Of a stretch of DNA of 64,000 bases, positions 1-64,000 are shown piece after piece. Below the pieces are notes generated by a model that had not been told where the DNA came from, did no database searches, and saw only the letters and a list, made by a program, of their open reading frames with translations. A program made the position numbers and the translations under genes. This DNA comes from Rhizobacter sp. (GTDB taxonomy: Bacteria; Pseudomonadota; Gammaproteobacteria; Burkholderiales; Burkholderiaceae_C). The stretch lies in NCBI GenBank assembly GCA_039931515.1, contig JBDTRU010000016.1. One strand, written 5' to 3'. Positions within the stretch are counted from its first letter, which is position 1; each line of letters begins with the position of its first letter.

Positions 1-837
1 TTCCGTCCCGGCCTGCTGCGCCAAGTGGTCAAGCGCTACGCACTGGCCGGCCTGCTGGAAGACCTGCCCTGGTCGCGCGACTTCGCTCCCTTCTTCACCT
101 TGCCAACCGAAGTGCAGCGCATGACGCAGCACGCTTTTGGCGAGTTGCTCAACAACGCCATCGACCACAGCGGCGGTAACTCGGTCACGGTCTCGCTGCG
201 GCAAACGCCCAGCCATGTGCAGCTGTTGGTGTCGGACGACGGCTGCGGCGTGTTCGACCAGCTCTCACGCTCGTTCTCGCTCGACGACCCCCTGCTTGCC
301 ATGCTGGAGCTCAGCAAGGGCAAGCTCACAAGCCAACCCACGCGTCACGCAGGGCGAGGTCTCTTCTTCACCTCGCGTCTGGCCGACGTGTTCGACCTGC
401 ATGCGAACGAAACCGCGTTTCAGCACCGCCTCTGGGAAGGCAACGGATGGCGCCCCGGCCGTGCACTCAAGCACCAGGGCACGTCGGTCTACGCTGCGAT
501 TGCGCTGGACACGACCCGCACGCTTGAATCGGTGCTGCACGCCCACAGCCTGGGCGGTGCAGGCTACGACTTCGAACGCACCGTGGTGCCGCTGCGTCTG
601 ATGGCCTCACCTCTCGCGGGGCTGGACTCGCGAGCACAGGCGCGCCGTGTTGCCGCGCGCCTGACAGCGTTCCGCCGTGCAGAGATGGATTTCGACGGCA
701 TCGCAGCCATCGGCCACAGCTTTGCCGACGAATTGTTCCGCGTGATGTCACCCGAGCTGGGCGAGCTCGACCTGGTACCGATGAACATGTCGCCCGCCGT
801 GGCGGCGATGGTCAAGAGCGTGCGCGGCGACCACTGA
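1..837 (+). CDS. Histidine-kinase-like ATPase (HATPase_c/RsbW-like) fused to a C-terminal STAS-like DUF4325 domain; 5' end lies outside the window
   Basis: Frame is open from base 1 (FRPGLLRQVVKRY...). Motifs: N-box 'FGELLNNAIDHSG', G1 'VSDDGCGVF', 'GRGLFFT'; C-terminal 'DFDGIAAIGHSFADELFR' is typical of DUF4325. Confidence 0.75.
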   Translation, partial: FRPGLLRQVVKRYALAGLLEDLPWSRDFAPFFTLPTEVQRMTQHAFGELLNNAIDHSGGNSVTVSLRQTPSHVQLLVSDDGCGVFDQLSRSFSLDDPLLAMLELSKGKLTSQPTRHAGRGLFFTSRLADVFDLHANETAFQHRLWEGNGWRPGRALKHQGTSVYAAIALDTTRTLESVLHAHSLGGAGYDFERTVVPLRLMASPLAGLDSRAQARRVAARLTAFRRAEMDFDGIAAIGHSFADELFRVMSPELGELDLVPMNMSPAVAAMVKSVRGDH

Positions 838-838
838 A

Positions 839-910
839 TCGTCATTCCCGCGCAAGCGGGAATCCACGACGTGCACCGATGCTGGATTCCCGCCAGCGCG
901 GGAATGACGA
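839..910. repeat. CGTC-type REP doublet (ATTCCC-N8-GGGAAT arms) between convergent genes
   Basis: GTCATTCCCGCGCAAGCGGGAATCCA (841-866) and inverted TGGATTCCCGCCAGCGCGGGAATGAC (883-908); each arm is also a hairpin. Confidence 0.85.
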
Positions 911-913
911 AGC

Positions 914-2125
914 TCAGCCAATGCGCTCGGCCCGATACCCCGCCGCCCGCATCGCGACAAGAATTTCCTCGATGTGCTCCACGCCCCGCGTGTGCACCAC
1001 CACCTCAATCTGAACGCGCTCCACCGACACCGAGCTGAACGCGCGCTGGTGCTGCACCTCGTCGATGTTGGCGCCCAATTTGCCGAGCCGCGTGGCCACG
1101 TCGGCAAGCGCACCAGGCACATCACGCACGTCGAGCCGCAAGCGCGCGAGCCGGCCCGACTTCACCATGCCGCGTTCGATGATCTCGGCCAGTACCAGCG
1201 GCTCGATGTTGCCGCCGCACAGAATCAGCCCCACTTTGCGGCCGGCCAAGCGCGCGCGGTGCTTCATCACTGCGGCCAGACCGACAGCGCCCGCGCCCTC
1301 GACCACGGTCTTCTCGATCTCGAGCAGCATCACGATGGCCTGCTCGATGTCGTCTTCGCCCACCAGCACCACGTCGTCGACCAGATCGCGGATCAGCGGC
1401 GAGGTGATCACACCCGGTGACTTGACGCCGATGCCATCGGCAATCGTCGCCTGCTGCACTTCCAGGTTCTTGCCGTGCTTGGCATTCCATGCCGCGGGGA
1501 AGCGCTCGGTCTGCGCGCCGATGATCTCGATGCCCGGTTTGAGCGCGCGTGCTGCCGTGGCCACGCCACCGATCAACCCGCCACCGCCGATGGCAACCAC
1601 CAAGGTGTCGAGCGACGGCTGCTGCGCAAGCATCTCCAGGCCGATGGTGCCCTGCCCTGCGATCACCGCCAGGTCATCGAAGGGGTGGATCAGTGTGAGG
1701 TTGCGCTCGCGTGCCAACTGCAGGCCGTGCGCCCGAGCGTCGTCGAAGGTGTCGCCCTCAAGCACCACCTGCACGCCGAAGCGGCGCGTGTTGGCGACCT
1801 TCACCGGTGCGGCAAAACGCGGCATCACGATGGTGGCAGGGATGCCCAGCCGCTGCGCGTGGTAGGCCACGCCCTGCGCATGGTTGCCGGCCGACACCGC
1901 GAGCACGCCGCGGGCACGCTCTTCGTCGCTCAGCTGAGCAATCTTGTTGAGGGCGCCTCGCTCCTTGAAGGAGGCGGTGAACTGCAGGTTTTCGAACTTG
2001 AGAAACACCTCGCAGCCGGCCAGCTCGCTGAGGGTGCGCGAGGGCAGGCAGGGGGTGTCGAGAACATGGCCGCGCAGCCGTTGTGCGGCCGCGCGTATGT
2101 CGTCAATCGTGAGGGGGGTGTCCAT
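914..2125 (-). CDS. ilvA: Threonine ammonia-lyase, medium form with one ACT domain
   Basis: PLP motif 'FLKFENLQFTASFKERGA', 'SAGNHAQG', 'IGGGGLIGG'; C-terminal ACT 'DVPGALADV...GANIDEVQH'. Confidence 0.9.
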   Translation of the reverse strand: MDTPLTIDDIRAAAQRLRGHVLDTPCLPSRTLSELAGCEVFLKFENLQFTASFKERGALNKIAQLSDEERARGVLAVSAGNHAQGVAYHAQRLGIPATIVMPRFAAPVKVANTRRFGVQVVLEGDTFDDARAHGLQLARERNLTLIHPFDDLAVIAGQGTIGLEMLAQQPSLDTLVVAIGGGGLIGGVATAARALKPGIEIIGAQTERFPAAWNAKHGKNLEVQQATIADGIGVKSPGVITSPLIRDLVDDVVLVGEDDIEQAIVMLLEIEKTVVEGAGAVGLAAVMKHRARLAGRKVGLILCGGNIEPLVLAEIIERGMVKSGRLARLRLDVRDVPGALADVATRLGKLGANIDEVQHQRAFSSVSVERVQIEVVVHTRGVEHIEEILVAMRAAGYRAERIG

Positions 2126-2161
2126 GCCCCATTGTGGCCTCGCGGCCCAGTACCTTGGGCG

Positions 2162-3688
2162 TCAGCGCACCTCGCGCACCGCCGGGGACGTCCCATCGAT
2201 GACGAAGAGCCGGTTCGGCGCCGAGGGGTGCATGGCAAAGCCGAAGAACTGCCCGAACTTCGCGACGCCCGGCGGCCCGTCGACATGGTCATAGCCGCCG
2301 GAGACGAGAGTCGTCAGGACCGGCGGCAAAGACATGTCCACCTTGTGGATCGTGGCGCCATTGAGCGTGCCGACGTAGAGATCGGTCCCGTCGGTCGCCA
2401 GGGAGGTGACCTCGATGATCTGCAACAGCGTGCTGACAGTCGCGGTCGCCAGATCGACGCGGCGCACGCGCTGGCCGCTGTATTCGGCCACGTACAGATT
2501 GCCCGCGAGCACCACCATGCTGACTGGCGAGTTGAACCAGGCTGCCGTGCCAACGCCCTCGGCATAGCCGTACTTGGTCGCTCCGGCGAACGTCGTCACG
2601 GCACCGGTGGCCAGAACGATCTTGCGGATCTCGCTGTAGTTGTCGGAGACGTAAAGGTTGCCCCCATCGAGAGCCAACGCGACCGGCGCGTTGAATGACG
2701 CGGCAGTCCCGGTGCCATTGACCAGGGTCGCTGCACCCGAGCCGGCCAGCGTACTCACGGTGGCCGTGGCGATGTCGATCTTGCGGACCAGGTTGTTGTC
2801 GGTGTCGGCCACATAAAGATGGGTGCCGTCGGTGACCACCGAATAAGGCCTGTTGAAGCTGGCCGCGGTGCCCACGCCGTTGGTCGAACCTGCGCTGCCC
2901 GAGCCGGCGAGCGTGGTGACTTCGCCGGTGGCAATCACGACCTTGCGGATGGCGTGGTTGAAAGAGTCGGCCACATACAGGTTCGTGCCGTCGCTGACAG
3001 CACCGAGCGGCGCATCGAAGGTCGCAGCGTGGCCGATGCCGTTGGCGTAGCCGCTGATGCCCGTGCCGGCCAGCGTGCTCACCATCACCGTCCACTCCGG
3101 CTGCAGCACAACGTTCTGAGTGCCCATCGTGAATACATCACCCGGCAACAGCGACATCGTCTGGCCATTGATCGCGCCCGTCCAGCCCTTGAAGGTGGAC
3201 GGCACCGTGCGCTTCGTCAGCCCGTGCGGGTTGCCCGGCACGGTGACGACGTCGCCGGCCACGTAGGTCGTTCCGTCCACCGGCACGCTGCCGCCGTTGG
3301 TCCCGGCGCTGCCGTAGGTGACGGTGTAGCCCGGTGCCCACATCGCATACAGCGTGACGTTGGCCGCGGCTACACCCAGGCTGCTGCCCGGCGCATGCTG
3401 GCTGCCGCTGCCGTCCGCGGCCGTGTTCCAGCCGGCAAAGGCCAGGCCCGTCTTGACCAGCGCACCCGTGTTGCCCAACACGGTGGCGCTGCTGTTCGCG
3501 GCGTAAGCCTTGGTGTCGCTGGGTGCGCCGCCACCGGTGCTGCCGTTGGCGTTGTAGACGATGGTGTAAGGCGTGGCTGCCGGTGGGCTGCTGCCACCGC
3601 CGCCACCGCCGCATGCGGCGAGCAGCATCGTGAACAACAGGAGCAGCGGAAGGAAAACGCCGTTGCGGATTTTGAGGGGCATGGTCAT
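2162..3688 (-). CDS. Lipoprotein with two InlB-B/Listeria-Bacteroides-type repeats and an NHL-repeat beta-propeller
   Basis: Lipobox 'LLAAC' plus Gly linker; 'YTIVYNANG...FAGWNTAADGSG...VTLYAMW' repeat twice; NHL units 'LAGSGSAGSTNGVGTAASFNRPYSVVTDGTHLYVADTDNNLVRKI'. Confidence 0.75.
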   Translation of the reverse strand: MTMPLKIRNGVFLPLLLLFTMLLAACGGGGGGSSPPAATPYTIVYNANGSTGGGAPSDTKAYAANSSATVLGNTGALVKTGLAFAGWNTAADGSGSQHAPGSSLGVAAANVTLYAMWAPGYTVTYGSAGTNGGSVPVDGTTYVAGDVVTVPGNPHGLTKRTVPSTFKGWTGAINGQTMSLLPGDVFTMGTQNVVLQPEWTVMVSTLAGTGISGYANGIGHAATFDAPLGAVSDGTNLYVADSFNHAIRKVVIATGEVTTLAGSGSAGSTNGVGTAASFNRPYSVVTDGTHLYVADTDNNLVRKIDIATATVSTLAGSGAATLVNGTGTAASFNAPVALALDGGNLYVSDNYSEIRKIVLATGAVTTFAGATKYGYAEGVGTAAWFNSPVSMVVLAGNLYVAEYSGQRVRRVDLATATVSTLLQIIEVTSLATDGTDLYVGTLNGATIHKVDMSLPPVLTTLVSGGYDHVDGPPGVAKFGQFFGFAMHPSAPNRLFVIDGTSPAVREVR

Positions 3689-3830
3689 GGACGTGCTTCG
3701 GTGGTGGCCGCGGAGCGGCAGGGCCGGGATGGCGCCCGCGATTCTGTTGAATCACAGCCCGCGAGGCTTGAATCGGCGCGACAACCTGCGCACGAAGCGA
3801 GGCCATCCCCTCCTCTCGGGGGGGAGCGCC

Positions 3831-4721
3831 TCAGCCCGTGGAGGGCCGCGTTTGCAGCGAAACGGGAAGCGTCGCTTCGGCCACCACGCCACCCTGCGCC
3901 ATCTGGCGCAACAGGCTGGCCGACATGCCACTGGCCGCCTTGAAGCTGCGCGACATGTGGGCGAGGTCGGAGAAGCCTTCGTCCGTCGCGATGACCGTGA
4001 GGCTGTCCGTCGTGCGAAGGCGGGCGCTCGCGCGCAGCAGGCGCGTTGCGCGGCGCAACAGTTCGGCGGTCACGCCTTCGGCGCGCAGGCGACGCTCCAG
4101 CGTGCGCGGGTGGCAGCCCAGGTGGCGCGCGAGCAGCGCGACCTTGATGCCGCCCCGGTTTTCCAACACGGCGGCCGCCTCGGCCGCGGCGCTGTGTTGC
4201 ACGCCCAACTGGTGCGCGATGCCGGTGATGGAGGTCTGCGCCGACGCGCCCTGATCGGCATGGCGCCCGGCACCGGCCACCAGCGCCGACATCATCGACA
4301 CGACACCCGCGCGGCACAACACCGGGTCGACCGGCGAAGCCCGCAGGTCGCGGTTGACGGCGAGAGCCGGTGCGCCCGCCGCGTCAGCATCCACCAATTG
4401 GATGCTGGTACGCACGCCGACGTTGGCCGATTGCGTGTATGAGTTCAAGGCCCAGACCACGTTGCTGGCATGGCGCAGGCTGCGCATGGCCTGGGTGGCA
4501 GGGTTCAGGTCGGTGGCGAGCCAGTCGCCAACCAGTCGCTCGACCACGCCTTCGGTCGCGCCTTCGCGCTCGCGCGCCTCGCCGGCAATCAGGTAGCGCT
4601 GATACGCCAGATGGCCTTGGCACGCGCGCAAGATCGATTCGGCGAACCGCGCCATCGGAGTCCAGCCCGCACTGGCCTCCAGCGCGAGAACGACAACGTG
4701 ATAAGCCAGCGGGCCCGACAT
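3831..4721 (-). CDS. AraC-family transcriptional regulator (start uncertain)
   Basis: C-terminal double HTH 'LARHLGCHPRTLERRL...IATDEGFSDLAHMSRSFKAASGMS'. Confidence 0.8.
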   Translation of the reverse strand: MSGPLAYHVVVLALEASAGWTPMARFAESILRACQGHLAYQRYLIAGEAREREGATEGVVERLVGDWLATDLNPATQAMRSLRHASNVVWALNSYTQSANVGVRTSIQLVDADAAGAPALAVNRDLRASPVDPVLCRAGVVSMMSALVAGAGRHADQGASAQTSITGIAHQLGVQHSAAAEAAAVLENRGGIKVALLARHLGCHPRTLERRLRAEGVTAELLRRATRLLRASARLRTTDSLTVIATDEGFSDLAHMSRSFKAASGMSASLLRQMAQGGVVAEATLPVSLQTRPSTG

Positions 4722-4752
4722 GCCACGGCGAACGGCGGCAGTGCCTACCGGC

Positions 4753-6183
4753 TCAACCGACCAGGCAGACCTTCAGCATGTTGGTGCCACCCGGGTAGCC
4801 CATCGGTTCGCCGCAGGTGATCGCATACGTGTCGCCCGGCTTCAAGACGCCATTGCTCACCAGCAGCGTCTCTGCATGCTTGAGCGCCTCGTCGCGGTCG
4901 GTGAAGTTGGGCATCAAGAGCGGCCGCACATTGCGGTACAGCGTCATGCGGCGCTGGCTGGTGATCTGCGAGGTGAGCCCGAAGATGGGCACATGGATGC
5001 GGTGCCGGCTCATCCAGAGCGCCGTCGAGCCCGACTCGGTGAGCGCAAGGATGGCCTTGCAGCCCAGGTGGTGGGCCGTGAAGAGCGCGCCCATCGCGAT
5101 CGACTGGTCGATGCGGCCAAATTTCTTGTTGGTGAAACTGGCATCGAGCGCGATTTCTTCGGCGGCCTCTGCTTCGACGCAGATGCTGGCCATCATCTCC
5201 ACCGTCTCGACCGGGTACTTGCCGGCCGCTGTCTCGGCGCTGAGCATCACGGCGTCGGTGCCGTCGAGCACGGCGTTGGCCACGTCGCTCACCTCGGCGC
5301 GCGTGGGCACCGGGTTGACGATCATCGACTCCATCATCTGCGTGGCGGTGATGACGATGCGGTCCATCTCGCGCGCCATCTTGATCATGCGTTTTTGCAG
5401 CGCCGGCACGGCCGCGTTGCCCACTTCGACGGCCAGATCGCCACGCGCCACCATGATGCCGTCGCTCGCGCGAATGATGGATTCGAGCACCGGGATCGCT
5501 TCGCTGCGCTCGATCTTGGCGATCAATGCAGGCTTGTGCTTCCAGGGTTCGCCGGCCACGTTGGCAAGCTGGCGCGCCATCTCCATGTCAGTGGCGTTCT
5601 TCGGGAAGCTCACCGCCAGGTACTCGCACTGGAAGCTCATGGCGGTCTTGATGTCCTCCATGTCTTTCGCGGTCAAGGCAGGTGCCGTGAGTCCGCCGCC
5701 GGCCTTGTTGATGCCCTTGTTGTTGGACAGCTCGCCGCCGATCACGACGGTGGTGTGCACCTCTTCGCCGCGCACCAAATCGACCGTGAGCCGGAGCAAA
5801 CCATCGTTGAGCAGCAGCGTATCGCCGGGGCGCACGTCGCGCGGCAGCTCCTTGTAATCGAGGCTCACGCGCTCGTTGGTGCCGAGGCCCGTGGCGGCGG
5901 CGTCAAGCACAAACTTTTGCCCAGCTTCGAGGATGGTCTTGCCGCCTTCGAACTTGCCGACGCGAATCTTCGGGCCTTGCAGGTCGGCCATGATGGCGAC
6001 CTCTTTGCCCACCGACTTGGCGACCTCGCGCACCATGGTTGCGCGGTCGATGTGGTCTTGCGCCTTGCCGTGCGAGAAGTTGAGCCGCACCACGTCGACG
6101 CCACCGCGGATCATCTTCGCGAGCACCTCGGGTGAGCTGGACGCAGGGCCGAGAGTGGCAACGATCTTGGTGGCGCGGACCAT
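4753..6183 (-). CDS. pyk: Pyruvate kinase
   Basis: 'RATKIVATLGPAS', 'RLNFSHG', 'DLQGPKIR', 'GIMVARGDLAVE', 'ATQMMESM'; ATG at 6183 with GGAG RBS. Confidence 0.97.
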   Translation of the reverse strand: MVRATKIVATLGPASSSPEVLAKMIRGGVDVVRLNFSHGKAQDHIDRATMVREVAKSVGKEVAIMADLQGPKIRVGKFEGGKTILEAGQKFVLDAAATGLGTNERVSLDYKELPRDVRPGDTLLLNDGLLRLTVDLVRGEEVHTTVVIGGELSNNKGINKAGGGLTAPALTAKDMEDIKTAMSFQCEYLAVSFPKNATDMEMARQLANVAGEPWKHKPALIAKIERSEAIPVLESIIRASDGIMVARGDLAVEVGNAAVPALQKRMIKMAREMDRIVITATQMMESMIVNPVPTRAEVSDVANAVLDGTDAVMLSAETAAGKYPVETVEMMASICVEAEAAEEIALDASFTNKKFGRIDQSIAMGALFTAHHLGCKAILALTESGSTALWMSRHRIHVPIFGLTSQITSQRRMTLYRNVRPLLMPNFTDRDEALKHAETLLVSNGVLKPGDTYAITCGEPMGYPGGTNMLKVCLVG

Positions 6184-6223
6184 GGTGTGTCTCCGTTCTT
6201 CTCTTGTTGCGGCGAGTGGCATA

Positions 6224-7417
6224 TCAGCCCTGTGCGCGCTTTTGCAAAATCTCGAAGGCCGGCAGGGTCTTGCCCTCCAGCACCTCAAGGAATGCTCCAC
6301 CACCGGTGGAGATGTAACCCACGTCTTTCTCGATGCCGTACTTGGCGATGGCCGCAAGCGTGTCGCCACCCCCGGCAATGCTGAACGCGCTGGAGGCGGC
6401 GATGGCGCGGGCGAGCGTCTCGGTGCCATGCGCGAAGGCATCGAACTCAAACACGCCGACCGGGCCGTTCCAGACGATGGTGCCTGCCTTCTTCAATTGG
6501 TCGGCCAGCAGCGCAGCCGTCTTCGGGCCGATGTCGAGGATCAGATCATCGGCATCGACGTCGGCCGAGGCCTTCACGGTGGCCGGTGCATCGGCGGCAA
6601 ACTTCTTCGCGGTGACCACGTCGACCGGGATGGGCACGGCCGCGCCGCGCGCCTTCATCGCCTCGATCACCGCCTTGGCCTGGTCGAGAAGATCGGGCTC
6701 GGCCAGCGACTTGCCGATGGGGAAGCCAGCGGCCAGCAAGAAGGTGTTGGCAATGCCGCCACCGACGATCAGCTGGTCTACGTTCTTCGCAAGGGCCTGA
6801 AGAATCGTGAGCTTGGTGCTGACCTTGCTGCCCGCCACGATGGCGACCAGCGGACGCCTGGGGTTGGCCAGCGCCTTGGTGATGGCGTCGATCTCGGCAG
6901 CAAGCAGCGGGCCGGCGCAGGCGATCTTGGCGAACTGCGCAATGCCATAGGTCGAGGCTTCGGCGCGGTGGGCGGTGCCGAACGCGTCGTGCACGAAGAT
7001 GTCGCACAGCGCGGCCATCTTCTTGCTCAGCTCTTCGCTGTTCTTCTTCTCGCCCTTGTTGACTCGGCAGTTCTCGAGCATCACCAGCTGGCCGGGCGCG
7101 ACCGTCACGCCGTCAACCCAGTTGGCCACCACCGGGATCTCGCGACCCATCAACTCACCCATGCGCTTGGCCACGGGGGCCAGCGAGTCTTCTGGCTTGA
7201 ACTCGCCCTCGGTCGGGCGGCCCAGGTGCGAGGTCACCATCACCGCCGCGCCGGCTTTCAACGCAAGCTCGATGCAGGGGATGGAAGCCCGGATGCGCGT
7301 GTCTTCGGTGATGTGGCCGGCGGCGTCGAGCGGCACATTCAGGTCGGCGCGGATGAACACGCGCTGGCCTTTGGCCCGGCCACTGGCCGCAATGTCTACG
7401 AAACGGATGACGTTCAT
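6224..7417 (-). CDS. pgk: Phosphoglycerate kinase
   Basis: '[11 protein letters not shown]', 'SHLGRP', 'HDAFGTAHR', 'WNGPVGVFE', '[10 protein letters not shown]'. Confidence 0.97.
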
Positions 7418-7529
7418 GGTGGGCGCCGATGCACAACAGAAAGGGAATAGGGATTCTAGAGACGGAAGGCCTCGCAAAGTTACGAGCCGGTTCCGAACTG
7501 CCGGAGCATGACATTGGACACCCAGGACA

Positions 7530-7859
7530 TCACCACCCCAAGCCCAACTTGAGTGGGACCAGCACGACCATGCCGCTGATGATGGTGCCGAGAATGCCGC
7601 GGCGCCAGAAGAAATAGGCGGTCGAGGCGGCCACGGCGTACAGCCTCGCGTCTTGCCAGGTGGCGATGAGCTGGCCATCGGTCATCACGACCTCGGGCAC
7701 CAGCACCGCCGCCAGCGCTGCGAGCGGTGCATGACGCAGGCCGCGCTTCACCCAATCGGGCAACGCCAGCTCGCGCTCGGAGATCAAAAAGAATGCGCGC
7801 GTGACCACCGTGACGATGGTCAGGCCGCCGATGGTGATGACGGCGTAGCTGGTGTTCAT
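7530..7859 (-). CDS. azlD: AzlD-family branched-chain amino acid exporter small subunit
   Basis: Hydrophobic 109 aa; '[17 protein letters not shown]'; follows azlC. Confidence 0.85.
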
Positions 7860-7869
7860 GGACGGTCCT

Positions 7870-8586
7870 TCATGCCCGGGCCTCGCGACGCGCATGGCCA
7901 TCCATCAACAAGCCCACGCAGACGGCCGCTGCAATCGCCACCACGATGTGCAGGCGCAGCGGCAAGGCGAAAGCGGCAACGGCCGCCGCACCGGCCACCA
8001 CGGCCGAGATGGTGGTGGCGCGGTCGGACACCAGCGAGTACGTCAAGCCCAGAAGCGCCAGCACGCCGGCAAAGCCCAGGCCCCAATCGGTGGGGATCAC
8101 GTTGGCGAGCACGATGCCGAGCACTGAGGGCAGCTGCCACGCCGCCCAATTGATGGCAGACCCGCCAACGAAGTATTCGAACTGGCCTTCGTCGTCGCTC
8201 GGCTGGGGGAAGCGCTTCATGAACAGCACATAGGTCAGGTCAGCGCAGAAATAGCCCAGCAGCAGCCGCTGGCGCCGCGGGTAGCGCATGAAGTAAGGCC
8301 GCCACTGCGCACTGAAGATCACGAAGCGCAGGTTGATGCAGATCGCGGTGGCCCAGATCACCCAGATCGGCGCGCCCACCGCCATGAGCGGAACGGCGGC
8401 GAGCTGCACGCTGCCCGAGAACAGCGTGAAGGTCATGAACAACGCAAGCGGAATCGAGAGCCCGCCCTTGACCATGGCCACGCCGGTCACCAGGCCCCAG
8501 GCCGCGATGCCCAAGGTGACCGAACTCATGTCGCGCAAGCCGGCGCGGAACTGCGGGTGGTGCAGTGTGTCGTCGAGAGAATGCAT
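7870..8586 (-). CDS. azlC: AzlC-family exporter permease
   Basis: 'FSGSVQLA', 'INLRFVIFSA', multiple TM helices; start taken at MHSLDD. Confidence 0.88.
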   Translation of the reverse strand: MHSLDDTLHHPQFRAGLRDMSSVTLGIAAWGLVTGVAMVKGGLSIPLALFMTFTLFSGSVQLAAVPLMAVGAPIWVIWATAICINLRFVIFSAQWRPYFMRYPRRQRLLLGYFCADLTYVLFMKRFPQPSDDEGQFEYFVGGSAINWAAWQLPSVLGIVLANVIPTDWGLGFAGVLALLGLTYSLVSDRATTISAVVAGAAAVAAFALPLRLHIVVAIAAAVCVGLLMDGHARREARA

Positions 8587-8618
8587 GGCGGCATTCTCGC
8601 CTTGGCCTTTGCTGGCGA

Positions 8619-11111
8619 TCAGGGCGCGAACTCGACGGCCACGTCGCGCGTGTCGGTGACGCCTTGCGCATCGACCACGCTCAGCACATAGCGCCCTGCT
8701 GCCGGCGGCGACCAGCTCAGGTCTTTGCCGGCCTGTGCTTCGCCGACAAAGGCCGCGTCGGCAAACCAGTACAGCGGACCCGACTGCGCCGCGTTGGCGC
8801 GCAGGCTCAGCGGTGTGGGTTGGCCGATGCGCAGCACGTAGTTGGCACCGCGCAGCGGGGCCACGATCTGCGGGCCGTCGCCGGCCACCAGGGCATCGGT
8901 TCGCGCCGCGCCGCAGCGCGCCACCGGAGGGATGCGCCGCGGCAAGCCGGCCTGCGCAAAGATCTGCAGCATGTCGGTACCCCAGAACTCGAACACCTCG
9001 CTGCGCACGCCCGGCCCCGGCGCGCACACGGCATGGCCGGTGGCCTGGTCGATGAAGACTTCGCGGTGCAGGCTGCTGACCTTGATGGGCGACTTGCCTG
9101 GGATGAACCAGGTGCTCGCCAGGTCTTTGCAGTGCGCGTTGGGCAGGTCACCACTGGCCGCGCAGACCGACACCCGCGCCAGGTTGGCCGGTGTGGGCCG
9201 CGCCATCGCGCCGGGGTCCAGGCCCTGGCTGCGCAGGCTGTCGACGATGCTGAAGAACAGCGGCGCGGCAGTCTGCACACCGACGAAGGCCGCGTTGGAG
9301 CTGCCGTCGAAGTTGCCCACCCACACGACGAGCACGTAGCGGCCGAACACGCCGGCTGTCCACGCATCGCGAAAGCCCCAGGAGGTGCCGGTCTTCCACG
9401 CCACTGCCGGGAACGCCGGCATGCCGGTGTCGGGGCGCGGGTTGCGCGAGAGCATGTCGAGGGTGATGAAGGTGGCTTCTTCGCTGAGCAGGCGCTGGGG
9501 TGCAGAAGCCGTTCGCCCTGAGGTATCGAAGGGCCATGCGCTGCCCTTCGATACCTCAGGGCGAACGGTGGGTTGCCCAGTGCGAATGTTGATTTGCGTG
9601 TCTCGTGCCGTGTAGACCAGCGGCAACAGCTCGCCGCCATTGGCCAGCATCGCGTACAGCGTGGCCAGCTCTTCCATGCTCAGCTCGCCACCGCCCAGCG
9701 TGAGCGCCAGGCCGTAGTGCTGCTCGCCCGCGAGCTTGGTGACACCCGCCTGCTTCAAGAATCCATACAGCGAGGGCTGCGACAAGCGCGCCGAGACCGA
9801 CACCGCCGGGATGTTGCGGCTCTTGATCAACGCCTCTTGCGCGGTGATGGGCCCTTCGAAGCGGCCGTCGAAATTCTCGGGGCTGTAGGTGCCGAAGGCA
9901 GTCGGTGCGTCTTTCAGAATCGTGTGCGGGTGCAGCACACCTTGGTCCAGCCCCAGGCCGTAGATGAAGGGCTTGAGCGTGGAGCCGGGCGAGCGCTTGG
10001 CGGTGGTGGCGTTCACCTGGCCATCGATGTCGTCATTGAAATAGTCGGCCGAGCCGACCCAGGCCTTGACCTGCATCGTCGAGCTGTCGACCAGCAAGGC
10101 CGCCGCGTTGCGCACCCCCACGGCCTGCCGCCGCTCGATGAACTGGCGGATGGCGCGCTCCAGCGCAGCCTGCGTCGGTGCATGCAATGACAAGGTGGTT
10201 TGCGGCTGAGCTGGCAGTTGCGCCAGCAGTGTCTGCACCGCATGCGGCGCACCGAAGGGCAGCTGCTTGACTGAGCGCAGCTTGAGCGGCAAATCCATCT
10301 CGGCATCGCGCGCGGCTGATGCGGTGTGCTGCTGTTGCCAAACCTGCCACAGCCGCTCGCGTGCGCCCTGCAGCGCCACCGGCCACGCGGCTTCACCGGC
10401 GCCGCGGCGATTGGGGTTCTGCGGAATGACCGCGAGCGCCAGCGATTCGGGCAGCGACAAATGCACCGCGCGCTTGCCGAAGTAGACGAGGCTCGCCGCG
10501 CCCACGCCCTCGATGTTGCCGCCATACGGCGCGAGGTTGAGATACGCCTCCAGGATGTCGCGCTTGCTGTAACGCGCCTCGAGCCACAGCGCCGCGGCCA
10601 CTTGTTTCAGCTTGCCGCGCGGCGTGCCGCTGTCGATGCGGTAGAGCCTGCGCGCCAGCTGCATGGTGAGGGTGGATGCGCCGCGCCGCGCGCCGCCGCT
10701 GTAGCTCGTCCACGCGCCGCGCACGAGGCTCACCGGGTTCACACCGGGGTGCCAGCGGTACCAACGGTCTTCGTACAACTGCACCGCCTCGACCAGGCGC
10801 GGCTCGATCTCGTTCAGCGGCGTCCACACGCGGTATTGCTCGTCACTCGCCAGCGTGACGCGCAACAGCGCGCCCTCGCTGCTGTAGAAAGCGCGCGACT
10901 GCGCGGCCGTTTGCTGCAGCGGCTGGGTTGGCCACAGGCGCAGTGCGACCAGGCACAGCGCCGTGGCCAGCACCCCCACCCCAACCCATCTGAGCCGGGT
11001 ACCCGTTCGCCCTGAGCCTGTCGAAGGGCCACCGTGCACGGCGCCGGCTTCGACAAGTCCTGTCCTGAGCCTCGTCGAAGGGTCAGCCCGAACGGAGTGG
11101 GGCCGCTTCAC
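8619..11111 (-). CDS. pbpC: Penicillin-binding protein 1C, carrying two in-frame REP insertions
   Basis: Transglycosylase 'QLYEDRWY', 'GASTLTMQLAR'; transpeptidase SxxK 'SPGSTLK', SxN 'SRN', 'KTGT'; GTG start overlaps the A2M stop (GTGA). Confidence 0.93.
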   Translation of the reverse strand: MKRPHSVRADPSTRLRTGLVEAGAVHGGPSTGSGRTGTRLRWVGVGVLATALCLVALRLWPTQPLQQTAAQSRAFYSSEGALLRVTLASDEQYRVWTPLNEIEPRLVEAVQLYEDRWYRWHPGVNPVSLVRGAWTSYSGGARRGASTLTMQLARRLYRIDSGTPRGKLKQVAAALWLEARYSKRDILEAYLNLAPYGGNIEGVGAASLVYFGKRAVHLSLPESLALAVIPQNPNRRGAGEAAWPVALQGARERLWQVWQQQHTASAARDAEMDLPLKLRSVKQLPFGAPHAVQTLLAQLPAQPQTTLSLHAPTQAALERAIRQFIERRQAVGVRNAAALLVDSSTMQVKAWVGSADYFNDDIDGQVNATTAKRSPGSTLKPFIYGLGLDQGVLHPHTILKDAPTAFGTYSPENFDGRFEGPITAQEALIKSRNIPAVSVSARLSQPSLYGFLKQAGVTKLAGEQHYGLALTLGGGELSMEELATLYAMLANGGELLPLVYTARDTQINIRTGQPTVRPEVSKGSAWPFDTSGRTASAPQRLLSEEATFITLDMLSRNPRPDTGMPAFPAVAWKTGTSWGFRDAWTAGVFGRYVLVVWVGNFDGSSNAAFVGVQTAAPLFFSIVDSLRSQGLDPGAMARPTPANLARVSVCAASGDLPNAHCKDLASTWFIPGKSPIKVSSLHREVFIDQATGHAVCAPGPGVRSEVFEFWGTDMLQIFAQAGLPRRIPPVARCGAARTDALVAGDGPQIVAPLRGANYVLRIGQPTPLSLRANAAQSGPLYWFADAAFVGEAQAGKDLSWSPPAAGRYVLSVVDAQGVTDTRDVAVEFAP
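9509..9568. repeat. REP doublet (perfect 26-bp inverted repeat, 8-nt loop) inside pbpC
   Basis: CCGTTCGCCCTGAGGTATCGAAGGGC-catgcgct-GCCCTTCGATACCTCAGGGCGAACGG. Confidence 0.9.
11003..11095. repeat. Composite REP doublet in the 5' end of pbpC
   Basis: CCGTTCGCCCTGAGCCTGTCGAAGGGC ... GCTTCGACAAG[tcctgtcctgagcctcgtcgaaggg]TCAGCCCGAACGG. Confidence 0.85.
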
Positions 11112-14100
11112 TTCGCCCCCACACCCACCACAGCGATGCGACCGGCCAGCGAACGTGCCTGCTTGTCGCGCTCGTACATCGACTCGGCGTAGGCAGGCGG
11201 CACCGTGAACTCACCCGTGTTGGTGGCGCGCAGCCTGTAGCTGTAGGTCTGCACGCTGCTGCCAGCATTGCTGTAGAGCACCACGCGGTCTTCGCGCACG
11301 TCGGCATATTCAAGTGCCGGGCCGGTGACGCTGCTGGCCGCGCCATTGGCGTCGCGGCTTTGCACCACCTCGAAGCCGCCGGGCAGCAGGTCGGTGAGCG
11401 CCACGCTGGACACTCCGCCGCCGATGGCGCGCAGGCTCAGGCGCACCGTGACCTCGTCGCCCAGCTTGACCGAGGTGACGGGCTTGCCATCGGCGCCGAC
11501 GTATTCGCGCAGCACCTCCATGCCGGCCTTCAGCTCTTGCGCCGGCGGCGTGCGGTCAAAGCCACTCTGCGTGGCGCTGTAGTAGGTCGTGATGCTGCGC
11601 GCTTCGTTGGCGAGCTTGAGCTTCACCGTGCCCGGCAGCACCGCAGCGCGAGGCAGCAAGTTGGCCGGCAGCGCGAGCTCGGTACTCGCGCCCTTCGCAT
11701 CGAACTGCATCACCGACAGCTTGCCCATCGCATCGGCACCCAAGGTGCGGGCCATCGCCTCGAAGGCAAGGATGGTGTACGCCGACGACAAGGTGTTGAA
11801 CCAGCCACGGCTCATCGGCGTGACGAATCGGTTCATGGTCTGCGGCGACAGTGTCTTGAGCCGCGCCGGGAAGTGGCGCGCGATCAGGTACAGCGTTTGC
11901 GCATCACGCACCACCGGGTCGTAGTAAGGCCACCAGCGGTAGGCGGTGGTGTCGGCGTCGCTCGCGCGGGCCAGGCCGTCCATCAACTCGGCGGCAGGCT
12001 TTTCTTGCTTGAGCAGCTGGTAGGTCGCCGCGAGGTAGGCCGCCGTCGAATCGGCCTGCCACTCTTTCAGGTACTTGGCGTCCAGCGTTTCGCGCAGGCT
12101 CGCCACCAGCGGCGTGGTGACGGCGCCGTTGCGCGTGAGCAAATAGATGGCATACGCACGGGTGCGCGCCGCGCCCAGGTCGGCCGGGTTGCTGGCCGCG
12201 AGTTGCTGGGCATAGTCGAGCCCCTTGCGCAACACATCGGGCGGCACGCTGACACCGGGGATCTCCAACTCGCGCGCTTCGAGCAGCATGTGCACCGCGT
12301 AGATCGACGCGAACTCATCGGCCTGCACCGACGCGCTCCACAGGCCGAAGCCGCCCTGTGCGTTCTGCCGCGAGCGCAGCACACGCATCGCTTCGTCAAA
12401 GGCCTTGGCGGCGCCCTGCGGTGTGCTCGCACCGAACTCAGGTCGCTTGGCCAACACGAGGCCGGGCAGCACGCGGCTCACCAGTTGCTCGGTGCACTGG
12501 TGCGGGAAGTTGTCGAGGTAGGTCATCAGGCCCGGTGCCATCGCGAGCGGCAGGGCCGAGACGGCAATCTCCTGCTTGCGGTACTCGGGCAACAGGTCGC
12601 GCGGCACCGGCACCTCGGCCGAGCCGGTGAAGCTGCCCAGTGCCACGGTGACGGCACGCGGCGTGGCGGGGCGCACGCTGATGTCCATGCGGCGTGTGGC
12701 CGACTTGCCTGTGGTTTTGTCACCAAGACTGCTGGTGAATTCCAACGTCGCCGAACCCAGGCTCGCGGTCTGCGCATCTTTCACCTTCAGGCGATAGGTC
12801 GCAACCGCCTCGCGCATCGGGCTGATCTTGAGCACCTGGCTCGCAGGGCCGACGAGTTCGAAGGTCGACGCGGGCTTCAACACCAGCTGCACCGGCGCAT
12901 CTTTCGCCGAGTCGGCCACGTTGTTGGCAACACCCACCGACACGTCGAACTGGTCACCGGGCGAGACCGCCAGCGGCACGTTGGGCGAGAGCACGAAGTC
13001 GCCGCGCACCAGCGCCTTGTCTTGCGCGACGCCGACCGCGCCTTCGTTCACCGCGACGGCCATCACGCGCATGGTGCCGTTGAAGTGGTCGGGCACGGTG
13101 TAGCTGAACTCCTTGTCGCCATTCACGTCGACGATGCCCGACCAGTACACGGCGGGCGCCTCGCCCTTGCGCTTGAAGGGGTTCAAGAAGCGTGCATTGG
13201 CACTGCCCTCGTCACCGCCGGGTGCCGACTGCGCCATCAAGCGCTTGAACTCGGGCAGCAGCAGGTCGAGGATCTGCGAGGTGCGAACCTCCAATGCGCG
13301 CTTCTGGAAGAAGTACCCCAGCGGGTCGGCCATCTGGTAGCGCGCGACCTGCAAGATGCCTTCGTCGATGGCGAACACCACGGCACGCGTGGGCTGGCTG
13401 GCGCTGAGCTTCATTTTCAGCACCTGGCCCGGCTTGGTGAGCTCGGGCACGCTGAGCTTGAGCGTTTGCGTGCGCTGCGCGAGGCTGGTGGCAAAGGGCG
13501 CCACGCCATAGCTCAGCGGGCTCATGAAGATCTCGTCGGACGACGGATCGCGCACGAACTGCACGCTCACATAGCCGTTGCCTTCGAAGTCTTTCGGCAG
13601 CTTGATCTTCTGCACCGAGGCAGTGGTCGTGGTCTTGAACCATTGCTGCGCAAACACCTTGTCGCGTTCGATGGTGATCAGCCCGGCGCCCACGTACGGC
13701 GCGCGAATGCTGAGCTCGATGTCTTCACCGGGCGCGTAATCCTTCTTGTTGAGCGTGATCTGCAGCTCGGCATTGCGCTCCAGCGAGCGCGTCACGTTGC
13801 CGGTGCCGGCCACGCTGTAGTCGATGCGGTTCAGCTCGAGCCCGCTCGCATCGCGCAGCACGTAGCTGTAGTTGCCGGCCTTCTTGGTGTCGAGCACCAG
13901 CGCATGACCAGCCGCCGACAAGGCCAGCGGCTGTTCGGACAGCGTGCTCTCCTTCTTGCGCGACTCGTAGCGGTAGGTGTCATTGGGTTGGCGCATCAGC
14001 ACCGAGACCGTCTTGCGCTCGATGAACTGCAGCGTGAGGTCGGGCGCGGCCACCTTCTTCGCCTGCGGGTCGATCGCAATGATCTGGCTCACACGCTTGG

Positions 14101-17026
14101 AGGCGAGCGAGACGAAGCCGAGGTCGCCATCGTGCTTCACGCCAATGAGGAAGGGCCGCTCGGACACCAGCGCGTTCGTCTCGGCCGACACACTGCGCCC
14201 GCCCTCGGGCTCGAACACTTTGGCGAGCAGGCTCAGACGGTAGGTGGCCTTTTCGAAGCGGTTGAGCTTGAGGTCGAACTCGGCATCGCCGTTCGCATCG
14301 GTCTTGCCCTCGGGCAAGTTGTCGTTGACGCCGTCTTTCGCGCGCTGCGGGTCGAAGAACACATAGTCGGCGTAGCCGCGGAAGGCCGGCCAGGCCGGGC
14401 TCAGCGACATCGCCACTTCGACGCGGCGGTTCTCGGCCGGCGTGCCGAAGAGGTTTTGCGCGTTGATGCGGCCTTTCAAATCCTTCGGGCTGACCCAGCC
14501 TTCGCTCAGCGGCGCTGAGAGCTGCGCCGTCACCTTCATGCGGTCGGGCATGAACTCTTGCACCTTGACGGTGGTCGAGCCGATCTGGCGCTCCACCTTG
14601 TCGTCTTTCACGATGTTGAGGTTGATCGTGTAGTTGCCAGTGGGCGAGCTGGCCAGGGTGGTGTGGCTCAGCTCGGCAAAGCCGCAGGCGGCGAGGCGCA
14701 AGCGCTCGCGCTTGACGGTGAGGCCACGCGCATCGAGCACCTCGGCTTCGAGCGGCAGACCGGCCAGCGTCTTATGCCAGTCGGCCGCCTTCACGATCAT
14801 GCCGATGTGCATGGCTTCACCCGGCCGGTAAATGCCGCGGTCGGAGAAGAGGTAGGCGCTTAGCTGGTCGCTGGTGCGCGCGTTTTGCAAGCCGCCCACG
14901 TCGAAGCGCGAGAGGTCGAGGTTGCGGTCGCTGCGGTTCAGCGGCATGAAGCTCATGTCGCCACCCTTGCGCACCATCAGCAGCAACGGCGCGCGTTCAC
15001 GCACCAGGCCTTCGAGCTTGTCGAAGTGGGCGCGGCCATTGACGTCGGTCGCCTGGTTGAAGAGCGTGCTGCCGTTCTTGGCGACGACTTCGACATTGGC
15101 GCCCGCCACCGGCAAGCCGTTGAAGAGCGACTGCACGAACACATCGCGCGAGCCGTCGGTGGACTGCTTGACGACGATGCCGAGGTCGGTCACCAGCACC
15201 AGACGGCGTTGCTGCAGGCTGCTGGGGTCGACGTTGGACTCGCCCTCCGGCTGTTGCTCGTTCTCGTTGCTGCTCTCGTTGCTGTTCTCGTTGCCTTCGC
15301 CGTTCTGCGGCTCGCTGTTTTCTTGTGGCGCGGCCTGCGCCTCGACTTTCTTCGGGTCGAAGCCGGCGATCTTCAGCAGGAACAGGCCCTTGCGCTGATC
15401 GCCGTCTTTCGCCAGGTATTCGGCCAAGTCGATGGCTTCGTAGTGCGCCTTGCCCGGCGCCAGGTTGCCGAGCTTGACAACGCGCTCGAAGCGGTCGGTC
15501 AGGTTGTCGGGCCCGAAGCTGCCGAGGAACTCGGGGTTGGCATAGCTGCCTTGCGACTGCGACACCAGGTGCTGCAGTTGCGCCGGCTGCACGCGGCCGA
15601 CTTCGATCTTCAAACCCGGCAGGTCACGCACCAGCACCGCGAGCTTCTTCTCGCCGCTCATCGGCAGCAAGGCACCTTCGCTCAGGATGCGCAGCTCGGG
15701 CGGGTACGGCGGCATGGTGACCAGGCTTTGCACGCGGTCGCGCATCAGGTAGCCGCCAAATGATTTGAACTTCGGCTCGACCTGCACATAGATGACGCGG
15801 CCCACGTCGGCCCGCAGTTTGAAGCTGTGCGTGTCGGTGTGGTCGCGCTCCGACGGGATGGGCGCCAACGGCAGCTTGGTCGAGGCGGCGAGCACGGTGT
15901 CGGTGATCTCCTTGGTGTCCGACCAGGGGTAAGGGCCCTCTTCCTGGTCTTCTTTCTTGATCGTCGGGTTCTTCAGTGGCAGCAGCCAGGCCGACACGTT
16001 CTTGGCCAGCTCGCGTTCGTGCACGAGTTGCGAGGTGTGGATGACCAGCACGTGCTCGGGCTCGAAGCGCTCGTTGGTGACAACCAGCGGCGTCACGTCG
16101 GTGATGCTCAGGCCGTACTGACCTGGCACGGTGATGGCGCGGGCGAGCTTGTTGCCGCTGCCGTTGCCGCCGGCTTGCGCGGCCACACCCTTGTCAACGT
16201 TCAGCGTCAGCTGCGTGGCTTCTTTCGGTACAGCCAGCACTGCAGAGTGCACATAGGCGTTGAGCTTGAGCTTGTCGTACGAGACGGTGAAGGCAGTGGT
16301 TTCACGGCCCACACCGAGCACGCCCTCAGCCTGGCCCGCCAGGCGCAGCTCGATGCGCTTTTCGAGTTCAGCGGGGTTGACCGGGTGGCTGAAGTGCAGC
16401 TCGAACACGCCCTTCTTGATGGCCGGATCGAGCGGGTCTTGATAGAACTCGCCCTTGCGGACCTTGGCGGCGAAGGGCGCACTGCTGAAGCCGAAGTCGT
16501 AGGTCTGCAACTGCATCTGCGGCGCGAACAACTCGCGCGCCATCGTGGCCTTGAAATCCACGCCCACCGGCCATTCGCTCTTGGGCTCGAAGGCGAGGTG
16601 GCGGTCGTCTTGCCATTTCCAGCTGCCTTCGATGGCCGGCGTCACCGTGATGCCGGCGTCGACTGTCTTGCCCACGGCCGACAGCGGCGCGACCGACTCG
16701 TTGAAGGTGACCGTCACGCCCTGCGGCGTGCCGCCGTTGGCGAAGTCGGTGAGTGCCGGGCCGTTGACGGCCAGGGTCACTTCAACGGGCTTCGGCTGGG
16801 CTTGCCACCAGGCGTAGCCGTAGTAGCCGGCGACGCATGCTGAGATCAAGCCCACTGCAACGACAGCACTCAGTTTGCGATGACGCCCTAGCAGCGCCCG
16901 GGTTGCGCTGGCGCCTTGGGCGGCGCGTGCTCGGCACCAGAGCAGCCAGGGCGGCGCATTCCATACGCCCACCACCATCCCAAGCCACACCCGCACATTG
17001 CCCCACACGAGCCTCATCGCTGCCAT
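11108..17026 (-). CDS. Bacterial alpha-2-macroglobulin (YfhM-like, ~1970 aa)
   Basis: Thioester motif 'FPHQCTEQ' (12485-12496), MG2 motif 'FSDRGIYRPGE', 'VQEFMPDR'; N-terminal TM helix; coupled to pbpC; start taken at MAAMRL. Confidence 0.93.
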   Translation of the reverse strand: MAAMRLVWGNVRVWLGMVVGVWNAPPWLLWCRARAAQGASATRALLGRHRKLSAVVAVGLISACVAGYYGYAWWQAQPKPVEVTLAVNGPALTDFANGGTPQGVTVTFNESVAPLSAVGKTVDAGITVTPAIEGSWKWQDDRHLAFEPKSEWPVGVDFKATMARELFAPQMQLQTYDFGFSSAPFAAKVRKGEFYQDPLDPAIKKGVFELHFSHPVNPAELEKRIELRLAGQAEGVLGVGRETTAFTVSYDKLKLNAYVHSAVLAVPKEATQLTLNVDKGVAAQAGGNGSGNKLARAITVPGQYGLSITDVTPLVVTNERFEPEHVLVIHTSQLVHERELAKNVSAWLLPLKNPTIKKEDQEEGPYPWSDTKEITDTVLAASTKLPLAPIPSERDHTDTHSFKLRADVGRVIYVQVEPKFKSFGGYLMRDRVQSLVTMPPYPPELRILSEGALLPMSGEKKLAVLVRDLPGLKIEVGRVQPAQLQHLVSQSQGSYANPEFLGSFGPDNLTDRFERVVKLGNLAPGKAHYEAIDLAEYLAKDGDQRKGLFLLKIAGFDPKKVEAQAAPQENSEPQNGEGNENSNESSNENEQQPEGESNVDPSSLQQRRLVLVTDLGIVVKQSTDGSRDVFVQSLFNGLPVAGANVEVVAKNGSTLFNQATDVNGRAHFDKLEGLVRERAPLLLMVRKGGDMSFMPLNRSDRNLDLSRFDVGGLQNARTSDQLSAYLFSDRGIYRPGEAMHIGMIVKAADWHKTLAGLPLEAEVLDARGLTVKRERLRLAACGFAELSHTTLASSPTGNYTINLNIVKDDKVERQIGSTTVKVQEFMPDRMKVTAQLSAPLSEGWVSPKDLKGRINAQNLFGTPAENRRVEVAMSLSPAWPAFRGYADYVFFDPQRAKDGVNDNLPEGKTDANGDAEFDLKLNRFEKATYRLSLLAKVFEPEGGRSVSAETNALVSERPFLIGVKHDGDLGFVSLASKRVSQIIAIDPQAKKVAAPDLTLQFIERKTVSVLMRQPNDTYRYESRKKESTLSEQPLALSAAGHALVLDTKKAGNYSYVLRDASGLELNRIDYSVAGTGNVTRSLERNAELQITLNKKDYAPGEDIELSIRAPYVGAGLITIERDKVFAQQWFKTTTTASVQKIKLPKDFEGNGYVSVQFVRDPSSDEIFMSPLSYGVAPFATSLAQRTQTLKLSVPELTKPGQVLKMKLSASQPTRAVVFAIDEGILQVARYQMADPLGYFFQKRALEVRTSQILDLLLPEFKRLMAQSAPGGDEGSANARFLNPFKRKGEAPAVYWSGIVDVNGDKEFSYTVPDHFNGTMRVMAVAVNEGAVGVAQDKALVRGDFVLSPNVPLAVSPGDQFDVSVGVANNVADSAKDAPVQLVLKPASTFELVGPASQVLKISPMREAVATYRLKVKDAQTASLGSATLEFTSSLGDKTTGKSATRRMDISVRPATPRAVTVALGSFTGSAEVPVPRDLLPEYRKQEIAVSALPLAMAPGLMTYLDNFPHQCTEQLVSRVLPGLVLAKRPEFGASTPQGAAKAFDEAMRVLRSRQNAQGGFGLWSASVQADEFASIYAVHMLLEARELEIPGVSVPPDVLRKGLDYAQQLAASNPADLGAARTRAYAIYLLTRNGAVTTPLVASLRETLDAKYLKEWQADSTAAYLAATYQLLKQEKPAAELMDGLARASDADTTAYRWWPYYDPVVRDAQTLYLIARHFPARLKTLSPQTMNRFVTPMSRGWFNTLSSAYTILAFEAMARTLGADAMGKLSVMQFDAKGASTELALPANLLPRAAVLPGTVKLKLANEARSITTYYSATQSGFDRTPPAQELKAGMEVLREYVGADGKPVTSVKLGDEVTVRLSLRAIGGGVSSVALTDLLPGGFEVVQSRDANGAASSVTGPALEYADVREDRVVLYSNAGSSVQTYSYRLRATNTGEFTVPPAYAESMYERDKQARSLAGRIAVVGVGAK

Positions 17027-17173
17027 GTCTGCCCCCCCTGATGTTGTGCCGGAAATCGGTGGCCCATGCCACGTCAAACCGGCGGCCATCTTGCCGGACA
17101 AAAAAGCAGAGCTCAGGAAGGCTTCGTGAAGCCGATGTGAAGTAGTGTGCAAGCCGCGCGTTGCGGCGAGCTG

Positions 17174-17605
17174 TCAGGACTCGTGGGCAGCCTTGGGTTC
17201 GCGGGCCTTGCCGGCGCCCGATTTGGCGGGCCGCTTCTCGGCGGTGCCTTCGGCGGCGGGCTCGGCGCCTGCCTTGGCCTCGGCTTTGCCTTCGACCTTG
17301 CCCTCCGCCACCTTGGGTTCGGCGGCGCGGGCAGCAGCCATCTGCGGAGCAACGGGCTCGATCTTGTTCTCGCGCATGTAGTCGTTCATGTCACGCCAGC
17401 CGGCGAACACAGAGGCCTTGTCGGCCTTGCGGTTCAGCGTGTAGCAGTCTTCGATGGCCCGGCCGGCATGGCGGCAGGCGCCACCGATGGCCTTGCCTTC
17501 AGCTTCCTTGGCGGCGGCGACCTTTTCAGCCGATTCGCCGAACAGGTCGCAACCTGACAGCGCAGTGGCGGCCAGCAGGATGGAGATGAGGGCGGTATGT
17601 CGCAT
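17174..17605 (-). CDS. Hypothetical lipoprotein with Ala/Glu/Lys-rich tail
   Basis: Lipobox 'LSGC'; 'GGACRHAGRAIEDCY...AGWRDMNDYMRENKIE'. Confidence 0.7.
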   Translation of the reverse strand: MRHTALISILLAATALSGCDLFGESAEKVAAAKEAEGKAIGGACRHAGRAIEDCYTLNRKADKASVFAGWRDMNDYMRENKIEPVAPQMAAARAAEPKVAEGKVEGKAEAKAGAEPAAEGTAEKRPAKSGAGKAREPKAAHES

Positions 17606-17704
17606 GACGGGCAAGGCAGAGTTCTGATTTCATTCTCCGCAAAACCTGCGTCAGGCTTGCCGGCAAAAGCGGGGTGTTTCGCCCGCTTTTCGTTTCAGCG
17701 CCGG

Positions 17705-18544
17705 TCACGCCATGGCCAGCAGGCGCTCGACGCGCTCTTCGGTCGACGGGTGCGTCGAGAACAGGCTTCTCAAGCCGCCCGCCGAGAGCGGGTTCATGAT
17801 CATCATCTGTGCGGTCTCAGGGTGGCGCTCGGCCGCTTCCATTGGCATGCCCTGGGTGTAGCGGTGGATCTTTTGCAAGGCAGAAGCCAGCGCGCGCGGA
17901 TCACCGGAGATCTCGGCGCCACCACGGTCGGCTTCGAATTCGCGAGCGCGGCTGATGGCCATCTGGATCAGGCCGGCGGCCAGGGGCGCGAGCAGCATCA
18001 CCAGCAAGCCGACGATCGGGTTGTGCGGCCGGCCTTCATTGTCGCGGCCACCAAACATCATCGCGAAATTGGCCAGCATCGAGATGGCGCCAGCCATGGT
18101 GGCGCTGACGGTGCTGATGAGGATGTCGCGGTGGCGCACATGCGCGAGCTCGTGCGCCATCACGCCGCGCAACTCGCTGTCACTCAGCGCGCTCAGGATG
18201 CCTGTAGTGGCCGCAACAGCAGCGTGCTCGGGGTCGCGCCCGGTGGCGAAGGCGTTGGGCGCCTGCTCGTTGATCAAGTAGACACGCGGCATGGGCAGCT
18301 GCGCGCGCTGGGCCAGCTCTTGCACGATGCCGTAGAAGCGCGGCGCGCTGGTCTCGTCGACCTCTTGCGCGCTGTACATCTTGAGCACCAGCTTGTCGGA
18401 AAACCAGTAGCTGAAGAAGTTCATGCCGAGCGCGACCAGCAGGGCCAGCATCATGCCGGCGCGCCCGCCGACGAACGCACCGATGGCCATGAACAAGGCG
18501 GTGATGGCCGCCATCAAGACAGCCGTCTTCAACAGGTTGAACAT
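17705..18544 (-). CDS. htpX: Zinc metalloprotease HtpX
   Basis: '[18 protein letters not shown]', HExxH 'AHELAH', 'SRAREFEAD', 'FSTHP'. Confidence 0.95.
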
Positions 18545-18604
18545 GCGCGGGGTCTCCAAAGAGAAATCATCCAGACCCTTCAGGTGCGGCCGGGCGCGCA
18601 AAGT

Positions 18605-19561
18605 TCAACGGCCGGGGGTGAACTCTCGGCCGGGCTGCATGGGCTTGCCCTGCAAAAACTGCCTTGTCGGCAAGCGCTTGCCTCCGGGGCGCTGCAACTC
18701 AGTGAGCTGCAAGGCGGCGGTACCGCAGGCGACGGTGATGCTGTCGTCGGCGACTGCCAATACGGTGCCGGGTGCGCCCGTGCCGCCGACCACCTGGGCA
18801 CACCAGAGTTTGATGGCCTCGCCGTCGAGCTGGGCGGTGGCGCCGGGGAAGGGATTGAAAGCACGGATGCGGCGCTCGATGACCGCTGCCGGAAGCGCCC
18901 AATCGACCGCCGCCTCGGCCTTGTCGATCTTGTGCGCGTAGCTCACGCCTTCGGCAGATTGCGGCGTTGGCTTCAGGCCACCGCAGGCCGAGAGCTCCAG
19001 CGCCTCGACGATCAAACGACCGCCCAGCGCTGCCAGGCGGTCGTGAAGCTTCGCGGTGGTGTCATCGGGCGCGATGTCTGTGGCTTCGACCAGCAGCATG
19101 TCGCCGGTGTCCAGGCCAGCGTCCATCTGCATGATGGTGATGCCCGTGCGCGCATCGCCAGCCTCGATGGCGCGATGAATCGGCGCCGCACCGCGCCAGC
19201 GCGGCAACAGTGAGGCATGGATGTTCAGGCAGCCACGCGACGGCAAGTCCAACACCCATTGCGGCAGGATCAGACCGTAAGCAGCCACCACCATCGTGTC
19301 GACGCGCGCCGCCCGCAGTGCCTCGCGTGCCTGCGCGGCATCTTCTGGGTACTTGCCATCCAGGCGCAGGCTGCGCGGCTGGGCGACGCCGATGCCATGG
19401 GCCAGGGCGAAAGCCTTGACCGGCGACGGGCTCAGTTTCAAGCCGCGGCCGGCGGGCCGGTCGGGCTGGGTCAACACCAGTGCGATATCGAAGCCGGCTG
19501 CACGCAGCCGGGCCAGCGCGACCTCGGCAAACTCGGGCGTGCCGGCAAAGGCCAGCCTCAT
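18605..19561 (-). CDS. fmt: Methionyl-tRNA formyltransferase
   Basis: 'FAGTPEFA', '[20 protein letters not shown]'. Confidence 0.97.
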
Positions 19562-20070
19562 GGGCGTTGCTCGTCGCGGGTCTTCTTCAGCATCTTGTTT
19601 TTGATGCGGTCTCGCTTCAGGGCGCTCAGGTATTCGACGAACACCTTGCCCATCAAATGATCCATCTCGTGTTGAACACAGACCGACAGCAAGCCCTCGG
19701 CTTCGAACTCATGGCTCTCGCCAGCCCGGTTGAGCGCGCGCACGGTCACGCGGGCGTGCCGCGTCACTTTGTCGTAAATGGCGGGGACTGACAGACAGCC
19801 CTCGTCGCTCAAGTTCATCTCTTCGCTCTTGGCGATCAATTCGGGGTTGATCAGCACGTACGGGTCGTTGCGGGCGTCAGAGGTGTCGATCACGATCACA
19901 CGCTCGTGCACATCGACCTGGGTCGCGGCAAGGCCCACGCCATCGGCGACGTACATCGTTTCCAGCATGTCATCGACCAGCTGTTTGATGCGGTCGTCGA
20001 CCTGGGCTACCGGCTTGGCGACGGTGTGAAGGCGGGGGTCGGGGTAGCGAAGAATGGCGAGCTTGGACAT
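19558..20070 (-). CDS. def: Peptide deformylase
   Basis: 'GVGLAATQV', 'EGCLSVP', 'QHEMDHL'; 4-bp overlap with fmt. Confidence 0.97.
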
Positions 20071-20330
20071 GGGGATCAAGAATGGGAGGTCAACGTTAGG
20101 CAGCAGGGCTGCCGCTCAGTGCTGTGGACAGCGCGCAACGCCGGCCGGTGTGACAGGCCACACAACAAAGGTATCGGCGGGTGACTTTCGTTGCGATATC
20201 AAGGGTTTAGAGGCAGAATCTGCGAAACTGAATGAAGATTTTCGCCGAACTGCGGGCACCTTGCCGTACTCGGCTCAGTAAACCGCACAGCCCAGCATTG
20301 TGCTGTCTGCGCGCCCGGAGACTTACGTTC

Positions 20331-21482
20331 ATGACCCGAAGCACCCGTCCTGCCCTGTCTTTCTTGCGGGCCTCTGCGATCACCGTGGCGCTCGGCGTTT
20401 GCCTCGGCACTGCCGCAGCGGAACCGAACTTCCCCATCACCCAGAAGCAGCGCAGCACGGCCAATCAGGTCGCTGAAACAGGCGTGCCGCTGTCAGAGCT
20501 GGCAGAAAGCGCACCCGACAGCTACACCGTCAAATCCGGCGACACGCTGTGGGGCATCTCCGGCATGTACCTGAAGAGCCCGTGGCGCTGGCCCGAGCTG
20601 TGGGGCATGAACCTGCAGCAAATCCGCAATCCCCACCTGATCTTCCCGGGTCAGACCCTCTACCTCGTCAAAACCAATGGCCGCGCGACACTGCGTGTCG
20701 GCGAGGGCGACCCGGGCGCTTCGGGCCGTTTGTCGCCCCGTGTTCGCAGCAGCGACCTCGACCGAAATGGCATTCCCGCCATTTCCCTGCACCTTATCGA
20801 ACCCTTCTTGAATGAGGCGGTGATCTTCGACAACGCCAACCAACTGGCTTCTGCTCCCCGCATCGTCGGCGCACAAGAGGGTCGAGTGCTGTTGTCTCGC
20901 GGCGACTTGGCCTATGTGCGGGGCGATTTGGGTGGCAACCGCAACTTCCGCGTCTTCCGCGAGCCCCGTGAACTGAAAGATCCGTCGACTGGCGAAGTGC
21001 TGGGTTACGAGGCGGTCTACCTCGGTGCCGCCGAGTACACCCGCAAGGGCGGCACCAGCAGCAAGGGGGAGATCGTCCCTGACACCTTCACGCTGACCAG
21101 CATTCGCCAAGAAATTCGCGTGGCCGACAAGCTCTCGCCCGTGCCCCCGCGCGAATTCACCACTTATGTGCCGCGCGCCCCCGACAAAGACATTGCGGGC
21201 CAGATCGTGTCGATTTACGGTGACAGCATGACAGCCGGCCAGAACCAGATCGTGGCTCTCAATCGTGGTAGTCGAGATGGCCTCGAAAGTGGGCACGTGC
21301 TCGCCTTGTGGCGCGACGGTGAACACATCACCGACAAGACTGATGGCAACACCAAGATCAAATTGCCCGATGAGCGCCACGGCAATCTGTTCGTCTTCCG
21401 CGTGTTCAACCGCATGTCGTATGCCTTGATCCTCTCGGTCAAGGAACCGGTCAGCCCGGGCGACCGATTCAGCCAACCCTGA
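20331..21482 (+). CDS. LysM peptidoglycan-binding domain protein
   Basis: Signal peptide; LysM 'YTVKSGDTLWGISGMYLKSPWRWPELW...PHLIFPGQ'; usual position between def and dprA. Confidence 0.88.
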   Translation: MTRSTRPALSFLRASAITVALGVCLGTAAAEPNFPITQKQRSTANQVAETGVPLSELAESAPDSYTVKSGDTLWGISGMYLKSPWRWPELWGMNLQQIRNPHLIFPGQTLYLVKTNGRATLRVGEGDPGASGRLSPRVRSSDLDRNGIPAISLHLIEPFLNEAVIFDNANQLASAPRIVGAQEGRVLLSRGDLAYVRGDLGGNRNFRVFREPRELKDPSTGEVLGYEAVYLGAAEYTRKGGTSSKGEIVPDTFTLTSIRQEIRVADKLSPVPPREFTTYVPRAPDKDIAGQIVSIYGDSMTAGQNQIVALNRGSRDGLESGHVLALWRDGEHITDKTDGNTKIKLPDERHGNLFVFRVFNRMSYALILSVKEPVSPGDRFSQP

Positions 21483-21519
21483 CATCGGATGCGAGCGCCC
21501 GAGAGGGTGCTCGCCTCGC

Positions 21520-22629
21520 GTGATGGATCGCGACGAACTTGCCGCCTGGTTGCGGCTCATCGAAACGCCACAGGTCGGGCACGACTCGGTCCGCAAGCTG
21601 CTCGCTGCATTCGGGTCGCCCGAAGCTGTGTTGTCAGCGCCGGCTGCTGCCCGTCGAGAGGTCGTAACGGCCCCCGTGGCGGCGGCTCTCGACAAGCTCC
21701 CCGATACCCTGACCGCACTCATCGAGACCACAGCTCAATGGCTGGCTGCAGGCAACGACGAATCGCCTCGCCAGGTTCTCACACTTGGGGATGCCCGCTA
21801 TCCAGCCGCGCTGCTTGAAACAGCCGACCCCCCGCTGTTGCTGTACCTGCAAGGTGATGTCGCATTGCTCGCAAGGCCGTGCCTCGCCGTGGTTGGTAGC
21901 CGCAACCCAACGCCTCAGGGCAAAGAGAACGCCCGCTCGTTTTCAGCGCACCTGAGCCAGGCGGGCTGGACCATCGTTTCAGGCCTGGCGCTCGGCGTCG
22001 ACGGCGCAGCGCACGAAGGCGGCCTCTCTGGCCCAGGGAGCACCATCGCCGTGGTCGGCACTGGCCTCGACCGGGTCTATCCGCGCAGCCACCTGGATCT
22101 GGCACGCCGCATTGGCAACCAGGGCGTCCTCATCAGCGAATACTCGCTGGGCATGCCCCCGCTACCGGCCAACTTCCCGATGCGCAATCGAATCATCGCT
22201 GGTTTGACGCGAGGCACGCTGGTGGTCGAGGCCGCATTGCAATCGGGCTCGTTGATCACGGCGCGACTGGCCAGCGAGGCAGGTCGCGATGTCTTCGCCA
22301 TCCCTGGCTCGATCCACTCGCCGCAATCTCGTGGTTGCCACGCGCTGATCAAGCAAGGAGCCAAACTGGTGGAGACCGCGCAGGACATTCTGGAAGAGCT
22401 GCCGCAGAGTGCCCTTGCCAATACCTCCTCGACAGATCCTATCTCCACAACCGAAAACCTTGATCCGCTGCTTCAGGCCCTGGGCTTCGACCCCGTCAAT
22501 CTGGACGCGCTGATCGCTCGCACCGGCTTACCTGCAGCGCTGCTCAGCACGCGCTTGTTGGAGTTTGAATTGGCCGGCGAAGTAGCACGTCTGCCCGGTC
22601 AGCTTTTCCAGCGTGTAAGCACCGGCTAA
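21520..22629 (+). CDS. dprA: DNA-processing protein DprA
   Basis: 'AVVGSR', 'IVSGLALGVDGAAH', 'FPMRNRIIAGL', 'SGSLITA'. Confidence 0.95.
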   Translation: MMDRDELAAWLRLIETPQVGHDSVRKLLAAFGSPEAVLSAPAAARREVVTAPVAAALDKLPDTLTALIETTAQWLAAGNDESPRQVLTLGDARYPAALLETADPPLLLYLQGDVALLARPCLAVVGSRNPTPQGKENARSFSAHLSQAGWTIVSGLALGVDGAAHEGGLSGPGSTIAVVGTGLDRVYPRSHLDLARRIGNQGVLISEYSLGMPPLPANFPMRNRIIAGLTRGTLVVEAALQSGSLITARLASEAGRDVFAIPGSIHSPQSRGCHALIKQGAKLVETAQDILEELPQSALANTSSTDPISTTENLDPLLQALGFDPVNLDALIARTGLPAALLSTRLLEFELAGEVARLPGQLFQRVSTG

Positions 22630-22713
22630 CTCACAGTTCACTGCTCAACTGGGTGATGCGTCGAGCGCATTTATTCAAGGCGTTTTTCAGCAGCCCTGGG
22701 GTATAGTGAATCC

Positions 22714-23166
22714 ATGTTTGACGTGCTCGTTTACCTGTACGAAAACTACTGGCGGCCCGATGCCTGCCCCGACCACGCCCAGCTCACGCGCAAGCTGTCA
22801 GCGATGGGGTTCGAGTCAGACGAAATCGAAGAGGCCCTGTCATGGCTTGACGGCCTGGCAACAGCTGCCCAGTCCTACTCTGGTGAGCAGAGCCCCGACA
22901 GCCTTCGCGTGTACTCCCCTGCCGAACAAGAGCACCTGGGCGAGCATTCCATTGGCTTCGTGAGTTTTCTTGAATCTGCCGGCGTGCTGCCTCCACCCAT
23001 GCGCGAGATGGTCATCGACCGCGCCACCGCCATCCCGGGTGGCCCGGTTGATCTCGAAGACCTGAAGATCATCGTGCTGATGGTTTTTTGGAGCCTGGGG
23101 GAAGAGCCCGATGCGCTGATCCTCGACGAGTTGTTTGTCGATGAAGAAGATCGCTTGATTCACTGA
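22714..23166 (+). CDS. smg: Smg / DUF494 family protein
   Basis: 'MFDVLVYLYENY...GF...EIEEALSWL'; follows dprA. Confidence 0.9.
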   Translation: MFDVLVYLYENYWRPDACPDHAQLTRKLSAMGFESDEIEEALSWLDGLATAAQSYSGEQSPDSLRVYSPAEQEHLGEHSIGFVSFLESAGVLPPPMREMVIDRATAIPGGPVDLEDLKIIVLMVFWSLGEEPDALILDELFVDEEDRLIH

Positions 23167-23184
23167 CGCCGCTCAGCTCAAATC

Positions 23185-23211
23185 AAAAGCCGCCTCGAGG
23201 GCGGCTTTTTT
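23185..23211. terminator. Bidirectional intrinsic terminator
   Basis: AAAAGCCGCC-tcgag-GGCGGCTTTTTT between convergent smg and DUF1631. Confidence 0.85.
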
Positions 23212-23231
23212 GTTGGTTCGTGTGAAAGACC

Positions 23232-25523
23232 TCAGTTGAGCAAACGAGTTGGGTCCACATCGAGCTTGGCCAGGGCGCTGCGTGTGGCACGCACCGTCAA
23301 TGATTCATCCTGTGCGGGCACCAACAGGCCAGCCTGAAGAAAAGCGGCCAAGCGATTTTGCTGAAACAAGATGCCCCGCCCATGCGGCGAGACGAACAAG
23401 GTCAGCTGGCGCTTCATGCCTTGCCAGACCAGCTGCACCGCTTCATTGCGGTTGCGGTAATCCAGCATGTACCAACCACCCACCTGAAGCTCACGAGCCC
23501 AGGCCAACATAGCCGGCGTGGGCATGGAGCCACCCTCGCCCACCACTTCAAGCTCCGAGCTTTCGTGACCCGACAGATCGAGCACCAGCGACTCGTCGAT
23601 CTCCATGTCTTCGGTGTCGGGCAGCAACTCTTCCAGCGTTTCGAGGCGGCCCATCAGCTCTTCAAGCCGTTCAGGTGCAATCGCAGCCGTCTTGGCCGTG
23701 AAAGCGGCCGCCAGAGAGTTGTTGAGCTTTTGGATGTGCTCGTCCTGCTTGTCGTTTGCAATGCCAGCGTGGTCCATGCCTTCACGCAAGGTCTTCAGCA
23801 ACGGTGGCAGACGGCGAATCACATCGGCACGCTCTTCACGAGAAACCTTGGCGCTTGCCGACCAGATCAGATCGGCCGCCACACGCTTCATCGCCTTGGT
23901 TTCGATGCCTTGTGCACCATGTTTCACAGCCGTCATGGCCATCACATCGGCCCACACATGGAACAAGAACTCGCGCACGCCCTCTTGCACTGGCACTTCA
24001 TTGAGCATCTTGCGCAATTCGATGGTGTATTGGATGGCCAACGTCTCGCGCTGCTCAACCTGCTGCGCCAGCGACACGCCTTTGCGCGTCATTTCGTTTT
24101 CGTTCTTGAAGTAGTGCTCCAGAAACTTCTCGAACTCGGTGAGCACGGTCTGGAAGACGCGACGACCAGTGTCGGGGTAAGCCTCGACAACCTGCACGAC
24201 GCGCTTGATTTCCTTTTCGAGCGTGTCGGCGACGGCGCGGCTGGTGGCATCGAAGCCCATCACACAAGCGCCCATTCGATCGATCAATCGGCGCGCCGGG
24301 TGGTCGACCGTGGCAAAGAAATCAGGCTCGCTAACGGCCACGCGCAACACCGGCATCTGGAGTCGCGCGAACCAGACTCGCACCACCGCCGGGATGCGCT
24401 CCTCCATCAGGATGCTTTGAAACAGCAGCGCGACGATCTCGATCGTCGCGCGCTCCACCGGCGTGCTCGCTGCCTTCTTCAGTGCCTGCTTGCGCTGGTG
24501 CAGTTCTTCGAGCAGCGCCGGTGTGCTCACCGGTTCATCTCCAACACGGGCACCGCCGGTGGTGGTCAGGCGTCGCTGAATACCTTGTTGAGCCTCGTTG
24601 ATTGCGGCCTTCAATCCGGCTGAAGCGGCAGGCATCGGCGCTGTGCCAGCGAACTCAGGTAACTGCCGCCCGATCAGCCGGTTGAGACGGCCCAACACGG
24701 CCTCGGCGTGGTCGGAGCCGCGGGCGAACCCACCGGCGCGCGTCATCATGCGGGTCTCTTCACCCACCGTGCCCATGCGCCCGAAGCCACTGTTGCTCGC
24801 CGCTGCAGCCTGGGCTGGCGCCGCGGGTGGCGCGCTCGTGGCCGCAAGCACGTACGAATTGCGCGTTCGCCGGATGAACGGACGCAAATCAATATCGGGC
24901 AACACGCGCTGCTGTATGAGCCAACGGTTGGTTTCGTGATAAGCCTCTTCGGCGAAATGCGCGAACTCTTCGTGCAGCACTGCTTGCAGCGTGCGCCATG
25001 CATCTTGCGTCAATGACGACACGCGCCAAGTGCTGGTGAGGATGCGCGCCAGCACATGAGGGCGCAACACATCGTTGGTATCGAGCTCATCGCGCTTTTC
25101 GAGCACTGACATGCGCGAGCGCAAGTCGGTGAACTCCCACGAGGCGCGGTCCATCATGGCCAGCGCCAAACGAGAACTCAGGATTTCTGTTTCGATGGTG
25201 TCGTCATCCACCAACGACATACCCGGGGCATTGCGCCCAGGAGCCGGTAAGTCACCTGGCCGAGAGGCCGACACCATGCCGCTGAGGAGAGCACCGCGCA
25301 ACGCGGAGATGATGCCGTTGATCCAGGTCGGCGCGGCCTTGCGCAGATCGCTGGCGACATCGCGTCGCTTGTATTGCAGGTTGTGTTCGGCGGATTGCGT
25401 GGCCAGCAACCTCGCCCCCTCTTCCACCGCATGAACCACGCTTGGCACGCCACTCAACAAACGCTCTACGTAAGAGCGGCGAGCCTGGGCGGCCAGGGCC
25501 AACGAATCGGCGGCGGTCGCCAT
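23232..25523 (-). CDS. DUF1631 family protein
   Basis: 'SLVDDDTIETEILSSRLA', 'IEIVALLFQSIL...RLQMPVLRVA...FF...HPARRLIDR'. Confidence 0.8.
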   Translation of the reverse strand: MATAADSLALAAQARRSYVERLLSGVPSVVHAVEEGARLLATQSAEHNLQYKRRDVASDLRKAAPTWINGIISALRGALLSGMVSASRPGDLPAPGRNAPGMSLVDDDTIETEILSSRLALAMMDRASWEFTDLRSRMSVLEKRDELDTNDVLRPHVLARILTSTWRVSSLTQDAWRTLQAVLHEEFAHFAEEAYHETNRWLIQQRVLPDIDLRPFIRRTRNSYVLAATSAPPAAPAQAAAASNSGFGRMGTVGEETRMMTRAGGFARGSDHAEAVLGRLNRLIGRQLPEFAGTAPMPAASAGLKAAINEAQQGIQRRLTTTGGARVGDEPVSTPALLEELHQRKQALKKAASTPVERATIEIVALLFQSILMEERIPAVVRVWFARLQMPVLRVAVSEPDFFATVDHPARRLIDRMGACVMGFDATSRAVADTLEKEIKRVVQVVEAYPDTGRRVFQTVLTEFEKFLEHYFKNENEMTRKGVSLAQQVEQRETLAIQYTIELRKMLNEVPVQEGVREFLFHVWADVMAMTAVKHGAQGIETKAMKRVAADLIWSASAKVSREERADVIRRLPPLLKTLREGMDHAGIANDKQDEHIQKLNNSLAAAFTAKTAAIAPERLEELMGRLETLEELLPDTEDMEIDESLVLDLSGHESSELEVVGEGGSMPTPAMLAWARELQVGGWYMLDYRNRNEAVQLVWQGMKRQLTLFVSPHGRGILFQQNRLAAFLQAGLLVPAQDESLTVRATRSALAKLDVDPTRLLN

Positions 25524-25565
25524 GGGACGGTTGGTCGATGAATCTCTGGGGATGATGCCCTGACT

Positions 25566-26600
25566 CTACACCACCGCCCCCGCGTTGGGGTCGTTCGGAT
25601 CCACGTCTTTGGCCGGCCCGGACTTCATCAGGTCTTCGCGCTTGACACCGAGCCACATCGCAATGGCTGCAGCGACGAAAACCGACGAATAGATGCCAAA
25701 CAGAATGCCGATCGTCAGCGCGAGCGCGAACTCGTGCAGCGTCGGCCCGCCGAAGAAAAACATCGAGAGCACCATCATCTGCGTGCTGCCGTGCGTGATG
25801 ATGGTGCGGCTCATGGTGCTGGTGATCGCGTGGTCGATCACCTCGTGCGTGTTCATCTTGCGGTACTTGCGGAATGCTTCACGAATCCGATCGAAGATCA
25901 CGACCGACTCGTTCACCGAGTAGCCCAGCACCGCAAGCACCGCCGCCAGCACCGAGAGAGAAAACTCCCATTGGAAGAAAGCGAAGAAGCCCAGGATGAT
26001 GACCACGTCGTGCAGGTTGGCCACGATGGCGGCCACCGAAAATTTCCACTCAAAACGAAACGCCAGGTAAATCATGATGCCGATCACGACGAAGGCCAGC
26101 GCCTTGGCACCGTCTTCGGCCAGCTCCTTGCCGACCTGCGGCCCGACGAACTCGCTGCGCTGCAAAGAGACAGGCTCCGCTGCGTTGGCCTCGCAGACTG
26201 GCTTCTCGACCAATTCGCCTTTGTCGGTCTTGACCGGCTTCTTGCTGACGGCACCCGACTCAGCCTTGCACAACTCGCCGAACACCCGGTCCACCACGTC
26301 GCCGAGCTTGCCGTCACCGCTTACCGGGAGGCGAATCAGCACGTTGTGGGTGTTGCCGAAAGACTGCACCTGCACTTCGCCGACCTTCATGGCCTCGACC
26401 GTGCTGCGTATCTTGCCGATGTCGGCGGCCTGCGCGTAGCTGACCTCGATCAAGGTGCCACCCTTGAATTCGATCGACAGGTGAAGGCCACGCGTCACCA
26501 GAAAAAACACGGCGACGAGAAAGGTCAGCAACGAGATGATGTTGAACACCAGCGCATGCCGCATGAACGGTATGTCGCGTTGAATTCTGAAGAACTCCAT
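25566..26600 (-). CDS. secF: Protein translocase subunit SecF
   Basis: 'MEFFRIQRDIPFM', 'EFKGGT', 'EFVGPQVG', 'GYSVNESVVIFDRIRE'. Confidence 0.97.
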   Translation of the reverse strand: MEFFRIQRDIPFMRHALVFNIISLLTFLVAVFFLVTRGLHLSIEFKGGTLIEVSYAQAADIGKIRSTVEAMKVGEVQVQSFGNTHNVLIRLPVSGDGKLGDVVDRVFGELCKAESGAVSKKPVKTDKGELVEKPVCEANAAEPVSLQRSEFVGPQVGKELAEDGAKALAFVVIGIMIYLAFRFEWKFSVAAIVANLHDVVIILGFFAFFQWEFSLSVLAAVLAVLGYSVNESVVIFDRIREAFRKYRKMNTHEVIDHAITSTMSRTIITHGSTQMMVLSMFFFGGPTLHEFALALTIGILFGIYSSVFVAAAIAMWLGVKREDLMKSGPAKDVDPNDPNAGAVV

Positions 26601-26633
26601 GTGCTTAAGTCCTGGTTGAGTTCTTGAAGGGGA

Positions 26634-28532
26634 TCAGGTATTTGCGGGCAGCTCGACGCTCGGGTCGGCCTTGGGCTTCCAGACCTGGCCGATCGACACG
26701 CTCTTGAGCTTCTTCTGACGGCCGTACCAGAGGTTCACCAAGCCGCGCGAGAACACGACTGACGAGAACATCGAGGTCAGGATGCCCAGGCAGTGCACCA
26801 CCGCGAAGCCCTTGACAGGCCCCGAGCCGAAAGCAAACAAGGCGATGCCGGCAATCAAGGTGGTCACGTTCGAATCGAGAATCGTCGCGAAGGCTCGCTC
26901 ATAGCCGCTGTTGATCGCCGCTTGGGGCGAGGCCCCGCCACGCAACTCTTCTCGAACTCGCTCGTTGATCAGCACGTTGGAGTCGATGGCCATGCCCAGC
27001 GTCAACGCAATCGCCGCAATGCCTGGCAACGACAGCGTGGCCTGCAGCATCGACAGCATCGCCACCAGCAGCAGCAGATTGAAGGCCAGGGCCGTGGTCG
27101 AGAACACACCGAACAGCAGGTAATAGGTGCACATGAAAACCGTGATGGCAATGAAGCCGTAGATCACGCTGTGGAAGCCCTTGGTGATGTTGTCAGCGCC
27201 TAGCGTCGGGCCAACGGTGCTTTCCTGGATGAACTCCATCGGTGCCGCCAGCGCGCCGGAACGCAGCAAGAGACTCAGGTCATTCGCGGCTTCGGTCGTG
27301 CCCATGCCGGTGATCTGGAAGTCGTTGCCGAACTCGCCCTGGATGGTCGCCACGGTCAACACTTCGCCCTTGCCTTTTTCGAACAAGATCGCGGCCATGC
27401 GGTTGCCAATGTTGACGCGCGTCATGTCACGCATCAGTCGCCCGCCTTTGGCATCCAGACTGACCGAGACCGCCGGTTGGCCGTTCTGATCGGGGCGCGG
27501 CTGGGCATTGGTCAGCATCTCGCCGGTTGCGATCGCCTCTTTGTAGGTGACGACCGGCACACCTCGACCGACCGTGAAGCGCTCGCGCCCGAAAGGCACG
27601 GGGCCTGTGCCTTCGTTGGCAGCACGCGCTTCGGCCGACATGTCCGCCAGCCTGAATTCGAGGTTGGCCGTGCGGCCGATGATGCTCTTGGCCTTGGCGG
27701 TGTCTTGCACACCAGGCAACTCGATGACGATCCGGTCGGCACCTTGCTGCTGGATCACCGGTTCGGCCACGCCGAGCTCATTGACGCGGTTGTGCAAGGT
27801 GGTGATGTTCTGCTTCAGTGCCGCGTCTTGGACCTTGCGCGCGACCTCGGGCTTGAGCGTGCCGCTGAGCTTGAAGTCGGTGCCATCGGGTGCCTGTACC
27901 CACTGCAGATCGGTCATCTGGTCAGCAAGCATGGTGGCAGCGGCATTCAGCGTTTCCTTGTCGCGAAACCGCACGTCGATGTTGTTGCCGTCGCGTGTGA
28001 TGCCGGCATAGCGCAGGTTCTTGTCACGCAACATGGTGCGGATGTCGCCGGCCAAGGCCTCGGCCCTTTTGGTCAGCGCGGTCTTCATGTCGACCTGCAT
28101 CAAGAAGTGCACGCCACCGCGCAAGTCAAGCCCGAGGTACATGGGCTTGGGCTCGGCGATCAGCACGCGCATGTGCGTCAACCAGACAGGCGTGCGCGAC
28201 AGCAGGTTGAGCGCGACGATGTAGCTCGGGTCGTTCGGGTCCGGGTTGAGCACCTGGGTCAACGCATCCTTGGCCTTCAGCTGAGAGTCGCCGTCGGCAA
28301 ATCGCGCCTTCACCGAGTTGCCTTCGAATTGCACGAAATCCGGCTTGAGACCAGCGTCCTTGAGAATTTGTTCGACGCGTGCGGTGATCGTGCTGTCGAG
28401 CTTCAAGGTCGTCTTGCCGCTGCTGATCTGCACAGCCGGCGCTTCGCCGAAGAAATTGGGAAGGGTGTAGACCAGGCCCGCCAACAAGGCAATGCCGAGG
28501 AGCGTGTACGTCCACCAACGATAGCGATTCAT
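26634..28532 (-). CDS. secD: Protein translocase subunit SecD
   Basis: 'LGLDLRGG', 'NRVNELGVAEP', 'GMAIDSNVLINERVREE'. Confidence 0.97.
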   Translation of the reverse strand: MNRYRWWTYTLLGIALLAGLVYTLPNFFGEAPAVQISSGKTTLKLDSTITARVEQILKDAGLKPDFVQFEGNSVKARFADGDSQLKAKDALTQVLNPDPNDPSYIVALNLLSRTPVWLTHMRVLIAEPKPMYLGLDLRGGVHFLMQVDMKTALTKRAEALAGDIRTMLRDKNLRYAGITRDGNNIDVRFRDKETLNAAATMLADQMTDLQWVQAPDGTDFKLSGTLKPEVARKVQDAALKQNITTLHNRVNELGVAEPVIQQQGADRIVIELPGVQDTAKAKSIIGRTANLEFRLADMSAEARAANEGTGPVPFGRERFTVGRGVPVVTYKEAIATGEMLTNAQPRPDQNGQPAVSVSLDAKGGRLMRDMTRVNIGNRMAAILFEKGKGEVLTVATIQGEFGNDFQITGMGTTEAANDLSLLLRSGALAAPMEFIQESTVGPTLGADNITKGFHSVIYGFIAITVFMCTYYLLFGVFSTTALAFNLLLLVAMLSMLQATLSLPGIAAIALTLGMAIDSNVLINERVREELRGGASPQAAINSGYERAFATILDSNVTTLIAGIALFAFGSGPVKGFAVVHCLGILTSMFSSVVFSRGLVNLWYGRQKKLKSVSIGQVWKPKADPSVELPANT

Positions 28533-28610
28533 GAAGCCTCTTTCGCGGGGCTATGCCCACTGCTCATCGCCGATCGCGGCCCAGCGAGGGCCACGCCAGC
28601 TGGTCTGGGT

Positions 28611-28946
28611 TTATTTGAAGGTGCCCTTGGGCAGAACTTGAACCACGGCGCTGCGCTGGACCTGAACTTCCACGCCGTTGGCAATCTCGACGTGCAAGAA
28701 GGTGTCACCCAGCTTGGCGACCTTGCCGATCAGGCCACCGGCCACCACGACTTCATCGCCCTTGGCCAGGGCTTCGATCATGGCCTTCTGTTCTTTTTGC
28801 CGCTTCATCTGCGGGCGGATCATCACGAAGTACAGCACCACGAACATCAGAACGATAGGCAGCATGCCGGCGATGTTGCCAAACGGCGAGTCGGAGGCAG
28901 CCGCGGCCGCAGGGGCGGCTTGCGCAAAAGCTTCGGAGATGAACAC
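28611..28946 (-). CDS. yajC: Preprotein translocase subunit YajC
   Basis: GTG start 'MFISEAFAQ', 'YFVMIRPQMKRQKE', 'LAKGDEV'. Confidence 0.95.
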   Translation of the reverse strand: MFISEAFAQAAPAAAAASDSPFGNIAGMLPIVLMFVVLYFVMIRPQMKRQKEQKAMIEALAKGDEVVVAGGLIGKVAKLGDTFLHVEIANGVEVQVQRSAVVQVLPKGTFK

Positions 28947-29182
28947 GTGAAAGTCCTCGTTAGGGTCCGGCGAGCCGGGGTGGCCCCATGCCGGAGTGAA
29001 AGCGTGGAATTGTAAGCCGCCGCCTCTGCAGCAAGTCATGGGCGCCCGGCACAGACCCGGGCTCTCCTTGGCAGGCTCCGCTTAGTCGGTTTTCGGATAA
29101 GAAAAGCAGCTTTAAGTCTTTCCTCAACTCACGATCGCTCGGGATACTGCCGGGTGTACTTTTTTGCGCAGAGCCCTCGTTC

Positions 29183-30127
29183 ATGAACTTCCAGCAACTG
29201 CGCTCCGTGCGCGAGGCCGTGCGTTGCGGCTTCAACCTGACCGAAGTCTCCAAAGTGCTGCACACCTCGCAGCCCGGTGTAAGCCGCCAGATCCGTGAGC
29301 TGGAAGAAGAGCTGGGCATCGACCTCTTCGTGCGGGCCGGCAAGCGCCTGACCTCGCTCACCGAAGTGGGCGTAGTGATCGTGCCCATCGTCGAGCGCAT
29401 GCTCAACGACGCCGAAAACCTGAAGCGCGCCGGTGAAGAGTTCACGAAAGCAGCCCACGGCCGCCTGTCGATCGCGGCCACCCACTCCCAGGCGCGCTAT
29501 GCCTTGCCGAGCGCGGTGCGCGACTTTCGCCAGCGCTACCCGCAGGTCACGCTCAACCTGCACCAAGGTTCGCCCAAGCAAGTGGCCGAGATGCTGATTT
29601 CGGGCGAGGCCGATATCGGCATCGCCACCGAGGCACTCACGCACTACGACGCGCTCGTCACCCTGCCGTGCTACCGCTGGACGCACAGCGTCGTCGTGCC
29701 GCCCAACCACCCATTGCTCGACGGTCAACCGCTCACGCTGCAGCGGTTGGCGCAATTTCCCATCATCACCTATGGCACTGGCTACACCGGCCGGCTGCAC
29801 ATCGACGAGGCCTTCGAGGCCGCAGGGCTCTCGTTTGATCTGGTGCTCACCGCCATGGATGCCGACGTGATCAAGACCTACGTCGAACTGGGCTTGGGCG
29901 TGGGCATCGTGGCCTCGATCGCTTTCGACGAAGACCGCGACCGCAACCTGCACGCACTCGACGCGCGCGATCTGTTTGCCGTCAACCTGACCAAGCTGGC
30001 CGTGCGTCGCGGCAGCTTTCTGCGCAGCTACATCTACGACTTCATCGAGACTTTCGCGTCGCCGCTCAAGCGCGACGTGGTCGAACGCGCGATGGCGTCG
30101 CCTCCCAGCGAGCGCATCGAGGTCTGA
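29183..30127 (+). CDS. cysB: CysB/Cbl-family LysR regulator
   Basis: 'MNFQQLRSVRE...LHTSQPGVSRQIRELEEELG', 'ATHSQARYALP', 'DADVIKTYVELGLGVGI'. Confidence 0.88.
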   Translation: MNFQQLRSVREAVRCGFNLTEVSKVLHTSQPGVSRQIRELEEELGIDLFVRAGKRLTSLTEVGVVIVPIVERMLNDAENLKRAGEEFTKAAHGRLSIAATHSQARYALPSAVRDFRQRYPQVTLNLHQGSPKQVAEMLISGEADIGIATEALTHYDALVTLPCYRWTHSVVVPPNHPLLDGQPLTLQRLAQFPIITYGTGYTGRLHIDEAFEAAGLSFDLVLTAMDADVIKTYVELGLGVGIVASIAFDEDRDRNLHALDARDLFAVNLTKLAVRRGSFLRSYIYDFIETFASPLKRDVVERAMASPPSERIEV

Positions 30128-30134
30128 CCCGCCG

Positions 30135-31211
30135 TCAGATCATCGCGGCCGGGTCGATCTGCTCGGTCTGCGCGCCGTTCGAGCCGGCCAAAAAGCGCGT
30201 GATGCGGCGCGGTTTCAAGTAGACGGCACTGCCGGTGCTCAGGCCCAGCTTGTCTCGCAGCGCGGTGTAGTCGCTGCGCGCCATCTCCACGTCCACATAG
30301 CTGCCGTCGTCGACACGCTTGAACTCGATGCGGGTTTGCGGACCCACCGTCAACGCTTGCGACAGCGTGACCGCAAGCGTGCCCTCGGCGGGCTCGGCCA
30401 CGATCTCAAGTTCGTGCGGCCGCACGTAGCTCACATCCGCCGGGTCGGTGGTGCCACCCGGCGCGTGGCCGAAACGTCCGTGGAACAGGTTCACATCGCC
30501 CAAGAACTGCAGTACGAATGGCGTCGCCGGCCGGTCATACACCTCGTCGGGCGGGCCGTCTTGCTCGATGCGCCCGAGGTTCATTACCACCACGCGGTCA
30601 GCCACTTCCATCGCTTCATCCTGGTCGTGGGTAACGAACACGCTGGTGATGTGCATCTCGTCGTGCAGGCGGCGCAACCAACGTCGCAGTTCCTTGCGCA
30701 CCTTGGCATCGAGTGCGCCGAAAGGCTCGTCGAGCAAGAGCACCTTGGGTTCAACAGCCAAGGCACGCGCGAGCGCGATGCGCTGGCGTTGGCCGCCAGA
30801 GAGCTGATGCGGATAGCGATCGGCCAGCCAGTCGAGCTGCACCAACTTGAGCAAGGCCATCACCTTCTCGCGAATCGTCTCTTCGTTCGGCCGTGTTGCC
30901 TTGGGCCGCACGCGCAGGCCGAAAGCCACGTTCTCGAAAATGCTCATGTGGCCGAACAGCGCGTAGTGCTGAAAGACGAAGCCGACATTGCGGTCACGCA
31001 CGTCATCGAAGGTGGCGTCGGCACCGTGAAACAGCACCGAGCCAGAGTCGGGCCGCTCCAGGCCGGCAATGATGCGCAGCAGCGAGGTCTTGCCCGAACC
31101 CGAGGGCCCGAGCAGCGCCACCAGTTCACCCGACGGGATGTCGAGGTTGAGGTTGTCGCAGACAACCGTCTTGCCAAACTTCTTGTTGAGCTTGCGGATC
31201 TCGATGCTCAT
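30135..31211 (-). CDS. cysA: Sulfate/thiosulfate ABC transporter ATP-binding protein
   Basis: Walker A 'GPSGSGKT', 'FVFQHYALF', '[16 protein letters not shown]'. Confidence 0.95.
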
Positions 31212-31233
31212 GTCACCTCTCTTGTGTCACAGC

Positions 31234-32142
31234 TCATTCGTTTCGTCCCGACGCGTCGCGCTTCTGCGCCCTGACGCGTTGCTCGACCAGGTACTTCAGC
31301 ACCAGCGTCACCAGCGCCAGGCCGGCAAGCAACGAGGCCACGGCGAAGGCCGCAGCGAACTGGTACTCGTTGTACAGAATCTCGATGTGCAGCGGCATGG
31401 TGTTGGTCTGCCCGCGGATGTGGCCCGACACCACCGACACGGCGCCGAACTCACCCATCGCCCGCGCGTTGCACAAGATGACGCCATAGAGCAGCGCCCA
31501 CTTCACATTCGGCAGCGTCACCCGCCAGAAGATTTGCCAGCCCGAAGCACCCAGTACACGCGCGGCTTCTTCCTGCTCCAGCCCCTGCGCCTGCATCAGC
31601 GGGATCAGCTCGCGCGCCACAAACGGGAAGGTCACGAACACTGTGGCCAACACGATGCCGGGCAGCGCGAAGATCACCTTCAGCTCGTGGTCGCGCAGCC
31701 ATTCGCCCCACCAGCCTTGCAGGCCGAAGATCAGCACGTAGATCAGACCCGAGATCACCGGTGACACCGAAAACGGCAGGTCGATCAGCGTGAGCAGCAC
31801 GTTCTTGCCGCGAAAGTCGAACTTCGCAATGGCCCACGCTGCCGCAATGCCGAACACCAGGTTCAACGGCACCGAAATACCGGCCGCGACCAGCGTGAGC
31901 CAGATGGCCGAGCGCGCATCGGCTTCGGTGATGGCGGCGAGGTACGTCTCGAAGCCCTTCTTGAACGCCTCGAAGAACACCGACACCAAGGGCACGAACA
32001 AGAAGAGTGTGAGGAACACCAGCGCGACGCCGATCAGCGTGCGCCGCACCCAGGCCGGCTCGGCCGTGGCCGCCACGGCATTGCGCGGCGCAACGCGGCC
32101 CGCGGCGCGCGGGCTTCCAGTCTCTATGGGGAGCGAGCTCAT
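31234..32142 (-). CDS. cysW: Sulfate ABC permease CysW
   Basis: '[14 protein letters not shown]', '[17 protein letters not shown]'. Confidence 0.95.
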
Positions 32143-32149
32143 CTCGTTC

Positions 32150-32992
32150 TCAGCGGCCCTGGCGCTTGCGCGTCCAGGCCTGCAAGAGGTTGATGGCAAG
32201 CAGCATCACGAAGGCCGCCATCAGCATCACGACAGCGATGGCCGTGGCACCGGTGTAGTCGTACTGCTCGAGCTTGGTGATGATCAGGAGCGGCGTGATC
32301 TCGGAGACCATCGGCATGTTGCCGGCAATGAAGATCACCGACCCGTACTCGCCCAGCGCGCGTGCAAAAGCGAGTGCAAAGCCCGTCAGCAGCGCCGGCG
32401 AAATGATGGGGAAGATCACCCGCTGAAAAGTCTGCCAGCGCGAGGCCCCCAGTGTGGCGGCGGCCTCTTCGAGTTCTTTCTGCATGTCTTCAAGCACCGG
32501 CTGCAAAGTGCGCACGACGAAGGGCAGGCCGATGAAGGTCAATGCGACGAACACCCCCAGCGGCGTGAACGACACCTTGATGCCCACCTTCGCAAGATAC
32601 TGCCCGATCCAGCCGTTGCCGGCATAGAGCGCCGTGAGTGCGATGCCCGCCACGGCGGTGGGCAAGGCAAACGGCAGATCGACCAGCGCATCGATGAGCC
32701 GCTTGAACGGGAACTCGTAGCGCACCAGCACCCACGCGACGATCAGGCCAAAGAACGAGTTCACCAGCGCCGCCGCCAGCGACGCGCCGAAGGTCAGCCG
32801 ATACGAGGCCACCACGCGCGGCGTGGCCACAGCCTCCCAGAAGGCGGGCCAGGTCATCGTGAACGTCTTCAGAAACGCGGCCGACAGCGGGATCAACACG
32901 ATGAAGCTCAGGTAGAGCAGCGTGAAGCCGAGGGCCAGATCGAAGCCAGGCAACACACTGTGCCGCCGCAGCAAGGTGCGCGAGAAGAACAT
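32150..32992 (-). CDS. cysT: Sulfate ABC permease CysT/CysU
   Basis: '[15 protein letters not shown]', '[16 protein letters not shown]'. Confidence 0.95.
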
Positions 32993-33000
32993 GATTCAGA

Positions 33001-33097
33001 CGTTCGCCCTGAGCCTGTATTTCCGATCGCCCTGAGCTTGTCGAAGGGAGGGCAGCGCACAACACGGCGCAGGCTTCGACAGGCTCAGCCCGAACGG
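33001..33097. repeat. REP doublet with a duplicated, truncated left arm between cysP and cysT
   Basis: CGTTCGCCCTGAGCCTGT (33001-18), CGATCGCCCTGAGCTTGTCGAAGGG (33024-48), inverted GCTTCGACAGGCTCAGCCCGAACGG (33073-97). Confidence 0.85.
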
Positions 33098-33126
33098 AGT
33101 CCGATGAGACTTCAATTGAAAGCCGC

Positions 33127-34155
33127 TCACTTCTTGGCGGCAGCGAGTATCTGGTCGTAGATGGCGCCGTCGTCGAAATGCTCTTTTTGCGCCTTGGTCC
33201 AGCCGCCAAAGGCCTCGTCGATGGTGAAGGTGCTGACCTTCGGGAAGTCTTTCGCGTACTTGGCCAGCAGCGCAGCCGAGCGCGGGCGAAGCTGGTGCTT
33301 GGCAGCAATCTCTTGCGCCTCGTCAGACCACAAGAACTTGAGGTAGGCCTCGGCCTGTTTGCGCGTGCCCTTCTTGTCGACAACCTTGTCGATTACCGCC
33401 ACCGGGTTCTCGGCCAGGATGCTCCACTTCGGGTAGACCACATCAAAGTTATCGCCGAACTCGGCCTTGATGAGGTTGACCTCGCTCTCAAAGGTGCACA
33501 GCGCATCGCCAATGTTGCGCTGCGCGAACGTGGTGGTGGCCGCGCGGCCACCACCATCGAACACCGGCACGTTGCCAAAGATCTTCTGCACCGTTTCGCG
33601 AGTCTGCGCCGGGGTGGCGCCACCCTTGACCAAACCACCCCAGGCCGCGACATACGTGTAGCGGCCATTGCCGGTGATCTTGGGGTTGGGGATGACCACG
33701 CTGATGCCAGGCTTGGCCAGATCAGCCCAGTCCCTGATGCCTTTGGGGTTGCCCTTGCGCACCAGGATCACCGTGGTCGAGGTGTTGGGCGCACTGTTGT
33801 CAGGCAAGCGCTGGGCCCAATCGGCCGGCAACAGCTTGCCCTTGCTGGCGATGGCGTCGATGTCGCTCGATTGGTTCATCGTGACCACGTCGGCTTCGAG
33901 CCCGTCAATCACCGAGCGCGCCTGCTTGCTGGAGCCTCCGTGCGACTGGTTGACCGTGATGTCTTCGCCGGTGCTCGCCTTCCAGTGCTTGATGAAGGCG
34001 GGGTTGATGTCTTTGTAAAGCTCGCGGGCCACGTCGTAGCTCACGTTGAGCAGCGCCGGCCCTGCCGCCTTGGCCCAGGGCGCCGCCGCCAGCGCCGCCG
34101 CGGCCAGAGCGAGGTTCAAGGCAGAGCGGCGGGAAATGAGGTGAGGCGATCGCAT
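33127..34155 (-). CDS. cysP: Thiosulfate/sulfate-binding periplasmic protein (CysP-like), possible Tat signal
   Basis: 'LLNVSYDVARELY', 'QSHGGSSKQARSV', 'KITGNGRY'; N-terminal 'SRRSAL'. Confidence 0.8.
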   Translation of the reverse strand: MRSPHLISRRSALNLALAAAALAAAPWAKAAGPALLNVSYDVARELYKDINPAFIKHWKASTGEDITVNQSHGGSSKQARSVIDGLEADVVTMNQSSDIDAIASKGKLLPADWAQRLPDNSAPNTSTTVILVRKGNPKGIRDWADLAKPGISVVIPNPKITGNGRYTYVAAWGGLVKGGATPAQTRETVQKIFGNVPVFDGGGRAATTTFAQRNIGDALCTFESEVNLIKAEFGDNFDVVYPKWSILAENPVAVIDKVVDKKGTRKQAEAYLKFLWSDEAQEIAAKHQLRPRSAALLAKYAKDFPKVSTFTIDEAFGGWTKAQKEHFDDGAIYDQILAAAKK

Positions 34156-34185
34156 GAGGGGTGCTCAAAATGAAACAGGAGGCCG

Positions 34186-34239
34186 ATGCTACGGCCTCCA
34201 GCAAACTCGGGAAACGACGGTATCTGAGTTTGCTTATTC
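34186..34239 (-). promoter_or_regulatory. Putative CysB-family-activated promoter of cysP
   Basis: Minus strand GAATAAGCA-N13-TCGTTT-N20-TAGCAT; same spacing at sbp, ssuA and ssuE. Confidence 0.6.
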
Positions 34240-34281
34240 AGTAAACGACAGTAAGTGCGCCAAACCCCTGTTGGCTCAGTG

Positions 34282-35295
34282 TCACTTGTTCTTGCTGTAG
34301 ATCTGGTCGAACACACCGCCATCGGCGAAGTGGGTCTTCTGCGCCTTGGTCCACCCGCCGAAGATGTCATTGATATTGAACAACTTGAGGGTCGGGAACT
34401 GCTTCGCGTACTTGGCCTGCGCCTTGGTGTCGGTCGGGCGGTAGAAATTCTTGCCTGCGATGTCCTGGCCTTCGGCCGAGTACAGGTACTCCAGATAGGC
34501 CTGTGCCACTGCACGGGTGCCGTGCTTGTCCGCCACCTTGTCGACCACGGCCACAGGGGGTTCGGCCAAGATGCTGGTCGGCGGGTAAACGACATCGAAC
34601 TTGTCGGAGCCAAACTCCTTGAGCACCAGGCCGGCTTCGTTCTCCCAAGACAGCAGCACATCGCCCAGGCCGCGTTCGGCAAAGCTCACCGTCGAGCCGC
34701 GCGCGCCCGAGTCGAGCACGGGCACGTTGGCGAACAGCTTCTGGATGTAGTCGCGCGCCTTGGCATCGTCACCGCCAGGCGCCGTCAGCGCCGAACCATA
34801 AGCCGCGAGGTAGGCCCAGCGCGCACCGCCCGAGGTCTTGGGGTTGGCCGTGATCACACCCACGCCCGGCTTGATGATGTCGTCCCATGTCTTGACCGCC
34901 TTCGGGTTGCCCTTGCGCACGATGAACACGATGGTCGAGGTGTAGGGCGTGCTGTTGTTCTTGAGGTGCTTCTGCCAGTCGGATGCGATCAATTGCTTCT
35001 CAGCGATGGCATCGATGTCGTAGGCCAGCGCCAGCGTCACCACATCGGCCTCCAGGCCATCGATCACTGAGCGGGCCTGCTTGCCCGAACCGCCATGTGA
35101 TGCCTTGACCGAGACGGTGTCGCCGGTCTTGGCCTTCCAGTACTTGGCAAAGGCGGCGTTGTACTCTTGATAGAGCTCGCGCGTCGGGTCATACGACACG
35201 TTGAGCAAGGTGATGTCTTTGGCGCAGGTGGCGCCAGCGGCCACGCCCAGGGCGGTGACGGCGACGAGGCTGCGCAGGGTGCGTGAGAAGGTCAT
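34282..35295 (-). CDS. sbp: Sulfate-binding periplasmic protein
   Basis: '[13 protein letters not shown]', '[12 protein letters not shown]', '[10 protein letters not shown]', 'DSGARGST'. Confidence 0.92.
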
Positions 35296-35344
35296 GGGTC
35301 GGTCTTTCGTTGCGAAGTCGGGGGCCATCAGCCCAATGCTTCGC

Positions 35345-35398
35345 ATGCTAGAGAGACCGCTTCAGATCGAGAACGAATGAATCAGTGGATGCTTACTC
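35345..35398 (-). promoter_or_regulatory. Putative CysB-family-activated promoter of sbp
   Basis: Minus strand GAGTAAGCA-N13-TCGTTC-N20-TAGCAT. Confidence 0.6.
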
Positions 35399-35550
35399 GC
35401 CGATCGCCTTATGCCGCAAGCGAGCAAGCTAATGAAGCCGCCGAGCATCGGAACGAATTGCCGCGGGCGCACCTCCAATGTAAAGACCGTCAACGCTGCC
35501 CCGCGGGCAGCGTTGTGCTTGAAGCAAGTTCCACGCGCGAGGTGAACGCC

Positions 35551-36120
35551 ATGAGTTTTCAGTTTGTGTTGCGCACAACGTTGGCCGGTGCGGCTGGTGT
35601 TCTGGCCCTGGCCGGCTGCGCTGAGATGCCCACCGGGCCCACCGTGACCGTGATGCCCGGTCCCAACAAACCCTTTGAAGTCTTCGTCGCGGACGACCGC
35701 CTGTGCCGCGACTGGGCCTTGAATTCATCTGGCGCCGCCAACGGCAATGCCTCCACTGACCGTTTTGCCGGCGCCACGGCGACCGGCGTGGTGCTGGGCG
35801 CCGCAGTCGGAGCGCTCGCCGGTGGTGGCCACGCCGCGGTGGGCATGGGGGCCGCAGTGGGCGGCATGACCGGCGCCGCCGTCGGCTCCGACCAGAGCGT
35901 CCACACGGCATACAGCTCGCAGCGTCGATACGACATCGCTTACCAGCAGTGCATGTACGCCAAAGGCAACCAGATTCCGGGCAACCGCTACGTCGCCAAC
36001 TACCGCACGCCACCGGCGCCGGTGCCGCCCGCGCCCAACATGAGCACCGCACCGGCACCCGTGCCGCCCGCGCCGGGCCGGCCGCCCCCCGGCATCCAGC
36101 CGCCACCGCCCGTTCAGTGA
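35551..36120 (+). CDS. Glycine-zipper lipoprotein with Pro-rich tail
   Basis: Lipobox 'LAGC'; 'GVVLGAAVGALAGGG...GAAVGGMTGA'; 'YDIAYQQCMYAKGNQIP'. Confidence 0.75.
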   Translation: MSFQFVLRTTLAGAAGVLALAGCAEMPTGPTVTVMPGPNKPFEVFVADDRLCRDWALNSSGAANGNASTDRFAGATATGVVLGAAVGALAGGGHAAVGMGAAVGGMTGAAVGSDQSVHTAYSSQRRYDIAYQQCMYAKGNQIPGNRYVANYRTPPAPVPPAPNMSTAPAPVPPAPGRPPPGIQPPPPVQ

Positions 36121-36139
36121 ACCTCACCGGGAGACAAAC

Positions 36140-36511
36140 ATGATCAGCTTTACCAAGATCCTCAAGCTCATCGGCATCGCAGCCACCCTGATGCTGGGCC
36201 TCGCCGCTGCGGGCGTGGCCGACGCCCACCCGCGTGGCGGTGCGCGCTTCGGCGTCTGGGTCGGCGGCCCGTTCTGGTGGGGCGCCGCGCCCTATGGCTA
36301 CGGGTATGGCTATGGTTATCCGTACGTCGTCGAGCGTCCGGTGATCGTGCAGGCACCAGCCGAGCCTGCGGTGGTCGTGCCCAGCGCGGCGCAGCAGTCG
36401 AACACCTGGTACTACTGCCGCGAAGCGCAGATGTACTACCCCTACGTCACGCAATGCGCCTCGCCCTGGCAAGAAGTGCCCGCCACGCCGCCACCGGCAC
36501 CGCCGAGGTAA
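36140..36511 (+). CDS. Secreted Gly/Tyr/Pro-rich hypothetical protein
   Basis: RBS GGAG; signal peptide; 'WYYCREAQMYYPYVTQCASPWQEVP'. Confidence 0.7.
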   Translation: MISFTKILKLIGIAATLMLGLAAAGVADAHPRGGARFGVWVGGPFWWGAAPYGYGYGYGYPYVVERPVIVQAPAEPAVVVPSAAQQSNTWYYCREAQMYYPYVTQCASPWQEVPATPPPAPPR

Positions 36512-36518
36512 TCGGCGG

Positions 36519-37421
36519 TCAGACAGCCCAGCGCATCCCGTGCGCCGGGTAGAGATCGAAGGCTTCGCTCGGCGGCACACTGGCGCCATCGGGTTGCTGC
36601 AAGACGCGATCGAGAATGCGCTCTTCATAGGCTGCAAACACAGGTCCGCGTGAGCGCGGCCGGGCGAGCGCCACACGCTCATCGAGCGCAATGCGGTGTT
36701 CTTCGATCAGCACCACGCGGTCGCCCAAGGCCACGGCCTCAGACACATCGTGCGTCACCAGCAGCGCGGTGAACCCGTGTTGCAACCACAGCCGCTCGAT
36801 CAACCGGTGCATCTCGATGCGCGTGAGCGCGTCGAGTGCTCCCAAGGGCTCGTCGAGCAAGAGCAACCGTGGCGTGTGAACCAAGGCCCGAGCCAATGCC
36901 ACACGCTGACGCTGCCCGCCCGATAACACGGCCGGCCATTCTTTCGCGCGGTCCGCCAGGCCTACCTGCGCCAATGCTTCGCGGGCTCGCTCGTTCGCGT
37001 CGGGCCCGGTGAGGCCCAATGCCACGTTGTCGAGCACGCGCTTCCAGGGCAGCAGCCGCGCGTCCTGAAACATGATGCGGATGTCGCTCTGGTGCGCCGA
37101 CTGCGCATCGCCATCGAGCGTGATCTGACCCGCGTCAGCTTGCTCCAGCCCGGCCAGCAGACGCAACAGCGTGCTCTTGCCGCAACCGCTGCGCCCCACG
37201 ATGGCGATGAACTCGCCGGGTGCGATGCGCAAGTCGGCGTCCAACAGCACCTGGCGGCCGGCATAGGCCTTCGACAAGCCCGTCGCCTGCACGGCAGCAC
37301 CGCCCCTTCCACGCAGGCCTCGCGCCACGACGGGTGGCTTCGCCACAGTCAGCGGCAAGACGCGCGAGGGCGCAAACGCGGCGAGTGCCGCGCCTTGAAT
37401 GTCGATGGGGTGCTGGCTCAT
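36519..37421 (-). CDS. ssuB: Aliphatic sulfonate ABC transporter ATP-binding protein
   Basis: '[12 protein letters not shown]', '[13 protein letters not shown]', 'LDALTRIEM'. Confidence 0.92.
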
Positions 37422-37441
37422 GGATAGGCTTCTCATCTGTC

Positions 37442-38260
37442 TCAGGTTTTGGCGATCACTTGGTAACCGGGGTGCCAACGCAGCCACCAGCGCTCCAGGC
37501 CCTTGGCGGCCAGGTCGGCGAGCTTGCCGAGCAAGGCGTACAGCAAGATGCCCACGAGCACCACGTCGGTCTGCAAAAACTCGCGCGCATTCATCGTCAT
37601 GTAGCCGATGCCGGCCTGCGCCGAGATGGTCTCGGCCACGATCAGCAGCACCCAGGTCAGGCCCAGCGAGAACCGCACGCCGACAAGAATCGACGCCAGC
37701 GCGCCGGGCAAGATGACGTGCATGTACAGCCGCCAGCCACTCAGGCCATAGCTGCGCGCCATTTCGATCAGCCCCTTGTCGACCGAGCGAATGCCATGAA
37801 ACGCGTTGAGGTAGATCGGGAAGAACACCCCCAGCGCCACCAGAAACAGCTTGGCCGACTCGTCAATGCCGAACCACAGGATCACGAGCGGTATCAACGC
37901 CAGCACCGGGATGTTGCGGATCATCTGCAGCGATGAATCCAGCAGCATCTCGGCCGACCTGAAGGTGCCGGTCAGCAGGCCCAGCAACAAGCCCAGCCCG
38001 CCACCGATGGCGAAACCCGCAGCCGCACGCCAGGTGCTCGTGGCCACGTGCTGCCAGATCTCACCCGACACCGTGAGCGCCCAGAAGGCCTTCGCCACAG
38101 CCCAGGGTTCGGGCAGCACACGCGTGGACAACCAGCCGGCTTGCGACGAGATCTCCCACAGCGCCAGCGTCGCGACCGGGAACAGCCACGGCAACACGCG
38201 CTGCACATGCGCGTTGGCAATCACTCTGGCCAGGGCCGATTTCGAATCGAGGCTGGCCAT
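37442..38260 (-). CDS. ssuC: Aliphatic sulfonate ABC permease
   Basis: '[26 protein letters not shown]', '[11 protein letters not shown]'. Confidence 0.93.
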
Positions 38261-38262
38261 GT

Positions 38263-39432
38263 TCAGCTCTGCGACACCTGAGGCACATAGGTGCTCGCAA
38301 CGACCTCGCCGAACGGGCCGGTGAGGTATTGCGAGGCGAGCTTCTCGCGCAGTTGCAAGGGCAGCAACGGGAACACCAGCTCGGCGAAGCGATAAGCCTC
38401 TTCGAGGTGCGGGTAGCCAGAGAAGATGAAGTATTCGAGGCCCAGGTCGGCGTATTCCTTGATGCGGTCGGCCACCTGCTGCGGGTTGCCCACCAGCGCC
38501 GTGCCGGCACCGCCACGCACCAGGCCCACACCGGCCCACAGGTTCGGCGAGACCTCCAGCCCTTCGCGGATGTTGGCCTTGTTGAACTTGCCCTTGTTCA
38601 GCTCGGCCATGCGACGCTGGCCCACCGAATCCATTTGCGCGAACTTGGCTTGGGCTGCTGCCACCACCTTCTCGTCGAGGTGCGACACCAGCTCATTGGC
38701 GGCCGCCCAGGCCTGCTCTTCGGTCTCGCGCACGATCACGTGCAAGCGGATGCCGAACTCCAAGGTGCGCCCGTATTTGGCCGCGCGGCTGCGGATATCG
38801 GCCACCTTGGCAGCCACGGCCCCGGGCGGCTCGCCCCAGGTGAGGTAGGTGTCGAGCTGCTGCGCGGCCAGCTCGTGCGCCTCTTCTGACGAGCCGCCAA
38901 AGAACACCGGCGGATGGGGCCGGCTCACCGGTGGGTAGAGCACCTTGCCGCCTTTCACGCTCAGGTGCTTGCCCTCGAAATCGAACGCTTCTGCAGCATG
39001 GCTCTTGGTGAGCAGCTCACGCCAGATGGTGAGGAACTCGGTCGATTGCACATAGCGCTCGGCATGCGACAAGAAGAGGCCGTCGCCTTCAAGCTCGGAC
39101 GCATCGCCACCCGTCACCAGGTTCACCAGCAAGCGCCCACCCGAGAGGCGGTCGAAGCTCGCGGCCATGCGCGCCGATTGCGAAGGCTGCACCAGCCCCG
39201 GCCGCAGTGCGATCAAGAATTTCAGGCGCTTGGTCGCATCGATCAGGCTCGCGGCCACGACCCACGAGTCTTCGCACGAGCGGCCCGTGGGCAGCAGCAC
39301 GCCTTCGTAGCCGAGGGTGTCGGCGGCGATGGCCACCTGCTTGAAATAATCGAAGCTGGTGGTGCGAGCACCGAGGCTGGTGCCGAGGTAGCGCGAGTCA
39401 CCGTGGGTAGGAATGAACCAGAGAATTTTCAT
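38263..39432 (-). CDS. ssuD: FMNH2-dependent alkanesulfonate monooxygenase
   Basis: '[13 protein letters not shown]', '[12 protein letters not shown]', 'YLTWGEPP', '[10 protein letters not shown]'. Confidence 0.96.
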
Positions 39433-39440
39433 GATGGCCT

Positions 39441-40424
39441 TCAGCGCGCCGCAAGCTTGGTGCCGGGCAAAGCATCAGAAATCTTGATCGCCTTGGGGAT
39501 GAGCTTCAGCTCGAAGAACGCGTCGGCAATCTTCTGCTGATCGGCCGCCACGGCTTGCGAGATCGGCTGGATGCCATAGGCGAAGCGGTTGGCTGCGATC
39601 TCGGCGACTTGAAGGTCGAGACCGATCTGCGGTGCGAGAAACTTGGCGACTTCGTTCGGGTTTTTCGCGGCCCACGCATCGAGCTTGCCCAGCTCTTCGA
39701 TGATGGCCTGCACGACCTGCGGGCTCTTCTCGGCATAACTGCGCGATGCGAGATAGAACTGGTGGTTCGCAACCAGGCCCGTGCCATCGGTGAGGATGCG
39801 TGCACCAAGCTGCTTCTCGGCTGCCGCGAAAAACGGATCCCAGATCACCCACGCATCCACTGCACCCTTCTCGAAGGCAGCACGCGCATCCGCCGGCGCC
39901 AAAAACACGACCTGAATCTCGCTGTACTTGACCTTGGCCTGCTCCAGCGCCTTCACCAGCAAATAGTGAACGTTCGAGCCGCGGTTGAGCACGACCTTCT
40001 TGCCCTTCAGGTCAGCCACCGTCTTGAGTGGTGAATCCTTGTGAACAATGATGGCTTCGCCCTTGGGCGCGGGCGGCTGGTTGGCCACGTAGACGAGATC
40101 GGCGCCTGCGGCCTGCGCAAAGATGGGCGGCGCTTCACCCACCGTGCCGAAGTCGATCGAGCCAACGTTCAGGCCTTCGAGCAGCACGGGGCCCGCGGGG
40201 AACTCCGTCCACTTCACGTCGACGCCCAGCGGTGCGAGCCGCCTGTCGAGATCGCCACGCGCCTTCAGCAGCGTCAGCGTGCCGTACTTCTGGTAGCCGA
40301 TGCGAAGCGTGCTCTTGGTCTGCGCAAATGCAAACCTGCCTGCGCCAGCGAGCGACAAACCCGCTGCCGATGCGGCTGCGGTGACGAGAGCCTTGCGGCG
40401 TGATGGGTTGGTGGCGTGCGTCAT
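39441..40424 (-). CDS. ssuA: Sulfonate ABC substrate-binding protein
   Basis: 'LRIGYQKYG', '[25 protein letters not shown]', 'WDPF'. Confidence 0.93.
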
Positions 40425-40458
40425 GAGAGCTGCGTTCTGAAAAGCTGTTGAGGCCTGA

Positions 40459-40512
40459 ACAGTACGCAGCGCATCAGGTGTTGAGAACGAAGCAAATCGG
40501 CTTTGCTTGGTC
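40459..40512 (-). promoter_or_regulatory. Putative CysB-family-activated promoter of ssuADCB
   Basis: Minus strand GACCAAGCA-N13-TCGTTC-N20-TACTGT. Confidence 0.6.
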
Positions 40513-40585
40513 AGAAATCAAATACCGCATGGCCTGGGCTGAACTCCGCTCCTTCTCTGTTCTCCTTCGCTCACCTCCGCCCCTC

Positions 40586-40684
40586 CCGTTCGCCCTGAGC
40601 CTGTCGAAGGGTGCTCAGTGCACGGAGCACCCTTCGACAGGCTCAGGGCGAACGGAGAACGGAGAACGGAGAGCGGAGAGCGGA
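40586..40684. repeat. Perfect 31-bp REP inverted repeat followed by five tandem heptamers (GARCGGA)
   Basis: CCGTTCGCCCTGAGCCTGTCGAAGGGTGCTC (40586-616), inverted copy 40625-655; GAACGGA x3 and GAGCGGA x2 at 40650-40684. Confidence 0.9.
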
Positions 40685-40799
40685 GACGATGAGCGCCAAA
40701 GAGAGCCAACAATGATTCGCCCGTGCGGTGCGCTGCACAGTGGATAGGCCCCGCACGGGCACCGGCGAAAAATCAACAGCAGAATCTTCGCTTCGATGC

Positions 40800-41300
40800 C
40801 GCGACCCCGAGCTGCAGAAAGACACCCGCATGGGCCCGCTGGCCAACAGCCGCCGTGTCGAGGCAATGCAGATGTTCGTCGACGACGCGGTGGGCAAGGG
40901 CGCCAAGCTCGCGCTCGGCGGCAAACGGATCGACACCGAAGCTTATTTCTTCGAGCCGACCGTGCTGACCGACGTGCCGGCCAACGCACGCATCCTGAGC
41001 GAAGAGCCCTTCGGGCCCATCGCACCCATCGTCCCGTTCAAGAGCTTCGACGAAGTGGTGGCCGAATCCAACCGCCTGCCCTTCGGCCACGCGGCTTTCG
41101 CTTTCACGAAATCGCTGAAGACCGCCTCGGCCATCAGCGCGGCGATCGAGAGCGGCATGGTGTCGATCAACCACTTCGGCCTGGCCTTGCCCGAAGTGCC
41201 CTTCGGCGGTATCAAAGACTCGGGCTGCGGCACCGAGGGCGGCAACGACGCCATCGGCGCTTATCTCAACAGCAAGTTCGTGACGCAGGTCGGGCTGTAG
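40800..41300 (+). pseudogene. 5'-truncated aldehyde dehydrogenase (SSADH-like) remnant
   Basis: Only C-terminal ~165 aa: 'MGPLANSRR', 'EEPFGP', 'ESGMVSIN', 'PFGGIKDSG.GTEGG'; no NAD-binding or catalytic Cys region upstream. Confidence 0.7.
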
Positions 41301-41312
41301 ACGCAGCCCTGG

Positions 41313-42719
41313 TCAGGCCTTGGCGCCTGACTCGTTGCCGGCGTCCTTGTCCTGGATGTAGACCGCGCCGGTTGGCTGGTCGCCGGCCGCCATCTTCACG
41401 TTGCGGCGGCGCCAGACCCAGGCCTTGAAGGCCTGCGGCCAGATGCTGATGCACGAGCAGTAGTAGATGAACTTGAAGCCGATCAGGCGCGGCCACACCG
41501 GCGTGTCGCGGAACAAGTCACCCGCGAGGATGGACAGCAGCGCCTCTTGCATGCGCCACACGTTGCGCGGCTGCATGAAGATCTTGCGGATGGCCGGCGA
41601 GGTGATGCGGTAGATGAACCACGAGAACATCTTCGGGCCGTGGATCATCACGCGCTCGAAACGGCGAAACTGTTTCTCGGCCATCTGCGCTTCGCCCTTG
41701 AGCCAGTGGTCAACGGCGGTCGCGCTCTCGAACGCGCTGTTCATCGCCAGGAACACGCCAGACGAGAACATCGGGTCGACGAAGGCAAAGGCGTCACCGA
41801 TCATCACGAAGCGGTCGCCGCGGCAAAATTTTGAGTCGTAGGCATAGTTGCCGGTGGTCGTGGCCGGCTCGATCATGGTCGCGTCTTTCAGGCGCTCGGC
41901 GAGCTTGGGGGCCAGCGCGATCGTCTGCATCAAGAAGTCGTCGAGGCTCGCGCCTTTTCGGTGCTCCTTGAAGTAGCCCGGGTGCGCGACCGCGCCCACG
42001 CTGGTCGTGCCGTCGAGCAGCGGGATGAACCAGAACCAGCCGTGATCAAACCAGAACAGCGTGATGCTGCCCTCCCAGCGGCCGGGCGCGCGCTGCGCAT
42101 TCTTGAAGTGACCGAAGAGCGCGGCGCTCGCATGCTTGCGGTTGCGCAGCTTGGCGTCGAACTTGTTGGACAACAGCGTGTCGCGCCCACTCGCGTCGAC
42201 CACGAAACGCGGGTGCCAGGTGGTCTCGCTGCCGTCGTCTGCCGTGGCCTTGATGAGCGCCCGCTTCTCGCTGCTCTGGTCGGCGTCCATCTCGACATTG
42301 GCCACTCGCATGCCTTCGAAGGTGCGCGCGCCACGCTTGGCCGCGTGGCGGAACAGCATCTCGTCGAACTCGGAGCGGCGCACGTGCACGGCATACGGGA
42401 AAGATTTGTCCATCGCCTCGGCAAACAAGAAGCGGCTGGTGTGGTCGTGCCACGGCGAGACAAACTCGGCACCGTGCTTGGTGATGCCGATGGCCTCGAC
42501 CTCGGTGCGCACACCCAGGCGATCAAACAGCGGCATGTTCATCGGTAGCAACGATTCGCCGATGTGAAAGCGCGGGTGGTGCGCCTTCTCGAACATCACC
42601 ACGTCGTGGCCCATGTCGGCCAGCAGCGCCGCCATCGTCGAGCCGGCCGGCCCGCCACCGATGACCACGACATCGGGGTTGTTGCCTGTGAACTGCTTGG
42701 GGGCCATTGGGGGATTCAT
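41313..42719 (-). CDS. Flavin-dependent halogenase-family oxidoreductase
   Basis: GxGxxG 'GGGPAG', 'PRFHIGESLLP', WxWxIP 'WFWFIP', 'GDAFAFVDPMFSSG'. Confidence 0.75.
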   Translation of the reverse strand: MNPPMAPKQFTGNNPDVVVIGGGPAGSTMAALLADMGHDVVMFEKAHHPRFHIGESLLPMNMPLFDRLGVRTEVEAIGITKHGAEFVSPWHDHTSRFLFAEAMDKSFPYAVHVRRSEFDEMLFRHAAKRGARTFEGMRVANVEMDADQSSEKRALIKATADDGSETTWHPRFVVDASGRDTLLSNKFDAKLRNRKHASAALFGHFKNAQRAPGRWEGSITLFWFDHGWFWFIPLLDGTTSVGAVAHPGYFKEHRKGASLDDFLMQTIALAPKLAERLKDATMIEPATTTGNYAYDSKFCRGDRFVMIGDAFAFVDPMFSSGVFLAMNSAFESATAVDHWLKGEAQMAEKQFRRFERVMIHGPKMFSWFIYRITSPAIRKIFMQPRNVWRMQEALLSILAGDLFRDTPVWPRLIGFKFIYYCSCISIWPQAFKAWVWRRRNVKMAAGDQPTGAVYIQDKDAGNESGAKA

Positions 42720-42792
42720 GTGGGGCTTGGGGGGTGATGTGACGGGGGATGAACAACTGCCGACGAGGCTACGGCCAAGGCAGCGCCAGATT

Positions 42793-43593
42793 CTATTTCG
42801 GCGCAAGCGCAATCGGCGCGGTGGAGGTGATGGCTCCGAACGCCGAATACGAGTACCTCATGTCGAGCACGCCATCGTTGTCGGTATCGGCGTCTGCTTC
42901 GACCAACCTGCCGAGGCGATACCGCTCGGCACGCACGACATGGCCCGAAACGGCGCTGACGTATTCCGTCGATTGAAGAACGCCGTGGCTGAAGTAATAG
43001 CGCAGGTCAGGAAAGCCGTCGCCATCGCTGTCGGTTTCGCTGTACTCGATGTTGCCTTGGTAGAAGCGCTGGTGGGTCTCGAAGACGCCATTGAAGTCAT
43101 CATCGCTTTCAGCCGAGTCGATCTGGCCTCTCAGGTCGTAGTGCGCGATGTAGTCGATCTTGCCGTCCAGGTTTCGATCGACCTCCATCTTGACGAGTGC
43201 GCCGCTGGGCGAATACGTCCAGCGCTCGTCGATCACGCCGTCACGGTTGTGGTCGACCCCCTCCACGCTCACAGGTGCACGAAAGAAGGCTGACGACGCG
43301 GTCACGCCGATCAGCAGGCCAACCACGCCGCCGGCAAATGCATTCGACTTGCGCCTGGCAGGGCGAGGTGTCGGGTCGGTGACCTGCGTCGACTCCCATC
43401 GCGCGATGGCGGCTCGCCCGGCTTCGTAGCGCTCGTCTTCGACCAGCAGCCTGACCAACCCACTGGCCGGCAGCTCGCCGATGGCACCCTGCAGATAGGC
43501 GCCGTGCACGGTCGCCTCGATGCCTTCCTGCTTGAGCAGGTCTTGCAGCATGTGGGCCTCGACCGCACTCGCGGCCTCATAGAGCGTTTTCAT
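42793..43593 (-). CDS. DUF2007-like N-terminal domain, TM helix and five Dx[DN]x[DN]G repeats
   Basis: 'LYEAASAVEAHMLQDLLKQEGIEA'; TM 'AFAGGVVGLLIGVTASSAFF'; DHNRDG, DRNLDG, DDDFNG, DSDGDG, DTDNDG. Confidence 0.65.
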   Translation of the reverse strand: MKTLYEAASAVEAHMLQDLLKQEGIEATVHGAYLQGAIGELPASGLVRLLVEDERYEAGRAAIARWESTQVTDPTPRPARRKSNAFAGGVVGLLIGVTASSAFFRAPVSVEGVDHNRDGVIDERWTYSPSGALVKMEVDRNLDGKIDYIAHYDLRGQIDSAESDDDFNGVFETHQRFYQGNIEYSETDSDGDGFPDLRYYFSHGVLQSTEYVSAVSGHVVRAERYRLGRLVEADADTDNDGVLDMRYSYSAFGAITSTAPIALAPK

Positions 43594-43731
43594 GAATGAA
43601 GGTGTCGCGTCGTGCTGGCTGGCCTCGAATCGGCGCATCCATGAACAAGCCCTCAGTGTGACCGATGCCATCGGCCAAGCTGCTCGCCGAGCGCTAGGGA
43701 AAACCGCCATGCAGTGGCCGCGTGTGTCTTT

Positions 43732-48072
<4,341 letters not shown>

Positions 48073-48230
48073 GGTGCTTCGGCAGGTGGCCACCGTGCAA
48101 ACAGCATATCGCCAGCCGACCCGACCGTGGCAGATCGGGCTGCCGGCAGGGATATCAAGCACCCGACAGGCCGCGCCGGAACATCGTTTGCTGCACAACT
48201 GGCATCCCCCGACACACAAGGAGCGCGGCG

Positions 48231-48614
48231 ATGAGCAAATCCCCCGGTCATCAGCAGTTTCCGGATCACAAGATCCAAGAGCAGCGCGTTGGCATCTGGA
48301 TGAAGGTCGAGGTGGATGGCGAGGTTGTGGCCGACTCGATCGACGTCATTCGCGTCGTCGAAGATCACCACCCCGTGCGCTACTACTTCCCGCGCAGCGA
48401 TGTGGCGATGAGCCTGCTCAAGCGCACCGAGACGAAGACGGTGTGCCCCTTCAAGGGGCAGGCGCGCTACTACACACTGAAAGTGGGCAGCAAAGTGTTG
48501 CCCGATACAGTCTGGACCTACGAAGACCCCTACGACGAACACCTTGCACTGCAGGGCAGGCTGGCGTTCTACGAAGAAAAGATCCCGGGCATCCGCATCG
48601 AGCCGAGGGCGTAG
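48231..48614 (+). CDS. DUF427 domain protein
   Basis: RBS AAGGAG; 'HPVRYYFPRSDV', 'TVCPFKGQARYY', 'WTYEDP'. Confidence 0.85.
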   Translation: MSKSPGHQQFPDHKIQEQRVGIWMKVEVDGEVVADSIDVIRVVEDHHPVRYYFPRSDVAMSLLKRTETKTVCPFKGQARYYTLKVGSKVLPDTVWTYEDPYDEHLALQGRLAFYEEKIPGIRIEPRA

Positions 48615-48616
48615 GC

Positions 48617-49438
48617 TCAGTTGCGAATCGGCTTCACGAACTTCAGCGTCATGCGGTCTGATTCGCCGATTGCCACGAAGCTCGCGCGATCGACCTCGCC
48701 GCCACGCAGTGTGGGCGGCAGCGACCACACGCCGTCCGGGTGATCGTGGTTGTCTCTGGGGTTGGCATTGGTCTCGGAGCGACCGGCCAGCTCGAAGCCT
48801 GCGGCCTTCGCGTGCTCGATCACATAGGCCTCGGGCACATAGCCGCTCTTCTTGATCTGCTCGAGCGTGGTGCCAGGTGGCGCGCGGTGCTCTTCGACAC
48901 CCAGCACGCCGCCCGGCTTGAGCACGGCATGGAAGGCACGCAGCGTGTCGTCGAAGTGGTCGGTTTCGATCCAGTTGTGCACGTTGCGAAAGGTCAGCAC
49001 CAGGTCGGCACCGCCGGCCACGTTGATGTCGGTGAAGCCCGCCTTCAGCGGCATGGTGCCGAGCTTCACGCCGTCGTAGACAGTCGGGTTGGCTTGCAGC
49101 TTGTCCTCGAAGCCCGCTCGCGCCTTGCGTTCATCAGCCGATCCGTCGACCGGATAGTGCGCCGCATACAGCACCCCTTTGTCGTGCAGCACAGGCGCAA
49201 GGATCTCGGTGTACCAGCCGCCGCCCGGCGCGATCTCGATCACCGTCTGGTCGGGGCGCAGGCCGAAGAAGAGCAATGTCTCTTTCGGGTGGCGCGCAGC
49301 ATCGCGTGCCTTGTGGGCCTCGCTGCGCTGCGGGCCGGCGATGGCCCGGTCGAGCAGGCTCTCTACGGGCTGGGGTTGGGGCTGTGCATGGGCGGCCACC
49401 GACATCACCGCAACCAACAGCATCGACATCAACTTCAT
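48617..49438 (-). CDS. Predicted exported class I SAM-dependent methyltransferase
   Basis: Signal peptide; 'RDAARHPKETLLFFG', 'VIEIAPGGGWYTEIL', 'LTFRNVHNW', 'ESDRMTLKFVKP'. Confidence 0.8.
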   Translation of the reverse strand: MKLMSMLLVAVMSVAAHAQPQPQPVESLLDRAIAGPQRSEAHKARDAARHPKETLLFFGLRPDQTVIEIAPGGGWYTEILAPVLHDKGVLYAAHYPVDGSADERKARAGFEDKLQANPTVYDGVKLGTMPLKAGFTDINVAGGADLVLTFRNVHNWIETDHFDDTLRAFHAVLKPGGVLGVEEHRAPPGTTLEQIKKSGYVPEAYVIEHAKAAGFELAGRSETNANPRDNHDHPDGVWSLPPTLRGGEVDRASFVAIGESDRMTLKFVKPIRN

Positions 49439-49465
49439 CGGAGAACCTTCCACGTCGTTGTCCCG

Positions 49466-49488
49466 GCCCTTCGACCGGCTCTGAACGG
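49466..49488. repeat. Degenerate single REP arm
   Basis: GCCCTTCGACCGGCTCTGAACGG vs family GCCCTTCGACAGGCTCAGGGCGAACGG (4-nt deletion). Confidence 0.5.
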
Positions 49489-49553
49489 GCCGGGCTGAGC
49501 CAGCGCCCCAATCTACGGCATCGATCGTCGCTCAATGCCGAAAGACCCTGGGC

Positions 49554-50144
49554 TCAGATCGCGAACGACAACTCCATCGGGTGGGCGCGATCCACCCGGC
49601 GCGCACGCTCAGCGCGGTGGATCATCAGCTCGACCATGGTCTTGGCCTGCGGCAACGCGCCGAAACCCGATTCAGTGTTGATGTGGCCCACGTCGCCGAG
49701 GTTGATGAAGTGCGAGCCCCACAGCCGCGCCCAGGCGCGGGCGCTGTCGGCGTGCATCCACGGGTCGGTGTCGCTGCCAATGAGGGCGCTGGGCACCACA
49801 AGCCTTGACTGCGGCAGGCGCGACGCCACGCCAAATTTCTCGGGGTCGGCGGGCGCAACCAGCAAGGCCGCATGGATGCCCTGGCCCTCTTGCGCCAAAT
49901 AACGAGCGAGCGCCAGGCAGCCGAAGCTGTGGCCCACGGCCACCCAGCGTGCCGCAGGTTCACGCGCCACGGTGACGGCCACACGGTCGGCCCAGCGCTC
50001 CAGATCGGCGCGCCCCCAATCGTCTTGCTGCACGCGCACCGAATGCCGAAAGTGCGCCTGCAGCCAGGTCTGCCAATGCGCTGGCCCGCTGTCGTGCAGG
50101 CCCGGCACGACGAGCACGCGCACCGGGTCTCCCTTGAAGGCCAT
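49554..50144 (-). CDS. RBBP9/YdeN-family alpha/beta hydrolase
   Basis: 'VPGLHDSGPAHWQTW', nucleophile elbow 'GHSFG', 'SDTDPW', 'GHIN..SGFG'. Confidence 0.85.
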   Translation of the reverse strand: MAFKGDPVRVLVVPGLHDSGPAHWQTWLQAHFRHSVRVQQDDWGRADLERWADRVAVTVAREPAARWVAVGHSFGCLALARYLAQEGQGIHAALLVAPADPEKFGVASRLPQSRLVVPSALIGSDTDPWMHADSARAWARLWGSHFINLGDVGHINTESGFGALPQAKTMVELMIHRAERARRVDRAHPMELSFAI

Positions 50145-50156
50145 GGCGGTGCAGCC

Positions 50157-50375
50157 CTACAAGGTGGCGATCGAGACTTCAGTCGACTTGACCAGCGCGA
50201 CCACGTCGCGCCCGGGCTCCAGGCCCAGCTCCTTGACCGAGCGGGTGGTGATGACCGAGGTGACGATCAGGCCCGAGGGCGTCTCGACGTCGATCTCGGA
50301 CACGACCGGGCCGAGGATGATTTCCTTGACCTTGCCGCGGAACTGGTTGCGTACATTGATGGCGGTGATGCTCAT
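50157..50375 (-). CDS. TOBE/molybdopterin-binding (Mop, SsuF-like) protein
   Basis: 'AINVRNQFRGKVKEI..GPVVSE', 'SVITTRSVKELGL', 'ALVKSTEV'. Confidence 0.88.
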   Translation of the reverse strand: MSITAINVRNQFRGKVKEIILGPVVSEIDVETPSGLIVTSVITTRSVKELGLEPGRDVVALVKSTEVSIATL

Positions 50376-50428
50376 TGGGATCTCCTTGGTGAGCGATGGG
50401 AAAGGCGGTGAGAAAAAGGCAGTGAAAT

Positions 50429-51067
50429 TCAGACCGACCAGCGCACGCTGCGCGTCGGCCAGGGCGCCAGCAGCTCTTCGCTGCCGCGGGCGCGCGACAG
50501 CAAGGCGTCGCGCTCGCGGGCCGCGTCTTCCTGGCGTTGAAAGTCTTCGGCGCGATCGAGCAGGGTTTGCAGGCTGCGCCGCACACGCTCCTGCACATCG
50601 GCCGAAGGCTGGTAGCCCTGCGTCTCGTGTTTGGGGATTTGCGGGTCGGTCGCAAACACCGGGTCGAGAATGTCGCGCGCACCGAGCGCCGACAGCACGG
50701 GCTTGAGCGCGTAGTCGAGTGCCAGCAGGTGGGCGATGCTGCCGCCGGTGGCCAGGGGCAGCACGGTCTTGTCGCGCAGGCCGTCTTGCGGCAACAGGTC
50801 AAGAAAGGCCTTCAGCAAACCGCTGTAAGCCGCCTTGTAGATGGGGGTGGACACCAGCACCACCTGCGCCTCGCTCACTTCGAGCAGCGCCTGCTGGATG
50901 AGTGGGTGGTCGAACTGCGCATGCAGCAAGGCCTCGCCCGGCAGGTCGCGTACAGAGATGGTGTGCATGCTGCTCGCCACCGATTGCAGCCTCGCCTGGG
51001 CCAGCTGCAGCAAGCTGTTCGAGCGCGACGAGACAGCGGGGCTGCCCAGGATGCCAACGATCTTCAT
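50429..51067 (-). CDS. ssuE: NADPH-dependent FMN reductase
   Basis: 'GSPAVSSRS', 'TPIYKAAYSGLLKAFLDLLPQ', 'ATGGSIAHLLALDYALKP'. Confidence 0.92.
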   Translation of the reverse strand: MKIVGILGSPAVSSRSNSLLQLAQARLQSVASSMHTISVRDLPGEALLHAQFDHPLIQQALLEVSEAQVVLVSTPIYKAAYSGLLKAFLDLLPQDGLRDKTVLPLATGGSIAHLLALDYALKPVLSALGARDILDPVFATDPQIPKHETQGYQPSADVQERVRRSLQTLLDRAEDFQRQEDAARERDALLSRARGSEELLAPWPTRSVRWSV

Positions 51068-51094
51068 GGATGCGGTGCGAGAAAGAAGAAGGCC

Positions 51095-51148
51095 ACGATA
51101 CGCGCCTGATCTCATTCAGCAAACGAACAAGAACGGCTTTCGATAGAG
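51095..51148 (-). promoter_or_regulatory. Putative CysB-family-activated promoter of ssuE (partial motif)
   Basis: Minus strand TCGTTT-N20-TATCGT; the upstream AAGCA box is degenerate. Confidence 0.45.
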
Positions 51149-51251
51149 GCAACCCGCATAACCGCGACGCACAGAGCGCGCCGAGAAGGCGTGGCTGTGA
51201 ACGAGCCGCCGGCCGCAGCGCGGCTGACACGTTCACATCACTGAAGAAGAA

Positions 51252-51602
51252 TCAAGGCTTGACGCCTTCCTTGATTTCCTTTTTCTCGTCTTCATGGATC
51301 TTCATGGCATGAGCCTTCTCGGCCTTGGCGGTGGCGCGAGCTTCTTTCTTGCAGGCGTGTTCGGCCATGCCGTCGGACGAGGTTTCGCAATCGGCCTTGT
51401 TCAAGTCCTTGTTGGCATTGGCAATCTTCTTGCGTGCCTTGTACTCAGCCTTGGAATGGACCTTGGCATCCTTTTGCTCCTGGGTGGAGATAGGCGGTGT
51501 CGCGGTCGAGACAGTACTCTCGCTGTTGGGCACTTCGGCCGAGGCAATGCCACAGCCCATCGTGGCGACGACCATCGAAGCGATCAGTAGTTTCTTGTTC
51601 AT
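51252..51602 (-). CDS. Small secreted Lys/Ala-rich protein with one Cys pair
   Basis: RBS GGAG; signal 'MNKKLLIASMVVATMGCGIASA'; 'KADC...HACKKEARA'. Confidence 0.65.
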   Translation of the reverse strand: MNKKLLIASMVVATMGCGIASAEVPNSESTVSTATPPISTQEQKDAKVHSKAEYKARKKIANANKDLNKADCETSSDGMAEHACKKEARATAKAEKAHAMKIHEDEKKEIKEGVKP

Positions 51603-51710
51603 GCGATCTCCTATTGGCGACTGGACGACCCAGCCTGACCACAGTGCGGCAATCGGCGTGCCGCAAGAGCATTCGGCAAATATTGCCGAGGTTTGCGATG
51701 ATGCTGGCCT

Positions 51711-52061
51711 ATGCCCTCGCCGACCCCTGATCCCGTGATGCTGGTAGCCTGCCTGTGCGCCCAGTGGTGCGCGAGCTGCCGTGAATACCGCAGCACCTTC
51801 GACGCTGTGGCAGCGGCTTTCACGCAGATGCGTTTCCTGTGGGTCGACATCGAAGACGAGGCCGATCTCGTCGACCCGGTGGAGGTTGAAAACTTCCCCA
51901 CGCTGCTGATCGCCTCGGCCGCCGGCCCGCTTTTCTTCGGGCCACTCACGCCACACAAGGAAACGCTGGTGCGACTGCTGCGCAAGCATGCCCAAGCGCC
52001 CGGCTCGCCCACGCTGGCCGATGCCGAGCTGCAGGCCTTGGTGCAGCGCCTGCAGGCGTAG
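51711..52061 (+). CDS. Thioredoxin-family protein (start may be 51738)
   Basis: 'ACLCAQWCASC', 'WVDIEDEAD', cis-Pro 'ENFPTLLI'. Confidence 0.82.
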   Translation: MPSPTPDPVMLVACLCAQWCASCREYRSTFDAVAAAFTQMRFLWVDIEDEADLVDPVEVENFPTLLIASAAGPLFFGPLTPHKETLVRLLRKHAQAPGSPTLADAELQALVQRLQA

Positions 52062-52234
52062 ACCTGCAACAACCCCCTTGCCGTCCCGGTCAAAGCTGCC
52101 GATGCCTCTGCAGGGGGCGTGACAAAGTGACCGATGAAGCGAACACGCCGGCCGGGCGCGACGATGCCGCATGGCATGCAGCGCAAGCTCAGGTGACTGC
52201 CCAACCTGTGGGACCGATCGAAAGAAGACCTTCA

Positions 52235-52747
52235 GTGACGACGTATCTCGAAGTGCGCGCCGCGCTGCTGGCGCGTCAAGAAATCGCCTTGCTCGACGTG
52301 CGCGAGGAAGACCCGTTTGCCCAGGCCCACCCCCTGTTTGCGGCCAACCTGTCGTGGTCGCGGTTGGAGCTCGAAGCCTGACCGCGCATTCCGCGGCGCG
52401 ACACGCGCATCGTCGTCTATGACGACGGCGAAGGCCTGGCCGCGAGCGCGGCAGAGCGGCTGCGTTCGCTCGGCTACACCGAAGTGAGCGACCTCGATGG
52501 CGGGTTGGCCGGTTGGCGCGAAGCCGCCGCCTGGGCCGCCATGGGCCACGCCACCGAACACGGCGAAACGCGGTTGGCCTCGCCGCGCATCGACCGCTAC
52601 CGCCGGCCCTATGAAGGCACGAACAACCCGCGCGAGGCGATGCAAGGCTACCTGGACTGGGAGTACGGGCTGGTGGCCCAACTGGGCCGCGACGGCACGC
52701 ACGGGTTCAGCGTGCTCAGCGCCGAAGCAATTGCAGCAGCCAGCTAG
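52235..52747 (+). pseudogene. Decayed multi-domain rhodanese-related sulfurtransferase (in-frame TGA plus large in-frame deletion)
   Basis: 'LLDVREEDPFAQAHPLFAAN...LELEA*PRIPRRDTRIVVYDDGEG...GGLAGWREA|AAWAAMG...RYRRPYEGTNN...YLDWEYGLVAQL'; TGA at 52379-81. Confidence 0.75.
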
Positions 52748-53361
52748 GCGCGCGCTGCGGCAGCAATGCTGAGCGTGGCGAAGCTCATCGCCGCGTCGGC
52801 CGCATAGCCCGCAGGCATCACGGCCGCGGCCGCGCTCGACAACTGGAAGGCGCCTTCCATCAAGGCGACCAGACCCGCGGCGAGCAGCGGGGCGCCTGCC
52901 GTTGCGCGGCGGCGATCGGTCAGGCAATCGGACAGCAGCCGCGTGAGTTCGGCAAGTTCTGCCGCCACGGCCTGCTCATACAAGGCCCGCACTTCGGGCT
53001 GGCGCACGGCCTCGGCGCCGATCATCACCCAGGCGGCCACCATGTCGGGCGCAGCCCCGGCACCCAGACCCAGTCGCGCCTCGATGTAGGCGCGCAAACG
53101 CTCGGCAGGCCGCTGGGTCTCGGAGGCCGAGCGCTCGAAGCGGGCACGCGCGAACTCCATGATGGCCTTGACCAGCGAGACCAGGATTTCCTGTTTGCTT
53201 TTGAAGTGGTAGTGGATCAGGCCCGGTGTGAGCCCGGCTTCGCGGGCAATGGCCTGAATGGTGGCGCGCTCGAAGCCATGCTGCGCCATCACCGGCAGCA
53301 TGGCTGCCACGATGGCAGCACGGCGGTGTTCGGTGTTGGCAATGCTTGCAGTACGGGCCAT
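52744..53361 (-). CDS. TetR-family regulator (BetI-like)
   Basis: HTH 'GFERATIQAIAREAGLTPGLIHYHFKSKQEIL'. Confidence 0.9.
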   Translation of the reverse strand: MARTASIANTEHRRAAIVAAMLPVMAQHGFERATIQAIAREAGLTPGLIHYHFKSKQEILVSLVKAIMEFARARFERSASETQRPAERLRAYIEARLGLGAGAAPDMVAAWVMIGAEAVRQPEVRALYEQAVAAELAELTRLLSDCLTDRRRATAGAPLLAAGLVALMEGAFQLSSAAAAVMPAGYAADAAMSFATLSIAAAARA

Positions 53362-53372
53362 GGGCGTGATTT

Positions 53373-53392
53373 ATTTGGTTACCTGACCAAAT
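53373..53392. promoter_or_regulatory. Putative TetR operator 1
   Basis: ATTTGGT-N6-ACCAAAT. Confidence 0.6.
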
Positions 53393-53430
53393 TCTACTTG
53401 CGAGCGGCCCGATCGGGCTATAGACTTTTC

Positions 53431-53456
53431 ATAAATTGGTTGTTTGACCAATTTAT
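53431..53456. promoter_or_regulatory. Putative TetR operator 2
   Basis: ATAAATTGGT-N6-ACCAATTTAT, a perfect 10-bp inverted repeat. Confidence 0.7.
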
Positions 53457-53478
53457 TGATTGACCAGCTAGGCACGTC

Positions 53479-54984
53479 ATGGACACCAGCGCCACCCACC
53501 AGACCGGTTCACCCTTGCCAGCCTCGGCCGGGGTCTGCGTCGTCATCCCGGGCTTTCTGTCGGCGGCAGAGTGCCAGCGCCACATTGCACAAAGCGAAGC
53601 CCGCGGCTTCGCCAGCGCGGGCAGCGACTACCCGCCCACGTACCGCAACAACGACCGCCAGGTCACCGACGACCCCGCGCTCGCACAGCTGATGCTCGCG
53701 CGGCTCGCGCCCCACGTGCCGCCCACCTTGCGGCGCAGCGATGGGGCCTGGTCGTTGCACAGCGTCAATGAGCGCTTCCGCTATTGCCGCTACCGCGCAG
53801 GCCAGCGTTTCAACATTCACCAGGACGGCGTTCACCACCGCAGCGAGGGCTGGCAGTCGTGCCTGACCTTCATGGTCTACCTCACCGATGGCGATGCGTT
53901 CGAAGGGGGCGACACGGTGTTCTATTCCGCGGGCCCCGCAGGCGAGGCATCGAGCCAGGCCGCGCGTGTCATCGGCCGCGTGCGCCCCCGCGCCGGCAGC
54001 CTGATCGTGTTCGATCACAGCCTGTGGCACGCAGGCGAGACCGTCACCGCGGGCGTGAAGCACATCTTGCGCAGCGATGTGTTGTATCGCCGGGAGGCCA
54101 CCGCAGCATCAGCAGGCGCGCCGCCAGCGTTTCAACCCGGTCACCAGGGCTATGTATGGACGCTAGCGCGCATCGACGCCACGCTGCTCGCCAGCGGCGG
54201 GCGCGACACCGCCATTCATCTCTGGACACCCGATGGGCAAGCGCTCGGAGAACTGCGAGGGCATCGGCAATCGGTGCTGGGTCTCGCCGTGCTCCAAAGG
54301 GGGCAGCTGGCCTCGGTCTCGCGCGACCGCAGTTTGCGTCTCTGGGACGCCGCGGCGCGTCGTTGTGTGCGCACCGTCACCGCGCACGACGCTGCCGTGT
54401 TGACCGTCACTGCCTGGCCTGATGGCACGCTGGCCACCGGCGGCGCAGACGCGCTGGTCAAGCTGTGGCGCAGCGACGGCGAGCCGCTCGCCACGCTGGC
54501 GGGACATCAGGGCTGGGTCTGGGCGGTGGCAGCCGTCGTGAACGGCCGCGTCGCCTCGGCATCCGAGGATGGCAGCGTGAAGCTGTGGAGTCTTGCCGAT
54601 GGCCGCTGCCTTCATACCTTGCCCGGCGCCACGCCGCTGCGCGACCTGGTCGCCTCGGCCGACGGCAAGCAGGTGATCACCGGCGGCGCCGATGGCAGCC
54701 TGGCGATGTGGCAATGGACCGATGCTGCTTGGCGCATCGCACACCGCATGCGGGCTCACACCGCCGCCGTGCGCCGCCTGCGCTGGCTAGACGATGCCAC
54801 GCTCGCCAGCGCCGGTGAAGACAACCAGGTTCGCATCTGGAGGCTGGCCGACTTCTCGCTGCAGGCGCAGTCGCGGCACGACAATTTCGTGACCGATGTG
54901 CTGCCCGTGTCTGGCGGTTACCTCAGCTGCTCGTACGATGGCTGCATCACGCACAACGCGCGGCCTGCAGCGGGCACCTCATGA
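53479..54984 (+). CDS. 2OG-Fe(II) oxygenase (prolyl-4-hydroxylase-like) fused to seven WD40 repeats
   Basis: 'NERFRYCRYRAGQRFNIHQDG' (HxD), 'FMVYL..GGDTVF', 'LWHAGETVTAGVKHILRSD'; then GH...W[DR/S] repeats. Confidence 0.85.
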   Translation: MDTSATHQTGSPLPASAGVCVVIPGFLSAAECQRHIAQSEARGFASAGSDYPPTYRNNDRQVTDDPALAQLMLARLAPHVPPTLRRSDGAWSLHSVNERFRYCRYRAGQRFNIHQDGVHHRSEGWQSCLTFMVYLTDGDAFEGGDTVFYSAGPAGEASSQAARVIGRVRPRAGSLIVFDHSLWHAGETVTAGVKHILRSDVLYRREATAASAGAPPAFQPGHQGYVWTLARIDATLLASGGRDTAIHLWTPDGQALGELRGHRQSVLGLAVLQRGQLASVSRDRSLRLWDAAARRCVRTVTAHDAAVLTVTAWPDGTLATGGADALVKLWRSDGEPLATLAGHQGWVWAVAAVVNGRVASASEDGSVKLWSLADGRCLHTLPGATPLRDLVASADGKQVITGGADGSLAMWQWTDAAWRIAHRMRAHTAAVRRLRWLDDATLASAGEDNQVRIWRLADFSLQAQSRHDNFVTDVLPVSGGYLSCSYDGCITHNARPAAGTS

Positions 54985-55604
54985 ACGACCTCTATCCCAG
55001 TTGGCAAGCCGCATGGGCCGCTGCTGGCCTGGCCGAGCCACCCCGCGAGTGCTTCGAGGATGTGCGGCAGCGCTATGCCGAGCCGCATCGTCATTACCAC
55101 ACGCAGCAGCATTTGAGCGAATGCCTCGGCCAAGCGGATCGCATCGCGCAACTGGCAGAGCACCCGGGCGAGGTGCTGATTGCGCTGTGGTTCCATGACG
55201 CGGTCTATGACATCCGCCGCCATGACAACGAAGAACGCAGCGCGGTCTGGGCGCGCGACGTGTTCACCAAAGCCGGAGGCGATGCAGCAGCAGCCGATCG
55301 CGTCTATCAATTGATCAAGGCCACCGAACACCGCGCCGTGCCGGTGACGCACGACTCGCAGGTGCTGGTCGATGTCGATCTCTCCATCCTCGGGGCCGAG
55401 GCCGCGCGCTTCGACGAGTACGAACAGCAGGTGCGCGCCGAGTACCGCCACGTGCCCGGCTTCCTGTTTCGCCGCAAACGACGCGCCGTGCTCGAAGCGT
55501 TCTTGCAACGCCCAAGAATCTTCAGCACCGAGGTCTATGCCAACTGGCTGGAAGCCCGCGCTCGCGAAAACTTGCGCCGCTCGATCACTCAGCTCGGTGG
55601 TTGA
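54981..55604 (+). CDS. HD-superfamily predicted metal-dependent phosphohydrolase
   Basis: 'YAEPHRHYHTQQHL', 'ALWFHDAVYD', 'DVDLSILG', 'IFST'; ATGA overlap with the upstream gene. Confidence 0.8.
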   Translation: MNDLYPSWQAAWAAAGLAEPPRECFEDVRQRYAEPHRHYHTQQHLSECLGQADRIAQLAEHPGEVLIALWFHDAVYDIRRHDNEERSAVWARDVFTKAGGDAAAADRVYQLIKATEHRAVPVTHDSQVLVDVDLSILGAEAARFDEYEQQVRAEYRHVPGFLFRRKRRAVLEAFLQRPRIFSTEVYANWLEARARENLRRSITQLGG

Positions 55605-55670
55605 GCCTCAGAAGGTCACCGCAACGCGATCAGGCGCGGATCGCATTGGCCATCTGTTGGGGAGTGACCG

Positions 55671-57356
55671 TCAAGGCGCCAGGCTCCGATAGGTGAAATG
55701 GTCGAAGTCGGCGTGCAGCCGCGAACCGCTCAAATCCTGGCAAGCCAGGCCGATGAAGTTGCCCGTGAAGCCGAAGCTGTGGGAAACGCCTTTGTCGATG
55801 TGCGTCGCGTATTCGTCGGAGAGCATCTTCGATGGCAGAGGCTCGCCTAAGGGCTGCCAATCGCCTTCGGCCAGCGCGTAAAAGAAGCGAAACGAATCGC
55901 CTTCGAAGCGCACGCGCAACCACACGCGAGGCGCTTCGCCGATGGCGACAGGCGGCGCGGGCTGGCGCATTGCGCCATCGTCGTTGACCGAGAGCAGCAG
56001 CACACGCCCTCTCACGTCCTCGTCGTGGGTGACATGAAGGTAGGCGTGGTTCTGCGTGTTGTAGTACGCCACCAGACCCGCCATCTGCTGGAATATCGTG
56101 GGCGAAAACTCAAGCACCGTCTCGGCTTCGCAATCGAAGTGCTGCTGGCGTCGCGCAACCAGGCTCTGCTCGAACTTCGACATCAATGAGCAGCGGCCGA
56201 TGAGGCGAAGGTGACCGGGCCGCGCCTTGAGCGACATCCACGAAGCGTCGAAGGGTTCGCGCAGGGCATTCCAGTGGCCCGACAGGTTGGGGCCTGTGAA
56301 GTCATCGCGGGGCGGTTCGTGCTCTACCGGCACCGGCGGCAGCGCAGGGGCCGGCAGCGTGCTCTGCGGTGCCACACCGCCATGCGCGAGCCGCAACCAG
56401 CCATCGGGCGTCCACTCGACACGCTGCAGCGCCGTCTCTCGGCCGAGGATGCTGTGCAGCCCTTCGTAGTTGGCGGGCGCCTTTTCGGGTGCGGTGCCGG
56501 GTGCAGTGCCGGGTGCGTTGCCGGTGGCGGTCTGGCGCCACTCCAGCGGCCGGCTGCACAGGTGGGCGATGTACCACTCGCCGTTGCCCGCATCGACCAG
56601 GCTCGCGTGCCCTGCGCGCTGCAGGCCAGCCGGCGACTCGCCTTTCGATGTCAACAGCGGGTGCTGCGGGCTGAGCTCGTAAGGCCCGTCTATCGAGCGC
56701 GAACGCGCAACGGTGACCGCGTGCCCGTAGAAGGTGCCGCCCTCAGCCGTCACCAGCACATACCAGCCTTCGTGCCTGTAGAGGTGCGGGCCTTCAACGA
56801 GGCCCAACGGGCTGCCGGCAAAGATGTTCTTCACCGGGCCGACGAGGCAGCGCTGCTCGCAGTCGTACTCTTGCAGCAGGATGCCGTAGAAAGGGTTGCG
56901 CCCCGCGCGGTGATCCCGCTGCATGCTGATCAACCAGCTGCGGCCATCGTCATCGTGAAACAGCGAAGGGTCGAAGCCGCGGCTGTGCAGATAGACGGGC
57001 TCCGACCAGGGGCCGCTCGGGTGCGGCGCAGTGACCACGTAGTTGGGCGTGTCCTTGTAGGCACCCGTCAAGCTGCGCACGTTGGTGAACACCATGTAGT
57101 AGGTGCCATTGCGGTGGCTCAGACACGGCGCCCAGATACCCCCGGAGTCGGGGTTGCCGCGCATGTCGAGCTGGCTGCGCCGCGTTAGCGCATATGAGAG
57201 GTGTTGCCAGTGCACCAGGTCGCGCGAGTGATGAATGCGCACACCGGGCCACCACTCGAAGGTCGAGGTGGCGAGATAAAAATCACGCCCGACCCGCAAG
57301 ATGGAGGGGTCGGGGTGAAAACCCGGAAGAACCGGGTTCTGGATCGCGTCGGTCAT
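55671..57356 (-). CDS. xynB: GH43 beta-xylosidase with C-terminal ConA-like domain
   Basis: 'NPVLPGFHPDPSI', 'ATSTFEWWPG', 'WAPCL', 'FDPSLF', 'EGPHLY', 'GRET'. Confidence 0.88.
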   Translation of the reverse strand: MTDAIQNPVLPGFHPDPSILRVGRDFYLATSTFEWWPGVRIHHSRDLVHWQHLSYALTRRSQLDMRGNPDSGGIWAPCLSHRNGTYYMVFTNVRSLTGAYKDTPNYVVTAPHPSGPWSEPVYLHSRGFDPSLFHDDDGRSWLISMQRDHRAGRNPFYGILLQEYDCEQRCLVGPVKNIFAGSPLGLVEGPHLYRHEGWYVLVTAEGGTFYGHAVTVARSRSIDGPYELSPQHPLLTSKGESPAGLQRAGHASLVDAGNGEWYIAHLCSRPLEWRQTATGNAPGTAPGTAPEKAPANYEGLHSILGRETALQRVEWTPDGWLRLAHGGVAPQSTLPAPALPPVPVEHEPPRDDFTGPNLSGHWNALREPFDASWMSLKARPGHLRLIGRCSLMSKFEQSLVARRQQHFDCEAETVLEFSPTIFQQMAGLVAYYNTQNHAYLHVTHDEDVRGRVLLLSVNDDGAMRQPAPPVAIGEAPRVWLRVRFEGDSFRFFYALAEGDWQPLGEPLPSKMLSDEYATHIDKGVSHSFGFTGNFIGLACQDLSGSRLHADFDHFTYRSLAP

Positions 57357-57391
57357 GGAGTGGGGCGGCCCGCTCTCTTTTGATCAGCCGA

Positions 57392-58705
57392 TCACGCGAA
57401 GCGATTGACCCAGTTCTCCAGCGCTTCTTGGCGGCCAGAGCGCGGTGCCGTGTCGGCGTTGCGATCGAGCGTGCGCTGGGCGAGTTCGCCGAGGCCGAAC
57501 TTGCCCTCGCGGATATCCTGGCCAAGGCCGTCTTGCCAACCTGCGTAGCGCGCCTGCACGGCCTTGTCGAGGCCACCGTCCTTGATCATCTGCTCAGCAG
57601 CGAGCAGCGCCTTGGCAGCGACGTCCATGCCACCGATGTGACCGTGGAAGAGGTCTTCGGCGTCGAGCGATTGGCGGCGCACCTTGGAGTCGAAGTTGAG
57701 GCCGCCCGTGGTGAAGCCGCCGCCCTTCATGATGTAGTACAGCGCGAGCGCGGTGTCGGGCACGTTGTTGGGGAACTGGTCGGTGTCCCAGCCGCACTGC
57801 ATGTCGCCGCGATTCAGGTCGATGGAGCCGAAGATGCCGAGCGCGATCGCTGTGGCGATCTCGTGCTCAAAGCTGTGGCCGGCGAGCGTTGCGTGGTTGG
57901 CTTCGATGTTGACCTTGACTTCGTTCTCGAGGCCGTTGGCCTTGAGGAAGCCGAACACGGTGGCGCTGTCGAAGTCGTACTGGTGCTTCGTCGGCTCGCG
58001 CGGCTTTGGCTCGATCAGGATCGGGCCCTTGAGGCCGATCTTGTGCTTGTACTCGACCGCCATTTTCAGGAAGCGGGCCAGGTTCTCCATCTCGATCTTC
58101 ACGTTGGTGTTGAGCAGGGTCTCGTAGCCTTCGCGGCCACCCCAGATCACGTAGTTCTCACCGCCGAGTTTCTTGGTGGCGTCCATCGCCTCCTTCACCT
58201 GCAGTGCGGCCAGCGCAAAGATTTCGGGGTCGGGATTGGTGGCAGCACCGCTCATGAAGCGGCGATGGCTGAACACATTGGCTGTGCCCCAGAGCAGTTT
58301 CATGCCGGTGCGCTGCTGGTGTTCACCCACCACGTCGACCATGCGGCGCAGGTTGTCGACGCTCTCACGCGGCGTGGCACCTTCGGGGGAGATGTCGCGG
58401 TCGTGGAAGCAGTAGTAAGGCACACCGAGCTTGCTGAAGAAGTCGAACGCCACGGCAGCCTTGGCGCGGGCACCTTCCATCGGGTCGGCCATGTGTTGCC
58501 ACGGGCGGTCGAAGGTGCCGTCGTAGCCGAAGACGTCAAAGCCGTTCCAGCAGAAGGTGTGCCAATAGCAGGCGGCAAAGCGCAATTGGTCTTCCATGCG
58601 TTTGCCCAGCACGATACGGTCTTTGTCATACCAGCGGAACGCCAAGGCATTGCTGGTGTTCGGGCCTTCGTAGCGAATGGGGTCGATCTTGCTCAGGTAG
58701 CTCAC
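57392..58705 (-). CDS. xylA: Xylose isomerase (class II)
   Basis: 'ACYWHTF', 'FHDRD', 'WGGREGY', 'IEPKPREP', 'NIEANH', 'GWDTDQF'. Confidence 0.96.
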
Positions 58706-58729
58706 AGTGGTCTCCTTAAAAATTCATCA

Positions 58730-60211
<1,482 letters not shown>

Positions 60212-60274
60212 GGGGTTCGCCTTGTCTCCAGAGTTTTGGTTCGTTCGCTCGAACTCTATTGAGAGTTGAACTGT

Positions 60275-60299
60275 ATTTAGTTTGACCGTCGAAGTAAAT
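60275..60299. promoter_or_regulatory. Putative XylR (ROK) operator upstream of xylB
   Basis: ATTTAGTTTG-ACCGT-CGAAGTAAAT, an imperfect palindrome. Confidence 0.65.
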
Positions 60300-60320
60300 C
60301 GAAAAGTGCACGCACTAGGG

Positions 60321-61268
60321 TCAACCCCGCGCCGCCTCGATCAAGGCATCGAGCGCCCGTGCGTCCTTCACGAATACGCGAATGCCTTCGGCCAGCTTCT
60401 CGGTCGCCATGGCGTCTTCGTTCAACGCAAACCGGAATTCTGCTTCGTCGAGGTGAATGCGCGTTTGCGGTTCGCCCAACGCCGGTTGCAGCGCGCGCGT
60501 GAGCGGTTCGGTGTTGGCCTGCAGCGCGGCCAGCAAATCGGGACTGATGGTGAGCAAGTCGCAGCCGGCCAGCGCCTGGATCTGGCCCAGGTTGCGAAAG
60601 CTCGCACCCATGACCTCGGTGGCGATGCCGTGCTGCTTGTAGTAGTGCCAGATGCGGCCGACGGAGGTCACGCCCGGGTCGCGCAGGCCTGCGTTGGCGG
60701 CTTCGTCCCACGCGGTACCCGCGCTCTTGCGCGCCCAGTCGTAAATGCGGCCGGCGAACGGCGAGATGAGTTGCACGCCCGCATCGGCGCAGGCCACGGC
60801 CTGGCAGAAACCGAACAGCAGCGTCAGGTTGGTGTGCACACCGTCACGCTCCAGCTCGCGTGCTGCGGCAATGCCTTCCCAGGTTGCAGCGATCTTGATC
60901 AGCACGCGCTCGCGAGGCACGCCTGCGGCCTCATACAGACCGATGAGCAGGCGCGCTCGCGCCAGCGTGGCGCTGGTGTTGAAGCTCAGCCGTGCGTCGA
61001 CCTCGGTGCTCACCCTGCCCGGCACCGACTTCAGGATTTCGCAGCCGAAACGCACCAGCAGCGCATTGGCCAAGTCGTCAGTTGCAGCGTGGGGGTGGCG
61101 TCGCACTGTGTCTTGCAGCAAGGGCGCGTAGTCGGACTTGCGCACTGCCTTCAACACCAGCGAAGGGTTGGTGGTGGCATCGCGCGGCGAGAAGCGAACG
61201 ATGTCATGGAAGTCACCGGTGTCAGCGACCACGGTGGTGAATTGCTTCAGTTGGTCGAGTTGATTCAT
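60321..61268 (-). CDS. tal: Transaldolase
   Basis: 'VVADTGD', 'DATTNPSL', '[12 protein letters not shown]', '[10 protein letters not shown]', 'ISPFAGRI'. Confidence 0.95.
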
Positions 61269-61327
61269 GCTGAATGGTTTGTTGACATTCGATCAGGTAA
61301 GCGGAGAGCCGCCGTGGCGGCGCGCGG

Positions 61328-62578
61328 TCATTCCGCCACGGCCTCATCAACCTGAAGCGAAAAGGCGCCTGCGCGCGATGACGGCCCATAGGGACGCAGC
61401 AGCGAATGCAATGCGAAGGCGGCCCCACCCACTGCCGTGGCCAGCTCACCATATTTGGCGACGCGCACGGACGGCCCTGGCAGGCGCGCGGCATGGGCAA
61501 ACATTTCGAGCCGCCCGATCGCGGCGTCGAGAAAATACTCGCCACCGAGAGCGACTGTCTCTCCGCCCAGCACGATGACCTGCGGGTTGAAGGTGGTCCA
61601 TACGTTTTGCAGCAGCACGCCCAACACGTTGCCGGCGATAGCGAAAGCGTCGCGCGCCTTGGCACTGCGCGCGCCCATCTGCGCCTTGAGTGCCATGCGG
61701 TCGACAGCACCGCTCTTGGGCAGGCAACCGGCGTCGGCCGCGATGGCCTTCAAGCCCACGTAAGACTCGGCGCAACCCAGGCGGCCACATGAGCACTGGC
61801 GACCATCGACGACGAGGGTGGTGTGCCCGATCTCGCCGGCCGAGCCCGAGGCACCCGTGAACAACGAATCGTTGAGGATGATCCCCGAGCCAACGCCCAC
61901 GCCGCAGCTGACGTAGACCAGCGGATCTTCGAGCGGCCGCGCGCCGAACTCGCTCTCGCCGACCGCCGCCAGATCGGCCTCGTTCTGGTAGTAGATCGGC
62001 ACGCTCGCCAGGCCCGCTGAGGCCATCTCGGCTGCGAGCCGCTTGCCTACCTCGACCTGCCGCCAACCGATGTTCGGCGCCACCTGCAACACCCCCGACG
62101 CTGCATCGACCGCCCCAGGAAGGCCTACGCCAATGCCCAACAATTCAGCCCTACCCTTACTCACCTTGGCAGCTTGAGCCGTCACCATCTCGACCAGCTG
62201 GTGGCAAGCCGCGTCTGGGTTCTTGGATCGCAACGCAGCCTGGTTCATCTCGAGCACCTCACCGCGGATGGAGGTGGCCACGATGCGGATGGTGTCGGGG
62301 CCGAGCTCGGCCCCGATCAGCACCAGATAACGCCCGTCCAATCGCAGCGGTGTCGGCCGGCGACCCAGTGCGCCGGTGGCGAGCGCGCCGCCTTCCATCA
62401 ACCAGCCCTCGTCGATGAGCTCTTTGGTGATCAGGCTGATCGTCGATTTGGTGAGCCCGCTGCGGTGTGCAAGGTCGACACGCGACAGGCCCGACTCATC
62501 GCGCAGCAAACGCAGCAGCGCCGTGCGATTGAGGCTTTTGACGAACCGCTGGTCCCCCGTGATGGGTGCTGTTGGCAT
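61328..62578 (-). CDS. xylR: ROK-family transcriptional repressor (XylR-like)
   Basis: N-terminal HTH 'SRVDLAHRSGLTKSTISLI'; 'GEIGH', Zn motif 'CSCGRLGCAE'. Confidence 0.85.
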   Translation of the reverse strand: MPTAPITGDQRFVKSLNRTALLRLLRDESGLSRVDLAHRSGLTKSTISLITKELIDEGWLMEGGALATGALGRRPTPLRLDGRYLVLIGAELGPDTIRIVATSIRGEVLEMNQAALRSKNPDAACHQLVEMVTAQAAKVSKGRAELLGIGVGLPGAVDAASGVLQVAPNIGWRQVEVGKRLAAEMASAGLASVPIYYQNEADLAAVGESEFGARPLEDPLVYVSCGVGVGSGIILNDSLFTGASGSAGEIGHTTLVVDGRQCSCGRLGCAESYVGLKAIAADAGCLPKSGAVDRMALKAQMGARSAKARDAFAIAGNVLGVLLQNVWTTFNPQVIVLGGETVALGGEYFLDAAIGRLEMFAHAARLPGPSVRVAKYGELATAVGGAAFALHSLLRPYGPSSRAGAFSLQVDEAVAE

Positions 62579-62731
62579 TCCACTGCGCTCCGCTGATGGT
62601 GAGGCGCTGTCGTCATTTGTTCGACAGCCAAGCCGAATTGTGCCTTGTCAGTCGGGGCTGCGAAATGCCAACCCACGATGCGTGACGACAATGAGGAGCG
62701 CCAGCAGCTGAAGCAATGCATGCACAGGGCA

Positions 62732-62802
62732 ATTAAATTCGGAGTCCGAACTAAATGCGAACAAGGGAAGCCGATTCAATTAGTTTGGATTGCGAACTTA
62801 AA
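62732..62802. promoter_or_regulatory. Two putative XylR operators upstream of xylR
   Basis: ATTAAATTCG-GAGTC-CGAACTAAAT (62732-56) and AATTAGTTTG-GATTG-CGAACTTAAA (62778-802). Confidence 0.65.
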
Positions 62803-62867
62803 TGACGGCTGAGCAGCCCAAGCTCACCCGCACGCTTGTTGGACCCAAAGAATCTCCGGCCACAAAT

Positions 62868-62895
62868 AAAAACGCCAACCTGTGGGTTGGCGTTT
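62868..62895 (-). terminator. Intrinsic terminator downstream of tRNA-fMet
   Basis: AAAAACGCCAACC-tgtg-GGTTGGCGTTT; U-tract on the minus strand. Confidence 0.8.
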
Positions 62896-62932
62896 GCGGC
62901 GGCTGTGCCGCTCTCATTCACTGACTATTCTG

Positions 62933-63009
<77 letters not shown>

Positions 63010-63046
63010 ACTGAGCCTGTGACTGTAGCACAGCGAGCCCATCACG

Positions 63047-63832
63047 TCACTTGAAAAACCGCCGCCGGGTGAGGACAAGAGCGAGGTAGTAGCCACCCAC
63101 TGCATACGCCACCAAGACAAGCACAGGTTGCACGATGTTCGGGGGCGCTTGGCCAATGATCAAGGGGCGAACCAACTCGACCGCAGCGGTAAGCGGCAAC
63201 ACCTGCGCGACCCGCTGCAGCCATGTAGGCATCTGCTCAACGGGGAAGTAGACGCCCGACAAGAACGTCATTGGCGTCATCACCAGCGTGAAGTAGTAGG
63301 TGAAGAAATCGTAGCCTCGGGCCAGCGCGTTGAAGACCATCGCAATCGATGCAAAGGTGACGCCGACCAGACACAGCGTCGGTAAGGCCAGCAACATGCT
63401 GGGTGCGCGGCTGATGCCCAGCACGAAGATCACCACCATGATGGCGGCCACCGTGAAGAGCGACTTCATCGCAGCCCAGAGCATCTCGGCGAACACGATG
63501 TCATCGAGCGCGATGGGGGCGTTCATGATGCTGTCCCAGGTCTTCTGCACCTCCATGCGCGAGTAGGCTGAGTAAAGTGCCTCGAAGGTAGCGGCCAGCG
63601 CGCAGCTCACTGCGATGCTGCCCGAAGCGAGGTACTGGATGTATGGCAAGCCTTGTACCTGTCCGATCATCGAACCCAGGCCGTAGCCAAACGCCACCAA
63701 CGTGATCAGCGGCTCGGCGATGTTGCCGATGACGCTTGGCACGGCGAGCTTCTTCCAGACCAGCCAGTTGCGCAGCACCACCGGCCAGAAGCGCGAGGTG
63801 ATGCGTGGAGCGGCGTAAGTCGAGATGAGCAT
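63047..63832 (-). CDS. ABC-2 exporter permease (NodJ-like)
   Basis: 'VVLRNWLVWKK', 'EALYSAYSRM', 'FLSGVYFP'. Confidence 0.85.
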   Translation of the reverse strand: MLISTYAAPRITSRFWPVVLRNWLVWKKLAVPSVIGNIAEPLITLVAFGYGLGSMIGQVQGLPYIQYLASGSIAVSCALAATFEALYSAYSRMEVQKTWDSIMNAPIALDDIVFAEMLWAAMKSLFTVAAIMVVIFVLGISRAPSMLLALPTLCLVGVTFASIAMVFNALARGYDFFTYYFTLVMTPMTFLSGVYFPVEQMPTWLQRVAQVLPLTAAVELVRPLIIGQAPPNIVQPVLVLVAYAVGGYYLALVLTRRRFFK

Positions 63833-63840
63833 GGTGTGCC

Positions 63841-64000
63841 TTAAGCGTCGTCGCGAATCTGACGGCCGGTGAGCTTCAGGAAGAGGTCTTCCAGATTGGC
63901 AGGGCGATGCAGCGTACGCAGCTTCTGCAGGGGTGCCAAGGCCTGCAGAAGAGGCTGAGGCTGCCGGAGATAGAAGAATACGGTTTCGCCGCTCATCTCG
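63841..64000 (-). CDS. ABC exporter ATP-binding protein (NodI-like), 3' end only
   Basis: 'EMSGETVFFY...LHRPANLEDLFLKLTGRQIRDDA*'. Confidence 0.8.
   Translation of the reverse strand, partial: EMSGETVFFYLRQPQPLLQALAPLQKLRTLHRPANLEDLFLKLTGRQIRDDA

Follow-up and report, generated by a model that had tools for sequence, protein, structure and literature searches.

In-frame REP-like palindromes within the pbpC gene of a Rhizobacter-like bacterium

The window, by which we mean the whole 64,000-nt stretch of DNA that was analysed, belongs to a free-living, high-G+C Burkholderiales bacterium (a Rhizobacter-like betaproteobacterium) from rhizosphere metagenomes. Its pbpC gene (Table 1) forms a 2.5-kb reading frame that is open throughout, with a G+C content of 65%, and encodes a full-length penicillin-binding protein 1C (PBP1C). 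The assignment follows from the presence of glycosyltransferase (PF00912 Transgly, 7e-43), transpeptidase (PF00905 Transpeptidase, 1.5e-18) and BiPBP_C (PF06832, 1.7e-17) domains, in which all the catalytic motifs are intact (EDRW114, STLK377, SRN431 and KTG573), and a fold search matched PBP1b and PBP1a, with E. coli PBP1b structures as the best matches. The gene lies beside a bacterial alpha2-macroglobulin (yfhM-like) gene that has the same orientation, an arrangement described previously for A2M and PBP1C (PMC3735191). The GTGA stop/start overlap between the two genes is conserved in four relatives (L001-L004), where the C-terminus of the yfhM-like ORF also aligns with the neighbours of pbpC, and the orthologous pbpC neighbour in a further genome (L085) carries bMG3, MG2, A2M_BRD and A2M domains.

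Table 1. Genes and repeat elements of the window considered in this study.
Feature	Coordinates	Strand	Description
CGTC-1-type REP dimer, unrelated family	839..910	+	CGTC + ATTCCCGC + GCAA + GCGGGAAT + CCA
pbpC (penicillin-binding protein 1C)	8619..11111	-	830 codons from a GTG that overlaps the upstream stop (GTGA)
REP-type palindrome (loop insert)	9509..9568	-	26-nt arms and 8-nt loop; encodes VRPEVSKGSAWPFDTSGRT, PBP1C residues 516-534
Degenerate 21-nt duplicate of the REP head	9569..9589	-	sense strand CATTCGCACTGGGCAACCCA; encodes IRTGQPT
Second in-frame insert, same repeat family (N-terminal insert)	10995..11105	-	111 nt, 37 codons; encodes RPHSVRADPSTRLRTGLVEAGAVHGGPSTGSGRTGTR
Alpha2-macroglobulin (yfhM-like) gene	11108..17152	-	upstream of pbpC; TGA overlaps the pbpC GTG
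Intergenic copy, canonical GAGCCTGTCGAAGGG subfamily	33001..33097	+	duplicated head; between ABC permease and solute-binding-protein genes
Intergenic copy, canonical subfamily	40586..40655	+	nearly perfect palindrome with 35-nt arms, followed by heptamer repeats to ~40690

A sequence-only reading of this DNA had reported a perfect 26-bp inverted repeat with an 8-nt loop that is translated within pbpC, between the SxN and KTG motifs, and the in-gene palindrome is confirmed. Its arms (9509-9534 and 9543-9568) are 100% complementary at a spacing of 8 nt, no such pair arose in 100 dinucleotide shuffles, and, with up to three mismatches allowed, this pair is the only occurrence of the arm in the window. 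Along the protein, the encoded segment follows STLK (377-380) and SRN (431-433) and precedes KTG (573-575). In the mRNA, the insert is predicted to fold into a 26-bp hairpin (121-nt context, -69.2 kcal/mol, z -9.15), which matched no family in Rfam, where sub-threshold look-alikes of miRNA hairpins were the only hits. The insertion, originally put at 60 nt, is larger, in that the head of the 60-nt palindrome has been duplicated once, in degenerate form, which adds 21 nt, for a total of 81 nt. This head unit is missing from orthologs with an empty site and, in a DNA alignment with the window, has grown to a 4.8-copy tandem array in the closest filled relative, L001.

Repeats break short-read assemblies, and the Logan contigs indeed fragment at 9509-9568, where they give direct confirmation of a single junction of the insert; the break would be in keeping with an assembly artefact. 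Nevertheless, the probability of an artefact or a chance palindrome is negligible, given that both flanks belong to one gene and are colinear and in frame with the orthologs, that the independently assembled L001 carries the insert as well, and that the chance expectation for the palindrome is 0. Moreover, a contig from a public run (X2) spans 9358-9552, and contigs of X1 and X2 cover 10800-11300, spanning the N-terminal insert, in each case with 0 differences from the assembly. A candidate empty allele, suggested by an X1 contig that skips 189 nt, was rejected, as one side comprised only 24 nt. When the junction between the REP and pbpC, ACCTCRGGGCGAACGGCTTC, was scanned across metagenomes, 23 loci were recovered, 0 of which were pbpC; several are a genuine HAD-like gene with ..YLRANGF.. 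in its translation, and the remainder are REP copies of other locations. Translation of the loop and N-terminal inserts would give the peptides VRPEVSKGSAWPFDTSGR and ADPSTR/TGLVEAGAVHGGPSTGSGR; a search for RNA runs gave no hits.

Comparison with orthologs revealed both filled and empty sites. In approximately 25 orthologs, several of which are ~90% identical to the window protein, the loop is empty, measures 22-23 residues and contains no segment homologous to the insert, which is the alignment gap anticipated from the sequence. The short loop is found in L002-L030, P0003, P0004 and P0006-P0014, and 22-23 residues is the modal length (63 of 103 orthologs). The same insert occupies the same place in a single sister MAG, L001, which is independent of the window assembly. 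Quartet analysis of gap-free codon columns groups the window and L001 as sisters (bootstrap 401-499 of 500), so that one ancestral insertion into the loop suffices to explain both, and the insertion would be older than their split, at an approximate dS of ~0.5. In the alignment of the window, L001 and the orthologs, the site is too diverged for a target-site duplication to be read. Between the window and L001, pbpC as a whole has a dN/dS of 0.147 (dS 0.48), and its transpeptidase domain one of 0.077; by these substitution rates, the gene has been under purifying selection since the loop insertion. In an AlphaFold model of PBP1C (mean pLDDT 82.5), confidence falls below 50 at residues 1-36, 505-509 and 513-533, as well as in an unrelated segment (398-430), while the blocks on either side of the loop insert exceed 90; we read the low-confidence loop segment as probable disorder. 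The proposal that a repeat has driven the expansion of a protein loop in a cell-wall enzyme is supported.

The loop has received other sequences as well, with other long inserts present in ~12 of the 103 orthologs. The long loops of P0057, P0117 and P0083, checked for palindromes, consist of G+C-rich, folding DNA with no clear repeat element. The pbpC loop of P0005, by contrast, contains a CGTC-1 REP dimer, in frame and with a net gain of 60 nt, that was found in three samples, and its protein is 94% identical to that of the empty-site ortholog P0003. This dimer belongs to the same family as the element at 839-910 of the window, and the latter and the insert of L081-L083 share a layout of CGTC, an 8-bp stem starting with AT, a 4-nt loop and a CCA tail. 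The independent arrival of two unrelated REP families in one loop, the long inserts in other orthologs and the use, by every intragenic copy seen, of one of two open frames might indicate that the REP peptide has been co-opted, for instance, as a new interaction surface of the transpeptidase domain, and that the loop is an adaptive hot spot. We consider this very improbable, because the inserted sequences are unrelated, leaving nothing shared to select, the segment is modelled with low confidence and W526 of the window protein is R in L001. Furthermore, the same peptide is found in the linkers of unrelated proteins, and a permissive loop would likewise show recurrent indels.

The second insert of pbpC lies directly 3' of codon 2, past the GTGA overlap, and is built around a composite palindromic core (11003-11095) that constitutes a structured 93-nt element. 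In the junction alignment, L001 is without exactly these 111 nt, GTGAAG being joined to CTCA, and the insert is also missing from L002 and L004; a 3-nt CGG, at most an ambiguous target-site duplication, can be written on both sides. The transmembrane helix of the AlphaFold2 model (residues 37-59) begins right after the low-confidence N-terminal stretch, and a positively charged RLR still precedes this hydrophobic helix despite the insertion. The automatic gene call places the start of pbpC at codon 45, thereby skipping the repeat, but initiation beyond the insert, at codon 43 or 45, would truncate the helix, and translation probably still begins at the original GTG, through coupling to the stop codon of the alpha2-macroglobulin gene. 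For annotation, this is a warning that an automatic call can cut into a membrane anchor when it passes over a repeat.

An insertion at this position raises the question of whether the gene still works. Strong structure 16 nt past the start codon could impair initiation, and the presence of two insertions, together with a gene call that avoids the structured element and truncates the anchor, would fit a pbpC that is becoming a pseudogene, its expression or export having been disabled by the insertions, above all by the one after the start codon; PBP1C is, after all, dispensable in E. coli. This reading is quite improbable in view of the 2.5-kb open frame maintained at 65% G+C with intact motifs, the dN/dS of 0.15 since the older insertion, the retention of RLR ahead of the helix and the absence of frameshifts and stop codons from both inserts, a pattern unexpected for unselected damage. 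The dN/dS value is to be read as referring to the loop insertion, since the N-terminal insert occurs in the window lineage only and the ratio does not show the gene working after that event.

The loop palindrome has changed less than the gene around it. Between the window and L001, 58 of its 60 nucleotides are identical, whereas the genes differ at 14% of sites; the two differences compare with a mean of 8.2 per 60-nt segment (2.2% of segments are equally conserved), and dS inside the REP is 0.06 versus 0.48 gene-wide, with one synonymous change against ~6 expected, all of these figures coming from one sequence pair. The one substitution that L001 has in an arm still allows G.U pairing in the sense RNA. 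Conservation of the palindrome at this level is left unexplained by pure neutrality. It could mean that the palindrome functions as a nucleic acid and is kept by selection, with the mRNA hairpin pausing translation or serving as a checkpoint for folding, with RNase III-type cleavage there tuning the expression of pbpC, or with the palindrome still being recognised as a REP site, and the very stable hairpin, the pairing preserved in L001 and the rarity of fully symmetric copies point in the same direction. Such a role is nonetheless unlikely. The comparison is a single pairwise one, and the same pattern would arise through gene conversion by copies elsewhere in the genome. Moreover, 22 nt of the arm are unchanged even between family members from different bacterial classes, which makes the conservation a property of the family; most orthologs do well without the insert, and Rfam offers no match. 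A combined proposal, in which the PBP1C loop is a recurrent REP landing site (two unrelated families in sister lineages) and the older palindrome is actively preserved at its synonymous positions, is put forward tentatively, the odds being clearly against it. If true, it would imply that a conserved nucleic-acid element, an mRNA hairpin or a REP recognition site, resides in a coding sequence and has a function or a homogenising mechanism of its own, rather than being decaying junk. That the hairpin is so well conserved, and that different repeat families have entered one loop, are small, testable leads on the adequacy of pure neutrality.

The repeat family itself extends well beyond pbpC. Of the three intergenic copies listed in the sequence-only reading, those starting at 33001 and 40586 are genuine members, whereas the one near 49466-49467 amounts to a degenerate half-arm. 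The exact 22-nt arm was found at at least 119 loci in genome contigs from many taxa, which represent several proteobacterial classes. Both arms of the pbpC copy carry the GAGGTA/TACCTC variant, as had been noted, and their pairing is preserved; compensatory evolution in situ was rejected, however, because this state is common to the at least 119 loci, with a TACCTC partner arm in 62 of 119 assessable copies. The variant is an inherited subfamily trait that involved no change made within pbpC. Most copies in the family have a mismatch within them, and arms without a partner are numerous; fully symmetric copies are rare (4 of 62 paired elements), and the pbpC copy is of that kind. A single 26-nt arm of the pbpC family forms no convincing hairpin by itself. 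The same subfamily is inserted in frame in other genes, namely, in a lipoyl-E3 linker, a DNA polymerase I linker, DnaE2, the tape-measure protein of a contractile injection system (CIS) and the N-terminus of an Opp ATPase, and the VRPE...SGRT frame is used every time. One of the three frames of the element contains a TGA stop and two are open; a simple preference for the more hydrophilic of the two was rejected as an explanation of frame use (mean hydropathy -0.82 in the used frame versus -0.97 in the other open frame). A full-text literature search with the typical peptides and DNA of the repeat found no paper.

Taken as a whole, these data are best explained by the insertion of two REP/REPIN-like mobile palindromes into the pbpC coding sequence, where they have been tolerated, a reading to which we assign a probability of roughly 0.8. 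Two copies of an otherwise intergenic palindrome family have entered the gene, and would have survived because their length is a multiple of three, the frame in which they are read is free of stops and the sites tolerate extra residues. The older insert adds ~27 residues to a short, variable transpeptidase loop between SxN and KTG, which in the window protein covers about residues 499-537, and the younger one lengthens the cytoplasmic N-terminal tail, ahead of the membrane anchor, by 37 residues. The insert peptides are probably translated and roughly neutral, and the element presumably moves by a REP/RAYT-like mechanism. The locus would then offer a natural example of selfish palindromic repeats lengthening protein loops and tails, with filled and empty sites in close relatives.

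REPINs consist of inverted arms that form a long hairpin and are multi-copy and mostly extragenic, their populations usually being lineage-specific; the REPIN/RAYT system reportedly goes back to Nunvar et al. in 2010 and Bertels and Rainey in 2011. The pbpC family resembles them in being a stable stem-loop palindrome (26-nt arms, hairpin fold) that is multi-copy and mostly intergenic, as judged from the window copies and loci elsewhere, and in having subfamilies that differ on both arms with pairing kept (GAGCCTGTCGAAG/CTTCGACAGGCTC versus GAGGTATCGAAG/CTTCGATACCTC). It differs in spanning several proteobacterial classes and in its many mismatched copies and solitary arms; furthermore, neither a RAYT, the Y1/HUH tyrosine transposase that such repeats typically flank, nor any other transposase gene was detected in a Pfam scan of seven window ORFs, most of them beside repeats. 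MITEs, which can become part of host reading frames, either inside the gene or at its 5' or 3' end (Delihas, 2011; PMC3184786), are likewise small, non-autonomous repeats with an open frame joined to a host gene, but the pbpC element is a palindrome throughout, without terminal inverted repeats around a distinct core.

Closer parallels are found among elements already known to reside inside genes. Rickettsia palindromic elements (RPEs), to which the loop insert had originally been likened, are selfish repeats that occur in frame in genes for functional proteins, which they extend by peptide segments where this is tolerated (Ogata et al., 2000, cited in PMC3733652 and PMC3184786), and N-terminal RPE-1 decorations have been reported to be expressed (PMC3733652). 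The likeness holds in that the pbpC insert is in frame at a tolerated position and works like an RPE; by size and host, however, it falls outside that family, since RPEs are mostly ~105-146 bp long and Rickettsia-specific (PMC3184786), whereas the pbpC inserts measure 81 and 111 nt, with a 60-nt core, and reside in a Rhizobacter-like host. The closest precedent also includes the intragenic GTAG/CGTC REPs, catalogued in many bacteria together with the 'REP-decorated' proteins that contain them (Di Nocera, De Gregorio and Rocco, 2013; PMC3733652). Many of these are dimers that contribute 20-30 residues; a gene sometimes contains two of them, N-terminal positions are frequent, and the authors make the case that their location in loops and linkers is neutral. 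Both cases involve short, mostly intergenic palindromes lying wholly inside genes of known proteins, and DNA polymerase I and DnaE2 are targets in both. The P0005 insert and the element at 839-910 fit the CGTC-1 definition of that study exactly, whereas the pbpC family, with its CCGTTCG...CGAACGG termini, carries neither of the tags that define the GTAG/CGTC superfamilies. The word 'Penicillin' is absent from the main text of the catalogue (PMC3733652). Intragenic REPs and RPEs having already been described, the pbpC case belongs to a known kind of event, to which it adds documented empty and filled sites, an age for the insert and a measure of selection on the host gene.

A perfect inverted repeat is confirmed by the sequence in frame within pbpC, the gene for PBP1C, as the sequence-only reading had described it: 26-nt arms (CCGTTCGCCCTGAGGTATCGAAGGGC and its complement) are spaced by 8 nt, lie between the SxN and KTG motifs and, at up to three mismatches, are the sole occurrences of this arm in the window (0 in 100 shuffles). 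The host ORF encodes the three PBP1C domains, Transgly, Transpeptidase and BiPBP_C, its product has PBP1b and PBP1a as top structural matches, and the motifs EDRW114 and STLK377 are intact. The 60-nt palindrome is read as VRPEVSKGSAWPFDTSGRT (residues 516-534), between SRN431 and KTG573. Two of the three intergenic copies assigned to the same family, at 33001 and 40586, hold up, and the third, at 49466, is a degenerate half-arm only. The repeat head (GTTCGCCCTGAG...) is prone to tandem duplication, and the copy at 33001 carries a 23-nt head duplication (33001-33045). The perfect palindrome at 40586, followed by four to five heptamers AGAACGG/AGAGCGG (about 40656-40690), adjoins the truncation point of ORF 40728-41300(+), which encodes no more than the C-terminal third of an aldehyde dehydrogenase (Pfam Aldedh 294-461 of 461) and may be what is left of a gene broken at a repeat-associated site.

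Repeat-associated features in the window
Feature	Coordinates	Strand	Description
pbpC host ORF	8619..11111	minus	830 codons, encloses the palindrome
Palindrome in pbpC	9509-9568		perfect inverted repeat
Degenerate 21-nt head copy	9569-9589		just upstream of the palindrome in the sense strand
N-terminal insert, same family	10995-11105		111 nt after GTGAAG; core palindrome 11003-11095
Intergenic family copy	33001-33097		canonical arm CCGTTCGCCCTGAGCCTGTCGAAGGG
Intergenic family copy	40586-40655		canonical arm CCGTTCGCCCTGAGCCTGTCGAAGGG
CGTC-1 REP dimer	839-910		CGTC + 8-bp stem + GCAA loop + CCA tail; same family as the P0005 insert (L081-L083)

A pbpC scan with one genome per species yielded 80 loci, the best being Rhizobacter MAGs; the window's own PBP1C protein was found on one 66-kb metagenomic contig only. 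As anticipated, alignment with orthologs revealed empty sites: in L002-L030, P0003, P0004 and P0006-P0014, by both protein and DNA alignments, GGELSPLSF/Y is followed by a few residues and RRLLSEEA, with nothing between, and five of these proteins (P0003, P0004, P0006, P0007 and P0008) are about 89-90% identical to that of the window. The loop has a modal length of 22-23 residues (63 of 103 orthologs) versus 51 in the window. The inserted segment measures 81 nt by DNA alignment, not the 60 nt first proposed, and comprises the palindrome and the degenerate head copy. Among the orthologs compared, only L001 (protein P0002), from a sister MAG, has the insert at the same position, and there the 21-nt unit has grown to a 4.8-copy in-frame tandem array (L001 4388-4488). 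Four quartets built on gap-free codon columns, and thereby excluding the loop, group the window with L001 as its sister (401-499 of 500 bootstraps), so that one ancestral insertion accounts for both.

The same loop has been used more than once. P0005, seen in three samples and 94% identical to the empty-site P0003, carries there a different repeat, a tail-to-tail dimer (CGTC + ATTCCCGC + GGAG + GCGGGAAT + CCA) with a net gain of 60 nt, read as VIPAEAGIQHRGTSWIPASAGMT. This family matches the published CGTC-1 definition (PMC3733652) and is represented in the window by a dimer 3 nt downstream of a PALP+ACT (threonine-dehydratase-like) gene, 914-2161(-). Other long loops occur in about 12 of 103 orthologs, part of them of low complexity, which, together with the P0005 dimer, argues that the loop is a permissive indel site struck independently by at least two repeat families. 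Loops of 42-56 residues are present in P0031, P0044, P0057 (L228), P0117 (L229), P0083 (L230), P0085 and P0078; three long-loop orthologs have in common the motif SPRG[IV]DC..[LP]QA.GC, which could derive from yet another repeat, and no clear palindrome could be made out in the DNA of P0057, P0117 and P0083.

The enzyme has remained under purifying selection since the loop insertion: between the window and L001, dS is 0.48 and dN/dS 0.147 (0.077 for the transpeptidase domain with the loop excluded), and comparison with the empty-site L085 gives the same picture (0.123 and 0.078, respectively). An AlphaFold model made from 74 orthologs has an average pLDDT of 82.5 and drops below 50 in four stretches (1-36, 398-430, 505-509 and 513-533), two of which are the repeat-encoded segments. 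As the sequence-only reading had proposed mapping, the loop insert is a low-confidence segment between 10-residue blocks with pLDDT >90, located between helices 479-490 and 544-555, where ortholog length varies. Low pLDDT at the inserts, high values in the flanks and low dN/dS suggest that each insert has added a probably disordered segment to an enzyme that is conserved elsewhere; for the N-terminal insert, which only the window lineage has, the dN/dS test carries no information on its effect. Taken together, the empty sites and purifying selection support repeat-driven loop expansion, with the corrections given here, and expression of the peptide is predicted from sequence. The near-invariant residues 398-430 (window about 9822-9920, ILKDAPTAFGTYSPENFDGRFEGPITAQ) have pLDDT <50 despite their conservation and may form a mobile active-site-proximal region with no relation to the repeats.

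The second insert lies at the N-terminus. In L001-L004, the GTG start of pbpC and the TGA stop of the alpha2-macroglobulin gene upstream of it overlap (AAGTGA), and a few basic residues and a hydrophobic anchor directly follow the start. The window shares GTGAAG and then has exactly 111 additional nt, downstream of which CTCAGATGG... aligns with CTCAAGGTC... of L001; the frame is open and adds 37 residues, RPHSVRADPSTRLRTGLVEAGAVHGGPSTGSGRTGTR. Contigs from two public sequencing runs (X1, X2) cover 10800-11300 and match the window at every position. In the automatic gene call (P0001, 786 aa), translation begins past this repeat, at codon 45 (about 10977-10979), a start that is probably mis-annotated: this codon and the GTG at codon 43 both fall within the predicted membrane helix 37-59, either start would delete the RLR ahead of it, and the codon-45 start would remove half of the helix. 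In-frame alternatives to these two starts are limited to the ancestral GTG (11109-11111) and a GTG within the repeat (codon 25), so the N-terminal repeat would be translated at least in part; the simplest assumption is initiation at the ancestral GTG by translational coupling.

The palindrome itself is more conserved than its surroundings. Only two positions of it differ between the window and L001, a loop position and an arm position, at the latter of which a G.U pair remains in the sense RNA, whereas the whole genes differ at 14% of sites and 27% of third positions, and only 2.2% of 60-nt windows are equally similar. Inside the repeat, there is one synonymous change versus about six expected (dS 0.06 versus 0.48); divergence is normal in the adjoining 21-nt unit and in the loop codons downstream. 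The mRNA hairpin would be very stable, with no U-run after it. Simple neutrality does not explain this conservation, which may be due to selection on the hairpin, gene conversion by other copies of the repeat, or repair templated by the hairpin. A metagenome scan for further pbpC alleles with this insert found none, so the pattern stems from one comparison.

The exact 22-nt GAGGTA arm occurs at no fewer than 119 loci (L086-L204) in beta-, gamma- and deltaproteobacterial genomes or MAGs and one Rhizobium MAG, a spread that, judging from these matches, is wider than is usual for REP families. Both pbpC arms do carry the GAGGTA/TACCTC variant, as noted earlier, but this state did not arise within pbpC: a partner arm with the complementary TACCTC core accompanies 62 of the 119 assessable arms listed, so it was inherited with the element. 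About half of the listed arms have no partner within 90 nt. Subfamilies GAGCCTGTCGAAG/CTTCGACAGGCTC and GAGGTATCGAAG/CTTCGATACCTC differ on both arms with pairing kept; the usual partner arm ends ...CTCAGCCCGAACGG, creating an internal mismatch, and only 4 of the 62 (2 loci), among the matches listed, share the full symmetry of the pbpC copy. The termini, CCGTTCG...CGAACGG, are untagged, unlike the catalogued REP superfamilies with their GTAG or CGTC. A real and conserved HAD-like gene (L205, L209, L214, L215, L217 and L221) shares the repeat-end string ACCTCAGGGCGAACGGCTTC, encoding ..YLRANGF.., by coincidence, a source of false repeat matches.

Among the loci fetched, five real proteins contain the GAGGTA subfamily in frame (L167, L180, L192, L096 and L199): a lipoyl-domain dihydrolipoyl dehydrogenase (lipoyl-E3; inter-domain linker), DNA polymerase I (between the 5'-nuclease and 3'-5' exonuclease), a DnaE2-type polymerase, a contractile-injection-system tape-measure protein and an Opp-type ABC ATPase (N-terminus). 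In the tape-measure protein, 7-residue tandem repeats adjoin the element (L096, around 2800-2980). Although two frames of the element are stop-free and one has a TGA, all five proteins and both pbpC copies use the frame VRPE...SGRT.

Rickettsia palindromic elements (RPEs), to which the insert had been likened, are the classic example of such inserts (Ogata et al. 2000, cited in PMC3733652 and PMC3184786), but the closest precedent is the intragenic REPs catalogued by Di Nocera et al. (PMC3733652), which include dimers encoding 20-30 residues, two inserts per gene, N-terminal cases and, as targets, Pol I and DnaE2; neutral placement in loops and linkers is also argued there. The word ‘penicillin’ is absent from the main text of that paper, by which PBP1C may be new to published lists of host proteins. 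The pairing of A2M and PBP1C genes is not new either (PMC3735191). With intragenic REPs, RPEs and this gene pair already described, the pbpC inserts represent a new, well-documented case of a known phenomenon; repeated use of a single loop and conservation of the hairpin extend it modestly.
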